From: Candidatus Latescibacterota bacterium
GTDB lineage: Bacteria; Latescibacterota; UBA2968
DNA: 64,000 nucleotides
Reading direction: 5' to 3'
Assembly (NCBI GenBank): GCA_965198115.1
Contig: OZ240241.1
Location: 7,872,001 to 7,936,000 of the forward strand
The notes under the pieces are model-generated. The model made no database searches, was not told where the DNA came from, and saw nothing but the letters and a program-made list of their open reading frames with translations. The translations under genes were made by a program, and so were the position numbers. Of the stretch, positions 1 through 64,000 are shown piece after piece. Position 1 is the stretch's first letter; each line of letters begins with the position of its first letter.

Positions 1-1365
1 CGATTCTGTTGGTGGAAACGATCGCCATCCTTGGGACGGCCTCACGACAGAGTCCGTTCATCGTAGAATCGGCTAACCACTCCCTCATACTTCTTCAGCT
101 GTTCATTGTCGTGATTACGATGACCGTCATCGTTCTGTCCATCTTCGTGGAACAGAATCGAAGGGCGGAACGCGCACTGCAGGCCGCTCACGATGAACTC
201 GAGCAGCGCGTCAACGATCGAACACTCGAGCTGTCCGAGGCTACCAAACAAGCGGAGCGGGCAGCACACGAAGCCACAGCGGCCAATCGTGCCAAGAGTG
301 TGTTCCTCGCCAACATCAGCCACGAAATCCGCACGCCCCTGAACGCGATCCAGGGGTTCGCCGAAATTCTCGCCCGGAGAATCGCCGATCCTCAGCAGAA
401 CGATTACGTACAGTCTATCGACTCCAGCTCGAAGACACTCCTCGAATTGATCGACAACATCCTCGATCTTACCCGGACGGACTCCGGCGAGCTGGAACTT
501 GCAAAACAGCCCATCAGCACCGTGAAGCTTTTCAGCGACCTCGTAGACCAGTATGGACCGCTGGCCAACCACAAGGCCATCACATTCAACGTCGAGGTTG
601 ACCCCGGCCTACCGCAGGTCATCAGGGGCGACGACCGGCGACTCTACCAGATCCTCTCGAATCTCGTCGACAACGCAATCAAATTTACCGGGTCCGGTCG
701 GGTTTCGGTCAAAGCACGCGGGATTGTCTCAGAGCGTGCAAGGGGCCACATCGATCTGGTCGTCGAGGTCGAAGACACGGGAATCGGCATCCCCGAGGAG
801 GAGCGCGATCGCATCTTCGGCGCGTTCAATCAGAAAAGCGATCAAAGCATCAACGAATACGGCGGTACCGGGCTCGGGCTCGCGCTGACCCAAAGACTGG
901 TAGAAATGATGGGCGGACGAGTAGACGTAACAAGCGAAGTAGGTGTCGGAAGCAGTTTCAAAGTGACGGTCCAATCCGTCGAAGTGATCGATCCCTCGAC
1001 GGTTGCTGAGCTGGAAGCCGGAGACGACGCCTCGACTGCCGAGCTCACTGAAGCGTGGGCATCCGAGGACCTGACGGATGAAGCCCGTCGGCGGCTGCCC
1101 GATCTCCTGAGCTTCCTGGAGGCCCAGACCACCACGTGTGAAGAGCTCACATCAACATTGACCATCAACGAAGTAGAGCACTTCGCATCGGCCATGACCG
1201 AGAAAGGTGCGGAGCACCACTACCCTCCGCTCACGGTTTGGGCGACACGCCTCTCGCGTCAGGCGGAAACGTTCGACATGGTAGGACTGGCAGAGTCCTG
1301 AAACGCTTTCCACAGCTCGTCGTCGCAACAGCCGAACTCACGAAGAATGGGGCCGATCGTGCGTA
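1..1365 (+). CDS. Membrane sensor histidine kinase (HisKA + HATPase, C-terminal helical domain); 5' end outside the window, apparent 1-nt frameshift near 1298
   Basis: H-box [17 protein letters not shown]-box [11 protein letters not shown]-boxes DTGIGI and GGTGLGL. The ORF stops at 1301; one extra C gives [13 protein letters not shown]... ending at TAG 1363-1365. Confidence 0.85.
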
Positions 1366-1692
1366 GGTGGCTAACCACAGGATGGCTTTGGTTGGAGACC
1401 CTCCAGAATTTCGTGCGCGTGGATTACGACCTCAGCAAGACGCGTTCAGCTCGACCAGTTGGTTCGCCGCACCAGGATCTCGAAACAACATTCGGAGACC
1501 CCGCGATGCTCGCTAAGGAGGCGATCGAACGCGTCGCGGAACACGCCGACGTATCGGCTCGTGTCGTTCCGATCAGCCTTATCGGAATCGGACGATGCGG
1601 TCCAATTCAGCATCCGCACCGGGCCGTCGGCCATCTCGTACGACCCGATGGACGCACTGGTCGAAGAACTCGAGAGCAGCGACAACGGCTAG
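1347..1692 (+). pseudogene. Possible small hypothetical gene with a frameshift near 1581
   Basis: The N-part of ORF 1347 (...ARVVPISL) joins the C-part of ORF 1459 (SESDDAVQFSIR...EELESSDNG*) by a 1-nt shift. It sits in the operon position; no recognisable family. Confidence 0.3.
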
Positions 1693-1805
1693 ATGGCGGC
1701 CAGAGGGTTTCGCATATCTCGTCTCTCGGGCCCACGAAGGCGATGTAGAAGCCGCGTCCCAGGAGGATGGCACGACGTCTCACGCTTCGTCATTAAAAGA
1801 GAGGA

Positions 1806-2828
<1,023 letters not shown>

Positions 2829-2910
2829 GGTAACTTCGTTTACGCTGAATCGGCAGATTTCTTAGATTAACAAGACTATCTATCGGACCCTCCTGCGGAA
2901 GAGGAATCCT

Positions 2911-3882
2911 ATGCCGGACGAAACAAAGGGTGATCGCGTTCTGATCGTCGACGATACGCCCCGAAACATCCAGGTTCTCGGAACCATCCTCAAAGACCAG
3001 GGCTACCAGATCAACGTCGCGCAGAACGGATTGCAGGCGCTCGACGTTGTGACCAAGGTGACCCCCGACATTATCCTTCTCGATGTGATGATGCCCGAGC
3101 TCGATGGCTTCGAGACGTGCAAACGCCTGAAAGAAAACCCTGATACGGCGGAAATCCCCGTCGTCTTCCTCACGGCCAAGGTTGAAACAGAGGACGTCGT
3201 CCACGGGTTCGAACTCGGCGCGGTCGATTACGTGACAAAGCCTTTCAACCCCACCGAGCTGCTCGTCCGCGTAGACACTCACCTCACACTCTACAAGCTT
3301 AAACGCAACCTCGAACAGCTGGTCGAAGAACGCACCGAAGAGCTTCAGTTTGCCCACGCACAGCTTCAGCAGTATGTCAAGGAACTGGAAGTGCGCGATC
3401 GGCTGACTCAATTGCAGATGAAGAGTCCCACTTTCGACGAAGCCTACGAGGCCATCCTGATAGCCATCAACGATGCCGTCGCCCCGACCGCGACAACGAT
3501 CTTCACGACGGACGACGCAGGGTCCACGCTGGTATCCGCTGCCGACCTGGGTGACGGGTCGGCGCACATTGGCGAGGCGCACACCCCTTCCCCTCCCGCT
3601 GAAGGAGATCCTGCTGCCGAGGCCTTCGCCCAGCAGAGCCCGGTGTCCAAGGACGACCACGCTGCCGTCCCTATTCTCTGCGACGAGGTAACCCTGGGGG
3701 CCGTTACCGTCACAGGCCTGTCGGCAACAGCCTCGAGCCGCAGCATCGATAAGACCGCGCTACTCGATGCGCTATGGCGTATCGTCTCGGATGGAGCTGT
3801 CGTCTTGCACAATGCCCAGCTCGCGGCAGATCTCGAATCCGGCGATCTGAACGTCGATGACCTCCTCAACGTGGACATCTGA
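2911..3882 (+). CDS. Response regulator (REC + coiled coil + GAF-like domain)
   Basis: REC nearly identical to the upstream gene; LEQLVEERTEEL coiled coil; GAF-like AAVPILCDEVTLGAV; RBS GAGGA. Confidence 0.85.
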   Translation: MPDETKGDRVLIVDDTPRNIQVLGTILKDQGYQINVAQNGLQALDVVTKVTPDIILLDVMMPELDGFETCKRLKENPDTAEIPVVFLTAKVETEDVVHGFELGAVDYVTKPFNPTELLVRVDTHLTLYKLKRNLEQLVEERTEELQFAHAQLQQYVKELEVRDRLTQLQMKSPTFDEAYEAILIAINDAVAPTATTIFTTDDAGSTLVSAADLGDGSAHIGEAHTPSPPAEGDPAAEAFAQQSPVSKDDHAAVPILCDEVTLGAVTVTGLSATASSRSIDKTALLDALWRIVSDGAVVLHNAQLAADLESGDLNVDDLLNVDI

Positions 3883-3883
3883 G

Positions 3884-6590
3884 TTGACAGACTCATTTGA
3901 CATACCGGGCGTCAACCTCCTGGTCGACCCAGGCCTGCAACCGGGCAAATTCACAGAAGAGGGCAAGCTCGAGTTCAGCGACTTCGACTTCCAGCCCACG
4001 GTCCGATCCGGGCAGGAGCTCGCGTCGGTAGACAGCTCACATCCCGAATCCAAAGTATTGACCTCCGGCTCGAACGTTCGCGTCGAAATTCGCGAAGGTG
4101 GGCTCGGCTTCTTCGCGGAAGCGGACGGCGTGTTCCGGCTGATCAACAACCAGCTCGCCGTGTTCGAAATCCTCGAGATCGACGGTGACGTCGGGTTCGA
4201 GACTGGAAACCTTCGGTTCGACGGGTCCATCTACATCAAGGGGCGCGTAAATCAGGCATTCGCCGTCAAATCCGGCGGAGACGTCATCGTCGCCGGGAAC
4301 GTCGAGGCTGGGGCCAAGATCACTGCCTCGGGCGGTGTCTACGTCGGCGGCGACGTGAAGGGATTGAGGACGAAAATCGTCGCCATGGGTCCGATCCGAA
4401 CGGGATTCGTCAACGAAGCCTATGCGTTCAGTGGCAACGACATCGAGATTGGAAATCTGTGCGATCGTGGGACACTCCGGGCCGGCGGGGCGATTCGTGT
4501 CAACAAGATCGAAGACCCTAGAAGTGGAGGCATTGCGGGCGGCCAGGCTTGGTCGCTGTCGGGCATGGATGTCCACCAGGCCGGTACGCCCACAGGGACC
4601 CTCACCCAGCTCAATGCAGGTCTCGACCTCGAACACGGAAAGAAGCTAGGAGCCTGTCGGGTTACACCCGGAAGCTCGTTGAGATTAAGTCCAGCTGAGT
4701 CTGTCAGCGACCGGTTACCTTCGTTTTTTCCTTGAGCCGAGTTCCTCTTCGGGATCAGGTAGCCAATGAGAGTCGATAGAGTTTCAGAAGGTTGTGTGTG
4801 AGACAGATCAGGTTCCATTCTCTGATGACTTTGTGGATTCGGCGGAATGAGAATCGGGTGAAGTTCCGAACGGATTTGATCTGTCCAAACACGGGTTCGA
4901 TGATCTGTTTTCTTTTTCAGTAGGTGCAGCGACCTTTCTGTGTGAGAAGCTTTCTCGCCATTTTGTCTTTCGTCGTTGCGCCCTTGGGGATCCGTCCCCT
5001 GGGGCAGGTCGCGATGGGCGTTCCATGTTTCTGTTTTGTCGTCGCCACATAGAGGTCGACGCCATCTGATTGAACCTGATCGACCTGACTTTGGTTGAAG
5101 TATCCGGTGTCGGCAGTGAGGTGCTTGGGTGTCGTGCCGCCCATATTCGCTCTGATCTGGTTGACCATAGGTGTCATCTGGTTCTTGTCATCAGCTTCTT
5201 GGGTGACGTCGGCAGCAACGACAATCTGGGCCTTGTCATCCACAGCAGCTTGGCAGTTGTAGGCTTGAAGGAATTGGCCCCCTGAGACCATGATCCGTGA
5301 GTCGGGATCGGTGAAGTTCAGTTGTTCCTTTCAGTCGGGCTCTTTCGATGGAGGCTTGGGCTTACGTCCACGACCGCCGCGGCGCTCCCGGGCCTTTACC
5401 TTCTCTTCATACGCTGCCTGCTTCTCAGGAAACTCAGCCTCCGCTTCGGCTTCGATCTCGGCTATTGCGTCGCGGATTACTTTGAGTCGAGTCTCCCGGT
5501 GCTGCAACTCCTCGGGCAACTCGTCGCCGCGGTTGTCCTTTCCGTAGAGTTCGTCTTCGGCCGCGTCAGTGGCTTCGGCCTCGGTCAAGAGTCTGCGCAC
5601 TTCGGCCTCGATCTCGGCTTCTTTCTTCTTCATCCGGCCGTAGCTCATCGCTTTGTGTTTTGAGGCATTTGCTTTGACTTTCGTGCCATCCAACGCCACG
5701 TGTCCCAGCTTCACCAGACCTGCCTTCACGCAGAGACACAGCACTTGCCTGAACAGACCTGAGAGGGCATCCAGATGCCGTTGACGAAAGGTCGATATCG
5801 TGTCGTGATCAGGATGCTGATCCAGGCTGAGCACACGGAAAGCAACCGAGTCATAGGTCGCACGCTCGATCTTGCGGGAACTCCTGATGCCTTCACAGTA
5901 ACCATACAGCAGTAGGCTCACCATCATCCGGGGATCATACGGTGGCTGGCCACCTTGAGACCCATCGTAGGTCTCGTAGATCGCGGACAAATCAAGTTGT
6001 CCGACGATATCCAGAATGAAGTAGGTCGGATGACCCTTGGGAAGCCAACTCCGGAGATCCGGAGGCAGCAACATCAACTGAGCCGGATTGTAGACACGAA
6101 ACCGAGTAGAAGTGCTCAACGGAAACCTCCAATTCAGAGTCGGAACCTTGATCGCACTTCTACAATACGAAATCTTCCTCCGGCTGGGTACTCCGACAGG
6201 CTCCTAGACGACCTAAACGATAAAATCGAGGCCGGCAACAAGCAGATCAAACGTCTGCTCGACCGAATGGGCATGACGACGATCGACGTCCCACAGATCC
6301 AGAGACGGCTTGCAGCGGCGCAGGGTCCAAAGCGAAAGATCCTGGCTGTGGCAGCTCGTCAGCTTGGCGAGATCGTCAAGGCCCATCAGGAACTGCTCGG
6401 GGAACGCGGCAAGGTCCATTCAGCCCTGGAAAAGCGGCTGACCGACGCACGCGTGAAGATCCGCGAGCACGTCTACACCGGTGTGGACGTACGAATCGGC
6501 GACCAGAATATGAAAGTCAGGGATGAGCTCGACGGCGTCGAATTCTTCGTCCGGAATGACATCCTCGTCCACGAGCCCATAGGCAGCTGA
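3884..6590 (+). pseudogene. FapA/DUF342 family flagellar-assembly protein interrupted by IS1182
   Basis: DGDVGFETGNLRFDGSIYIKGRV and beta-helix repeats. Removing the IS and one CTAG restores ...GKK-LDDLNDKI... in frame to the coiled-coil C-terminus and YTGVDVRIG (~382 aa). Confidence 0.85.
4650..6203 (-). mobile_element. IS1182-family element, copy 1 (transposase 6119 to ~4755, with in-frame TGA at 5331-5333 and 4917-4919)
   Basis: Terminal IR GAGCCTGTCGG/CCGACAGGCTC; TSD CTAG at 4646-4649 and 6204-6207; motifs PDHDTISTFR, ALDGTKVKANAS, NFTDPDSRIM, ADTGY, IEPVFGQIK. Confidence 0.95.
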
Positions 6591-6615
6591 CGGAAATCCC
6601 CACCCCGAGTCCCAC

Positions 6616-7317
6616 ATGCCCGACACACTCGCCGTATCCCTCATCACACCTACTTACAACGAACGAGAAAACGTTCCGATCCTGGCCGAGGAGATCTTCG
6701 CCACGCTCGAAGATCATCCGGAGATCGACCTGGAGCTCATCGTCGTCGACGACAATTCTCCCGACGGCACGGGCGAAATCGCGGAATCGTTGAAGGGGAA
6801 GTATCCGGTGCAAGTCATCCACCGGTCCGGTAAGCTCGGTCTCGGAAGTGCCGTGATGGAGGGATTCGGGAAAAGCGACCGGGATTTACTTGGCGTCATC
6901 GACGCCGACCTCAGCCACGACCCGGTCCTTGTTCCGCAACTGATTAAGGGGCTTGCAACGCACGACATTATGATCGGTACGCGTTACGATCCCGAGAGTC
7001 GCGTCGAGAGGTGGCCGTGGTATCGAAAAGCGATCTCCATGGCCGGTGTCTCGATGGCTCGAGCACTTACGGGTGTAAAGGACCCTCTGGCCGGCTACTT
7101 CTTCCTCCACCGTCGCGTCATCGATGGCTTCGAACTCAATTCTCCTGGCTACAAAATCCTCTTCGAGATTCTGATCAACGGCGAATACGACAGTTTCGCC
7201 GAGATTCCCTTCGTCTTCCGCAACCGCCAGTTCAGCAGCAGTAAACTGAACCTCCTCGAATACTACCTCTTCGCCAAACAGCTCTACATCTTCAGCATCA
7301 AGAAACTGAGTGAATAG
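6616..7317 (+). CDS. GT2 polyprenol-phosphate mannosyltransferase (DPM1-like)
   Basis: PTYNERENV, VVDDNSPDGT, GKLGLGSA, IDADLSHDP. Confidence 0.9.
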   Translation: MPDTLAVSLITPTYNERENVPILAEEIFATLEDHPEIDLELIVVDDNSPDGTGEIAESLKGKYPVQVIHRSGKLGLGSAVMEGFGKSDRDLLGVIDADLSHDPVLVPQLIKGLATHDIMIGTRYDPESRVERWPWYRKAISMAGVSMARALTGVKDPLAGYFFLHRRVIDGFELNSPGYKILFEILINGEYDSFAEIPFVFRNRQFSSSKLNLLEYYLFAKQLYIFSIKKLSE

Positions 7318-7371
7318 GCAGAAGTGAGAAGGAAAGCCCTATTCCTTCTGCCCTGTCGCACCGACGATTAC

Positions 7372-7535
7372 GGCGAAGCCTTGTTACTGCCGACTGCCCA
7401 CAGCTTACTGCCGACTTGGCTTCCGTCAGCCGTCGCCGCTGTTCCTCTGTCTTCGGTCCTGTAACTTCAGTCCGGAGACTGCTCCCACCAAAACGGGCGA
7501 AGCCAGCTGCTCCGTCCACTGTCTCCCGTCATACC
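7372..7535. repeat. Stack of three different degenerate heptamer arrays between convergent genes
   Basis: TTACTGC-CGACTGC-CCACAGC-TTACTGC; TCTGTCT-TCGGTCC-TGTAACT-TCAGTCC; CTCCGTC-CACTGTC-TCCCGTC. Two of the arrays are preceded by GGCGAAGCC. Confidence 0.65.
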
Positions 7536-7537
7536 GG

Positions 7538-8986
7538 CTACTCCCACGGCATCGGGTATCGCCTTTCCCATCCAACACGCCCAAAGCTCGAGCTACTCGA
7601 ATTCGTGCGATGTCGTCCGGCAAACGATGAATCGGCCACCGACCGCATGATCTCCGAAGTCAGAATACCATCCAGACGGCGATAAATGTCTGAACAGACG
7701 GGGTCACTGGCCCGATTGTTCTGTTCCGTCGGGTCGTCTTCCAGATTGAACAAGTGTGTGCCCCTCCCATACTTACAGAGCTTCCACGTGCCGTCGAACA
7801 ACATCCAACCGTTCTTCAACGCCCCGAAGATGTGTTCGCGACACGTCTCGTCGCGCAGCCCCAGTCCGGTCAGGGGCCGTGCATCCATGTAGGATGGGAT
7901 GCGCTGACCCGCCAGGTTCAGAACCGTAGCCGTCACGTCGGTCAATGTCACGAGGTCGTCTAATACGTCGGAAGCTAAACCCGGATGACGAACGAGCATC
8001 GGCACGTGGCAGGCCGCTTCGTAGTAGGAGCCTTTGCCCCCCAGATCGTGATCGCCGAGGTAGTCTCCGTGGTCGGAGGAAAAGACGATCACCGTATTGT
8101 CGAGGATTCCTCTCTCTTGCAAAGCCTCGACGATACGGCCGACTTCGAGATCGATCTGTTTGACCAGACCGGCATAGCGGGCACGCTGCATCAGATAGGT
8201 TTCGTGGGATGGCGGTTCATCGTTCCGAATCGAGTACCACGACGTCCCGGTTCCGGGCCGATGGCTTCCTCCTCCCGCGCGCATGACCGACGTGTCTTCC
8301 AGGTTTCCCGGAATGGGTTCTAGCATGTCCTCGAGCTTGTAGGTCGCATACTCTACCGCCGGATCGTAGGGCGAATGAGGACCTGGAAAGCCGACCATGA
8401 TCGCAAAAGGAGCTTCGTCGTCGTAGGTGGAGATCCATCGTGCCGTCTCCTCGCCCACGAAGTGATCCACGTTGCACTCCCAGGGCTGCGGGCTGGTGCA
8501 CGCCATGTGATACTGGTGATACTCGGGGACGTCGATAAAGTCTCTTTTCGTGTAGCCTGCTTCGCGCAAGTAGAAATGATAGTCGTCCTCGATGAACCCC
8601 CAGAGCTTGTCTTCCGCGATGATCCGCTCCTGGAAGCCGAATCGCTTCTCCCACGGATAGAAGTGCATCTTCCCCGTCGCGAGCGTGCGATATCCCGCAT
8701 CATTCAGCAACTCCGGCCACGTGTGGATCCCACAAGTTTGATGATCCGGCCGCACGTATGTGGAGTTGTCCAGTACACCAACCCTGATCGCATTCATCCC
8801 CGTCAGCAGCGAGGCTCGAGCCGGTACGCAGACAGGGTGTTCGGAATAGGCATTCCGATAACGGATTCCCTGCGCCCCCAACGCATCGATGTTCGGCGTC
8901 TCTATGAACGATGCGCCGTAGCAGCTCAAAAAGTCGTGCCGCAGCTGATCCGGCATCATGAAGATGATGTTTGGCCTATCCGTCAT
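7538..8986 (-). CDS. Formylglycine-type sulfatase
   Basis: RPNIIFMMPDQLR, CVPARASLLTG (CxPxR), GKMH, SDHGDYLG. Confidence 0.93.
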   Translation of the reverse strand: MTDRPNIIFMMPDQLRHDFLSCYGASFIETPNIDALGAQGIRYRNAYSEHPVCVPARASLLTGMNAIRVGVLDNSTYVRPDHQTCGIHTWPELLNDAGYRTLATGKMHFYPWEKRFGFQERIIAEDKLWGFIEDDYHFYLREAGYTKRDFIDVPEYHQYHMACTSPQPWECNVDHFVGEETARWISTYDDEAPFAIMVGFPGPHSPYDPAVEYATYKLEDMLEPIPGNLEDTSVMRAGGGSHRPGTGTSWYSIRNDEPPSHETYLMQRARYAGLVKQIDLEVGRIVEALQERGILDNTVIVFSSDHGDYLGDHDLGGKGSYYEAACHVPMLVRHPGLASDVLDDLVTLTDVTATVLNLAGQRIPSYMDARPLTGLGLRDETCREHIFGALKNGWMLFDGTWKLCKYGRGTHLFNLEDDPTEQNNRASDPVCSDIYRRLDGILTSEIMRSVADSSFAGRHRTNSSSSSFGRVGWERRYPMPWE

Positions 8987-9130
8987 GCATCAGCCCTCGT
9001 GCCGTTTTGTCGTTCGCGAAAACCCATCGGTGGGACTCCTCCCGTTATCCTGAAATCCGTATGCCATCTATTCGCGGCCGGGAGGCCGCTCCCACCACAG
9101 AACCTTCGCCTGTTCGCCCACTCGCCGTGC

Positions 9131-10270
9131 TCACTGATCCACCACCGATCCATCGACATGCAACCTTGTGTTCCTCGCCCGCCCCTTGTAAGGGTGCTTC
9201 TCCATCGCATCAGGTGCGAGTTCCACGCCGATACCCGGCCGATCCGGAATCTTGATAAATCCGTTTTCGATCTCCAGGACTTCTTTCACGATCTCGCTCT
9301 TCGGTGGTTCCCCCTCACCCGTCGGATACTCCTGAAGAGCGAAGTTCGGAATCGAGGCGGCGATCTGGATACACGCGGCCGTGCTGACGGGGCTCAACGG
9401 ATTGTGTGGAACGACGCCGACGTGGTGGGCTTCTGCAAGCGCCGCGATCTTCTTGCTGTGCGTGATGCCGCCAGCCATGCAGACGTCCGGCCGTACGTAT
9501 TGCACCGCATTGCGTGCCAACAGCATCTCGAACTCGTAGATCGTGTGTAGCCGTTCTCCCGTCGCGATCGGAATGTTGATCTTCTGGGCGACCTCCCCCA
9601 TCGCATCGAAATTGTCCGGCCGAATCGGATCTTCATAGAAGTAGGGACGATAGGGCTCGATCGCTCGCCCGAGGGCAATCGCTTCGGCCGGCTCCATACG
9701 TCTGTGGATTTCGATGCAGAGATCCACATCATCCCCCACGGCGTCACGGTACGCAGCCACCGTATCGACCGCGTCCTTAATTTTGTGCGAGTGCGTCATG
9801 AAATAAGGCACCTCGCGGGGCTCATCCAGGAAAGGCGTCAGATGGCCAACAGCCGTGAAGCCCTGCGCTTTCGCATCGATGCAACCCTGAATCAGCTTCT
9901 CCTTGGTGTCCCCCTTCACGTGGTAGTAGACACGCGCGATGTCCCGGCACTTGCCCCCAAGCAACTGGTAGACGGGTACGCCGAAATGCTTTCCGGCAAT
10001 ATCCCACAGCGCGATGTCGATCGCGCTCAAGGCGCCCATGATCGCGGCCCCCCGAAAGTGGGTGCACCGATACAGATATTGCCAGTGGTGCTCGATCAGA
10101 AGAGGATCTTTGCCAACAAGATAGTCACGGTAATTTTCCATCACCGCAGCGGAGGCATCCAGGTAGCCCCATGCGCCAGACTCGCCCAGACCCACCAGAC
10201 CCGCATCGGTGTGAACCTCACAGAACAGGTAACGATCGATCGGCAGAATCTTCAGATCGGTGACTTTCAC
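9131..10270 (-). CDS. Mandelate racemase/muconate lactonizing (enolase superfamily) acid-sugar dehydratase, galactonate dehydratase-like
   Basis: SAIDIALWDIAGK, GVPVYQLLGG, YEDP, IATGERL, VVPHNP. Confidence 0.9.
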   Translation of the reverse strand: MKVTDLKILPIDRYLFCEVHTDAGLVGLGESGAWGYLDASAAVMENYRDYLVGKDPLLIEHHWQYLYRCTHFRGAAIMGALSAIDIALWDIAGKHFGVPVYQLLGGKCRDIARVYYHVKGDTKEKLIQGCIDAKAQGFTAVGHLTPFLDEPREVPYFMTHSHKIKDAVDTVAAYRDAVGDDVDLCIEIHRRMEPAEAIALGRAIEPYRPYFYEDPIRPDNFDAMGEVAQKINIPIATGERLHTIYEFEMLLARNAVQYVRPDVCMAGGITHSKKIAALAEAHHVGVVPHNPLSPVSTAACIQIAASIPNFALQEYPTGEGEPPKSEIVKEVLEIENGFIKIPDRPGIGVELAPDAMEKHPYKGRARNTRLHVDGSVVDQ

Positions 10271-10357
10271 GGATGACTCCTAACGAGGAGGTTTGGTACA
10301 CATAAACCGATGCGTTATACTCACTGAAGCAGTTCGTCCCAAATGCGGAGGTCCAGG

Positions 10358-11224
10358 ATGGAAAAGCGACCCTACGGAAACAAGCCTGATCAGTTAAGCA
10401 TCATTGCTCTCGGCGGCATCGTCGTCAAAGACACCGAAGCGCCCGACGCGAGTCGTCTTGTTTCACACGCGATCGACAATGGCATCAACTACTTCGACGT
10501 GGCCCCCGGCTATGGTACCGCCGAAGAATGCCTGGGCCCGGCGCTCGAGCCCTATCGAAACGACGTCTTCCTGGCCTGCAAAACAGGACGCCGCGACCGC
10601 GAAGGGGCGCGTGAAGAGCTCGATCGCTCCCTCAAGCGTTTATGTACCGACCACTTCGATCTCTATCAGCTCCACGCGATGAAGACGTGGGAAGATTTCG
10701 ATCAAGCCACGGGACCCAACGGCGCGTTGGAAACTTTCTACGAAGCACGCGAGAAGGGACAGATCCGATACATCGGATTCTCGGCACACTCGGAACCGGT
10801 CGCGCTGGCCCTGCTCGACCAGCTGGATTTCGACTCCGTCCTGTTTCCTCTCAATTGGGTGAACTATCTGGAGGCCGACTTCGGCCCCCGAGTTGTTGAT
10901 AAGGCCGCGTCGAAAGGAGCCGGCCGACTCGCCCTCAAAGCCCTGGCAAAAAGCCGCATTCCAAAGGGCGTAGACCGCCCATTCGAGCGATGCTGGTACG
11001 AACCCTGTTCGGACCCCGAACTCGCAAGCCTCGCGCTCAGGTTCACCCTCAGCCAGCCTATCACAGCAGCAATCCCTCCCGGTGACCCCGGTCTCTGGGA
11101 AATGGCCGTTGCGATCGGCCAGGACTTCAAACCCATCACCGAAGACGAAATAGGAATCCTTCGTGTAAAAGCGACCGAGAATACACCGTTGGCGAGTGAG
11201 GACTGGCTCGTCGAAGTACGATGA
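10358..11224 (+). CDS. Aldo/keto reductase
   Basis: GINYFDVAPGYG, SLKRLCTDHFDLYQLH, IRYIGFSAH; RBS GGAGG. Confidence 0.92.
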   Translation: MEKRPYGNKPDQLSIIALGGIVVKDTEAPDASRLVSHAIDNGINYFDVAPGYGTAEECLGPALEPYRNDVFLACKTGRRDREGAREELDRSLKRLCTDHFDLYQLHAMKTWEDFDQATGPNGALETFYEAREKGQIRYIGFSAHSEPVALALLDQLDFDSVLFPLNWVNYLEADFGPRVVDKAASKGAGRLALKALAKSRIPKGVDRPFERCWYEPCSDPELASLALRFTLSQPITAAIPPGDPGLWEMAVAIGQDFKPITEDEIGILRVKATENTPLASEDWLVEVR

Positions 11225-11229
11225 ACCCT

Positions 11230-11411
11230 ACCACGGAGAGCACGGAGGACACGGAGGGTATTTCCTAGTCATCCGTTCTTTTTGCCAGAAACAGCGATCC
11301 CTAGAGGATCGGGTCTGGCCCCGATTCTCGATGTTCGATCTTCGATTCTCTCGATCTCCTATTCCCGGTTCCGGGTCCCCGTTTCTCGTGTGTTTCGTGT
11401 ATTTCGTGGTT
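11230..11411. repeat. 9-mer and 7-mer repeat stack downstream of the AKR gene
   Basis: CACGGAGAG-CACGGAGGA-CACGGAGG; TTCTCGA-TGTTCGA-TCTTCGA; TTCCCGG-TTCCGGG-TCCCCGT; TCGTGTGTT-TCGTGTATT-TCGTGGTT. Confidence 0.7.
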
Positions 11412-11840
11412 CCCGTTTTCGCCTTACTAGGAGCCTGTCGGAGTACCCAGCCGGAGGAAGATTTCGTATTGTAGAAGTGCGATCAAGGTTCCGACTCTGA
11501 ATTGGAGGTTTCCGTTGAGCACTTCTACTCGGTTTCGTGTCTACAATCCGGCTCAGTTGATGTTGCTGCCTCCGGATCTCCGGAGTTGGCTTCCCAAGGG
11601 TCATCCGACCTACTTCATTCTGGATATCGTCGGACAACTTGATTTGTCCGCGATCTACGAGACCTACGATGGGTCTCAAGGTGGCCAGCCACCGTATGAT
11701 CCCCGGATGATGGTGAGCCTACTGCTGTATGGTTACTGTGAAGGCATCAGGAGTTCCCGCAAGATCGAGCGTGCGACCTATGACTCGGTTGCTTTCCGTG
11801 TGCTCAGCCTGGATCAGCATCCTGATCACGACACGATATC

Positions 11841-13214
11841 GAGCTCAGGTCAATAGGTGTGTAAAAGAAATCAGGCGGCCATCTTCCCGGCTTCGACCTG
11901 CGGTTCGGTTGAGTGTTTCTGATCGTAGACTTGTTGTAGCAAGTGTGGCGCGGTGAGTTTCCTGAATCGGCTCTCTGCGACCTTGAGCGTACGCCAGATG
12001 AGAGTCGTGGCGTTCCTGACTTTCTTGAATCGCCTGGCGGCGTTTGTGCGAAGCCGAACGGAAGCAAAGGGGCTCTCGACGACGTTCGTGGTTCTCAGGT
12101 GTTTCCAGTGTTCCTTCGGGAAGTCGTAGAACGTGACCATCCGATCCCAGTCTCTTTCGAGCGTCTCCACGGCGGCAGGGAACTGTGAGCGATACCGTGC
12201 GGCAAAGCGTTTCCGGAGCTTCTCGGCCTCCTTTTTCGTGCCGGCATAGGGGATCTGGACGAGCAGTGCGCGGGCTTCAGCCTGTGCACGCTTGGCGACC
12301 TTGTCGAGCACGTTGAGGATCTTGTGGTTCCAGCACCGTTGTTGCCGGCTCTCTGGCCAGACCTGATCAACGGCCGCCCAGATGCCCATATTCCCGTCCG
12401 CGGCGATCAGGACAGGATGTTCGAGCCCGCGATCCCGGAGATCCCGGAGCACCGTGAGCCAGGATTCTGTAGACTCTCGATAACCGGGTTCTATCGCCAG
12501 GATCTCCTTGCTGCCGTCGCTCATCGCGCCGATCACGACCAGCAGACACGCCTTCTCGCGCTCGAGCCCGGCTTTGACGTAGATGCCATCAGCCCAGGCG
12601 TAGACCAGTTCGCGATTATCCAGACGCCTTTCTTTCCAGTCCTGGAAGTCGACCTCCCACTTCCCTCGAAGACGAGCGATCGAGGTCGGCGAAAGCGGCG
12701 CGCCATCACCGAGCAGCGCACGCAAAGACAACTCGAAGTCGCCCTGGGAGAGACCGTGGAGATAAAGGTCGGGAAGCAGATCTCCAATGGCCCTGGTTCT
12801 CCGGGCGAACAGGGGGAGGATGCGGCTTTCAAACCGCTCTTCCAGACCACGAACCCGGGGACGCCGGACCTTGATCGTTCCGCAGCTCGTCGAGAGACGC
12901 CGGGGCTTGCCGTAGCCGTTCCTGTAGCCCGTGGAGCTATCGACCTCGGCTCGGCGCTCATACCACGACCGGCCCAAGAACGCGGTCGCCTCCTCCTCCA
13001 GAATGGACTGGAACCGGCTCTGGATCTCTTCACGGATCCAATCGTCAACCGTCTCCCACGTCGGCATGGACTTCAATGGGGTTCTATGCGTATGTTCCTT
13101 CACGGCGATCCTCCTTCCCAACCGGGCCTCTCACCCGGTTTTGTGTGAATCAACTATCTCACGGGAAGGGTAGGGTCGCCCTTTCTCTTTTTCCACACCT
13201 TTTGATTATAGCTC
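11841..13214 (-). mobile_element. IS256-family element A nested in IS1182
   Basis: Imperfect IRs GAGCTCAGGTCAATAGGTGTG / GAGCTATAATCAAAAGGTGTG; 9-bp TSD CACGATATC at 11832-11840 and 13215-13223. Confidence 0.93.
11871..13103 (-). CDS. IS256-family DDE transposase
   Basis: YRNGY, WADG, ADG, QRCWNHK, RTTNVVES; RBS AGGAGG before GTG at 13103. Confidence 0.93.
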   Translation of the reverse strand: MKEHTHRTPLKSMPTWETVDDWIREEIQSRFQSILEEEATAFLGRSWYERRAEVDSSTGYRNGYGKPRRLSTSCGTIKVRRPRVRGLEERFESRILPLFARRTRAIGDLLPDLYLHGLSQGDFELSLRALLGDGAPLSPTSIARLRGKWEVDFQDWKERRLDNRELVYAWADGIYVKAGLEREKACLLVVIGAMSDGSKEILAIEPGYRESTESWLTVLRDLRDRGLEHPVLIAADGNMGIWAAVDQVWPESRQQRCWNHKILNVLDKVAKRAQAEARALLVQIPYAGTKKEAEKLRKRFAARYRSQFPAAVETLERDWDRMVTFYDFPKEHWKHLRTTNVVESPFASVRLRTNAARRFKKVRNATTLIWRTLKVAESRFRKLTAPHLLQQVYDQKHSTEPQVEAGKMAA

Positions 13215-14397
13215 CACGATATCGACCTTTCGTCAACGGCATCTGGATGCCCTCTCAGGTCTGTTCAGGCAAGTGCTGTGTCTCTGCGTGAAGGCAGGTG
13301 TCTGGTGAAGCTGGGACACGTGGCGTTGGATGGCACGAAAGTCAAAGCAAATGCCTCAAAACACAAAGCGATGAGCTACGGCCGGATGAAGAAGAAAGAA
13401 GCCGAGATCGAGGCCGAAGTGCGCAGACTCTTGACCGAGGCCGAAGCCACTGACGCGGCCGAAGACGAACTCTACGGAAAGGACAACCGCGGCGACGAGT
13501 TGCCCGAGGAGTTGCAGCACCGGGAGACTCGACTCAAAGTAATCCGCGACGCAATAGCCGAGATCGAAGCCGAAGCGGAGGCTGAGTTTCCTGAGAAGCA
13601 GGCAGCGTATGAAGAGAAGGTAAAGGCCCGGGAGCGCCGCGGCGGTCGTGGACGTAAGCCCAAGCCTCCATCGAAAGAGCCCGACTGAAAGGAACAACTG
13701 AACTTCACCGATCCCGACTCACGGATCATGGTCTCAGGGGGCCAATTCCTTCAAGCCTACAACTGCCAAGCTGCTGTGGATGACAAGGCCCAGATTGTCG
13801 TTGCTGCCGACGTCACCCAAGAAGCTGATGACAAGAACCAGATGACACCTATGGTCAACCAGATCAGAGCGAATATGGGCGGCACGACACCCAAGCACCT
13901 CACTGCCGACACCGGATACTTCAACCAAAGTCAGGTCGACCAGGTTCAATCAGATGGCGTCGACCTCTATGTGGCGACGACAAAACAGAAACATGGAACG
14001 CCCATCGCGACCTGCCCCAGGGGACGGATCCCCAAGGGCGCAACGACGAAAGACAAAATGGCGAGAAAGCTTCTCACACAGAAAGGTCGCTGCACCTACT
14101 GGAAAAGAAAACAGATCATCGAACCCGTGTTTGGACAGATCAAATCCGTTCGGAACTTCACCCGATTCTCATTCCGCCGAATCCACAAAGTCATCAGAGA
14201 ATGGAACCTGATCTGTCTCACACACAACCTTCTGAAACTCTATCGACTCTCATTGGCTACCTGATCCCGAAGAGGAACTCGGCTCAAGGAAAAAACGAAG
14301 GTAACCGGTCGCTGACAGACTCAGCTGGACTTAATCTCAACGAGCTTCCGGGTGTAACCCGACAGGCTCCTAGCCTGAATTATGCATAAAAAAAAAG

Positions 14398-15817
14398 GGC
14401 TATATCCGGATCTCTCAACGAGCTGAAGTGGGTGAAGGTGCCGTGGTTCCTGGCATGGGGGCGCGGTTAGCGTGTGCGGAACCTCTTCGGAATCTGCTCA
14501 GGGATGTTTATGTCTCCGACGGTAAGGAAGATCATATCGTTGAATGCGTCGAGTGTGCGGAATCCGCTGGCTCGGTTCTTGACGATTTGGACGATTCGGT
14601 TGAGGCCTTCGGCGATGGCGTTGGTAAGACGCGTGTTCACGAATGCGAGGACGCCGAAGAAGTGCTGTCGCAGGGTCCTGACGAACTTTCGCAGGGGTTC
14701 AAGTCGACTTCTGAGTGCGGACGTCGTCCAGCATTTCAGGAAGCGTTCGGCAGCCCAGGGCGCTTTGTATTCCCAGAACTGCTCGAACTCGTCCTTGAGT
14801 CTCCAGGCTCTATAGATTCGGTAGTTCGCCTTCTCCAGTGCTTTGAGTGTCCGAGTATCCCCTCTGGAGCGTGTCGCTGAGTGCCGGTAGAGGAGCCATC
14901 GGAGGCCCTTCATGGCTTTGCGCTCATCCGGGGCAGCTTTACGCCACTGGTCCTTACGGACCTCGTCAACGGCGGCATTGAGAGCCTTGACGATGTGAAA
15001 GCGATCGAGGACCAGCTTGGCATTCGGACAGTGTTCCTGGATGGCTCCGATGTAAGCTTCGCTCATGTCGCAGCAGGCCCACTCGATCTTGGATCTCTGG
15101 TAGGGACTGAGAGCCTCTGTGAAGAACCGATCGATCGTTTTACGCGCCCTGCCGCGGCCAACCCACACCACGCAGGAGCGGTCCAGATCGTAAACGAGCG
15201 TGGCGTACCTGTGACGCTTGGCGTAGGAGATCTCGTCGATCCCGATGGTTTTGAGCCCTCGGATACGATGACCTTCACGAAGCCGCGTGATGGATCGGTG
15301 AAGGAGATCCGACAGCGTCGAGGCAGAGATGCGCAGTAACTCGGACGCCGCCTTCTGCGTCATGGTCTGGCAGTAGCGCAGCATGGCATACTCGAAGCGA
15401 TACGTCACCCGAGAGAACCGCTCCGCCCACGGAATCTCCTCGACCACACGACCGTGGGTAGGACACCGAATCTCCCGAGGATGGTAGAGAAGCCAGACCC
15501 TCCACCCGCACACCGGAATGTCACGCCACCGACGCGGATGGGGCATTGTGCGGACGATTTTACCTCGACGGCCGCACTCCGGACAACAACAACCATTCTT
15601 ATGTGGCTTTACGGCGATGACGAAGCAGCTTCTCCCCTCAAACCACCAGCTGACAACACGGAACCCCTTGAATCTCAGCAGTTTCGATAGTAATCTGCTC
15701 CCGGTCATAGGTCGCACCCCCTTCGCTTTGATTGTCCTACACACACAACCAAGCGTAGGGAACGATCTATGACCTTGTCATTCTATAGTTTCACCGTTGA
15801 GAAACCCGGATAGAGCC
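14398..15817 (-). mobile_element. ISL3-family element, copy 1 (1420 bp; transposase 14467-15708)
   Basis: IRs GGCTATATCCGGATCTCTCAACG / GGCTCTATCCGGGTTTCTCAACG; target ATAAAAAA; zinc finger CPECG, GIDE, CCDM, DRFHIVK, TNAIAEGLN. Confidence 0.95.
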
Positions 15818-15903
15818 ATAAAAAAGGTAGTCTCCTTGTACAAGTGTTTGTTTTTACCTACATTAGGGCTGACACATCAAAACAACACTTGGAAGGAACT
15901 ACC

Positions 15904-17241
15904 GTGATAGAACCTAGTCAGATCCGGTTACCATTCGCAAGCATTTCGGGCAAGGTAGTTGAGGCTGATTTTGCCGGTGGCGCCGTCAGGAGTGACGGTG
16001 GAGTTCTGTTGCTTCGCGCCCTTGAGTCTCAGATGGGATTGATCGCCAGAATGGTAGATGCTTTGCGAGATCGTCGTCACCCAAGCTATATCGATCACAC
16101 GCTTTTGGATCTTGTGAAGCAGCGTGTTTTTCAGATCGCTTGCGGCTATGAAGATGCCGTCGATTGTGATGATTTGCGCCACGATCCGGGCGTCAAGGCT
16201 GCCTGCGATCGGCTTCCTCTTTCCGGTCCTGATCTCGGGAGCCAATCAACGATGACACGACTTGAGAATGATGTGCGACGCTCGGATTTGTATCGGCTCG
16301 CACGGGCTTTTGTAGACGGGTTCATCGCATCGTATGACCAGGCACCCCCAAGCATCATTCTCGATATCGACGACACGGATGACCCAACGCACGGTGCGCA
16401 ACAATTTTCACTCTTCAACGCGTATTACAATGAACACTGCTATATGCCGCTACATATCTATGAAGGCCAAAGCGGCAAGCTCATTACGACGATCTTGAGA
16501 CCCGGGCATCCGACGAACGGTAAACAGGTCGTTTCTATTCTCAAGCGCTTGGTGGAACACCTACGCGGATCTTGGCCAAACGTGGAGATCATCGTTCGCG
16601 CAGACTCAAAGTTCAGCTCACCAGAGATGCACGATTTCTGCGAAGACAACGGTATCTACTACGTTCTGGGCCAGGGCGCCAACTCCAAGCTCAAAGCGGC
16701 TGGACAAAACCTGATGGACCAAGCGCTACGTCTGAGCGAGCATAAGGAGACGATTCGCTTGTTCTCATCCTTCTCATATCAGGCTGGCACCTGGCGGCAG
16801 CCTCGCCGGATCATTCGCAAGGCTGAAGTCACAAACGGCGAAGCAAATCCAAGATACCGCGTGACCAATTTACAGAGTAATCGAGACGGCTTTATCTATG
16901 ATCGTATCTACTGCGCAAGGGGACGCACGGAAGGCTTCATCAAGGACCACAAAACATTCCTTCACTCCGATCGAACATCGTGCCACAAGTTTGAAGCCAA
17001 CCAGTTCCGACTCTTTCTACACAGTGCTGCATACGCCTTGCTTCACGCACTCCGATCACAGGGACTCAAGGGCACCGCGTGGACCAAACCTCAGGTCAAC
17101 ACGATACAGAACCGTTTCCTCAAAATCGGCGCGAGAGTCATTGAAAGCGCACGAAGAATCCGATTCCATTTTCCAACATCGTATCCACTCAAAAACGTCT
17201 TGGTGTCAATCATCACCAGGCTCGAAACGAACACGCAGTAA
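15904..17241 (+). CDS. IS1380-family transposase
   Basis: SDGGVLL, GYED, SQSTMTRLEN, LDIDDTDD, RADS, YCARGRTEGFIK, F.ANQFRL. Confidence 0.93.
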   Translation: MIEPSQIRLPFASISGKVVEADFAGGAVRSDGGVLLLRALESQMGLIARMVDALRDRRHPSYIDHTLLDLVKQRVFQIACGYEDAVDCDDLRHDPGVKAACDRLPLSGPDLGSQSTMTRLENDVRRSDLYRLARAFVDGFIASYDQAPPSIILDIDDTDDPTHGAQQFSLFNAYYNEHCYMPLHIYEGQSGKLITTILRPGHPTNGKQVVSILKRLVEHLRGSWPNVEIIVRADSKFSSPEMHDFCEDNGIYYVLGQGANSKLKAAGQNLMDQALRLSEHKETIRLFSSFSYQAGTWRQPRRIIRKAEVTNGEANPRYRVTNLQSNRDGFIYDRIYCARGRTEGFIKDHKTFLHSDRTSCHKFEANQFRLFLHSAAYALLHALRSQGLKGTAWTKPQVNTIQNRFLKIGARVIESARRIRFHFPTSYPLKNVLVSIITRLETNTQ

Positions 17242-17563
17242 CAACGCCGATCTATACCGGGGACAGCTATGTACACGTCGCAAAACAACACCTGTTCCGG
17301 ACGAAAATCGTGACTCTTGCGACTCGTAGAGACCGCTTACGGGACCTTGGACATCCGAAGAAGCCGAGAACAAATCCTGTGCGTGATCACATCACTCCAA
17401 AACAACCTAAACTCAAATTCATGCATGATTCAGGCTAAAAAGCCCCGTCAAACCGCAACAGGGCCTTCTTTGTCGGAATTCTTAATCCGAAGGGACGAAA
17501 TCGTCTTTTCCGACCTCTGCCCTCTCCCACGCCCCTGCAGATCTCAGTGATCTCAGTGCCTGT

Positions 17564-17598
17564 CCTGAGTAGGCTGCGAAGCAGCCATACCGAAGGGG
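17564..17598. repeat. REP-like element of the CCTGAG...CGAAGGG type
   Basis: The same boundary motifs recur at 27524-27563 and 48244-48263 with different internal hairpins. Confidence 0.55.
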
Positions 17599-17614
17599 CC
17601 GCCTTGTATTTCAT

Positions 17615-18432
17615 TCAGAACAGATTCAGGAACCGATCCACCGCCTCCCCCAACGCAATGTCCTCTTCTGCAAGCCACGTGTTGTAATACCTCAGGAACG
17701 GCATAATCTAGTTCGTCCCCGTCGCCACCGCTCTCACGTGAAGTCGGCCCATCGGCCCGACGACCTTCAGATAATCCGTCTCGTAAAACCGTCTCAGCAC
17801 GGCCTCCACATCATACTCCACCTCTTGATGTCGGACATCCCACCCGTCTGATCGCTGATCGAGGATCAGGTATTGCGCGGCAGGATTGTAATCCCGGGCA
17901 AACCGACGGATCCACAGTTGACGATCGCCCGGTCCTTCCACAGCCGAACTTGCGGGTTGTGTTGATGCCCTCGGATCAGATAGCGCTCATCGATCCCGGC
18001 GAATATCTCCTCCAACTCCTCCTCGGGCGTGTAGGCCTTCATACTCCCATACTCGCTCCGAGGGGTCGCGTGAAAGAACAGGATATCATCCGTGTCCGGG
18101 GGACGATACGTCAACGGAAGATCCCCGAGTATCCGTCGCTCCTCCGGTGAGAATTCCCCAGCCCCCCACTGAATCGGCCCGAACTGCTCCGATTCCCAAC
18201 GCGGGTCCGCATCCTCCGTTCCGAACCTCGCCAGATAGCTCTCGCCGTTCCCACGCAGAACGGGACAACCGAGATCGCGCACGATCTTCCAGCAGGCAGC
18301 CGAATCCGGCGAGCCGATCACGACATCACCGACGATGACGATCAGATCGACATTCTGCTTTTCCACGTGATCGAGCACGGCTTCCAACGCCGGAAGATTT
18401 CCGTGGATGTCGGACAAGGCAGCAATCCGCAT
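17615..18432 (-). pseudogene. Metallophosphoesterase (calcineurin-like), frameshift at ~17896 and nonsense TAG at 17708-17710
   Basis: SDIHGN, GD, GN, FFHA, GHQH, NCGSVG; the continuation DYNPAAQY...EYD and the read-through tail IMPFLRYY...RFLNLF* end at 17615. Confidence 0.85.
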
Positions 18433-18625
18433 ACGGTTTCCTTTGAGGGTGATCGGACTGGCACGAGCGGTTGAGGCAGTGAATTCCTAAATATAGGCCA
18501 GCGTCCCTGACCGATCAGCATCGCTGACATTTCTCTGTAGACGCACAACGGCACACCCCGTTTCTTAGCCGACGGATGGATGTCAAGCAACAGCGTCTAC
18601 GCGATCCTGACAGGAAGGATACATC

Positions 18626-21352
18626 GTGGGGGAGTGGGTCACTCGAGGGTTCGATGCCTTTTCCAGAGGCGTTTTCGGCAACGCCGGACAGAATTTGTAT
18701 GTATCGAGTGCCGGTGTGCTACAGAGGATCTTCCATTTCGATCTGAATTGCGACGGCTATGCCGACCTCGTGTTCTGCGACAGCCAGAACGATTGGGAGA
18801 AACCGCCGACTTCGGTCTATGAAGATCCGCTGGATTCTCGGCGCCTTGTCGAGCTCCCCGCTGAAGGAGGTTGGAGCGGTGTCGTCATCGATCTGACGGG
18901 CGACGGGTTCGACGACCTCGTGGTCGGCAACCATTACAACGGCATCCGGCGCGATCTGAGCTCGAGCGTGTATTTCGGATCGCCTGACGGCTGGTGCGAG
19001 CGCTACACGCAGCGACTACCCGCCCCGTTCACCACGTCTGTGGCGGCCGGCGACTTCAACGGCGACGGGAGGCTCGATCTCGCCTTCCTCTGTTGTCCAG
19101 ATCCCAGAGCGACAAACGACACGGCCGTACGGGTCTTCGCGCAGACGGAATTGGGCTTTGAAGCCAAGCAGCGAGAGGACTTATCGCTTCCAACATCGTC
19201 CAGCAGCCCCGAACAGCTGCTGTCGGCCGACCTGGATCGTGACGGCTTTCACGATCTCGTCGTGCGCGGGGCCGACGCATCGGTGCGCGTCTATTGGGGT
19301 GGGGAGAACGGTCTGAGCCCTGAACGGTTCATCGACGTCAAAGAAGCCAGCGATGTGCCTACCGTGAGACCGGATTTCGCGCACGCACGCGAACACGGAT
19401 ACGCCGAGTTTGTCGCCGACGCCGCACCCTTACCAGCGACGGTCCAGGACGAGGCAGGAGATGTGTGTCTCTTTCTCCCGTCGCGAGACGCCGCCTACCT
19501 CGTGCCGGTCCAACCCGGTCGTGCATTCGGCGTTCCTCAGACGCTGCCCTGCGTGAACCCGATGGCGGCTGCGACAGGCGATCCGGATGGTAGCGGCCGC
19601 ACATCGCTCGTCGTCGCGTGCAGGGATCCACACCGCGACGCCGAACGTTCCTGGGTGTTCCAACCCGATAACGAAGGGGGTTGGACGACTGACGGAGCAG
19701 TCTCTCTGCCCACGCACGGAGCTTGCGACGTCGTCGCGACCGACCTCGACGGCGATGGTCGCACGGAGATCGCCATTTGCCAGAGCCACACTGAGAACAG
19801 CTACACCACAGACTCAGTTGTGTTCAAAGAAGCTCGCAACCCGTTCCCATTCGAGACCCACGACGCACGTCGCGTGCTCGTAGGCCGGCCACGCGGAGCG
19901 GAGGGTCCTCCCGCACTCGCCTTCATCAACCACTTCGCAGGCCCCCTGCCGGGAAGCCGAGAGGTCGGCATCTACTGGGGTGGCGCGGACGGCTTCGACG
20001 CTGAGCGCAGGTCATCCGCGCCGTCCTGGGGCGCCGTCGAGTCGCTCGGAGTCGATGTCAACGACGACGGATGGCCCGACCTCGTGCTCGCCAACTGTTC
20101 GGAGAACTCGATCTGGATCGACCCTGGATCCTATGTCCTGCACGGAGGATTGGACGGGCTCGCAACAGAGCCGAGTCAGATCCTGCCCACGACACGCGCC
20201 CACGGCGTCGCCTGCGCCGACCTGGATCGGGATGGCTGGCTCGACCTGGTATTCTGCGGCTTTGCCAACTCCGAGTTGCTTCTACTCCGCGGCGGACCCG
20301 ACGGCTTCGACATCGAGCACCCGGAACGGATACAGCTCGTCTTTGAAGGCGACACCTGGAGCGAGCCACGATGGATCTACCTCGCGGACCTGAACCGCGA
20401 CGGCTGGCTCGATCTCGTGGTCCCGAACATCACGGGCGAACGCAGCGCGATCCTTTGGGGAAGTCCGGACGGATTCGACATCGAGCGTCGACAATTGCTC
20501 TCTGTCCGGCACGCCGCCTGCGCTCGGGCGGCAGACCTGAACGGCAACGGCTGGCTCGACCTCATCGTCGGCGGTCACGAGCCATCCGTGCTCGAACCAC
20601 ACGACAGCTTCGTCTACATCTATTGGAATGGTCCGGACGGATTGTCGGAAAGTCGTCGCACACTGCTGCCGGCCAGCGCGGTCAACGCCATCTCCGTCGC
20701 CGACTTCGACAACGACGGTCAACTTGACGTGTTCGCCTGTTCCTACCACGCCGGCCTCGAGCGTGACGTCGATTCCTTCCTCTACTGGAACAGAAGAGGG
20801 CGTGGCTTCAGCGAAACTGACCGCCAGCGGCTGTTCACGCACTCCGCGTCGGGTTGCGTCGCGGCCGACTTCGATGGAGACGGACGCGTGGACCTTGCGA
20901 TCGCTTACCACAAAGTTGAAGGCAGTCACGTCGGTCACTCGGCAGTGTGGTGGAACGGCGAAGACGGCTTCGATCCGCATCGCGTGACACGACTTCCGAC
21001 GAGCGGACCTCACGGGATGACCGCCATCGAACCAGGCAATCAGTTGGATCGTGGACCTGAGGAATACTATGAGTCCGAGCCCTACGAGCTTCCTAGGCCC
21101 GCCCGCACCATCGAGTGGGAAGCAGAGGTGCCGTCGACGTGTTGGGTACGGGCCCAGGTTCGTATGGCTCCCACGCGCGAGCGGCTGGGCGAAACCACGT
21201 GGTCCGGGCCAACAGGCGACACCAGCTGGTTCGAAAATAAGGATCGGCTTCCCAACCGGGCGGGACGGTGGATCCAATACCGCCTCGCACTCGGTGCCCG
21301 AAACGGATGCGGCTCCCCGCGGGTCACCCAGGTCCGCGTCATCTACGACTGA
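18626..21352 (+). CDS. FG-GAP/VCBS repeat beta-propeller protein, 908 aa
   Basis: More than 10 DxNxDGxxDL repeats (DLNCDGYADL, DFNGDGRLDL, DLNRDGWLDL...); RBS GGAAGGA. Confidence 0.88.
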   Translation: MGEWVTRGFDAFSRGVFGNAGQNLYVSSAGVLQRIFHFDLNCDGYADLVFCDSQNDWEKPPTSVYEDPLDSRRLVELPAEGGWSGVVIDLTGDGFDDLVVGNHYNGIRRDLSSSVYFGSPDGWCERYTQRLPAPFTTSVAAGDFNGDGRLDLAFLCCPDPRATNDTAVRVFAQTELGFEAKQREDLSLPTSSSSPEQLLSADLDRDGFHDLVVRGADASVRVYWGGENGLSPERFIDVKEASDVPTVRPDFAHAREHGYAEFVADAAPLPATVQDEAGDVCLFLPSRDAAYLVPVQPGRAFGVPQTLPCVNPMAAATGDPDGSGRTSLVVACRDPHRDAERSWVFQPDNEGGWTTDGAVSLPTHGACDVVATDLDGDGRTEIAICQSHTENSYTTDSVVFKEARNPFPFETHDARRVLVGRPRGAEGPPALAFINHFAGPLPGSREVGIYWGGADGFDAERRSSAPSWGAVESLGVDVNDDGWPDLVLANCSENSIWIDPGSYVLHGGLDGLATEPSQILPTTRAHGVACADLDRDGWLDLVFCGFANSELLLLRGGPDGFDIEHPERIQLVFEGDTWSEPRWIYLADLNRDGWLDLVVPNITGERSAILWGSPDGFDIERRQLLSVRHAACARAADLNGNGWLDLIVGGHEPSVLEPHDSFVYIYWNGPDGLSESRRTLLPASAVNAISVADFDNDGQLDVFACSYHAGLERDVDSFLYWNRRGRGFSETDRQRLFTHSASGCVAADFDGDGRVDLAIAYHKVEGSHVGHSAVWWNGEDGFDPHRVTRLPTSGPHGMTAIEPGNQLDRGPEEYYESEPYELPRPARTIEWEAEVPSTCWVRAQVRMAPTRERLGETTWSGPTGDTSWFENKDRLPNRAGRWIQYRLALGARNGCGSPRVTQVRVIYD

Positions 21353-21449
21353 GTAACAGCACCTTCAGTAATGTTTCTCTGTGGTTCCTCGTCCCCCCGC
21401 TGAACCATCCACAGCTACGCTTCTCGATAAAGCGGATCTCCGAAGCCAC

Positions 21450-21530
21450 AGGGGCGAAGCCGTCTGTTCTGTCCTCTGTCCTCTGTATCCGTCTTCTAAC
21501 CGTCCACCCTCAGCGATCTCAGCGGCTTCC
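21450..21530. repeat. GGCGAAGCC followed by a heptamer array and a 9-mer pair
   Basis: TCTGTCC x2, TCTGTAT, CCGTCTT; CTCAGCGAT-CTCAGCGGC. Confidence 0.6.
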
Positions 21531-21543
21531 GTTCAAGTTACCT

Positions 21544-22770
21544 CTAAAGCGCCCGTAGCAGCTCCATCGCCGCCTCGTTCACCCATCGACGACCGTGAAA
21601 CCGCTTCCCATACTCGAGCGGAGTGACGTCGTGGTACTCGTGCACCTTCTCATCCTCTGTGAAGTCGAGCGCCTTTCGGATCGAGGCCCTCGCGTTTGGA
21701 TCGGAACCCCTATCGAGCAGCGTCCGCGCCATCGACGCATCCTTCTGTCGACCACAGGTATACGCCTGTGACACAACAGCGCTGAACAGCGGCGGATGTC
21801 CGCCAAAACCATCATCGTCCACTTCCGCCCGTGCGCTCGGATCTGCACCTCGGTCGAGCAGCCAATCGAAGATCTCCTGCTCGTCGAAGTCCACGGCCAT
21901 ATGCAACAGCGTCCCACCGTCCAACGGCGTTCCGTGCAAACCCGTGCGGCCTTCGTTGGAATAGGGGTAAATGTCTTCGTAGGAGAAGTGCCGTGTCAGC
22001 AGATCGGGATTTCGTTCGAGGTGGTCTTCGAGCAGATCGATGCGGCCCTGGTGAAAAGCCATCGTTACCGTTTCGGGCAGCTCCGTCCCGTGTCGTGAAA
22101 GGATTTCGAGACAGCGATGTTTACCCTCCGGATTCCGGCTGTATGTCTCGAGGACCATCCGGAGCGGCTCGGTCGCGTTGCCCTCCCGATCGACCGGTGG
22201 CGCGCCCAGTTCGTCGACGAGGAAAGCGAGTCCGTCTCCACTCACCGTTTCGCACGGCAGCATCACCATCCCCGGTTCAGGCGCTCCACCCATCTCGGTC
22301 AGACGACGCGCAACATCGATCTTGCCCTGCAACACGGCTCGACTGAACGCGAACTGCACATCCTCTGCTCCGAGTTCCATCAGTAGGTCGATCACAGGTT
22401 GCTTGCCGAGGTTGGCGGCGAAAGACATCGGGGGTCCCCAGGAGGAATCCTCACCCCGAACCTGTTCCACCATCAGCTCCGGATGCTCCGTCACGAGCCG
22501 TCGGATGTCATCCAGCGCATCGTTGGAAATGGCGTGTGATAGTTCCGCACCCAGCCTCATACGCGGCCAACTCGGAAAATCATAGGTTCGTGCGAGGACC
22601 AGCTGCGCATCCGTCAGCTTGGCTTCAGTTCGCGGGACACCACGAGGATGGAATGCCTCGAACTCTTCCACAGCATCGGATTCGCCGGAGACATAGCTAT
22701 CCAGCAGATCCTTTGCCTGATTCTTGAGCTGTTCGAGATTGGGGTCGAGAGGAAGGCGGCGCTTGGCCAT
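21544..22770 (-). CDS. Ankyrin-repeat protein with N-terminal LEQLKNQAKDLL / AQLVLARTYDFPSW domain
   Basis: Ankyrin motifs GGTLLHMAV, LLDRGADP, GHPPLFSAV; RBS AGGAG. Confidence 0.88.
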   Translation of the reverse strand: MAKRRLPLDPNLEQLKNQAKDLLDSYVSGESDAVEEFEAFHPRGVPRTEAKLTDAQLVLARTYDFPSWPRMRLGAELSHAISNDALDDIRRLVTEHPELMVEQVRGEDSSWGPPMSFAANLGKQPVIDLLMELGAEDVQFAFSRAVLQGKIDVARRLTEMGGAPEPGMVMLPCETVSGDGLAFLVDELGAPPVDREGNATEPLRMVLETYSRNPEGKHRCLEILSRHGTELPETVTMAFHQGRIDLLEDHLERNPDLLTRHFSYEDIYPYSNEGRTGLHGTPLDGGTLLHMAVDFDEQEIFDWLLDRGADPSARAEVDDDGFGGHPPLFSAVVSQAYTCGRQKDASMARTLLDRGSDPNARASIRKALDFTEDEKVHEYHDVTPLEYGKRFHGRRWVNEAAMELLRAL

Positions 22771-22797
22771 AGCCATCTCCTTTTGTAGAAACACCCG

Positions 22798-22891
22798 GTA
22801 TCCGCACCACGGGCAAGTGAAAGGAGACGTCTATCGCTCTCTGATAAGAAGGCTGGTCAGGTGGGCTCGGCCCTTTCCGCGGATTGGATGC
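22798..22891 (-). ncRNA. Candidate cis-regulatory leader RNA (sul1-motif-like)
   Basis: 5' GCATCCAATCCGCGGAAAGGG ... TTCACTTGCCCGTGGTGCGGATAC 3' with complementary ends, directly upstream of the RBS. The resemblance to the sul1 motif is from memory. Confidence 0.45.
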
Positions 22892-24529
22892 TCCCTGCGA
22901 GCACATCATTAGCCTGAATCATGCATGAATTTGAGTTTAGGTTGTTTTGGAGTGATGTGATCACGCACAGGATTTGTTCTCGGCTTCTTCGGATGTCCAA
23001 GGTCCCGTAAGCGGTCTCTACGAGTCGCAAGAGTCACGATTTTCGTCCGGAACAGGTGTTGTTTTGCGACGTGTACATAGCTGTCCCCGGTATAGATCGG
23101 CGTTGTTACTGCGTGTTCGTTTCGAGCCTGGTGATGATTGACACCAAGACGTTTTTGAGTGGATACGATGTTGGAAAATGGAATCGGATTCTTCGTGCGC
23201 TTTCAATGACTCTCGCGCCGATTTTGAGGAAACGGTTCTGTATCGTGTTGACCTGAGGTTTGGTCCACGCGGTGCCCTTGAGTCCCTGTGATCGGAGTGC
23301 GTGAAGCAAGGCGTATGCAGCACTGTGTAGAAAGAGTCGGAACTGGTTGGCTTCAAACTTGTGGCACGATGTTCGATCGGAGTGAAGGAATGTTTTGTGG
23401 TCCTTGATGAAGCCTTCCGTGCGTCCCCTTGCGCAGTAGATACGATCATAGATAAAGCCGTCTCGATTACTCTGTAAATTGGTCACGCGGTATCTTGGAT
23501 TTGCTTCGCCGTTTGTGACTTCAGCCTTGTGAATGATCCGGCGAGGCTGCCGGTAGGTGCCAGCCTGATATGAGAAGGATGAGAACAAGCGAATCGTCTC
23601 CTTATGCTCGCTCAGACGTAGCGCTTGGTCCATCAGGTTTTGTCCAGCCGCTTTGAGCCTGGAGTTGGCGCCCTGGCCCAGAACGTAGTAGATACCGTTG
23701 TCTTCGCAGAAATCGTGCATCTCTGGTGAGCTGAACTTTGAGTCTGCGCGAACGATGATCTCCACGTTTGGCCAAGATCCGCGTAGGTGTTCCACCAAGC
23801 GCTTGAGAATAGAAACGACCTGTTTACCGTTCGTCGGATGCCCGGGTCTCAAGATCGTCGTAATGAGCTTGCCGCTTTGGCCTTCATAGATATGTAGCGG
23901 CATATAGCAGTGTTCATTGTAATACGCGTTGAAGAGTGAAAATTGTTGCGCACCGTGCGTTGGGTCATCCGTGTCGTCGATATCGAGAATGATGCTTGGG
24001 GGTGCCTGGTCATACGATGCGATGAACCCGTCTACAAAAGCCCGTGCGAGCCGATACAAATCCGAGCGTCGCACATCATTCTCAAGTCGTGTCATCGTTG
24101 ATTGGCTCCCGAGATCAGGACCGGAAAGAGGAAGCCGATCGCAGGCAGCCTTGACGCCCGGATCGTGGCGCAAATCATCACAATCGACGGCATCTTCATA
24201 GCCGCAAGCGATCTGAAAAACACGCTGCTTCACAAGATCCAAAAGCGTGTGATCGATATAGCTTGGGTGACGACGATCTCGCAAAGCATCTACCATTCTG
24301 GCGATCAATCCCATCTGAGACTCAAGGGCGCGAAGCAACAGAACTCCACCGTCACTCCTGACGGCGCCACCGGCAAAATCAGCCTCAACTACCTTGCCCG
24401 AAATGCTTGCGAATGGTAACCGGATCTGACTAGGTTCTATCACGGTAGTTCCTTCCAAGTGTTGTTTTGATGTGTCAGCCCTAATGTAGGTAAAAACAAA
24501 CACTTGTACAAGGAGACTACCTTTTTTAT

Positions 24530-25949
24530 GGCTATATCCGGATCTCTCAACGAGATGAAGTGGGTGAAGGTGCCGTGGTTCCTGGCATGGGGGCGCGGTT
24601 AGCGTGTGCGGAACCTCTTCGGAATCTGCTCAGGGATGTTTATGTCTCCGACGGTAAGGAAGATCATATCGTTGAATGCGTCGAGTGTGCGGAATCCGCT
24701 GGCTCGGTTCTTGACGATTTGGACGATTCGGTTGAGGCCTTCGGCGATGGCGTTGGTAAGACGCGTGTTCACGAATGCGAGGACGCCGAAGAAGTGCTGT
24801 CGCAGGGTCCTGACGAACTTTCGCAGGGGTTCAAGTCGACTTCTGAGTGCGGACGTCGTCCAGCATTTCAGGAAGCGTTCGGCAGCCCAGGGCGCTTTGT
24901 ATTCCCAGAACTGCTCGAACTCGTCCTTGAGTCTCCAGGCTCTATAGATTCGGTAGTTCGCCTTCTCCAGTGCTTTGAGTGTCCGAGTATCCCCTCTGGA
25001 GCGTGTCGCTGAGTGCCGGTAGAGGAGCCATCGGAGGCCCTTCATGGCTTTGCGCTCATCCGGGGCAGCTTTACGCCACTGGTCCTTACGGACCTCGTCA
25101 ACGGCGGCATTGAGAGCCTTGACGATGTGAAAGCGATCGAGGACCAGCTTGGCATTCGGACAGTGTTCCTGGATGGCTCCGATGTAAGCTTCGCTCATGT
25201 CGCAGCAGGCCCACTCGATCTTGGATCTCTGGTAGGGACTGAGAGCCTCTGTGAAGAACCGATCGATCGTTTTACGCGCCCTGCCGCGGCCAACCCACAC
25301 CACGCAGGAGCGGTCCAGATCGTAAACGAGCGTGGCGTACCTGTGACGCTTGGCGTAGGAGATCTCGTCGATCCCGATGGTTTTGAGCCCTCGGATACGA
25401 TGACCTTCACGAAGCCGCGTGATGGATCGGTGAAGGAGATCCGACAGCGTCGAGGCAGAGATGCGCAGCAACTCGGACGCCGCCTTCTGCGTCATGGTCT
25501 GGCAGTAGCGCAGCATGGCATACTCGAAGCGATACGTCACCCGAGAGAACCGCTCCGCCCACGGAATCTCCTCGACCACACGACCGTGGGTAGGACACCG
25601 AATCTCCCGAGGATGGTAGAGAAGCCAGACCCTCCACCCGCACACCGGAATGTCACGCCACCGACGCGGATGGGGCATTGTGCGGACGATTTTACCTCGA
25701 CGGCCGCACTCCGGACAACAACAACCATTCTTATGTGGCTTTACGGCGATGACGAAACAGCTTCTCCCCTCAAACCACCAGCTGACAACACGGAACCCCT
25801 TGAATCTCAGCAGTTTCGATAGTAATCTGCTCCCGGTCATAGGTCGCACCCCCTTCGCTTTGATTGTCCTACACACACAACCAAGCGTAGGGAACGATCT
25901 ATGACCTTGTCATTCTATAGTTTCACCGTTGAGAAACCCGGATAGAGCC
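24530..25949 (-). mobile_element. ISL3-family element, copy 2 (transposase 24599-25840)
   Basis: 1420 bp; TSD TTTTTTAT at 24522-24529 and 25950-25957. Confidence 0.95.
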
Positions 25950-25957
25950 TTTTTTAT

Positions 25958-27377
25958 GGCTATATCCGGATCTCTCAACGAGCTGAAGTGGGTGAAGGTG
26001 CCGTGGTTCCTGACATGGGGGCGCGGTTAGAGTGTGCGGAACCTCTTCGGAATCTGCTCAGGGATGTTTATGTCTCCGACGGTAAGGAAGATCATATCGT
26101 TGAATGCGTCGAGTGTGCGGAATCCGCTGGCTCGGTTCTTGACGATTTGGACGATTCGGTTGAGGCCTTCGGCGATGGCGTTGGTAAGACGCGTGTTCAC
26201 GAATGCGAGGACGCCGAAGAAGTGCTGTCGCAGGGTCCTGACGAACTTTCGCAGGGGTTCAAGTCGACTTCTGAGTGCGGACGTCGTCCAGCATTTCAGG
26301 AAGCGTTCGGCAGCCCAGGGCGCTTTGTATTCCCAGAACTGCTCGAACTCGTCCTTGAGTCTCCAGGCTCTATAGATTCGGTAGTTCGCCTTCTCCAGTG
26401 CTTTGAGTGTCCGAGTATCCCCTCTGGAGCGTGTCGCTGAGTGCCGGTAGAGGAGCCATCGGAGGCCCTTCATGGCTTTGCGCTCATCCGGGGCAGCTTT
26501 ACGCCACTGGTCCTTACGGACCTCGTCAACGGCGGCATTGAGAGCCTTGACGATGTGAAAGCGATCGAGGACCAGCTTGGCATTCGGACAGTGTTCCTGG
26601 ATGGCTCCGATGTAAGCTTCGCTCATGTCGCAGCAGGCCCACTCGATCTTGGATCTCTGGTAGGGACTGAGAGCCTCTGTGAAGAACCGATCGATCGTTT
26701 TACGCGCCCTGCCGCGGCCAACCCACACCACGCAGGAGCGGTCCAGATCGTAAACGAGCGTGGCGTACCTGTGACGCTTGGCGTAGGAGATCTCGTCGAT
26801 CCCGATGGTTTTGAGCCCTCGGATACGATGACCTTCACGAAGCCGCGTGATGGATCGGTGAAGGAGATCCGACAGCGTCGAGGCAGAGATGCGCAGTAAC
26901 TCGGACGCCGCCTTCTGCGTCATGGTCTGGCAGTAGCGCAGCATGGCATACTCGAAGCGATACGTCACCCGAGAGAACCGCTCCGCCCACGGAATCTCCT
27001 CGACCACACGACCGTGGGTAGGACACCGAATCTCCCGAGGATGGTAGAGAAGCCAGACCCTCCACCCGCACACCGGAATGTCACGCCACCGACGCGGATG
27101 GGGCATTGTGCGGACGATTTTACCTCGACGGCCGCACTCCGGACAACAACAACCATTCTTATGGGGCTTTACGGCGATGACGAAGCAGCTTCTCCCCTCA
27201 AACCACCAGCTGACAACACGGAACCCCTTGAATCTCAGCAGTTCCGATAGTAATCTGCTCCCGGTCATAGGTCGCACCCCCTTCGCTTTGATTGTCCTAC
27301 ACACACAACCAAGCGTAGGGAACGATCTATGACCTTGTCATTCTATAGTTTCACCGTTGAGAAACCCGGATAGAGCC
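25958..27377 (-). mobile_element. ISL3-family element, copy 3 (transposase 26027-27268)
   Basis: 1420 bp; TSD TTTTTTAT at 25950-25957 and 27378-27385. Confidence 0.95.
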
Positions 27378-27523
27378 TTTTTTATGCATAATTCAGGCTA
27401 GAGACACCATATCGATCCACGCGCAAAATACATTTAAAGATCGACTGCGAGTTCCGAATCCCGAGTAGAGATCTTCGAGTGTAGAAGGACGCCCCCTCAT
27501 CTTGTTCGCAGGCGGGGGTACAT

Positions 27524-27712
27524 CCTGAGCCCTCGGCTTCGCTCAGGATAATCCGTCGAAGGGCGCTCCCACCGGTTGTCTGCGACCTCCTATCCACCCG
27601 GGGCCCATTGTTCCCTACCAAGTCTTCTTGTTTTTCTTCCGTGTATTCCGTGTATTCCGTGGTCCAAGTGTTTTTCGCTTTTCCGTTCATGTTTTTCGTG
27701 TATTTCGTGGTA
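27524..27712. repeat. REP-like element plus two 9-mer arrays
   Basis: CCTGAGC..GCTCAGG..GTCGAAGGG; TTCCGTGTA x2-TTCCGTGGT; TTCATGTTT-TTCGTGTAT-TTCGTGGT. Confidence 0.7.
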
Positions 27713-27722
27713 AGGTTTTCCA

Positions 27723-29306
27723 ATGCGAGATCTCTCACGCGACAGCACGCACCTCCACATCGACGACAAGGCACAGACCTTCCTCGACAACCTGATTCTC
27801 GAATCCGTCACGGACGTGACTCGCCGATGGCACGCGCCCGAACGATTCGGGGATGGCCCCGTCCTCACGAAAACCGAGAACTGGGAAGTGCTTCCCTACT
27901 TCGGCTGCGCAAACCACACCGTGCTCCGCGATTCAGCCGATGGTCTTTTCAAGTGTTGGTATGAGATTATGGTCGGTGAACCCGACGCGAAGAAGATGGG
28001 CCTGGGGATGGAAAGCCGTATGTGTTACGCCGTCAGCGAGGATGGCGTCCGCTGGGAAAAACCCGGGGTCGGTATCACCATCGATGGCCGTAGAACCAAC
28101 ATCGTCCTGGGTGATGAGGAAACCGGCGCACACGGATTGATGGTGGCCGAAGATCCTCACGGAGATACATGCGGGCGCTTCAAGGGACTTTTCACACGGA
28201 TGTGGGACCACAACAAGAATCGCCAGATCGTGGCCGCGCATTCGCCCGACGGAATCGAGTGGCACCTCTATGACAAACTCCCCAGCGTCGGTTCAGCGGG
28301 ACCTCGTCTGTGCGATGTTCACATCGTCGCCGTCGACCCAGACTCTCGCGAGTACGTCGCCTACACACGTCACTTCCTGATGACAGCCGGCGCCACGCGA
28401 TCCCGATTCGATCGTGACGTCACTTTCTCACGGCCCTACGAACCCGACACCTTCGCCTCGTATTCGCAGCGGAGGATCTGGCAGATCCGCAGCCCCGATT
28501 TCATCCACTGGAGCGAACCCCTTCTCCTCGCCGCCGCGGACGAAGAGGAAGACAACATCGACGAATCTTTTTACGGAATGGTGCCCTATCGCGTCGGCAC
28601 GCAACACATCGCTCCGCTCAACGTTTTCAGCGCGGTCGACAACGTGATGGAGGTCCAGCTCCTCCACAGCCGAGATGGCCTGCGCTGGAATCGGGCAAAC
28701 CGTCGGCAGCCGTTTCTCGATCATCGGGGCGACGGGCACTGGGACGCGCATATGGTGTCGATCGTCAACCCGCCGATCGCGATCGACGGCGAGCTCTGGT
28801 TTTTCCACAGCGGGACCGACTTCCACCACGACTGGTGGCTCGTCGGCAAGCGGGAAGGCATCGACCATCCCGAGGCGAACGATCCCCTCGGGTGCGGGGC
28901 ATCATTCGGACTGGGAATCGCGAAACTTCGGAAGGATGGCTACGCCGGCTTATTCGCCAACCCGTATCGACAGGGCATCGTTACCACGCGCTCCCTGATC
29001 AGCCTTGGGAGCCGGCTATCGATCAACGCCAAGTGCGGGCCAGGAGGCTCGGTCCGCGTCGAAGCACTCAATCGTGACGATCAGATCCTCGGATCGTGCA
29101 ACCTCGAAAACAGCGATCCCTTCGAAGGCGACACGACCGATCACACAATGACCTGGAACGGCGACCCAACAGTACCCGCCGGACGGGGCCAGGACCTCTA
29201 CTGGCGCAAGCTAAGATTCTACCTCCGCAACGCCGAACTCTATTCGTTCCGCTTCACCCACTCAATTGAAGACCCCGACCCCTTCAAAACCGAAAAGGAG
29301 TGGTAA
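27723..29306 (+). CDS. Putative glycoside-hydrolase-like five-bladed beta-propeller protein
   Basis: Asp-box repeats SEDGVRW, SPDGIEW, SPDFIHW, SRDGLRW; LRKDGY followed by a C-terminal beta-sandwich. Confidence 0.75.
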   Translation: MRDLSRDSTHLHIDDKAQTFLDNLILESVTDVTRRWHAPERFGDGPVLTKTENWEVLPYFGCANHTVLRDSADGLFKCWYEIMVGEPDAKKMGLGMESRMCYAVSEDGVRWEKPGVGITIDGRRTNIVLGDEETGAHGLMVAEDPHGDTCGRFKGLFTRMWDHNKNRQIVAAHSPDGIEWHLYDKLPSVGSAGPRLCDVHIVAVDPDSREYVAYTRHFLMTAGATRSRFDRDVTFSRPYEPDTFASYSQRRIWQIRSPDFIHWSEPLLLAAADEEEDNIDESFYGMVPYRVGTQHIAPLNVFSAVDNVMEVQLLHSRDGLRWNRANRRQPFLDHRGDGHWDAHMVSIVNPPIAIDGELWFFHSGTDFHHDWWLVGKREGIDHPEANDPLGCGASFGLGIAKLRKDGYAGLFANPYRQGIVTTRSLISLGSRLSINAKCGPGGSVRVEALNRDDQILGSCNLENSDPFEGDTTDHTMTWNGDPTVPAGRGQDLYWRKLRFYLRNAELYSFRFTHSIEDPDPFKTEKEW

Positions 29307-29396
29307 CCTTACCCTTGCTTTCGTCCAACCCCGCTGATTCACATTTACCCTACCCAATTCCATAATTTCCTATTTTCCTGATTTCCTAATGAAGCC

Positions 29397-30197
29397 TCAA
29401 TGATGATCCACCCTCGGCTCGATCGGGATCGCACGAAACTCCAGAATCATATCCGCGAGCTCACGCGCCGATGCATTGAACCATTTTTCACCCTTTTCGA
29501 CAGTTCCCTTCGTTGCGTCCCCGATCACGCCCGTATCGGTGAGGCGTGACCAGTGATCCATCATTTTCAGCGGCGCACCACCCTTCCCACGCGCCCAGCC
29601 CCGCCAGTAGAATCGTGAGACCCCTACCTTGACTTCCGACGCGGCTTTGTCCATCTGCACCGCTTCTTCGTTGAGATACAAATAGGCCGACGTCTCGACC
29701 TCGTCCGCGTGCGACATCACGTCGGATTCCGTGAAATCCTCGAACCCTCCACCGACACCCGGCCCCACGGCGGCACAATGCACGTCGGTCTCAATCACCG
29801 TCCGCCGAGCGGCGAGTTCAAGGATCGCCTCGTTGGAGCCGTGGCCATTCACGATCATAATCTTGCGAAATCCGTGGTGGGCCACACTCTTCGTAATGTC
29901 CAGCACGAAGTGCAGTAAATGCTCGTCTCTAATTGTGATCGTGCCCGGGAAGTCCATATGGTGATCTTCAAACCCATAGGCGACCTCTGGTAGGACGAGC
30001 ACATCGTCCGGAATCAGCTTCGCGGCCGCATCGCAGACGCTCGCCACAACGAACGTGTCCACGTCCAGCGGCAGATGGTGGCCGTGATCTTCCGTAGACC
30101 CGACAGGTAGAACAACAACCGGCTGCTTCTCAATCAGATCACGTAGTTCAGGCCAGGTATAGTGGTCGTATCGATACGGCAATCTGGGGCCTCGCAC
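29397..30197 (-). CDS. Creatininase family amidohydrolase
   Basis: LPVGSTEDHGHHLPLDVD, HHMDFPGT, NGHGSN, HADEVETS; RBS AGGAG before GTG. Confidence 0.92.
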   Translation of the reverse strand: MRGPRLPYRYDHYTWPELRDLIEKQPVVVLPVGSTEDHGHHLPLDVDTFVVASVCDAAAKLIPDDVLVLPEVAYGFEDHHMDFPGTITIRDEHLLHFVLDITKSVAHHGFRKIMIVNGHGSNEAILELAARRTVIETDVHCAAVGPGVGGGFEDFTESDVMSHADEVETSAYLYLNEEAVQMDKAASEVKVGVSRFYWRGWARGKGGAPLKMMDHWSRLTDTGVIGDATKGTVEKGEKWFNASARELADMILEFRAIPIEPRVDHH

Positions 30198-30391
30198 GAT
30201 GTCTCCTTTCAAGATTGTGAGAGTCGCCACGACGCGAATTCTATTCCGCTCTCACGAGTAAGAATTCGGTCACAGCAGGACCGTGACGTCCTTATCCTGC
30301 CTTGCAATAAACGCAATGCGATCCGGGCACCGGAATCTATACCCAAACACCTGTAACCTTCCATCACACGACTCGATAGGAAAGCGAAAAC

Positions 30392-31726
30392 TTGACTGAC
30401 ACCGTCGATACCGGCCAAACCGTCGACCAGGTTCGTGAAAAGCTGGTCGATGGCGTACTGCTGGTGCTCGCACTCCTCATGATCCCGGCAACGCTTCTAT
30501 CCTGGTCTCGTATCCATATCGTTGGCTTTCATCCGATCATGGTTTTGCACGCTGCGGTGGGGGTAGGACTCGTAGTCGTTGCGTTGTTCCGTCGACGGAT
30601 GTCCCTTCTCGCAAAATCGTGGGTGGTTCTCGGCGTATTTTTCCTCCTCGCGACGGCCGGCTTGCTTGTATTCGGTCTCGTGAGCTTCGGAACCGAGGTG
30701 CTCCTGCTGATGACTCTACTCGCGAGCGCACTCATGGGCAAGAAGTGGGGTTGGCGTGCCCTGGCTATATCGGGTCTGACCACCGGTCTTATCGCGCTCG
30801 GTGTATCGATCGGTGTAATTACTTTCGATATCGATATGGGAGTCTATTCCCTCGCACCCCTGACGTGGGTAGTTTCCACCGCGCTTTTCGTCTGCATCCT
30901 TGCGCTCGGAGTAACGATTCTCGGGGGCATTCACGACGCGCTACTCGCGTCGATCGCTTCCCTCCGCGAACAGGCAGCAGAGCTCGCAAAGGCTCGAGAC
31001 CAGTCTGAAATCGCCCATCGTTCGAAGAGCGCCTTTATGGCGAACGTCTCTCACGAGTTTCGGACACCACTCAACGCAATCGTCGGATACGCAGAGCTTC
31101 TCCAAAGAAAGGTGACGGACGAGAGACAACAGTCCGAGTTGGCGACGATCGCCACGAGTGGCCGAGGCCTCGCCCTTCTAGTCGACAGCATATTGGATCT
31201 GTCACGTCTGGAGGCGGGCGACATTAAACTCGACGCAGGTCCGACCGTGCTACGATCGTTTATCGACGCGTTCGCTCCCCGATACCAGCGAGGTGCAACA
31301 GAAAAGGGGTTGCAGTTCACGTGGGACTCGGACGGAGACGTACCCTTCTGCGTGGAACTCGACGAGATCAGGATGACCAAAGCACTCGGCCACCTTGTGG
31401 ACAACGCGATCAAATTCACCGACGACGGCGAGGTCTCGGTGACGATCGGTGTTCGATCCCGCACCGATGAAATAGCGCATTTAGTGTTCTCGGTACGCGA
31501 CACCGGCGTCGGCATCCCAGAGAACCAGCAACAGGCCATTATGGAACCGTTCACCCAGGCTGATGGGCAATCCGTAGACGACTACGGGGGTACCGGGATC
31601 GGATTGTCGCTCGCCAAGCGATTGGTCCAATCGATGGGGGGGCGTCTGCTCGTAGAGAGTCGGGAAGGTGAGGGCAGCACGTTCTCGATCGAGATGGAGG
31701 ACGTCCCGATCGTCGATGAACAATAG
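30392..31726 (+). CDS. Membrane sensor histidine kinase (~6 TM + HisKA + HATPase)
   Basis: FMANVSHEFRTPLNAI, DNAIKFT, DTGVGI, YGGTGIGL; paralogous to the kinase at 1-1365. Confidence 0.9.
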   Translation: MTDTVDTGQTVDQVREKLVDGVLLVLALLMIPATLLSWSRIHIVGFHPIMVLHAAVGVGLVVVALFRRRMSLLAKSWVVLGVFFLLATAGLLVFGLVSFGTEVLLLMTLLASALMGKKWGWRALAISGLTTGLIALGVSIGVITFDIDMGVYSLAPLTWVVSTALFVCILALGVTILGGIHDALLASIASLREQAAELAKARDQSEIAHRSKSAFMANVSHEFRTPLNAIVGYAELLQRKVTDERQQSELATIATSGRGLALLVDSILDLSRLEAGDIKLDAGPTVLRSFIDAFAPRYQRGATEKGLQFTWDSDGDVPFCVELDEIRMTKALGHLVDNAIKFTDDGEVSVTIGVRSRTDEIAHLVFSVRDTGVGIPENQQQAIMEPFTQADGQSVDDYGGTGIGLSLAKRLVQSMGGRLLVESREGEGSTFSIEMEDVPIVDEQ

Positions 31727-31854
31727 AATTGGCAACGGATTGAAATCGAGGCAGAAGAGAGGGCCGCAGTGTTTCGCTGGGCCCTTTCGACGGTACATAA
31801 AGAAACTCCCTATCGCTTTGACAGGATAGGGAGCTCAGACGCTCAGCACCCGCT

Positions 31855-34074
31855 TCAACTCAGCAGGTTCAGCATTTCGCGATCCTCTCTCCGCTCAGCC
31901 ACTGCCCGCGGCGTTCCCCACGTCGATCCTTCGGGCGCATCCGGATCGGCGCCTTGCTCGATCAGAAACTTGACCATTTCGGGCTGACCGCGTCTGACAG
32001 CCTCCGCCAGTGTAGTCCCGCCGTGCTCCAACTCCACAGCGTCGACATCCGCACCGTTTTCGATGAGAACCCTCGCCGTCTCGACTTTCCCGGCCCGCGC
32101 GCAACTGTGCAGGAACGTCTTGCCGATCCAGTTGGGCCGATTCACGTCCAGGCCGTGATCGATCAGCTTCTGCGTCTGTTCGGGAGGCGGGACATTTCCG
32201 CCGTAGATGCTCGACGGAGCGATCTCTTTCAGTCGGTCGCCAAAAATTTCGATGAAGAGATCGAATATCTCCGGATCCTCGTGACCCAGGATCTCGTGTG
32301 TGAATACGAGTTCACTACCCGACGGCCCATCCGATTTCGTCTGGGCAATCAGTTCTCTCTTCTGAGCCCGCAATCCTTCCTTGATCTCATCAGCCGTCAT
32401 GTTCCAGACCGGCATGAACGCGCCGTGCTCACGCAGAAGGTTCTGCATAGGCTCACACGAATCGGGATATTTGGCTTCGACGATCGTAATGCAGGACCCG
32501 CTGGAATCGGAGCTCTGGTTCGGGTCCGCCCCGGCGTTCAACAGCAGCTGGGCAATTTCGATATGATTCCCTTCAGACGCCGCGAACAGAGCGTGACCCT
32601 GAGGAGCCAGATCTTCAGGCAGATTGGGATCTGCCCCGCGTTCAAGAAGCACCTTTACGGCTGACAGCCGCCCGTGCTTCGCTGCATAAAACAAGGGACT
32701 CTGGTTGTGAGCATTCAGCCTGTTGGCGATCGAGGGATCTTCCTCGAGCATCGACTCGATGCGTTCGACATCACCCAGCGCGCAAGCCGTACAGAAGTCG
32801 TACGTGGCGCCCCTCGCCAGAAGGTACCCACTAACGATCCAGGGGTTCCTTATTGCGTCCCCGGACAGGTCGCGCCTCCACCGATATCCGTAAGACCCGT
32901 TGAATGACAGGAGTAACGGGGTCTGCCCGTCGGCGCGACGCGCATCGATATCCGCACCTGATTCAAGAAAAACGTCAATCAGAGCCAGTTGCCGGGTGAG
33001 TGCAGCCCAGTGGATCGATCCGTTTCCCAATGCATCCGAAGCAAACACGAGGTGGGGATCGCTCGCCACGATCGATGAGACCCTATTTGCGTCGCGACCC
33101 TTGATCGCGTCTCCCAAACGTTCGAAATCCGGATCATAACCGAAGCGTTCAGTCATTGCCGCTTCAAGAAGTCCCTTCACCGCCCCCTGGCCCCGTTCCT
33201 CGGCAACACGCAGCATCTTGTCCCACGAGTCGTACAGGAACCGGGACTGTCCAGGATCCGCCCCGTGCTCCAGCAGCAACTGGACCACGTCCGCGTGCCC
33301 TTCCCGCACCGCCATATGAATCGGAAACTGATACCAGTGCTGTGCATTGACGAGCCGTGGATCCTGATTGAGCAGTGCCTTCACTCGGACGATGTCCCCG
33401 GCCGCACTCGCACAGAACAGGGCCCAGGCATCACGCCCGTCGAGCGCCTCGACTCCGTAAACGTAATGATCCGTGGCCATCGACTTCGGCTGCGTCAGTT
33501 GATGAACTCGGTCTTCGAAATCCTTATTCCTGGAAGGTCTTTCGCCGTCGAATCTCTCTTCCGCCATCGCCACAATCCCTTCCTTCATTCGCTTCCGTGC
33601 CCCCCGCAACCGGTTGTTGACGGTCGTCACAGTCAGGCCCAGGAAGCGCGCAATGTCATCGTGTGAGTGGTGCCCGAAGTAGAACATCGTCGCCGCGATC
33701 CGTTCCTCCTCGGGCAAGGCCGCCAGGACACGAATCACCTCATCGTTCCGCTCGTCCATCTCGACCGTCAACGTGGGGGAGCCCACGACAGCATCGATGT
33801 TGACGTCGTGTCGATCCCGTCGTGTAAACCGTGTCGACCGCGTAAACACGAGGCGACGCATCCATCCCGCGAACGCAGCGGGCTCGCGCAACCTCGGCAT
33901 CTCCAGCCAGGCCGACACGAAAGCTTCCTGGGCCGCATCCTCGGCCAGATGGAAATCCCCGATTACCGAGAAGGCATATCCCACTGCCATATCCTGGAAT
34001 CGTCGAACAAGGTCGTTAAACGCGTCCCGATCCCCCGTCTGCGCTCGCACGACGACCTGCTCGAGTGGAACCAC
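31855..34074 (-). CDS. ECF sigma factor fused to C-terminal ankyrin repeats
   Basis: Region 2 AEDAAQEAF..FAGW; region 4 IARFLGLTVTTVNNRLRGARK; multiple ankyrin repeats (FPIHMAV, GQTPL, QSPLFYAA, GKTFLH). Confidence 0.9.
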   Translation of the reverse strand: MVPLEQVVVRAQTGDRDAFNDLVRRFQDMAVGYAFSVIGDFHLAEDAAQEAFVSAWLEMPRLREPAAFAGWMRRLVFTRSTRFTRRDRHDVNIDAVVGSPTLTVEMDERNDEVIRVLAALPEEERIAATMFYFGHHSHDDIARFLGLTVTTVNNRLRGARKRMKEGIVAMAEERFDGERPSRNKDFEDRVHQLTQPKSMATDHYVYGVEALDGRDAWALFCASAAGDIVRVKALLNQDPRLVNAQHWYQFPIHMAVREGHADVVQLLLEHGADPGQSRFLYDSWDKMLRVAEERGQGAVKGLLEAAMTERFGYDPDFERLGDAIKGRDANRVSSIVASDPHLVFASDALGNGSIHWAALTRQLALIDVFLESGADIDARRADGQTPLLLSFNGSYGYRWRRDLSGDAIRNPWIVSGYLLARGATYDFCTACALGDVERIESMLEEDPSIANRLNAHNQSPLFYAAKHGRLSAVKVLLERGADPNLPEDLAPQGHALFAASEGNHIEIAQLLLNAGADPNQSSDSSGSCITIVEAKYPDSCEPMQNLLREHGAFMPVWNMTADEIKEGLRAQKRELIAQTKSDGPSGSELVFTHEILGHEDPEIFDLFIEIFGDRLKEIAPSSIYGGNVPPPEQTQKLIDHGLDVNRPNWIGKTFLHSCARAGKVETARVLIENGADVDAVELEHGGTTLAEAVRRGQPEMVKFLIEQGADPDAPEGSTWGTPRAVAERREDREMLNLLS

Positions 34075-34156
34075 GACTCGTCCCTTCTATCGAACAATCA
34101 TTCCGGAAGCCTTCCAATGGTAAGGCACCACGACGCGACGACCATTGATAAAAAAA

Positions 34157-34831
34157 GGCTCTATCCGGGTTTCTCAACGGTGAAACTATAGAATGACAAG
34201 GTCATAGATCGTTCCCTACGCTTGGTTGTGTGTGTAGGACAATCAAAGCGAAGGGGGTGCGACCTATGACCGGGAGCAGATTACTATCGAAACTGCTGAG
34301 ATTCAAGGGGTTCCGTGTTGTCAGCTGGTGGTTTGAGGGGAGACCACAAAACATTCCTTCACTCCGATCGAACATCGTGCCACAAGTTTGAAGCCAACCA
34401 GTTCCGACTCTTTCTACACAGTGCTGCATACGCCTTGCTTCACGCACTCCGATCACAGGGACTCAAGGGCACCGCGTGGACCAAACCTCAGGTCAACACG
34501 ATACAGAACCGTTTCCTCAAAATCGGCGCGAGAGTCATTGAAAGCGCACGAAGAATCCGATTCCATTTTCCAACATCGTATCCACTCAAAAACGTCTTGG
34601 TGTCAATCATCACCAGGCTCGAAACGAACACGCAGTAACAACGCCGATCTATACCGGGGACAGCTATGTACACGTCGCAAAACAACACCTGTTCCGGACG
34701 AAAATCGTGACTCTTGCGACTCGTAGAGACCGCTTACGGGACCTTGGACATCCGAAGAAGCCGAGAACAAATCCTGTGCGTGATCACATCACTCCAAAAC
34801 AACCTAAACTCAAATTCATGCATGATTCAGG
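34157..34831 (+). mobile_element. Chimeric IS remnant: ISL3 left end (34157-34343) fused to IS1380 3' part (34342-34831)
   Basis: Matches both elements; 2-bp GA microhomology at the junction; preceded by ATAAAAAAA and followed by CTAG. Confidence 0.92.
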
Positions 34832-35147
34832 CTAGGGGTGTCATCGTCTTCTGCGGCTGTTTCTGCTTGATGGCGGTGCGCACCTTGTCGACGCGACGGA
34901 CACTTGCCTCTTCGCCTGTCTCGTGTGGCCACAGCCGGATGAAAAGGTAGAAGGCCACGGCCATCGACAGGACGCCCGAAAACGCCACCACCAAGACCTG
35001 AAGCCGAAACATCACTCCGAACGTCAGCACCACGCATCCGCCGATCGCAACCAACAGGCTCGAAATACTGAGAATTCGATAGATCCGGCCCCGGACCTCC
35101 GTCTCCCTCAATCCTCGGTAGAAAAATGTGAATGTCTTGGTAATCAT
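34827..35147 (-). CDS. Small 2-TM hypothetical protein, 3' end truncated by IS1380
   Basis: Two hydrophobic helices; the stop codon lies inside the IS1380 IR. Confidence 0.55.
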   Translation of the reverse strand: MITKTFTFFYRGLRETEVRGRIYRILSISSLLVAIGGCVVLTFGVMFRLQVLVVAFSGVLSMAVAFYLFIRLWPHETGEEASVRRVDKVRTAIKQKQPQKTMTPLA

Positions 35148-35303
35148 AGAAGCGTTGGAGAAGCGCGTGGGCCGTTTTCCGTTGTCCGCAGTTCGAACAC
35201 ACGGTGCATCCTAAAATTCAACAAGGTGCCGGTGTCCTTCCTCGATGCCCCGGGGTCTTGGTCTTCCCGGCCACCGGCTCACGGCCCACGGTCAACGGCT
35301 CTC

Positions 35304-37262
35304 TCAATCTCCCCAGAATAAATTATGGCCCTCGTCCGGAAACCAGACCAGATCGACACCCATGCTGACCATAAGCGCTGACGTGTATCCGACGATCAAT
35401 CCGATAAAAAACGGGATACACCTACGATACAGCGAAATGCCACCCACGCGAAGGATGATCAGCTTGGTCACCCACGTCAAGAAGACGGAAACAATGGCCG
35501 TTCGTGTGGAATAGCGGGTCACCAGCGTGTAACCGACCGGATGCAGCGGCCACCACGCGAACCGGTATTGACAGAACGTCATGCCCCCCACGACCAGGGC
35601 CCCGATCGCGGTGAAAACCATCCTGGGAACGTAGTGCCCTTCCCTGCCCATCCCTCGAATGGAAGTCACGATACCGTTGTAGTAGCTGAGTGAGGCCGTT
35701 CGGAAAACGTAGGACCCGAAATTGAACGCGCCATCCCGATAGCCCAAATAGACGGTGGACACCGCAGCCACCACGAACGAGAGCAACATGGTCGCGACGA
35801 TGGTACCACCAAGCAGCCTCGCACGAGGGAGCGTCCGACACAAGCGCGTGACGTGGGCGGCGCTCGGCATTGCGAACGCCTTGCCATTCTGGTAACAGCT
35901 CCCAAGAAGCTGCCGCATCGCGATCGAGCCCGGCGCCAGAGCCTGCGATGGGGCCAGGTTCAGGATGTTCACGCCCAGAGCCGGTGATTCTGCAAAAACT
36001 AGGCCTGTCATGCTAATGACCTTGGCGAACCCTATGTAGAAAATAAACCAGAACGCGACCACGGCGAACGAGATGATCGGGTGCATCCCGCCTTTCGTCA
36101 GCCAGAGAATCATGTAGATGGCAGAGGCCACGAATAAGTAGGCCGCAGTTCGATATCGCATCAACTCCTGGCTGTCGTCGAGCAGGTCTCGGTTTCTGAA
36201 AGCCTGGGCAAAGACTTTCCTGAGATGGTCCCTTGCCGTCCAGAGTCCCCAAACGCAGAACACGATGAATCCACCCATGGCTTGTTCCCGCGTACCTCCC
36301 AGCGCACCCAACCCTTCGGCGATGCCGATGCGGTTGATCATACCCATCTGCACCCAAGTGAACACCCAGAAGAACCAGATCGAAAACAGCATCTGAAGGT
36401 CGGTGAAGTATGCAAACGCGATGATGAGGAAATTCAGGCGGCCGTGAAGCGAGGGCACGTATCGCCCTAGATCGACGCTCTCATTTTCGATCCCCAGCGT
36501 GATGACCGGAAAATCTGGCCGAAAGTACCCCACGATGTAGAATAAGACGATGAAGGCCGGAATAGAAAACCCGATCCAGAATAACCGGCCTTTGACGTAT
36601 GCCGGGAATCCACGGGGGCCGGCAGTCGCCGCCAGTTCCTCCGCCACCTGCGCGAACGGGAACGGCAGCCGTTCCTGGTCTACCCACTGTCTTCGAATCA
36701 TCGACCCGAACGCCACGCACCCCGTCCCCACCGCGCCCAGGAAGGAAAGCCACCAGAAAGTGGGGCGCAGCCAGATGCTCCAGGGCAGGGAGGCGTTGCT
36801 CGGCAGGCCTTCATAAAACCACGCGAGTTGCTGGTTCGCATCCTCGACCACCAACCACGGCGGTACGACGTTGAACGCGTATTCCGCCCAGAGATTCTCG
36901 GGACTGGCCATGTAGTGCATGACGGCGAACGTCGCCACCACCCGGCCCAGAAGTTCATTGATATGGATACAAGAGTAGGAAACAGCAAAAACGGCGATCA
37001 GTTCCCACGGCCGCAATCCCTGGCCCAGACCAACTTTTTTCAGCAATGGATTGACGACGAACACCAGCAGGAGGAAAGGCATGAGCACCCCCATGGGGAT
37101 CATGCCTCGTACAAGTGAAATGGTCCGGACAACGTGTTGGGTGTAGGGGATGACCGCGTTCATACCGACGGTCAAGGCGGAGGCGATCAGTAGGGTCCTG
37201 AAGCCTGATCCTTCCTCGAAATCGGTCCCTGGGAGGGATGCTGTAAGGGCTCGTTCGGCCAA
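35304..37262 (-). CDS. Polytopic membrane protein, DUF6785/DUF6784-like (OPT-like putative transporter)
   Basis: RRQWVDQERLPFP, WWPLHPVGY, LRVGG..YRR..PFFIGLIVG; about 16 TM segments. Confidence 0.8.
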   Translation of the reverse strand: MAERALTASLPGTDFEEGSGFRTLLIASALTVGMNAVIPYTQHVVRTISLVRGMIPMGVLMPFLLLVFVVNPLLKKVGLGQGLRPWELIAVFAVSYSCIHINELLGRVVATFAVMHYMASPENLWAEYAFNVVPPWLVVEDANQQLAWFYEGLPSNASLPWSIWLRPTFWWLSFLGAVGTGCVAFGSMIRRQWVDQERLPFPFAQVAEELAATAGPRGFPAYVKGRLFWIGFSIPAFIVLFYIVGYFRPDFPVITLGIENESVDLGRYVPSLHGRLNFLIIAFAYFTDLQMLFSIWFFWVFTWVQMGMINRIGIAEGLGALGGTREQAMGGFIVFCVWGLWTARDHLRKVFAQAFRNRDLLDDSQELMRYRTAAYLFVASAIYMILWLTKGGMHPIISFAVVAFWFIFYIGFAKVISMTGLVFAESPALGVNILNLAPSQALAPGSIAMRQLLGSCYQNGKAFAMPSAAHVTRLCRTLPRARLLGGTIVATMLLSFVVAAVSTVYLGYRDGAFNFGSYVFRTASLSYYNGIVTSIRGMGREGHYVPRMVFTAIGALVVGGMTFCQYRFAWWPLHPVGYTLVTRYSTRTAIVSVFLTWVTKLIILRVGGISLYRRCIPFFIGLIVGYTSALMVSMGVDLVWFPDEGHNLFWGD

Positions 37263-37425
37263 TCAAGCGCCTTCACGTACGGTTGTGACGATGATGTTCT
37301 GGCTTTCCTGACAACTGACGACTGGTTCCCGGAGCCTGTCTCGAGCGAAGGCGAGAGGAAGGCCGCGGGCCGTAGCAGGGAACCCTGACAACTTCATTGG
37401 CCGGCTGCCAGGCCGGCCAATGCCA

Positions 37426-37441
37426 TGGTACGAGGCTTGCA
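37426..37441 (+). promoter_or_regulatory. Putative sigma54 -24/-12 promoter
   Basis: TGGTAC-GAGGC-TTGCA versus consensus TGGCAC-N5-TTGC; 11-bp inverted repeat at 37395-37422 just upstream. Confidence 0.6.
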
Positions 37442-37561
37442 AAAGATGGTGGACAGACCCGTGGACACGGTAGAAAAGACGCGTGGGAAGCTGGAAAAGG
37501 GCCGACAGCCGGCTCGGCTCACGTGGGTCTACCGGAAAAACATCCCACCCAGGAGGAAGAA

Positions 37562-37744
37562 ATGTCCCCGGAAGCCATCCAGAGCCTCATTGAACTGTTC
37601 GGTGTCGAAAAGGGCGTCAAGATTCTGAATCTCTTCACCACGCAGAACGAAACAGAACCCGCTCCACTTCCGCATCGCCCGCGACCTATCCGGGCGCGTC
37701 GCCGTCGACTCCCCTCGGTCGAAAAAGAAACGATCAACGTCTGA
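37562..37744 (+). CDS. Small hypothetical protein (60 aa, MSPEAIQSLIELFGVEKGVKILNLF...), paralogue of 42352-42555
   Basis: Strong RBS AGGAGG; shared N-terminal motif; upstream promoter. Confidence 0.7.
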   Translation: MSPEAIQSLIELFGVEKGVKILNLFTTQNETEPAPLPHRPRPIRARRRRLPSVEKETINV

Positions 37745-38683
37745 TCACGCGTCGATGAATCCGGGCACGCTGAAATAGCGATCGCCCGAATCGCAGATGA
37801 TCGTGGCGACACGTTTGTTCGGGCCCAGTCTCCGTGCAATGGTCAACGCGACGAACACGTTCGCTCCGGCCGAAATCCCCGCGAGGATCCCCTCCTCCCG
37901 CGATAGGCGGCGTGCCATCGCGATCGCATCCTCGTCCTTTACGGTAACGATCTCGCTGTAGATCTCCTGATCGAGTACGGGCGGCACGAACCCTGCCCCG
38001 ATGCCCTGGATGCGGTGAACACCCTGACGCTCGCCGGACAACACGGCCGATCGCTCGGGTTCCACGGCCACGATCAGCACGTCCGGGTTTGCCTGTTTCA
38101 GAACCCGACCGACACCCGAGATCGTCCCCCCCGTTCCCACGCCGGCTACGAAGGCGTCGAGCCGTCCCTCGCAATCCTCCAATAGTTCCGGCCCTGTCGT
38201 CGTTGCGTGAATCTCCGGATTCGCCGGGTTGTTGAACTGCTGCGGCATGTACGTGTCTTCTGGGTTCGCGATCACGATTTGATTCGCCTTCGCGACCGCC
38301 CCGGTCATGTCGTCTTCTCCGGGCGTCAGCACGATTTCGGCACCGAAACTAACGAGTAGGTGCCGCCGTTCCCGACTCATCGTCTCCGGCATCGTCAGAA
38401 TCAGGCGATACCCTCTTGCCGCCGCCGCAACGGCCAACCCAATGCCAGTGTTCCCGCTCGTCGGTTCGACGATTGTCATCCCGGGGCTGAGCACACCACG
38501 TCGCTCTGCGTCGTCGATCATCGCGGCAGCAATGCGGTCTTTCACCGTATGTGCGGGGTTCATCTGTTCGAGCTTGACGATCACCTCGGCGTCCCCCGCG
38601 GTCACCACGTGGGACAGCCGGACGACTGGCGTCGAGCCGATCAAGGCGAGGATGTCATCAGTGACCTGATTCGGCGTGGCCAC
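37745..38683 (-). CDS. cysK: Cysteine synthase A
   Basis: NPAHTVKDRIA (PLP lysine), EPTSGNTGIG, PQQFNNPAN, GVGTGGT, HRIQGIGAGF. Confidence 0.93.
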   Translation of the reverse strand: MATPNQVTDDILALIGSTPVVRLSHVVTAGDAEVIVKLEQMNPAHTVKDRIAAAMIDDAERRGVLSPGMTIVEPTSGNTGIGLAVAAAARGYRLILTMPETMSRERRHLLVSFGAEIVLTPGEDDMTGAVAKANQIVIANPEDTYMPQQFNNPANPEIHATTTGPELLEDCEGRLDAFVAGVGTGGTISGVGRVLKQANPDVLIVAVEPERSAVLSGERQGVHRIQGIGAGFVPPVLDQEIYSEIVTVKDEDAIAMARRLSREEGILAGISAGANVFVALTIARRLGPNKRVATIICDSGDRYFSVPGFIDA

Positions 38684-38686
38684 GTC

Positions 38687-39160
38687 TCAGTCCTTCTGCG
38701 ACATCTGAGCAAGGGGCGCCGTTTCGCTGGCCCCATTCACCCGGGCGATGGCCTCACGGCCAAGTACGCGAATGTCCTCGTGAATCGCCGAATCGCCCAG
38801 ATCGTCGTGATCGCACCATCTGAATCCTTCGGCTTCGTGATCGCTCACCGATAGCGCGCCTCCGACCACACGAGCAAAGTAAATCAGGTCGATGTGTTGA
38901 TGATCCGGCGTGATATTTTCTAACAGGATGCACTCCGGGCGACCCAGGACTTCTACGTCGCCCAACGGCATCCGAGGGGATAGCAACCGAACTTCGAGCC
39001 CGGTCTCCTCCAGAACTTCGCGGCAGGCGGCTTCATCGGGCAGTTCGTTTGGGTCGATATGCCCACCCGGTGGAAACCACGCCCCGATCTTCCGATGGAA
39101 AAGCAGGAGAGTCCGTCCGTCCTGGACGATAAAAGTAGTGGCGGTAAAGTCGCGGGTCAT
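38687..39160 (-). CDS. NUDIX hydrolase
   Basis: Nudix box GGHIDPNELPDEAACREVLEETG. Confidence 0.92.
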   Translation of the reverse strand: MTRDFTATTFIVQDGRTLLLFHRKIGAWFPPGGHIDPNELPDEAACREVLEETGLEVRLLSPRMPLGDVEVLGRPECILLENITPDHQHIDLIYFARVVGGALSVSDHEAEGFRWCDHDDLGDSAIHEDIRVLGREAIARVNGASETAPLAQMSQKD

Positions 39161-39328
39161 GGGCTGGCGGCGGCGTGTTGAAATCCGCTCGGAATATATG
39201 CCCGGCAAAGGGCCCCATCAACCCCTAAGCCCTGAATTTGGGGCACCATACGTTCGTGGGCGCCTTCTTGACGGAGCGGCGAACCGGCAATATCCTAGAT
39301 GTATAGGACCAACGATCAAGAGCCCGAC

Positions 39329-42191
39329 ATGATTGCCAATCTCTTCACAAAAAGAGCTCATCGTCGAGCCGTTTCCTCGCAGGCCCAGGGCCTGGAGCGG
39401 CTGCAGACCTTTCGCGTCGACTCGGCGAACTGCACCCTTCTCACCACCGCCGAGGGAAACGAGGTCAACGAAGACATCGGCCAGGTGTCGTTGTTCCAGT
39501 CCCGAGGTCAGCCGCTGATCGAAGACCAGTCCGTTTTTCTGACCACGCCGGACGGCCTCAAAGCCGAGGATCGGGATCGTTTCAAAGGACACGGTGAGAC
39601 GATCAGGTTGTGGTTCCTTCACGACCGGATCCCCAGGGTCGTGGACGTCGTCGTCGAGGAACGCATTCAAATCAAGGCGGGGAGCCATCCCGAACTCAGA
39701 CCCCGCTCGGGGGCCGGGTTCCGTGTCCGCTTGGCGACCGACGTCACCAAACAGGACAACCGGAACTCGCTTCGATTTTCGCATCGCCCCGGCGGTGGTT
39801 CTCTCCCGGTCTACTCGCAGATCATGTTCGACGTCTTCGTGACCCGAACCAACGTCGAGTTACCCACGGAGGGCGCGATTCCCCCGTGGATCGAAGATGT
39901 AAATATCCTCCCCCACACGACCCCCGATCCGGCCGACACCACGTCCTTCGAACCCGAAGACCTGGTCAGCCGGTTCAAGGACGGCATGCGGGTCAACCCG
40001 GTCGAGGATCGCACGGTTCACGTCAGCAAACCCTACCTGGACGAGCGATTCAACCGCGGGCTCCTCCTCGAGCTCGGTTACTCTGGCGTATTGGGGCTTC
40101 GAAGCGATGAAGTGGGTCGTACGCTACACATCAAGAAGCCCATCCTGTCCCGGACCAAGGATCGAAGGGATCCCCATCATCTGACGCTCGGGGACCTGCT
40201 CATTCTTCACTACGGCTCGCGGGCCCCTCTATCCGGGAAATACGACTACTGCCAACTGGTTACAGAGATCGTGAAAGACGGGCTGGAAAACATCACGATC
40301 AAGCCTGTGGCAACGGAGGCGATCGAAGGTGGAATGAGGCTGGGACTGATTGACTTCAGCGTGAATGGCTTTCGATTCGAGGCTACGCCCGATTTTGGGT
40401 GTTGTGCCTATCGTAGTTGAAACTTAGAGGGCTCCAAACTTACGTTGGGTAGACGTGTAGGAGCGTATACCCGTAAGAAAGGAGCCCAGATGGAGAAGCT
40501 ATTTGCAGGCGATGGTGAAGTCAAGGTTGAGGGCGATGTCATCGATTTGGAGACGCGTTTGTCGGTGATCCAGGCGTTGATCCCGTTGGGTCTGGAGGCA
40601 GTGGCAGACCTCCTCCAGCAGGAGGTCGAGCAGCTCGCAGGCGTTCGGTATGCGCGCAAAGGTTCGGAGCAGGCGCATCGTCGGTGGGGAAGCCAGAAGG
40701 GATCCGTGTATCTGATGGACCAGAAGCTCCCGTTAGACGTTCCCCGGGTGCGCGACGTCGAGGCCGACGCAGAGGTTTCCCTGGCTGCATACCGGGCTCT
40801 ACAGACGCCCAAGAAGACGGACGAGGGGCTGTTGCTTCGTGTTCTCAAGGGGATCTCGTGCCGCAACTACAAGGCCTGTGCCGAATCGGTTCCAGAAGCG
40901 TTTGGTATCTCAGCGTCCTCCGTCTCGCGGCGGTTCATCAAAGCCACCGCGAAGAAGCGGAAGCAGTTCCAGGAGCGTCCCCTCGACGACTACGGCTTCG
41001 TGACCCTGTTCATTGACGGAAAGAGCTTTGCCGACGAAGAGATCGTGATCGCTCCGGGGGTCACGATGGACGGCCAGAAGATCCCCCTGGGCTTCGTCGA
41101 ATCGGCGACGGAGAACGAACGGATCTGCCGCCAGCTGATCCAGGACCTCATCCGGAGAGGCCTGTGCTACGACCAGGGCCTTCTCGTTGTGCTTGACGGC
41201 TCAAAGGGACTCCGCAGTGCTGTCACCAAAGCCCTCAAAGGGTATGTGCGCGTGCATCGCTGTCAGTGGCACAAGCGCGAGAATGTCGTCAGCTATCTCC
41301 CGGAGAGGGAACGTCCAAGAGTTCGACGGAAGCTCCAGAAAGCCTATGACTGCGACACCTACGAGGAGGCAAAGGCCGCACTCGAATCACTTAAACCCGA
41401 ACTGAAGCTGATGAATCAGTCTGCCGTAACGAGCCTCGAGGAAGGCCTGGAGGAAACCCTGACCCTCCACCGGCTGGGTATGCTCCCATTCCTGAAACGA
41501 AGCTTCCGAACCACCAACTGCATCGAAGCCCTCAACAGCAGGACCGGCGAGCTCACTCGGAAGGTCAGACGCTGGAACAACTCTCCCCAGAGACACAGAT
41601 GGGTGGCTGCCGCACTCCTCGACATCGAACCTCGCCTGCGACGCGTGAGCGGATACAAACATCTTCCCCTACTCAGGCAAGCACTGAACAAAGATCTGAA
41701 TCTCGACAACGAACAGAATGCTCAAAAGAGAGCCTGACCAAACTACGGGGCCCGATGAGTTTTCAACTGACTATGGGACTTGACCCGATTTTGTCCGCTA
41801 TGGAGCTCCCGAAGCAACGAACCATCCGGTCGCCGAACAGCTCGAGGCACTGCAGACGCACCTGTTGCTGTTCGCATTCTACCCCCGGCTGCGATTCTCG
41901 CGAGAAATCGAACCGTATCGACCCATCCTGCCCAAACGCATCAGCGTACTTGGGCAAATCGTCCGAAGTGAAATCGATTGGGAGGATGGGGAACAGAAAC
42001 GAGGGCGATTCAGAAACTTCGGCGTCAAGCTTATGTACGATCCCGTCGAATACGCACAGGACGAATTCCGACATAGTCGGTGGGAAATGATCCGCCCGTT
42101 CAAGGAAAACCGGCATTTCAAGGAAGTGCACAAAGCGCTCAACGGGCTCATCGCGTTTCTCGAAAGCCACGCCAAAGAAGACAAGGATTGA
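39329..42191 (+). pseudogene. Atypical PilZ-domain (YcgR-like) protein interrupted by IS256
   Basis: RxxxR (QDNRNSLRF) and DxSxxG (IDFSVNGFRF). Removing the IS restores ...ATPD-FVRYGAPE...LLLFAFYPRL in frame to 42191. Confidence 0.7.
40398..41785 (+). mobile_element. IS256-family element B (transposase 40490-41737)
   Basis: 8-bp TSD CGATTTTG at 40390-40397 and 41786-41793; imperfect IRs ending AGTTGAAA; VPRVR, FIDG, LDG, HRCQWHK, RTTNCIE. Confidence 0.92.
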
Positions 42192-42321
42192 CACAGACGA
42201 CAGATACAGAGGACAGAACACCGACCAATCGATGTTGCGCTATAGTTGCGATGGTGGGGCCGCCTCGGTTCTTGTCACTGGTCAATGGTCACCTGTCGCT
42301 GGTCAGTCCCTACCGGCATAC

Positions 42322-42352
42322 AAAAGAGGGGCGCGACAATCGCGCCCCTCTT
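42322..42352 (-). terminator. Intrinsic terminator
   Basis: AAGAGGGGCGCGA-loop-TCGCGCCCCTCTT, followed by TTTT on the minus strand right after the stop of 42352-42555. Confidence 0.8.
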
Positions 42353-42555
42353 CAGAAACCTGCTACTGACTTGATTCTACTGTTCAGCCCCGGGTTCCCG
42401 TGCCCAGAAAAGAACCTCACATTTTCTCGAACGAAGTGAATGGCCCGCCGCTCAGGAATCATCCCGAGATCCCGAGCTCGCATAACGTTCAGCAGGTCCA
42501 GACCCTTCACAAATCCATACTTCTTTACCAAATCCTCTGAGTGGTATCGAACCAT
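42352..42555 (-). CDS. Small hypothetical protein (67 aa), paralogue of 37562-37744
   Basis: RBS AGGAGG, terminator, shared motif LVKKYGFVKGLDLLNV. Confidence 0.72.
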   Translation of the reverse strand: MVRYHSEDLVKKYGFVKGLDLLNVMRARDLGMIPERRAIHFVRENVRFFSGHGNPGLNSRIKSVAGF

Positions 42556-42768
42556 AACCCCCTCCTAGCGTCGCTAATTTGGTGGGGAGGTTTGTTCCCT
42601 TTTGGGAAAGCATCTCTGGGCTCTCGAATCACGCGACAATCGAACGACCTCGTCACCTCCTGTGGTTGCCTCACCGAGGCCACATTGCCGGTCCCAGCAT
42701 TGCCGCTCCGTTCTCGGGCGAAGGGGCAACGTGAAAGCATTCAGAAACGCTCAGGCATTATGCAATAG

Positions 42769-42948
42769 TCATAGCCCTCCAACTGAAGAAGCCAGGTCGA
42801 GCTTGAGACGGGACCGAAATGAAAACAGGTCCTTCTTGGACGGGAGGATCTTCCGATGATCCGCCCCCGATCCGAGGACCTGAAACAAATTCGGCCCATG
42901 CGCATAACGCCGACCCGGGCTGAAGGTGTGAACATCCTGTTTAACCAT
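42769..42948 (-). CDS. Small hypothetical protein (59 aa, MVKQDVHTFSPG...)
   Basis: RBS AAGGAGG at 42955-42961; lies downstream of a sigma28-like promoter. Confidence 0.55.
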   Translation of the reverse strand: MVKQDVHTFSPGRRYAHGPNLFQVLGSGADHRKILPSKKDLFSFRSRLKLDLASSVGGL

Positions 42949-42999
42949 CTTTGCCCTCCTTGGCAAATGGTTGGTGGTAACTAATACTACCGAGTTGTA

Positions 43000-43026
43000 G
43001 TATCGGTGCTTCAGCCAAAAGCTTTA
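43000..43026 (-). promoter_or_regulatory. Putative sigma28 (FliA) promoter
   Basis: TAAAGCTT-N11-ACCGATAC versus consensus TAAAGTTT-N11-GCCGATAA. Confidence 0.65.
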
Positions 43027-43053
43027 GGAATTGTGTCCACCTCTGGAGGGGAC

Positions 43054-44250
43054 TCAGATCGCGTCGGCAAGCCAGAAAAACGGTTCCCCAGGCGGAAAAG
43101 CGGCGTTCAGCATCGCAACCGAGCGGGCGTCACCACCCCGTCTTTCCACCATCTCGCCGACTGAATCCCTGCCCAAGAGAGCGCGAATCAAACCCGATTT
43201 CGGGGACGTAGATCCCTTCTTCCCTCTCGGAACCCCCTCCGAACCGCTCCCGCACGACGTCGACGGACCCCCCCAAACGCACGTCGAACCCGCCCAGGGC
43301 GAGCCGGATCGGGGTGGCCATCTCTGTTTCCACGAGCCGGCGCTCGATGGCCGGGCCAATAAGGGCAAATACCGCGGCGGTATCGATAGACTTGATCAGG
43401 TATTCGGGGTTCGGCGTCGGGTCTCCACGCTCCCACGCCAGCGCCACGGGATGCCTCGACGGCAGCCTCACGTCGAGGTGGGAGGCCCCCAGTTCGGCGG
43501 CATAGGCGCGCAGGTCGTCGAGCAACGCACCAGGCTGTCTCGCACCCGCCTCGTAAACCACCACAACGTCGCCGCCCACCGCGATTCTCGCGTATCCGTC
43601 TTCGCCCACGACGACACGATCGATCTCGGTCGTGAACCCGATCATGCGCTCGTTCGTGCGTATGAGCCGACCCGGATGGCCAGTTTCGAGCAGCCACCGC
43701 CAGCGTTCCCGGGTCGGAGTCACGGCGCCCGATGGGACGTGAGATTCGGACCACTCCGTCAGCCGATCGACATCCTCGATCGACGCCTCACGGAAGGTCG
43801 TCGGTCTGATCGCCGAAACGGGAACGCGCTGCGTCACGTCCACGTAGCCGTCGATGTATCCAAACCGACTGTAGTAGGAGAGTGCTCCGGCCAGTTGAGT
43901 CACCAATGCACCATCGGATCGCGCCGCCCCTTCCACGTCCCGGATCAGCGCGCCTCCGACGCCGACCCCGCGCCAGTCGGGCGCCACAACCACCATGCCG
44001 ATGAGCGCGCCGGGGACATCGCATCCGGCGATCCGCAGGGGGCGTGGCGCATAGAGCGCGTGGCCGATCACACGCCCCTCGTTCACAGCGACACGCGAGC
44101 ACGCTTCACCCACGGCGGAATCACGGTCCAAAAGGTCGCGTAAAGCCGACTGAAGGCCGCCCCGACACCCGGACGAACCTCGAATTCCGTCCTCAGGAGT
44201 GTACGTACTGCTTCGCGCTCCTGTTCACCCTGGAAAGCACGCAGGTCCAC
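43054..44250 (-). pseudogene. GNAT (Eis-like) acetyltransferase with two frameshifts (~44139 and ~43193)
   Basis: Acetyl-CoA motif VAPDWRGVGVGGAL, YYSRFGY; N- and C-terminal parts (LIRALLG...EPFFWLADAI*) lie in adjacent frames. Confidence 0.78.
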
Positions 44251-44305
44251 GTCACTGCGATCCCGATCGCACCATCGGTCAATGGTCACTGGTCAATATG
44301 CTGGG

Positions 44306-44794
44306 CTACCATCCACCGACCTGTGTCTTGTCCAGAACGTCCCCGGCCACCATCGTCATGGCCTCCCCCAGGGCTGCTTCCCTCACCACCTGCCGGTCGG
44401 CGCCGGCGCTGTAGATGCCGAACCCTCGCAGTCCCTTTTCCTCCCAGATCGATGTCTTCTCAGCCGTGTCGTAACAGGACATATCCACGAATATCACGAT
44501 GCGGAACTGCTCGTTCCCACCCTCTAGCGTGAAAGGCTGATCCCGAACCTGCGTGATCGTGCCCTTCAGCACGAGCTGGGCCTGATCCTCATCCAACACT
44601 CGCATCGCCCCGTTCGTCACGAAGGTCTGAATCAGAGTATCCGTCATGGCCTGCTGGAGCCCAGGTTCTAGACTCTCATTGTCGATCAGCGGGATGGCCA
44701 CGGAGCGATACGCGCCTCCGCCCGACGCCGATGTCGAATAGTGCGCGCATCCGCAGGCTAGACCCAACCACACGATGGAGACCGCCCATTTCAT
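44306..44794 (-). CDS. LptE-like LPS-assembly lipoprotein
   Basis: Lipobox LACGC; SVAIPLIDNESLEPGL; AQLVLKGTI. Confidence 0.75.
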   Translation of the reverse strand: MKWAVSIVWLGLACGCAHYSTSASGGGAYRSVAIPLIDNESLEPGLQQAMTDTLIQTFVTNGAMRVLDEDQAQLVLKGTITQVRDQPFTLEGGNEQFRIVIFVDMSCYDTAEKTSIWEEKGLRGFGIYSAGADRQVVREAALGEAMTMVAGDVLDKTQVGGW

Positions 44795-45171
44795 TCGGCA
44801 GGCGTCTCCGAATCGTCTTTACCCTCCGCGTCTTCCGCCTCATCTGCCTCGTCGCCATCTTCGTTCTGATCGCCCTCCGTCGCTTCGGATGTCTCTTTCT
44901 TCGTTTCGTCCACGTAATTCATCCGCAACTCGAACAGGGCGTGGTCCAGAAGCTGCCGTTCCTGATCGTTCAGATTCCCGGTCGTCTTCGATTCGATCAT
45001 CGCCAGCAGATCGATAAAATTCTTGGCTTGACCCAGGTCCCTTTCGACTTGCTGCGTCACCGGGTTCGAGACCTTTCCCAGCTGTTGCATCGCCATGCCC
45101 TGGAACATCATCACCAGCTGCATGAACAGCAATTCGTTGTGCTGGGCTTCCGAAATCGACTCTTCGGCCAT
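44791..45171 (-). CDS. DUF1844-like protein
   Basis: AMQQLGKVSNP, AKNFIDLLAMIESKTTGNL, L.ELRMNYV. Confidence 0.8.
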   Translation of the reverse strand: MAEESISEAQHNELLFMQLVMMFQGMAMQQLGKVSNPVTQQVERDLGQAKNFIDLLAMIESKTTGNLNDQERQLLDHALFELRMNYVDETKKETSEATEGDQNEDGDEADEAEDAEGKDDSETPAE

Positions 45172-45274
45172 CGCTCCGCACCTCCTGATTACAAGAACGG
45201 ATCTTCCGCATGCCTTTCGCTGTGTTGCCAGGTTTCGCGGGGTCGACCCTTCTCAATTGACCTATAGTGTGGGT

Positions 45275-47425
45275 ATGTTGCTCAGCGAAAAGACGTCGAT
45301 CGATCGAGCCACGTGGCTGAAACTAATCGGGCCCTCGAAGGGTGTCAAGATCGTGACCGCACTTCTCATAGTCATCACGACGGTCACCGCCCAGCCGTCC
45401 GAACAGAAGGTGACCGTCCACCGCGATGGCTGGGGCGTGCCCCACATCTACGGCGACTCGGACCGCGCAGTGGCGTTCGGATTCGGATACGCCCAGGCCG
45501 AGGACCGGCTCGAAGCCCTGCTCGAGAATTACCTCACTGCGACCGGCCGGCGGGCGGCCGCCTTCGGTCCCTCCGAGGTGGACACCGACTTCGCGCAACA
45601 CCTCTGGGGGCACGCGGAGGCCGCTCGTCACGCCGCGCCCTCACAGCCACCCGATACCGTCGACCTCCTCGGAGCCTTCGCGGCCGGCGTCCGGCAATAC
45701 CTGAGCGACTACCCCGAAAGAGCGCCAGCCTGGGCCTTCGCGCCCAGCGGCGAGCACGCCATCGCCCTATCCCGATACCTCGTCTGGCGAGATCTCATCG
45801 CACGAGCCGACCGCGAATTCGCACGACAGCCTGACCCCGGTCCGCTCGACACGGGCCACACCTTGTGGGCTCTCTCGCCCGAACGCACGGTCGACGATGG
45901 GGCGGTCCTGTGCGCCGATCCCGGAGGACCCTGGGCAAGCCCGCTCCGATATTACGAAGCACACCTCCACGGCGATCGCACGCACGCCTGGGGCCATACG
46001 GTCGTTGGACTCCCCGTCCTTCTGTTCGGTCACAATCGGACCCTCGGATGGGGCATCGGGTCGGCCGGCCCCGATGCAGCCGACGTCTACGAAATCGAAA
46101 TGAGATCGACTGCAGCGTCGACCTTCCTCTACGACGGCCGTGTCAGGAGGCTGGCCCTCGACACGCTCAGGATCGACGTTCGAACGGGCGACGCTCTCAC
46201 GTCGGTCACGCGATTCGCCCAACGGACGGAATACGGCCCGATCCTCCACAGGCGCAAGGCCTACGCCTACCGCATCGCAGCCGACGGAACGGGCGCCATC
46301 GATCAGCTGTATCGTATGATGGTGGCGTCCGATTTCGCCTCTTTCTACGAGACCCTCAAAAGCGCCCAGATCGGCTCTCGCTCCCTTCTCTACGCCGATC
46401 GCCGAGGACGCGTCCATTACCTGCAAACCGCGCCCACACCCATTCGGTCGGAGACCCAGGACTGGCATCTCCCCGTTGATGGAAATGCGTCCGACGCCGA
46501 CTGGCTCGGGTGGCACAATCAGAACGATCTCATCCAGATCGTCGACCCCGACGAGGGCTGGATCCGAGACATCGGAACTTCGCCGGACTTGCTGACTGCC
46601 GCCAGTCCAGCCGTCCCCGATCGATACCCGCCCTACATCTTCAACGCCACCCCTTCGCGGGACCCGCCTCGCTCCAGACGACTCGCTCAGATCCTCTCCG
46701 GCTACGGCGGATTCACGCTGCAGGAGGTGTTCGACCTCGTGTTCGACACCTACGTGGCTGACGCCCACCATTGGCAACGCGCCCTGGCCGACGCCTGGCA
46801 CACGGAAGGCCGATCGGAAACGGCGGACGAAGCCTACGCTCTGATCCAAAGTTGGAACGGGCACGCCGACGCGGACGAGCGGGGGTTAGCCATCTACCTG
46901 ACCTGGCGCGAAGCCTGCGACTCGCAGGGCCGGACCATCGACCCCTCGCGCGTCCTCACCCGCTCGCGCCAGTCACCCACGACAGCCGCCGCGTTGATCG
47001 CCGCCCTCGACCAGGCGCAGGAGACACATCGAAAACGATACGGCCGTCTGGACATCCCCTGGCGAGAGATCCATCGCTTCCGACGAGATGATCGTTCGTG
47101 GGGGCTGTCCGGTGTCGCTCACCCACACGCCCAATCTCTCCGACACACCAGCGTCTCGGTCGAAGGCGTCGTGGGCTACGGCAACCGTGGGCAGGCAGCG
47201 CCGACCGTCGTTCTCTTCCGGCCAGATCGGGTTGAAAGCTATACGTCCGCTCCCTTCGGACAGTCGGACCGGGCAAACAGCCCGCACCGCTGGGATCAAG
47301 CCGAGGCGCTCTACGCACAGAACCGCTTTCGTCGAACTCGTTTTGACGAAACAGAACACCTCAAAACGAAAAAGGTCCTGCACTTTCCGCAGGACCCTCC
47401 ACGATCGCCCCCCGACAAAGACTGA
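45275..47425 (+). CDS. Penicillin acylase family (Ntn-hydrolase) protein; start uncertain (45275 or 45353)
   Basis: HRDGWGVPHIYG, FGFGYAQAEDRL, YEAHL, GHNRTLGW, FGQS. The catalytic GSN motif is replaced by GHT. Confidence 0.85.
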   Translation: MLLSEKTSIDRATWLKLIGPSKGVKIVTALLIVITTVTAQPSEQKVTVHRDGWGVPHIYGDSDRAVAFGFGYAQAEDRLEALLENYLTATGRRAAAFGPSEVDTDFAQHLWGHAEAARHAAPSQPPDTVDLLGAFAAGVRQYLSDYPERAPAWAFAPSGEHAIALSRYLVWRDLIARADREFARQPDPGPLDTGHTLWALSPERTVDDGAVLCADPGGPWASPLRYYEAHLHGDRTHAWGHTVVGLPVLLFGHNRTLGWGIGSAGPDAADVYEIEMRSTAASTFLYDGRVRRLALDTLRIDVRTGDALTSVTRFAQRTEYGPILHRRKAYAYRIAADGTGAIDQLYRMMVASDFASFYETLKSAQIGSRSLLYADRRGRVHYLQTAPTPIRSETQDWHLPVDGNASDADWLGWHNQNDLIQIVDPDEGWIRDIGTSPDLLTAASPAVPDRYPPYIFNATPSRDPPRSRRLAQILSGYGGFTLQEVFDLVFDTYVADAHHWQRALADAWHTEGRSETADEAYALIQSWNGHADADERGLAIYLTWREACDSQGRTIDPSRVLTRSRQSPTTAAALIAALDQAQETHRKRYGRLDIPWREIHRFRRDDRSWGLSGVAHPHAQSLRHTSVSVEGVVGYGNRGQAAPTVVLFRPDRVESYTSAPFGQSDRANSPHRWDQAEALYAQNRFRRTRFDETEHLKTKKVLHFPQDPPRSPPDKD

Positions 47426-47426
47426 A

Positions 47427-48059
47427 TCAGACCACCACACCGATTCCGACATCTTCCAGCCGTCGAAAAGTCGTGGCCTTGTCCGCCCATCCCTTCACGA
47501 GCCAGGCCTGCTCGTCCCCCCTCGTGAACACGAGACTCGGGAACTGACGAACGCCGAGGGAACGTCTCACATTGAACCCGTCCTGCAGCAATCCTTCCGC
47601 CTCGTCTGAAATCACATCGGCCATAAAACGATCCACGTCGAGCGACAGCCGTCCGGCCAGATCCGCCAGCGTGTCCAGGTCCGAAGGATTCCGCGCCTCC
47701 TGGTAGTAGGCGTGTTGAACCGCTTCGAACATATCCGTGATCGCGTCCTCTCGCTGCAGACCCGCGCAGATCACCCCCCGGCAGGCCGGGTAGGTCGACC
47801 GGCGGGGTTGGCACTTTTCCCAAAAATCCCAGTTGAACGATGCACCCGTCTGTTCCGTCACCGACCGCCACTGCCCTTGGATGTATTCTCTCGTTTCCTG
47901 CGGCATCGGCTCATCGCTGTCCTTGGCCAGCCCTCCCATCACGTAGACCAGAGGAACCTCGTTCGGGATCGCCTGCCTGACCGCCTCCAGCACCGGTGCG
48001 AACCCCCAGCACCAGGAGCACATCGGATCGCCTACATAGTAAATCCTACCGTCGCTCAT
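47427..48059 (-). CDS. DsbA-family thioredoxin-fold protein
   Basis: DPMCSWCWGF, GVRQFPSL; RBS GGAGG. Confidence 0.9.
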   Translation of the reverse strand: MSDGRIYYVGDPMCSWCWGFAPVLEAVRQAIPNEVPLVYVMGGLAKDSDEPMPQETREYIQGQWRSVTEQTGASFNWDFWEKCQPRRSTYPACRGVICAGLQREDAITDMFEAVQHAYYQEARNPSDLDTLADLAGRLSLDVDRFMADVISDEAEGLLQDGFNVRRSLGVRQFPSLVFTRGDEQAWLVKGWADKATTFRRLEDVGIGVVV

Positions 48060-48308
48060 CACGCCCTCCAAACCTCGGTCTCAGTCGTCAGACCTTAGTA
48101 TGGCCAAAAGTTCGTATTCCATCCACCCGCAAATCAAACGCTCCGGTACACAAAAACGCCCGATGAAAAATCCATCGAGCGAAGGAATCCTGAATCAGTA
48201 TCTGTCAGAGAAGCCATTGCCCCCGTCCACCGTCAAGAGCCTGCCCTGAGCGGAGTCGAAGGGTCAACCGTCCACCGGCAACAACCCCAAGCGGCTCAGC
48301 CGCGAGGC

Positions 48309-49315
48309 CTAGACAAAATGGTCGTTCGACTCTCCTCTTACAATCGTGACCTGCCCGGCCTCTTCCAGTTGACGAACGGTCTGAACGACGCGCAATTGAA
48401 CTTCCTCCACGTCGCTCAAGCGAATCGGACCGGCAAAATCCATTTCCTCTTTCATCATCTGACCGACGCGATCCGACCGTTCGCGAAAACGCGTTCTTTC
48501 AGCTCGTCGTTCCCGCCCTTGAGCGCGATGGCGAGATCGTGGGAATCCACCTCGCGCAGAATCATCTGAATCTCGCGATCGGTCAGCTGGGCAATGTCGT
48601 CGAACACGAACATCTTGTTACGCACGTGCTCGGCCAATTCCGGGTCGTGTGCGTCCAGTCGCTCGAGCACCGCCTTCTCCGTCGTTCGGCCCGTTCGGTT
48701 CAGAATCTCCGCGACGGCCTTGGGCCCGCCGATCTCCGTCACCTGCCCCGACAGAATCGCTTCGAGTTCACCGGCGAGACTGTTTTCGAGGTCTCTCAAC
48801 ACTTGGGGAGAGATGTTCTCCATCTGCGCGATGCGAAGGGCCACGTCGGCCTGGAGCTCTTCGCGTAAACCGTTCAGGACACCCGCGGCCTGATTCACGT
48901 CCAGCTGTGAGAGGATCGGGGAAATCGTCTGTGGGTGCTCCTTGCAAACAAAAGGAATGATTTGGGCCGGGTCGACGTTGCGCAGCATGTAGAATCCACT
49001 CGCCGTCGTCGAGTTGACCCGGTCGAGCAGGTTTTGCGCCTTTCGAGGCCCGACGGCCAGTTCCAGGGCTCCCCGGGCGAAGTCCATGCCACCCTGGGAA
49101 ATGTATTGGCCGGCGATCAGCATCTGCTCGAACTCCTCGAGCACTTCGTCTTCCTGCTCCGTCGTCACGACATCGAGTTCGCTGATCGATTGGGCGATCT
49201 GCTCGATCTCGAAATCGGACATGTACTTCATCACCTCCGCGGTCGTCTCCTGACCCAGGGCGATCATCAGAACCGCCACTTTTTCTTTCGCTTCGAGACC
49301 TTCGGCTTCAGCCAC
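48309..49315 (-). pseudogene. fliG: Flagellar motor switch protein FliG, 1-nt deletion near 48478
   Basis: KVAVLMIALG, GGMDFA, EHPQTI, GGPKAVAEILN, MFVFDD. The shifted tail DRVGQMMKEEMDFAGPIRLSDVEEVQ...LEEAGQV ends at TAG 48309; restored length 335 aa. Confidence 0.9.
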
Positions 49316-49401
49316 AGCGCACTCCTGATTCGGCAAGGGTGGGTGAATGCGGGAATCCCACGAAGAGCGTGAACCGAGTCCTCGAGGTCTGAAACCCACA
49401 A

Positions 49402-49417
49402 TGCAAAGCCTGTACCC
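49402..49417 (-). promoter_or_regulatory. Putative sigma54 promoter of fliG
   Basis: GGGTAC-AGGCT-TTGCA with correct GG/GC spacing; similar to 37426-37441. Confidence 0.5.
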
Positions 49418-49676
49418 TCCTCAGCTAAGACGGGTACATCAGTTCATCTCATTGTTTTTAATTCATTTATGTGGATAGTCCCCCGGAGGCTGGGCCCATC
49501 TGCCGGACGAATTTTCCCCCTGATCCCCCAATCGACGCGCCAAAAGTGCTTGCCTCGGGCTCGAAGCGGTCTATTTTGGCCCTGCCTGCCTGCTAATTCT
49601 GCGCACACAGAACCATCCGAAACCGGCTTTCATCGCTCTGTGGAGCGATCGGACACACGTAACGGAGGACACACGC

Positions 49677-50141
49677 GTGAAGGTCGACATCACCATCAAC
49701 GGGGAGCATCACGTCCACGACGTGGAGCCACGTACCCTGCTGGTTCACCTGATCCGCGACGTCGTCGGGCTGACGGGAACCCACGTGGGGTGCGAAACGA
49801 GTCTGTGCGGCGCCTGCACCGTGCTGCTCAACGGGGAAGCCGTCAAATCCTGCACGATGCTGGCGGTCCAGGCGGACGGCCAGGAAGTCACGACGATCGA
49901 AGGTCTGGCCACCAACGGGGAACTCCACCCCGTCCAGGAGGGCTTCTGGGAGTGCCACGGCCTCCAATGCGGTTTCTGCACGCCGGGAATGATCATAACA
50001 GCTGTACAGCTCCTCGAGCGGAACAAGAGACCGACCGAAGCCGAAATCCGAAAAGGCATCGAGGGCAACCTGTGTCGCTGCACGGGTTACCAGCACATCA
50101 TCGACGCCGTCCAATACGCCGCCAAGAAGATGCGAGCCTGA
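49677..50141 (+). CDS. coxS: Molybdo-hydroxylase small 2Fe-2S subunit
   Basis: [28 protein letters not shown]. Confidence 0.9.
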
Positions 50142-50151
50142 GGAGGACGCC

Positions 50152-52485
50152 ATGCCAGTCAGCAAATCAGTCGGGGCCCGCATCAAGCGACGCGAGGATC
50201 CTCGTCTCATACAGGGCCTCGCCACGTATGTCGACGACCTTCAGATGCCGGGCATGTGCTACGTCGCGTTCGTCAGGAGCCCCCACGCACACGCGAAGAT
50301 TCAAAGCATCGACACCTCCGCGGCAGCCGATCTCGAGGGTGTCGTCGCCGTCGTCACGGGCGCTGACGTGAACCCGGACGTGGGCGGGGTTCCCTGTGCC
50401 GCAACTGACTTTCCGAACGTGCAGGTTCCCGAACATCCCGTCCTGGCCGAGGACAAGGTGCGGTTCGTCGGCGAACCGGTTGCCGCCGTGGTCGCCACTG
50501 ACCGTTACGTCGCCCAGGATGCCATCGATCTCGTCGAGGTGGACTATGACCCCCTCGAAGCGTTGGCCAACGCCGAAGCGGCCCTGGAACCGGACGCCGT
50601 CAAGATCTACGATCACTTCGAAAGCAACCAGGCGTTCACGTGGGATCTCGAGGGAGGCGACGTTGCTGCCGCGCTGAAAGACGCTGATCGGGTCATCACA
50701 CAGCGCTTTATTCACCAAAGACTTGCCCCCAATCCGTTGGAACCGCGCGGCGTCGCGGCCGATTACAACGCCGGGGACGACCAGCTCACGCTCTGGTCAT
50801 CCACCCAGATCCCCCACATCCTCCGTACGCAAATCGCGTTGATGCTGGGAATGAACGAGAACCGCGTCAGGGTGATTGCCCCCGAAGTCGGCGGTGGATT
50901 CGGATGTAAGCTCAACGTCTACGCAGAGGAGGCCATCCTCGGTCACCTCGCCCGGAAGCTTCAGCGCCCGGTCAAGTGGATGGAGAGCCGTCGCGAGAAC
51001 ATCCTTCACACGATCCACGGTCGCGACCAGTTCGGCGATGTCGAAGTCGGAGTGAAGAACGACGGCACCATCACGGGATTGAAATACACGGTCATCGCCG
51101 ACGTGGGAGCCTACTTCCAGCTCCTCACCCCCGCCATCCCGACACTCACAGGCCTGATGCTATGCGGCTGTTATCAGATCAGGAACGTGTCGATGCACCT
51201 CCGAGCGGCGTTCACGAACAAGATGTCCACCGACGCCTATCGTGGGGCGGGCAGGCCCGAAGCGACCTACATCGTCGAGCGCATCGTCGATTGCATTGCC
51301 GACGAGCTCGGGATGGATCCACTCGTGGTCCGACGGAAGAACTTCATCCAGAAGGAGGCCTTTCCGTATGAAACCGGAACCGGCCTCAGCTACGACAGCG
51401 GCAACTATACCATCGCGCTCGACAAGGCCCTGAAGACGGCGGACTACGAGGGGTTGCGGAAGAAACAGGCCGAGCTGCGTGAGCAGGGTCGCTATCTCGG
51501 CATCGGTCTGTCGACTTACGCCGAGATTTGTGGAATGGGGCCGTCAGCGGCCATGCCGGCTGGAGGATGGGAATCCGGCACGGTTCGCGTCGACCCGACT
51601 GGCAAGGTCACGGTACTGACGGGCATCAAGCCGCACGGTCAGGGCCAGGAAACGACATTCGCCCAACTCATCGCCGACGGCCTGGGTGTGGACGTCGACG
51701 ATGTCAAGATCGTCCACGGCGACACCGACTCGGTACAGTACGGAACGGGCACCTTCGGGAGCCGCGGAACAGCCGTCGGCGGCACCGCAATGATTATGGC
51801 GATGGACAAGGTGAAGGCCAAGGTCAAGAAGTTCGCGGCGCACATGCTCGAGGCCAACGTCGACGACATCGAACTCGAAGACAATCGTTACATCGTCAGA
51901 GGACACTCGGAGCAGGGTGTTTCGCTGATGGACGTCTCGCTCCACGCCCACCGCGGCATCGACATGCCTGAAGACACGGAGCCGGGACTCGCCGAGTCGC
52001 ACTTCTTCGAGCCGTCCAACTTCACGTATCCTTTCGGCACCCACATCGCCGTCGTCGAAGTCGACCGTGATACGGGCGAAGTCGATGTCCAACGCTATGT
52101 CGCCGTCGACGACGTGGGCAACATCATCAATCCGATGATCGTCGATGGCCAGATTCACGGAGGCATCGCCCAAGGTCTCGGTCAAGCGCTCTACGAGGAA
52201 GTCATCTACGACGAGGCGGGCCAGGTGCTAACCGGCACCCTCATGGATTACGCGTTGCCCAAGGCGCACAACTTCCCCCGCTTCGAACTCGACAACACCG
52301 TGACGCCGTCGCCCGTGAACCCGATGGGCGTCAAAGGGGTGGGCGAAGCGGGCACGATCGGGTCCACACCCGCCATCGCCAACGCGGTCATCGACGCACT
52401 CAAGCCCTTCGGTGTTCGGCACATCGACATGCCGCTTCGTCCCGAAAAACTCTGGCGCCTGATGAACGGAGGAGAATCGTCATGA
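50152..52485 (+). CDS. coxL: Molybdopterin large subunit, form II CoxL-type
   Basis: GGGFGCK, AYRGAGRPEA, GQGQET, GTFGSR, KGVGEAG. Confidence 0.88.
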   Translation: MPVSKSVGARIKRREDPRLIQGLATYVDDLQMPGMCYVAFVRSPHAHAKIQSIDTSAAADLEGVVAVVTGADVNPDVGGVPCAATDFPNVQVPEHPVLAEDKVRFVGEPVAAVVATDRYVAQDAIDLVEVDYDPLEALANAEAALEPDAVKIYDHFESNQAFTWDLEGGDVAAALKDADRVITQRFIHQRLAPNPLEPRGVAADYNAGDDQLTLWSSTQIPHILRTQIALMLGMNENRVRVIAPEVGGGFGCKLNVYAEEAILGHLARKLQRPVKWMESRRENILHTIHGRDQFGDVEVGVKNDGTITGLKYTVIADVGAYFQLLTPAIPTLTGLMLCGCYQIRNVSMHLRAAFTNKMSTDAYRGAGRPEATYIVERIVDCIADELGMDPLVVRRKNFIQKEAFPYETGTGLSYDSGNYTIALDKALKTADYEGLRKKQAELREQGRYLGIGLSTYAEICGMGPSAAMPAGGWESGTVRVDPTGKVTVLTGIKPHGQGQETTFAQLIADGLGVDVDDVKIVHGDTDSVQYGTGTFGSRGTAVGGTAMIMAMDKVKAKVKKFAAHMLEANVDDIELEDNRYIVRGHSEQGVSLMDVSLHAHRGIDMPEDTEPGLAESHFFEPSNFTYPFGTHIAVVEVDRDTGEVDVQRYVAVDDVGNIINPMIVDGQIHGGIAQGLGQALYEEVIYDEAGQVLTGTLMDYALPKAHNFPRFELDNTVTPSPVNPMGVKGVGEAGTIGSTPAIANAVIDALKPFGVRHIDMPLRPEKLWRLMNGGESS

Positions 52486-53351
52486 TCCCGAACACCTTCG
52501 ACTACCACACGCCAAAGACGCTCAAGAAAGCCGTCAGCCTGCTGAACGAACACGAGGATGCAAAAATCCTGGCAGGCGGCCACAGCCTGATTCCGCTCAT
52601 GAAGCTGCGGTTCGCCGCTCCGGCCGTCGTCATCGACATCGGACGCGTAGGCGGCATCAGCCGGATTCGAATCGCCAATGGCCAGATCCAGATCGGCGCC
52701 CTCACGACGCACTACACGATCGCCAGCAGCGCCCGCCTGCGTCGCGTCTGCGCGGTCCTGCCCGAAACCGCCGGCGAAATCGGCGACACGCAGGTTCGCA
52801 ATCGGGGCACGATCGGCGGCAGTGTCGTCCACGCCGATCCGGCCGCCGACTGGCCCGCGCCGATGGTCGCCTTGCGCGCCTCGTTCGAAGTCGCGGGAAC
52901 ATCAGGCACGCGTGAGATTCCCGCCGGCGACTTCTTCGTCGACATGATGACCACCAGCATCGGCGAAGGTGAAATCCTGTCACAGATTCGCATACCCGAA
53001 CCCCCGGCGAACACGGGCAGCGCTTACGCCAAAATCCACCAGTCCGCTTCGGGATTCGCCATCGCCGGGGTCGCCGCACAGGTCACGCTCGACGGCTCGG
53101 GCAACGTCGGCTCCGCAGGCGTCGGTGTCACGGGTGTGGCGCCCATCGCCTACGCCGCATCAGCGGCCGAGGACGCGCTCGTCGGCAAGGCACCGGACGA
53201 GGCCACGATCGCATCGGCAGCCGCACTCGCGTCGGACGGTGTTCAGGACGCGAACGAAGACCACCACGCCTCCGGCGAGTATCGGATGCACCTGGCCAAG
53301 GTCCTGACGGGTCGCGCCCTCACCAGCGCAGTCGAACGCGCCCGAGGCTGA
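52482..53351 (+). CDS. coxM: FAD-binding medium subunit
   Basis: AGGHSLIPLMKLR, VRNRGTIGGS, ADPAAD. Confidence 0.9.
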   Translation: MIPNTFDYHTPKTLKKAVSLLNEHEDAKILAGGHSLIPLMKLRFAAPAVVIDIGRVGGISRIRIANGQIQIGALTTHYTIASSARLRRVCAVLPETAGEIGDTQVRNRGTIGGSVVHADPAADWPAPMVALRASFEVAGTSGTREIPAGDFFVDMMTTSIGEGEILSQIRIPEPPANTGSAYAKIHQSASGFAIAGVAAQVTLDGSGNVGSAGVGVTGVAPIAYAASAAEDALVGKAPDEATIASAAALASDGVQDANEDHHASGEYRMHLAKVLTGRALTSAVERARG

Positions 53352-53454
53352 CCGGCGGTCGTAACACCCAATCGATGTAGGATGATTCAGGGGCAGACCG
53401 GCGGTGTCACGAACGTCGCCGGTCCTGCCCTTTTCATTGGCTTGTAGGAACACC

Positions 53455-53964
53455 ATGAAAATCGCTGGCACCCATCATATTTCCGCCACTCGGGACCGGG
53501 TTTTCACCGTCCTGACGGATCCCGATTGTCTTTCGCGTGTCATGCCCGGGTGTCAGACCCTCGAATCGACCGGGGACGGCACCTACACGATTCGATTATC
53601 GGCGGGCGTCGGCCCCATCAAGGGTGAATACGAAGGTACGGTAGAGCTCACCGACATCGACGAACCCGCGAGCTACCGCATGCTCGTCGATGCCAAGGGC
53701 AAAACCGGCTTTGTGAGGGGCGGGGGAACCGTCGAACTGACCGCAGAGGGCAATGCAACGACCGTGACCTACGAAGGCGACGTGACTCTCGGGGGCCCGG
53801 TCGCCGCCGTCGGCCAGCGCATGCACAGCAGCGCGGCCAAACTGATGACGCGCCAGCTTTTTGGCGCGATCGAGGCCGAGGCCACGGCCGAGGAAGGTGA
53901 GGAGGTCAAGCACGGGATCATCCGTGACACCCTGAGAGGCCTCCGAAAGCGCAAGGCGTCGTAG
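53455..53964 (+). CDS. coxG: CoxG / SRPBCC-family accessory protein
   Basis: LTDPDCLSRVMPGC, GVGPIKGEY, LGGPVAAVGQR. Confidence 0.85.
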   Translation: MKIAGTHHISATRDRVFTVLTDPDCLSRVMPGCQTLESTGDGTYTIRLSAGVGPIKGEYEGTVELTDIDEPASYRMLVDAKGKTGFVRGGGTVELTAEGNATTVTYEGDVTLGGPVAAVGQRMHSSAAKLMTRQLFGAIEAEATAEEGEEVKHGIIRDTLRGLRKRKAS

Positions 53965-54006
53965 CGAATCCTTTGGTCACTTGTCAACGGTCAATGGTCA
54001 CTGAAA

Positions 54007-54360
54007 ATGCCTTTCATCGACTGGAACCAGATCCCGTTCAACAAACTCGCGCCAGGTGTCCGCATTCGGGCTCCCTATGGCGAGAACCTCATGATCTCCC
54101 TGCTCGAGATGGATGAGGGGGCCGTCGTGAATCGACACCACCATCCGCACGAGCAGGGCGGCATCCTGCTCGAAGGTCGCATGGAGCTGAGCATCGGCGA
54201 CGACACGCGCACCGTCGAGCCGGGCGAAGCCTACCTCATCCCGCCCAACATCCCACATAGAGCGGTCGCTCTCGGCGGACCGATCAAGGCCCTCGACATC
54301 TTCAGCCCGGTGCGCGAAGACTACGTCGATCTTGCGAACAAATACATCCCTCCCGACTGA
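54007..54360 (+). CDS. Cupin domain protein
   Basis: HHHPHEQ, IPPNIPH, DIFSPVREDY. Confidence 0.9.
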   Translation: MPFIDWNQIPFNKLAPGVRIRAPYGENLMISLLEMDEGAVVNRHHHPHEQGGILLEGRMELSIGDDTRTVEPGEAYLIPPNIPHRAVALGGPIKALDIFSPVREDYVDLANKYIPPD

Positions 54361-54459
54361 TCCTACCGGTCTCCCTCCTGAAATCCAGCATCTCTCCTAA
54401 CTCGAATGAACGCACGGTAGCCATCTTTCCGTGAGTCACATTCCTCAACGGAGTCCATC

Positions 54460-54861
54460 GTGGCAGATCATCCTCCGGATGAAGAAACTGGATTGGCCGG
54501 CCTGCTCATCGGCCTCAGTAATTTTGTCTACTACGTTGCTCTGAGCTTTGGACTCGCCATCCTGCCCTTCCAGCTCTTCGATCAGATCGTGGGCGGGAGT
54601 GGGTGGATGCGTGTCATTCCCGGCGTCGTCATCCTGGTCGTCCTCATCGTGGTCCTACGATTCGTGCAGGATGGGGCCACCGACGTCGTCGAACGCATCA
54701 GAAACGGCGTCCTCCTATCCCGACTCTTCCGCGTGATTCGTCACGCAAGCGCTGCGGTCGCGATGGTCGGGTTCCTTCGGCTCGAAGTCGCCTTCCTCAG
54801 AGGTAAGATGACCTGGCCCGACCTGGTGCATCTCATTGGCAAGTTCTTCACCGTCCTGTAG
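54460..54861 (+). CDS. Hypothetical membrane protein
   Basis: About 3 TM segments; RBS GGAG. Confidence 0.55.
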   Translation: MADHPPDEETGLAGLLIGLSNFVYYVALSFGLAILPFQLFDQIVGGSGWMRVIPGVVILVVLIVVLRFVQDGATDVVERIRNGVLLSRLFRVIRHASAAVAMVGFLRLEVAFLRGKMTWPDLVHLIGKFFTVL

Positions 54862-54877
54862 CCGTTGGGCGTTCAAC

Positions 54878-54906
54878 TTGACGCGGAAGAGCCCCTCGTC
54901 TATTTT
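54878..54906 (+). promoter_or_regulatory. Sigma70-type promoter of the pheST leader
   Basis: TTGACG-N17-TATTTT immediately before the T-box. Confidence 0.7.
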
Positions 54907-54912
54907 CTGCCC

Positions 54913-55276
54913 AAAGCACTGACGGAGAAAAGTAGGCCGTCTCCAGCCTCACGAGGGAGCGGGTGCCGTGACTGGAAGCACTCGCGGGGTATGCACGGCC
55001 GAAGTTCACTCCCGAGCTGCTCAGCTGAACCCTTGCCTCCGTAGTTCTCACAAGGTTGCCCCAGCAAACTCGCGCCTGCATCAGCCAGCGAGCTTTGCCG
55101 GGCAAGCCGTCCGAAGGATGGCCATAGGCTGAGCCGGGGTCGTTCCACGTCATCGGAACGGACAGTGACGGCTGTCCAAAGTGGCGGCCCGACCCCACCT
55201 GGTCGGGAACGCAATTAGGGTGGTACCGCGGAAGAGCTCTTTCGTCCCTATCTGGATGAAAGAGCGTTTTTCATTT
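54913..55276 (+). promoter_or_regulatory. Phe T-box riboswitch (transcriptional)
   Basis: Stem I with GA motif and AGTA loop-E; specifier TTC at 55005-55007; T-box AATTAGGGTGGTACCGCG at 55213-55230; terminator 55236-55265 followed by a U-tract. Confidence 0.93.
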
Positions 55277-55286
55277 GGGGATCCAC

Positions 55287-56843
55287 GTGCCCGACGTAGA
55301 CCTTTCATCACTCCACGCGCTGGAAGTCAGAACCCTGCGGGGTTTCGAACACGCGCCCGAGGCCGTGCAGCTGGATACAGACCTCGAAGCGTCTTCCGGA
55401 CTCACCGCGGGGCAGCTCCGTCGAGCAGTGGAGTGGCTCGTTTCCAAGACGCTCCTGTCCGTCGCATCGGAGGAGGCCCGTCTCTCCGTTTCCCTGAGCG
55501 ATCAGGGCAGGCGGTTTCTCGACGTGGGGTGCACACCCGAATCGGAACTGTTGCGCCGTGCAGGCGAGGGCCCGGTCACACTCGCCGACCTTCAGAGCGA
55601 CGACCGGTTCGACCGAGGCGATTGGGGCAGCGCATTCGGGACTCTCAAGAGAGATGGCATCATCGACAGCTACGGACCCAACATCGTCATCAAGAACGAC
55701 GAGCAGGCCACCTTCTACACGCGGACGATCGTCACCGACCTCATCGGCCGGTTCAAAGAGGATCCCGATGGCACCATCTCGATTGAAGCCTTCCCGCAGG
55801 AATTGCGGGGCCACATCGAAGAATCCTCCAAAGGGCGGGGGAAGGGAAAGTCACCCGTTCGGCTGAGCGAGCAGACCGTTCGCGGCTACTCGCTCACTGA
55901 ATCGGGGCGCGGAATCCTCGAGTCGGTCGTCGATCAGAACCTGACGGGTGAAGAGGTCAGCCGCCTGACGTCTGACATGCTTCAGAGTGGATCGTGGAAA
56001 CGAGTCGGATTCAGACGCTACGACCTCTCGATCAAACCGCCCCGCATCCAAACCGGACGACACCATCCGTATCGGGCCTACCTCGACGAGGTGCGCCGAA
56101 AACTTCTATCCCTCGGGTTCGAGGAAATGAAGGGCCCGCTCGTCGAAACCGAATTCTGGAACATGGACGCGCTCTTCATGCCTCAGTTCCACGCGGCCCG
56201 AAACATCCACGACGCCTACTTCATCAGCGACCCGAGCGAGTCGAAGGGCCCCGAGGAACCTCACTTCAGCCGTGTCGGCCAGGCACACCGGGATGGGGGC
56301 GAAACCGAGTCCCGCGGATGGCGATACCCGTTCGATCCGGAACGATCACGCCGCCTCCTCATGCGAACACAGGGTACAGCACTCTCCGCTCGGGCTCTGG
56401 CCGGGGACGCCAACATTCCCGGCAAGTATTTCGCGATCGCCCGATGCTTCCGTCCCGATGAGATCGATGCCACTCACGGCGCCGAATTCAACCAGGTGGA
56501 AGGCATCGTCCTCGGCGAATCGATCAACTTCCAATCTCTCCTCGGTCTACTGAAACTGTTCGCCCTCGAGGTCGCGGAATCCGAGGACGTACGCTACGTA
56601 CCCGACTACTTCCCGTTCACCGAACCCTCCGTCGAGCTTCAGGCCAAACATCCCACGCTCGGTTGGATCGAGCTGGGCGGTGCAGGCCTGTTCCGCCCGG
56701 AACTCACGAACCCCCTCGGTGTCGACGTGCCGGTCATCGCCTGGGGACTGGGCGTCGACAGAATGGCCATGGTCTCCCTCGGCGTCACCGACATCCGGGA
56801 CCTGTTCAGCACCGATCTCGATTACCTGCGCAACAAGAGATAA
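55287..56843 (+). CDS. pheS: Phenylalanine-tRNA ligase alpha subunit, archaeal/eukaryotic type
   Basis: Long N-terminal extension; FWNMDALFMPQFHAAR, FRPDEIDATHGAEFNQVEG, YFPFTEPS, WIELGGAGLFRPE, AWGLG. Confidence 0.95.
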   Translation: MPDVDLSSLHALEVRTLRGFEHAPEAVQLDTDLEASSGLTAGQLRRAVEWLVSKTLLSVASEEARLSVSLSDQGRRFLDVGCTPESELLRRAGEGPVTLADLQSDDRFDRGDWGSAFGTLKRDGIIDSYGPNIVIKNDEQATFYTRTIVTDLIGRFKEDPDGTISIEAFPQELRGHIEESSKGRGKGKSPVRLSEQTVRGYSLTESGRGILESVVDQNLTGEEVSRLTSDMLQSGSWKRVGFRRYDLSIKPPRIQTGRHHPYRAYLDEVRRKLLSLGFEEMKGPLVETEFWNMDALFMPQFHAARNIHDAYFISDPSESKGPEEPHFSRVGQAHRDGGETESRGWRYPFDPERSRRLLMRTQGTALSARALAGDANIPGKYFAIARCFRPDEIDATHGAEFNQVEGIVLGESINFQSLLGLLKLFALEVAESEDVRYVPDYFPFTEPSVELQAKHPTLGWIELGGAGLFRPELTNPLGVDVPVIAWGLGVDRMAMVSLGVTDIRDLFSTDLDYLRNKR

Positions 56844-56846
56844 TAA

Positions 56847-56969
56847 ACCACGGAGGGCACCGACCAAGACACCCCGGCCGATCACCAAACCTGTCATAAT
56901 CTCGAAAGACCACACGGTACTCCCTCTTTCGCATTTGCATTCTCCGTGTCCTCCGTGTTCTCCGTAGTA
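56847..56969. repeat. Inverted 9-mer repeat cassette between pheS and pheT
   Basis: ACCACGGAGGGCAC... and TCTCCGTGT-CCTCCGTGT-TCTCCGTAG; same family as the repeat at 11230. Confidence 0.65.
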
Positions 56970-56994
56970 GGTTTTCATTCCATCAGGATCAGCA

Positions 56995-58665
56995 ATGCCC
57001 ACGATATCCGTCATCAAACACGACCTCGAACGACTGGCCGGAAAGACCTACGACCTCCCGGAGTTGGAGCTGGCTCTCGAACACGCCAAGGCGGAGGTCA
57101 AAGCCGAGGGCGACGAGTTGCGTGTCCAGCTCAAGGACACGAATCGACCCGACCTCTGGTGTGCCGAAGGACTGGGTCGCGTGCTCAAAGGCTACCGCGA
57201 AGGGGTTTACGACGACTATGTCTATCCATCCTCGGGCGGGGCGGATCGTCGAATCGATGTGGATCCGGGCCTTGAGCACATCCGGCCCTTCGTATCCGGT
57301 TTCGTCTGTCGCGGGGTCGAAATCGACGACGACGCACTCAAGCAACTGATCGAAACACAGGAGCGACTCACGGAAAACTACGGCCGAGGGCGCAGCTCGA
57401 TCGCCATTGGGATCTACGACGCATCCGACATCGTTTACCCGATTCGCTACGAAGCCGTGACGCCCGATACGCGCTTCACGCCTCTCGACGCGTCGACCGA
57501 GATGAGTCTTCGTCAGATCCTGGCCGAACACCCGACCGGACAAACTTACGCGCACCTGCTCGAGGGATTCGATCGGTTTCCCCTGTTGAGAGACGACAGG
57601 GATGAGGTCCTTTCGATGCCACCCATCATCAACAGCGCATCCCTCGGGCGCGTCGAAATCGGCGACGCTCATCTCTTCGTCGAGGCGACCGGCACCGTCT
57701 TGGATCACGTGCTGCACAGCATGGCCATCTTCGCCGCGAACCTCGCAGATCGAGGTGGAACGATCGAACCGGTCACGACGCACTATCCCTACGACACGCC
57801 ACGAGGACGTGAAGTCCAAAGTCCCGTAGACATGGGAACGCCGACGACAGCGACCTTTCATCAGATCAACGAAACCGCCGGGACCGAACTGAGTTCGGAA
57901 CAGATCGAAACGGCCTTGAGAAAGATGGGGTATCGGGATGTCACAGCCGCCCCCGAGGCCGTCACGGCGACGTCGCCCCCCTATCGGGACGACCTGCTCC
58001 ATCCGGTCGACATGATCGAAGACATCATCATCGGCGTGGGCTATGAGGCGTTCGAGCCCATCATGCCTCGCGACTTTACGATCGGAAAAGCAGCGCCCCA
58101 GGAAGACCTGTCCGATCGCATTCGTCATCTGTTCGTGGGCTGCGGCTTCCAGGAGCTTTTCCTGCCCGTACTCGGGTCCGTCGAAAACCAGACCACGCGA
58201 ATGCGGAACGAACACGCACCCGCGATTGTCATCGCCAACCCCATGTCCGAACACTACGGGTGCGCCCGCTGGTCGCTGATTCCGGGTCTCCTCAGCGTCG
58301 AGGAAACGAGTCGCCGGGCGATCTATCCGCACATGCTCTTCGAGGTCGGAGAAGTCACCAGAAAGGATGTCGATCACGACTATGGCTCTCGAACCGACAT
58401 CCTCGTCACCGCCTTGGAGGCTTCGGAGGATGCCAACCTCTCAGGCATCCAGAGTTACCTCGAAGCCTTCGCCTACTACTTCGGGTTCGAATACGAACTC
58501 AGGGCCATCGGCCACCCGACGTATCTGTCCGGACGCACGGGCGAGATCGTCAGCCGCGGGCAGACCCACGGCGTGATCGGTGAAATTCACCCGGAGGTAC
58601 TCGACAACTGGGGAATCACCGTTCCTGTCAGCGTCTTCGAAGTCGACATTCGCATAGCACATTGA
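56995..58665 (+). CDS. pheT: Phenylalanine-tRNA ligase beta subunit, archaeal/eukaryotic type
   Basis: MPTI start, NRPDLW, LSMPPIINS, PPYRDDLLHPVDMIED, GEIHPEVL; 556 aa with no OB-fold or anticodon-binding domain. Confidence 0.95.
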   Translation: MPTISVIKHDLERLAGKTYDLPELELALEHAKAEVKAEGDELRVQLKDTNRPDLWCAEGLGRVLKGYREGVYDDYVYPSSGGADRRIDVDPGLEHIRPFVSGFVCRGVEIDDDALKQLIETQERLTENYGRGRSSIAIGIYDASDIVYPIRYEAVTPDTRFTPLDASTEMSLRQILAEHPTGQTYAHLLEGFDRFPLLRDDRDEVLSMPPIINSASLGRVEIGDAHLFVEATGTVLDHVLHSMAIFAANLADRGGTIEPVTTHYPYDTPRGREVQSPVDMGTPTTATFHQINETAGTELSSEQIETALRKMGYRDVTAAPEAVTATSPPYRDDLLHPVDMIEDIIIGVGYEAFEPIMPRDFTIGKAAPQEDLSDRIRHLFVGCGFQELFLPVLGSVENQTTRMRNEHAPAIVIANPMSEHYGCARWSLIPGLLSVEETSRRAIYPHMLFEVGEVTRKDVDHDYGSRTDILVTALEASEDANLSGIQSYLEAFAYYFGFEYELRAIGHPTYLSGRTGEIVSRGQTHGVIGEIHPEVLDNWGITVPVSVFEVDIRIAH

Positions 58666-58755
58666 AGATGTAGCAGTCGGGGTTCCCACCTGAACTCGCG
58701 GCTGCCATATCCAAGAGTGTTCTATGTTCATTGTTCCATCTTCAAAGGGGTCCTC

Positions 58756-59757
58756 ATGGTCAACATCGCTTTCCTCTCCACTGCCCACACTCACACCAAA
58801 GGCTTCCTCTCGGCCGTCCGCGAGAAAGAGGGCGCGAATCTCGTCGCCATTTGGGACGACATGGAATCGCGAGGTCGGGGCTTCCGTGACGAATACGGCG
58901 GCGACTACTCGAGCGATCTTGCCGCGGTCATCTCTCGCGACGATCTCGACGGCTTCATCGTCTGTGCCGAAAATTCGCGTCATCTCCCCTTGCTCGAAGC
59001 GGCAATCCCGACGGGCAAGCCGATCTTTTGCGAAAAACCGTTCATGACCACCACGGCCGATGCGGTAAAAGCCGTGGGCCTGATTCGCGAGCACGGCACG
59101 GTCGTTCACACGGGCTACTTCCAGCCATTCTCGGCCGCCATGCAGGGGGTGATCGCGCACGTTCAGTCCGGGGCTATGGGAAAGCTGACCCACGCCAAGT
59201 ATCGCAACGCCCACCACGCCGCCTACGGCCGCTGGTTCGATTCCGACGCGCTGCGATGGTTCGCCGACCCCGCACTCGCCGGTGGAGGCGCCTTCATGGA
59301 CATGGGCACGCACGCCATCCACCTCCTGCGCACTGTTCTCGGCCGCGCCACGGAGGCGTTCGCGACCATCAGCAACGTGTCCGGCATCTACCCCAACGTC
59401 GACGACAACGGCGTGGCACTGCTACGTTTCGAAAGTGGCGTCGTCGCAACCGTCGAGGCGTCCTGGGTCCAGACCGGCGGCCCAAAGGCGTTCGAAGTCG
59501 TCGGGAGCACCTCGACGTTGTATGAGATCGAAGGACGCGGTTTCGTCACCACGGAGCCTCGGGAAGAACCCGTCGACGTCCCCACGGGCAAAGAGAGACC
59601 GACACGCGTCGACCGACTCGTCGCCGCCATCAATGGAGACCTGCCTCGCGAAGAATTGGACGCCGACTTCGACTGCGCTATCGACGCCGTCGCGATCATG
59701 GAGGCGTGCTACGCGTCCAATCAGAGCGGCACGTGGGAGAAAGTCGCAAAGGTGTAG
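58756..59757 (+). CDS. Gfo/Idh/MocA oxidoreductase
   Basis: GKPIFCEKP, GGGAFMDMGTH. Confidence 0.9.
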   Translation: MVNIAFLSTAHTHTKGFLSAVREKEGANLVAIWDDMESRGRGFRDEYGGDYSSDLAAVISRDDLDGFIVCAENSRHLPLLEAAIPTGKPIFCEKPFMTTTADAVKAVGLIREHGTVVHTGYFQPFSAAMQGVIAHVQSGAMGKLTHAKYRNAHHAAYGRWFDSDALRWFADPALAGGGAFMDMGTHAIHLLRTVLGRATEAFATISNVSGIYPNVDDNGVALLRFESGVVATVEASWVQTGGPKAFEVVGSTSTLYEIEGRGFVTTEPREEPVDVPTGKERPTRVDRLVAAINGDLPREELDADFDCAIDAVAIMEACYASNQSGTWEKVAKV

Positions 59758-59771
59758 GATTGGACCCCATA

Positions 59772-59801
59772 CGTAGGGACGGTTCGCGAACCGTCCCTAC
59801 G
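59772..59801. repeat. GTAG-type REP palindrome
   Basis: Perfect 30-bp palindrome CGTAGGGACGGTTCGCGAACCGTCCCTACG. Confidence 0.7.
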
Positions 59802-59825
59802 CGTTACTTATCGAGAGGACATCAG

Positions 59826-60581
59826 ATGCCGCTGCGCCTAGCCTACAGCAGCCTCAAATGGAAAGAGCAGAACCTCGAAACCAACCTGCGGGCGCTGGTG
59901 GAAGAAGGGTTCGGAGGGTGGGAAACGCGGGAATCGCTCGACTGGCTCGGTACGCCAAAACGCTTGAAAACGATGGCAAGCGACTGCGGCATCGAAATCG
60001 CCGCGGTCAGTGGACCGAATGTCCCCGCCACGAAGGATCAGCCCGCTTTCGAGATCAACAAGCGCCGGATCGAATTCGCGTCGGACCTCGGAGTCCCTCT
60101 CCTTATGACAAAGGGCCCCCGTGGTGAGAACAACCCGACGCCCGACGCCGAGCTGCAGCAGGTCGCGGATATGTATGAGGAACTGGCCCGTCACGGCCAG
60201 CCGCTCGGCGTGACCGTTACCTTCCATCCGCACGTCAATCACTTCGTCGACAGTGCGGATGAATGGAAGCGCTTCATGCCCATGCTCGACGTCTGCCGAC
60301 TGTGTCTCGACATGTCTCACGCGGTGCGATGGGGCTACGACCCCGTCCAGGCCGCACACGACTACAGCGATCGAATCTCGCTCCTTCACCTCCACGACGA
60401 GAAAGACGGCGTGGGCGCCGACATCGGCGAGGGACCGATGTGCGATTACGGCGCCTTCCTGCAGACCGTCCAGGACGTCGGTTACGATGGATGGGTCGTC
60501 GTCTGCCCGGGGAACGACAACAAATCCGACCGGGAAAAGATCCAACACAATCGAGCGTATCTGAAATCGATCGGGTATTGA
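59826..60581 (+). CDS. Sugar phosphate isomerase/epimerase (xylose-isomerase-like TIM barrel)
   Basis: FHPH, LCLDMSH, LHLHD, GYDGW; RBS GAGG. Confidence 0.85.
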   Translation: MPLRLAYSSLKWKEQNLETNLRALVEEGFGGWETRESLDWLGTPKRLKTMASDCGIEIAAVSGPNVPATKDQPAFEINKRRIEFASDLGVPLLMTKGPRGENNPTPDAELQQVADMYEELARHGQPLGVTVTFHPHVNHFVDSADEWKRFMPMLDVCRLCLDMSHAVRWGYDPVQAAHDYSDRISLLHLHDEKDGVGADIGEGPMCDYGAFLQTVQDVGYDGWVVVCPGNDNKSDREKIQHNRAYLKSIGY

Positions 60582-60734
60582 AAAACCGCCCTCGGGCAGA
60601 GCCCAAGGGCGAGCGAAGCGCATGGTTTCACTTCACAAAAACAGAATGTTGTGCTCGTCCCCGTGCTCCGCACGTGGACGCTTTAGTGAACCATCGTAGA
60701 AATGTTCCAATGGTCTTTCTGGGGAGTCTGTCCA

Positions 60735-61931
60735 TTGCCCAACATCACCGTCGGAATACTCGGACTCAGACGCGGCTTCACTCATCTGAAAAACTTTATT
60801 CACGCCGACGGTGCCGACGTGATCGGCGCGTGCGATCGTGTCGCGGCGAACAGGGACCGCGGTGCCGCCCACATCGCCGAGACGGGAACAAGAGCGGAGG
60901 TCGTTAAAGGGTTCGATGACCTCCTCCGGCTGAAGCCAGATGCCATCGTGGTTGCCAGCAACGCGACGCTTCACGTTCAGCACTCGATTCAGGCAATGAA
61001 GGCGGGCTGTGCCGTTCTGTGCGAAGTTCCCGGCGCTTACACGCCCGAAGAGTCCTGGCAGCTGCGCGAATGCGTTCAGCGCACCGGTCAGTTCTACATG
61101 CTGGGCGAAAACACGTGTTTCTGGGATTTCTTCCGCTACTTCAGGAAGTGGATCGTCGAAGGTCAATTTGGGGCGATTTCCGCTGCCGAAGGCGAGTACC
61201 TGCACTACCTGCCCGCCACGATGCTGACCGAGACGGGAACTCTTTCGCCCTCGGATGTGAAGCGCCAGGGCATCACGAACGCCGTACCCACGTGGCGTGC
61301 CGCCATGCCGCCGATCCAGTATCTCACTCACGACCTAGGCCCGCTCCTCGAGATTCTGGACGACCGTGCGGTCAGCGTCACCTGTCGGAGCGCCGCCTCA
61401 CACTCCGAGGAAGCGCCGCTCAGGAGCGACGGCCAGATTGCGCTGTTCCAGACCGCCAAGGGCCACCTCATCAAGATCATGGTGACGCTCAACACGCGAC
61501 GTCCCGAAGAGCATCGCTACCGCCTCTTCGGTACACTCGGGAGTGCGGAATGGTTCACCTACGAAGGATTCGCACGAAGGCTCACACGATCGATGGAGAC
61601 CAAACAGGGCTGGGAGGTCTTCCCTGTCGGGTATGCGGCAAGGGAAGATGACACGACGACCGGCCACGGGGGCGCGGATCTCAAAACAGCCTCCGCCTTC
61701 ATCGCCGCCCTGAGCGAGGGCAAGCCGAGCCCCATCGACGTCTACCGAGCGATGGAGTACCACCTGCCCGGCATGCTGGCCCATCGGTCTGCCGAAATGG
61801 ACGGCGCACCCGTGGCCATCCCGGACGTGCGCACATCGCCGTTCGAGGGGACGAAATTCTGGGATGTGGTAGGATTACCCGATACGGAGCCACCCGCCTC
61901 GTTCTACAACGAGACAGTCAGGCCGACGTAA
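60735..61931 (+). CDS. Gfo/Idh/MocA oxidoreductase (GH109-like subgroup)
   Basis: VGILGL, VLCEVP, YMLGEN, EGEYLH, YLTH, GHGGAD. Confidence 0.85.
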   Translation: MPNITVGILGLRRGFTHLKNFIHADGADVIGACDRVAANRDRGAAHIAETGTRAEVVKGFDDLLRLKPDAIVVASNATLHVQHSIQAMKAGCAVLCEVPGAYTPEESWQLRECVQRTGQFYMLGENTCFWDFFRYFRKWIVEGQFGAISAAEGEYLHYLPATMLTETGTLSPSDVKRQGITNAVPTWRAAMPPIQYLTHDLGPLLEILDDRAVSVTCRSAASHSEEAPLRSDGQIALFQTAKGHLIKIMVTLNTRRPEEHRYRLFGTLGSAEWFTYEGFARRLTRSMETKQGWEVFPVGYAAREDDTTTGHGGADLKTASAFIAALSEGKPSPIDVYRAMEYHLPGMLAHRSAEMDGAPVAIPDVRTSPFEGTKFWDVVGLPDTEPPASFYNETVRPT

Positions 61932-61978
61932 AGCGTTCGGTCGAAGTTCGACCATCGACAGTGGCCAGCCCGAGGCCC

Positions 61979-63154
61979 TCAGAACGTGATCGCCTCACGT
62001 GATTCGATCTTCGATTCGTCCAGGACGATTCCCAACCCGGGAAGGCCGGGCACGACAACGTCGCCGTTTTCGGGTCGGTAGAGCGGGTCGTGGAAGAACT
62101 GCTTGGTCTCCTGCCCGCGGATCAGGAATTCGACGCGGGGAACGGTCGTCGGTGCTTGCGCTGCGGCAACGTGAAGGGCGGCGAGCAGAGAGTGGCCGTG
62201 GGCGACCATCGGAATCTCGAACGCCGACGTCAGCGCGCAGATCTTCATCAACTCCGTGATCCCACCCGTCCAGTCCGGATCGGTCTGCACGACATCTACC
62301 GCATCCCTCAGCAGGAGCTCTTTGACCTGCCACCGGGTGTAGACGTGCTCCCCCGTCGCGATCGGCACGCGCGCAGCTAGCCTCAACTTGCGGAATTCGT
62401 TCACACGATCGGACGGGAACGGTTCTTCCATCCACCGTGGACCGACCGATTCCAGTCCGCGCACCATCTCCGTCGCATACGTCAGATCCCATCCGTTGAA
62501 CGCATCGAACATCAACTCGTAGTCGGGACCGACCGCATCTCGAACAGCCCGCGCCATCGCCAGGTTCCGTGCGAGCCCTTCCTTCCCATCTCCAGGTCCG
62601 TGGCGAAAGAACCACTTCTGCGCCGTGTAGCCCTGGCCTTTGTATGCCTCCGCGGACTGCGCTGCCTCATTGGGCTCGATCGAGAAGCCCAGCATGCTCG
62701 CGTATGCCGGGACCCGCATCCGCGTCGGCCCTCCCAGGAGACGGTAAATCGGCAGACCGAGCGCCTTTCCCTTCAGATCCCACAACGCACAGTCGACGGG
62801 ACTGATCCCCGTCATGATCTGTCCCGTTCGTCCGTGACGATCCAGCCGAATCACCTGATCCAGCAAGGCTTCTGTGGCCAGAGGATCGCGCCCGACCAGA
62901 AACGGTTTCAGCAAGGTCAGAATCACAAAGGCCTGGGCCCGCTGAATCGGGCCGAACGTGCCCGACACTCCTTCGTCGGTCGAGACATCCAGGTAGAGAG
63001 CCGCGAGGCCCTCACGATCGCCTCCCCCTGTTCCGCTTCCTTCGTTGAACTCCGGGTAGATATCGAGCGGACGCGACTGTCGATCACCTCGCGGAAACGT
63101 CGGCCCGTCGTACGACCCGGAGAAACGCGTCACGGTCACGTTAGTAATCTTCAT
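61979..63154 (-). CDS. Enolase-superfamily dehydratase (L-rhamnonate dehydratase-like)
   Basis: VDCALWDLKGK, AYASML, AQKWF, MFD, WMEEP, ATGEH, AHG. Confidence 0.88.
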   Translation of the reverse strand: MKITNVTVTRFSGSYDGPTFPRGDRQSRPLDIYPEFNEGSGTGGGDREGLAALYLDVSTDEGVSGTFGPIQRAQAFVILTLLKPFLVGRDPLATEALLDQVIRLDRHGRTGQIMTGISPVDCALWDLKGKALGLPIYRLLGGPTRMRVPAYASMLGFSIEPNEAAQSAEAYKGQGYTAQKWFFRHGPGDGKEGLARNLAMARAVRDAVGPDYELMFDAFNGWDLTYATEMVRGLESVGPRWMEEPFPSDRVNEFRKLRLAARVPIATGEHVYTRWQVKELLLRDAVDVVQTDPDWTGGITELMKICALTSAFEIPMVAHGHSLLAALHVAAAQAPTTVPRVEFLIRGQETKQFFHDPLYRPENGDVVVPGLPGLGIVLDESKIESREAITF

Positions 63155-63195
63155 GGTGCCCTCGAAACACTCGATATCCAGCGACTTGAGTACAC

Positions 63196-63229
63196 AAAAA
63201 AGGGGCCGGCCGTTCCGGCGCCGGGCCCC
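63196..63229 (-). terminator. Probable intrinsic terminator after the TPR gene
   Basis: GGGGCC(C)GGC...GCCGGCCCC followed by TTTTTT on the minus strand. Confidence 0.55.
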
Positions 63230-63253
63230 AGATCTTGATCTCGAAAAGCGGGG

Positions 63254-64000
63254 TCAGCCCGCCACCTGCCTCGCATCGACAGAGGCGAGTAGGGCTTCGA
63301 CTTTTCTCGCGTCCAGACTCGCCCCTATTCCATCGAACAAAGTCCTTGCCTTCAAGAGGTGGTCGCGTGCCTCTTCTGTTCTGCCCTGCCAGAGAAGCGT
63401 GTGGCCCTGATCGCGACGGACCTCGGCAAGACCGTGCGGGCTTTCGTATCGGTTGTAAAGTCCCTCGCTACGCTCTAACAGCACTCGGCACGTTTTCCAG
63501 TGCTCGAGTTTGCCGAAACAGAGTCCGAGCACGCGATACACATCCGCCTCCCCCAGTGAATCGCCAACCGCCGTATAGACCTCCAGCGCCCGCCCGGATG
63601 TCGCAATCGCACCCGCGCATCTGCCCGTTTCCATCAGAGACCGAGCGTGGCTGAGATGAACGTTACCGACGAGTTCAGACGCCTGCTCGTCCTCCGTAAG
63701 CATTAGGGCGCGCTCGAAACAAGCGATGGCTTCGCAGTGGTTTTCGGCGTCCGCGTGAACCATGCCGGCGTTGTGCCACGACCGTGCCGCGCCGGCGGTG
63801 TCATCTCTTGCCTCGTAGAGTCGGATACATTCCGCGTAACGGTCGACGGCCTCCTTCGCGAAACCCTGTATCGTCGCCAGGACGGCCAGGTTGTTCATCG
63901 CATCGATCGCGACGAGTTCGCTTCCCGCGCGCCCTGCCAAATCGAAAGCGGTCCTGTAATGACCGGAGGCTTCAGCGTATCGCCCCTGCTCGTGGTGGAC
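63254..64000 (-). CDS. TPR repeat protein (5' end outside the window)
   Basis: Repeated NNLA/HNAG/RVLG..A...FERAL helices. Confidence 0.8.
   Translation of the reverse strand, partial: VHHEQGRYAEASGHYRTAFDLAGRAGSELVAIDAMNNLAVLATIQGFAKEAVDRYAECIRLYEARDDTAGAARSWHNAGMVHADAENHCEAIACFERALMLTEDEQASELVGNVHLSHARSLMETGRCAGAIATSGRALEVYTAVGDSLGEADVYRVLGLCFGKLEHWKTCRVLLERSEGLYNRYESPHGLAEVRRDQGHTLLWQGRTEEARDHLLKARTLFDGIGASLDARKVEALLASVDARQVAG

Follow-up and report, generated by a model that had tools for sequence, protein, structure and literature searches.

Small proteins A/B and C of uncultured Latescibacterota, lost together with the flagellum and likely accessory to the control of motility

Genes and features of the locus

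The window, a 64,000-nucleotide stretch of a Latescibacterota genome, contains three small genes that we refer to as A, B and C. Gene A (37562-37744, + strand) encodes 60 aa, consisting of a conserved 27-residue helical hairpin and a variable tail. Gene B (42352-42555, - strand) encodes 67 aa, in which a hairpin as in A is followed by a conserved third helix. Both were picked out as small ORFs in a first-pass annotation, and we find them in place with the peptides it quoted, each preceded by the Shine-Dalgarno sequence AGGAGG that it had reported. Gene C (42769-42948, - strand; 59 aa) has a conserved MxxQD start and a conserved C-terminal motif. It is the first gene of the sigma28-like unit that also holds B, and had been overlooked, whereas the promoter, B and the terminator of that unit had been described correctly.

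A sigma54-type -24/-12 site (TGGTAC-N5-TTGCA; 37426-37441, + strand) lies upstream of A, and a site of the same type (GGGTAC-N5-TTGCA; 49402-49417, - strand) precedes a neighbouring fliG copy (about 48312-49315). The C-B unit is headed by a sigma28-type promoter (TAAAG...CCGATAC, with the pattern TAAAG-N14-xCCGATA; 43000-43026, - strand), and an intrinsic terminator hairpin (42320-42353, - strand; z -4.4) follows B. The two sigma54-like sites, the sigma28-like site and the terminator had all been claimed before and all are present. The structured leaders that had been claimed as well are not borne out, as the leader of A has a z of -1.3 to -1.5 and the values run from +0.9 to -3.0 over 14 A orthologues.

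Between A and B lie two bystander genes, namely a cysteine-synthase-like PALP gene (cysK; 37745-38683, - strand) that is kept in non-flagellated relatives and a NUDIX hydrolase gene (38687-39208, - strand), and gene Z, which encodes a YcgR/PlzD-like PilZ protein with RxxxR and DxSxxG motifs. An IS256-family element of 1388 bp (40397-41784, + strand), flanked by an 8-bp target duplication (40389-40396 / 41785-41792), has inserted in Z and separates its 5' part (39329-40396, + strand) from its 3' part (41785-42191, + strand). The notion that A and B bracket a PilZ gene is thus correct as to position, but Z is split and the cysK and NUDIX genes stand between it and A. Furthermore, Z has its own sigma70-like promoter (site at 39268-39296) and runs convergently to B; in genome G007 it does not occur between A and B, and in family f4 it is unlinked. 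Given the IS256 insertion and the predicted separate transcription of Z, we regard the bracketing as incidental and the link of Z to A/B as only positional.

Judged from its reading frames, the flagellar system of this strain is decaying. The fliA gene is frameshifted, the fliG copy in the window is frameshifted near its 3' end, and Z and four of the six flagellin genes are also broken, while A, B and C are intact. This intactness is weak evidence, since short genes are small targets. Because of the fliA frameshift, the late tier is probably inactive in this strain.

Homology, selection and promoter motifs

A and B share only 6 of 23 residues in a pairwise alignment (BLAST E 0.001 only), and the motif by which they had been linked, a pattern derived from A and B themselves, has just two occurrences when all six frames of the 8.4-Mb genome are read. 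A profile of 100 family cores retrieved A with an E-value of 4e-16 and B with 2e-13, the next match having an E-value of 2.9. In a profile-profile comparison A and B matched with a probability of 96.7% (E 4e-10) and a score of 37.1, whereas none of 100 column shuffles scored above 14.5. G14, which served as the alignment anchor, G18 and N23 are invariant in 142/142 distinct rows. Conservation is also seen at the codon level, with dN/dS ratios of 0.04-0.20 across A and B (A core, 0.04; whole A, 0.11; B, 0.14-0.20) and of 0.17 for C. By these comparisons of sequences, A and B are real paralogous genes under purifying selection, and the homology proposed in the first-pass annotation is upheld. 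The A clade (support 100/99) includes members from families f1, f2 and f4, and the A/B duplication therefore predates those families.

These data bear on the trivial explanation, namely that the ORFs are either incidental, as leader peptides or as stretches of an RNA that titrates CsrA, or alike by chance. The low pairwise identity and several GGA motifs in the C-B transcript could be taken in its favor, but all three genes have a dN/dS far below 1 and the profile homology lies far above shuffles. Moreover, ANGGA motifs exceed shuffled controls (p<0.05) in only 1/14 units, there is no Rfam match, and two near-complete genomes (G042 and G058) have C-B but no CsrA match. A CsrA sponge is thus not supported, and we consider the explanation as a whole extremely unlikely.

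The predicted model of B has helices at residues 6-13, 15-29 and 35-46 (pLDDT 84-88 at residues 11-40), and fold searches with it returned generic helical matches only (best Z 5.0; Foldseek E at least 2.4). The Arg-containing tails that had been noted are not a family trait. The A tail has a median net charge of +1, ranging from -7 to +9 (n=115), and the second half of B is no tail but a conserved predicted helix. Searches of Pfam, NCBIfam, PHROGs and PDB sequences with A/B gave nothing near cut-off, the best single-member E-values being 0.011-0.019 or 0.46. The family had been called unannotated; indeed it lacks a family in these databases, but the genes are already called as hypothetical proteins in public collections. 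Homologues of A/B were found in Latescibacterota only. Among 1.84 billion representatives, 40 matches were obtained, of which 38 stand alone, with lengths of 58-154 aa; the two apparent fusions are long repeat proteins and were judged false. Searches of the openly accessible literature turned up nothing on the A, B or C genes.

A possible likeness between B and C is borderline at the sequence level. The first 14-row profile gave no sign that C could be a missing third helix of B. When the sets were enlarged and the form of C from family f3, where it is single-copy, was included, the local P was 0.03-0.05 (3 and 5 of 60 shuffles scored as high) and the global score was reached by 7/150 shuffles. 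Row by row, three B sequences from f4 gave p <= 0.001 and most of the 33 rows were unremarkable.

The promoter motifs are conserved. Primary orthologues of A carry a strict sigma54 site in 14/15 cases and a degenerate one in the remaining case, the strict sites being located 125-139 nt ahead of the A start, and the pattern is found in 0.12% of random 160-nt windows. The fliG copy also has its upstream sigma54 site in 6/6 relatives read. The sigma28 site heads 15/15 primary C-B units, with a background of 0.015% of random 500-nt windows; the pattern outnumbers its reversed control in five genomes, and similar sites, read by eye, precede 5/6 flagellin genes of genome G000. The strict patterns behind these figures were tightened after the sites had been seen, an earlier scan having used the general consensus. 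A simple scan found a hairpin and T-run after 12/16 B-type genes. No shared upstream activator motif is visible by eye in 14 A promoters. From the conserved motifs we predict that A belongs to the sigma54 tier and C-B to the sigma28 (FliA) regulon, a placement that they support. A sigma54 site by itself does not mark a flagellar gene, as RpoN is found in 58/61 relatives and many genes of other kinds also have strict sites ahead of them; those of G000 stand before polysaccharide and signalling genes besides flagellar ones.

Loss together with the flagellum

Across families f1, f2 and f4, A/B is found in 17/56 genomes, which are exactly the 17 with FliG_N; the remaining 39 have neither. Flagellin is present in 16 of the 17, and the presence of C also follows flagella. 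Within genus g8, the flagellated G042 has A/B and the non-flagellated G032 does not. In G032 and two other non-flagellated genomes (G035 and G004) the flanks have closed up, and A, B, C, Z and both promoters are gone. These counts are per genome; related genomes are not independent, and the losses fall in four genera. RpoN persists in genomes that have lost A, and none of the primary A, B and C genes is located inside a flagellar operon. Purifying selection on the genes, conserved promoters across three families, exact co-occurrence with FliG in those families and clean syntenic deletion support the proposal that A and B form a small-protein family, not described before, that belongs to the sigma54 and sigma28 tiers of a flagellar cascade. 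Taking the conserved promoter motifs and the joint loss together, we suggest that A/B and C, which are lost along with the flagellum in these uncultured Latescibacterota, probably act as accessory regulators of motility that have so far gone undescribed.

Family f3 has FlhA in 31/75 genomes and A/B in none. Only chance-level matches turned up there (in 5 genomes, at E <= 2), and no A/B was found beside 12 f3 C loci. The A/B family is therefore not needed for a flagellum as such. This absence favors the alternative that A, B and C are co-expressed with the flagellum but do a non-flagellar job in the motile cell, in surface properties, adhesion or c-di-GMP state, possibly after export through the flagellum like the Fed and FspA proteins. 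The alternative also draws on the sigma54 sites before polysaccharide and signalling genes, and on f3, where C lies upstream of a glycosyltransferase-like gene. Excerpts of PMC9856085 provide a precedent in small sigma28-driven genes that are dispensable for motility. Against this, A sits under an early promoter, extra copies of the family cluster with cytoplasmic regulators, and the N-terminus is the most conserved and predicted-folded part, whereas signals for flagellar export tend to be variable and to lack structure. We consider a non-flagellar job rather unlikely.

Possible roles of A/B and comparison with known systems

The explanation we favor, with a probability of about 0.4, is that A and B are paralogous hairpins, expressed early and late, that bind and tune a protein of the flagellar control circuit. 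A would be expressed along with the early flagellar genes that sigma54 drives, and B and C along with the late sigma28-driven ones, provided that transcription starts from the sites described above. A non-enzymatic, partner-binding role seems likely because the 27-residue core of A, being so small and hydrophobic, could hardly work on its own and lacks a catalytic or membrane signature. One binding surface might thus be supplied twice, first in minimal form as A and then in three-helix form as B, so that the effect on the target would shift from the hook-basal-body to the filament stage. Candidate targets include activators of sigma54, sigma/anti-sigma and partner-switch proteins, and proteins of the HDOD or receiver type.

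Five of six extra A/B paralogues stand beside signalling genes. Two adjoin genes for an RsbW-like kinase and a sigma54 activator, two lie downstream of an XRE(-HDOD) regulator and one downstream of a receiver gene, although with n=6 this could mirror the abundance of signalling genes in this group of genomes. A sigma54 site, either their own or that of their operon, is found for three of the six. The gene immediately after one B' gene codes for a membrane protein that looks PilZ-like by eye at its end and has no family match.

Alternatively, A/B could be accessory to the motor or to the export apparatus, with their timing set by the two promoters, for instance by binding the expanded FliG set or the expanded PilZ brake-like proteins. 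Several FliG copies (six loci in G000) and several Z paralogues, which are confined to flagellated genomes (19/61), would fit this, as would the B' neighbor and the location of the A-Z-B-C block about 6 kb from the sigma54-headed fliG in six relatives. On the other hand, the FliG and Z expansions are also found in f3, which is without A/B, and the separate promoter, convergent orientation and variable linkage of Z detach it from A/B. Nor do A/B resemble FliG in sequence (HH 0.4%), and mimicry of FliG was rejected on this ground. We regard a motor or export role as rather unlikely.

A further candidate is sigma54 itself, if the A/B hairpin mimicked region I helix 1 and acted in trans as a feedback brake on the holoenzyme or its activator. 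The start of A, MSPEAI[QH]SL, is similar to region I of the lineage's RpoN, MAPQLI[QH]SL, and only 38 of 5.1 million 12-residue genome windows score as high. The likeness would include the proline that caps the inhibitory helix RI-H1 in E. coli sigma54, according to excerpts of PMC9770992. But the match covers only 9-12 residues, lies outside G14/G18/N23 and is absent from B, and S/T-P-E helix caps are common. Against RpoN residues 14-45, A has 6/9 identities with an HH P of 0.05-0.06 (probability about 1%), and RpoN ranks 179/7266 among proteins for the A profile and is absent for that of B. The retention of RpoN where A is lost also speaks against such mimicry, which we find very unlikely. 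A by-eye likeness of B to the long helix of sigma54 was not significant (P 0.22).

A more elaborate version, which we consider quite improbable, would derive A, B and C from one ancestral sigma28-driven gene, of the form still single-copy in f3, whose copies were rewired onto successive promoters as a three-component timer. The three proteins would feed back on the sigma54/sigma28 machinery, the first helix of A acting in trans as a copy of the sigma54 inhibitory helix. If true, flagellar hierarchies would gain a checkpoint mechanism of a new kind.

Such hierarchies have been described in a few cultured phyla, and in polar flagellates they proceed from sigma54 to sigma28. This lineage has the same elements, namely RpoN, FliA, FlgM, CsrA and both promoter types, and A/B and C would be additional, lineage-restricted outputs undescribed in those hierarchies. 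FliX and FlgM are small binding regulators of flagellar hierarchies. Another is Caulobacter SciP, a small inhibitor that binds CtrA according to excerpts of PMC8973945. The role proposed for A/B would be analogous, in that all are small, non-catalytic, made in the cascade and bind a regulator; unlike these, A/B match no Pfam or NCBIfam model, and G000 has two separate FlgM matches. The Campylobacter Feds and FspA, small or non-flagellar proteins co-expressed under sigma28 (excerpts of PMC9856085), are like A/B and C lineage-specific, encoded outside flagellar operons and driven by a flagellar sigma factor. They differ in that no sequence relationship was detected, that the one A/B family stands under both sigma54 and sigma28 motifs, and that its host lineage is free-living and uncultured.

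Two undescribed small-protein families, tied to the flagellum by their promoter motifs and pattern of loss, are carried by an entire class of uncultured bacteria, and one of them was duplicated onto both early and late promoter motifs. As the proteins are tiny and conserved and have few candidate partners, their function would be cheap to test in vitro. A filter for a conserved sigma28 or sigma54 site, a small ORF and co-loss with FliG/FlhA could reveal more flagellar small proteins in uncultured phyla.

Gene Z, of about 484 aa, resembles the group of YcgR/PlzD (VCA0042), MotI/DgrA, MrkH and PP4397 in its motifs and, judging from its predicted model, may share their N-terminal split barrel. 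It differs in the wide motif spacing (roughly 200 residues), in having no PilZ match in Pfam and in being broken by IS256 here. The motifs, KRSSLR or NRNSLR and DFSVNG, are present in 8/8 rows covering them. The best Foldseek matches of the model, which has a mean pLDDT of 52 and a low-confidence C-terminal half, are 2rde, 1yln and 5vx6 (top, VCA0042, E 1.1e-3, TM 0.37 of target), and an atlas lead points to PilZ/PilZN3 at 0.86-0.88.

Two homologous small proteins and a third gene

The first-pass annotation had described two small open reading frames, here genes A (37562-37744, + strand, 60 aa) and B (42352-42555, - strand, 67 aa), with ribosome-binding sites, a sigma54-type site before A (37426-37441, +), a sigma28-type site for the B unit (43000-43026, -) and a terminator (42320-42353, -), and we find all of these where it had placed them. 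As the pairwise similarity of A and B is weak (6/23 identities, E 0.001), the homology it had proposed was tested at the family level, where it held up: profile-profile comparison gave 96.7%, and the score was 37.1, where shuffling gave 14.5 at most. Gly14, Gly18 and Asn23 lie at equal distance from the start Met in A and B, and all three are kept in 142/142 distinct rows, Gly14 being the anchor of the alignment. Pooled dN/dS values (Nei-Gojobori; 7-9 non-independent pairs) were 0.04 for the core of A, 0.11 for whole A and 0.14-0.20 for B. As judged from sequence, A and B are real, homologous genes.

They are the sole family members found by profile search in the window's genome, and among 61 genomes A occurs in 16 and B in 15 (E < 0.001). 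A combined profile matches 130 proteins at 90% clustering, with no Pfam domain among the 120 listed; at 50% clustering (1.84 billion searched) there were 40 matches, of which 38 are short proteins standing alone. When the A alignment was used for a pattern scan of 185,579 species, one genome each, 14 loci were confirmed, all in this Latescibacterota group. Three subtypes can be distinguished, namely A (a 27-residue core and a variable tail), B (the core and a third helix) and B' (with an extra N-terminal helix). In a 30-column tree A forms one well-supported side, and families f1, f2 and f4 of the phylum are represented in both A and B. The AlphaFold2 model of B has three helices, is confident at residues 11-40, and gave no specific match in structural searches.

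The sigma28-like unit was previously described without its first gene, C (42769-42948, - strand, 59 aa), which starts 51 nt past the sigma28-type site and is followed by B. Its ribosome-binding site, start (MxxQD) and C-terminal motif are all conserved, its dN/dS is 0.17 (8 pairs), and its 74 database homologues have no family assigned. C lies upstream of B in 15/15 primary units, the copy in G056 being truncated. Family f3 has a related protein (HH 91%) in 14 of its 75 genomes; 13 of these 14 carry FlhA, and in genus g27 the 4/30 genomes with it are exactly the FlhA-positive ones. This single-copy, 63-aa gene (L175-L186, e.g. G113:C5:25864-26052) is highly conserved, tracks FlhA, has no Pfam match and has a glycosyltransferase-like gene following it; a sigma28 site precedes it at 10 of 11 loci read, the eleventh being at a contig end. 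Its likeness to B is borderline, and C and B may be distant paralogues, also a borderline call. The C-B spacer (42556-42768; L041, L042, L004) carries a stretch, AACCTCCCC, whose conservation was seen in genera g1 and g2 and not found in other genera. It can base-pair with a GGAGGT motif lying upstream or, alternatively, with the Shine-Dalgarno sequence of B (fold z -2.0), and could possibly act as a translational switch.

Promoters and co-loss with the flagellum

Of the 15 primary orthologues of A, 14 have a strict sigma54 site 125-139 nt upstream and the fifteenth has a degenerate one at the same place, and all 15 C-B units are headed by a sigma28 site; neither a sigma54 site before C-B nor a sigma28 site before A was seen. 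The random-window rates of the patterns are 0.12% and 0.015%, respectively. Scored with a matrix built from the sigma28 sites, the C-B site ranks first in the window's genome; five of the six flagellin genes there have a similar site upstream, and the sixth has a sigma54 site (read by eye). Strict sigma54 matches in the genome number 71, at or below chance overall, many upstream of non-flagellar genes, and RpoN is found in 58/61 relatives. The sigma54 site is not flagellum-specific, and the flagellar assignment of A therefore rests on co-loss.

Across the phylum, A/B occur in 17/161 genomes, all of f1, f2 or f4, and within these families they are exactly the FliG-positive ones (17/56). Flagellin was also found in 16 of the 17; both subtypes are present in 13, and the other four, with a single subtype, are fragmented assemblies. 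In three non-flagellated genomes (G032, G035, G004) the flanking genes (DUF1844, LptE, NUDIX or CysK) have come together, and the locus lacks A, B, C, Z, fliG and both promoters. In G033 the flanks are kept around other DNA with no match, and in G014 the locus is rearranged. None of the 75 f3 genomes has A/B, though 31 have FlhA, which argues against A/B being universal in flagellates; the 30 genomes of other families, counted irrespective of flagellar status, have none either. We put the probability that A/B belong to the flagellar regulon, in a broad sense, at about 0.85.

Gene Z, the PilZ-type gene between A and B, is about 484 aa when intact and has RxxxR and DxSxxG motifs. The closest matches to its model, which is of low confidence, are VCA0042/PlzD, MotI and MrkH. 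Z probably belongs to the YcgR type, in an expanded family seen in flagellates only. The order A-cysK-(NUDIX)-Z-B-C is kept in nine f1/f2 genomes. G007 lacks Z in the A-to-B interval, the two small genes are not linked to each other in f4, and Z faces B convergently, with a sigma70-like promoter of its own; the earlier "bracketing" thus describes a shared neighbourhood and not a unit. In the window Z is interrupted by an IS256 copy (40397-41784) with an 8-bp duplication; short-read contigs stop at the IS borders, and the IS-free joint was not found among them. Z is also broken in G001, of the same genus.

A candidate regulator of the flagellar circuit

The conserved part of A/B is predicted to form an amphipathic hairpin, its invariant residues being small and polar ones, in which no catalytic or membrane signature was found, and in A it is too short to fold alone; these features point to a binding module. 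The resemblance of A to sigma54 region I, whose roles are taken from PMC9770992, is real but short and of borderline significance, and we regard a region I mimic as very improbable. Five of six extra paralogues adjoin genes for a sigma54 activator, an RsbW-like kinase, XRE(-HDOD) or receiver proteins, which is why we favor, tentatively and at somewhat less than even odds, a regulator that works by binding a part of the flagellar control circuit and that would be supplied early as A and late as B. In their mode of working they may be likened to SciP-type small inhibitors (PMC8973945), of which family they are not members. That A/B are instead an accessory of the motor or export apparatus seems unlikely to us, and we hold equally doubtful a co-expressed or exported protein, by analogy with Fed/FspA (PMC9856085).

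In G005 and G050 (L058:888-2288, L059:2053-3495) an XRE-HTH regulator, which in one of the two also has HDOD, stands before an A paralogue and then a degenerate receiver-like gene. L060 (G054:C443) has a B-type paralogue headed by a sigma54 site and, after it, two more tiny ORFs with ribosome-binding sites; one of these is rich in Arg and has a hydrophobic end.

No curated family matches A/B, and no family model, structure or paper covers A, B or C in the libraries searched. That flagellar sigma factors can drive small proteins peculiar to one lineage is known; what is new is one family under both tiers, sigma54 and sigma28, together with a second new family in the C-B unit.

Flagellar decay and other features of the genome

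In the window's genome fliA is frameshifted, in the assembly and likewise in contigs of the possible source sample. Also broken are the fliG copy in the window and four of the six flagellins. These decaying genes, namely fliA, flagellins and a frameshifted fliG copy, lie at C1:4521226-4521893, 369340-372425, 773743-775568 and 2509157-2510348 and at window 48312-49315. The late (sigma28) tier is probably silent in this strain. The decay coincides with an IS-rich genome, the insertion in Z included: this IS256 element occurs in about 100 other places, about 30 of its copies are full-length and nearly identical, and a second subfamily has 89% identity. The window also holds ISL3, DDE_Tnp_1_4 and further Mutator-family transposases (~11.9-17.2 and ~23.1-27.3 kb).

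Genes for FliG and flagellin have multiplied and are spread over the window's genome, FliG at six loci and flagellin at six to seven, often single and each with its own sigma54 or sigma28 site; all flagellated relatives have 2-18 FliG_N matches. Two FlgM matches are present (C1:3832894 and 5004186). Most flagellated relatives have a CsrA match; the near-complete, flagellated G042 and G058 have none. At window 55275-58665 are PheS (522 aa) and PheT (556 aa, with a PhetRS_B1 match), whose sizes and domains we take to be nearer to the archaeal/eukaryotic type of this enzyme than to the form usual in bacteria, and at 31855-34074 an ECF-type sigma factor is fused to ankyrin repeats (739 aa).
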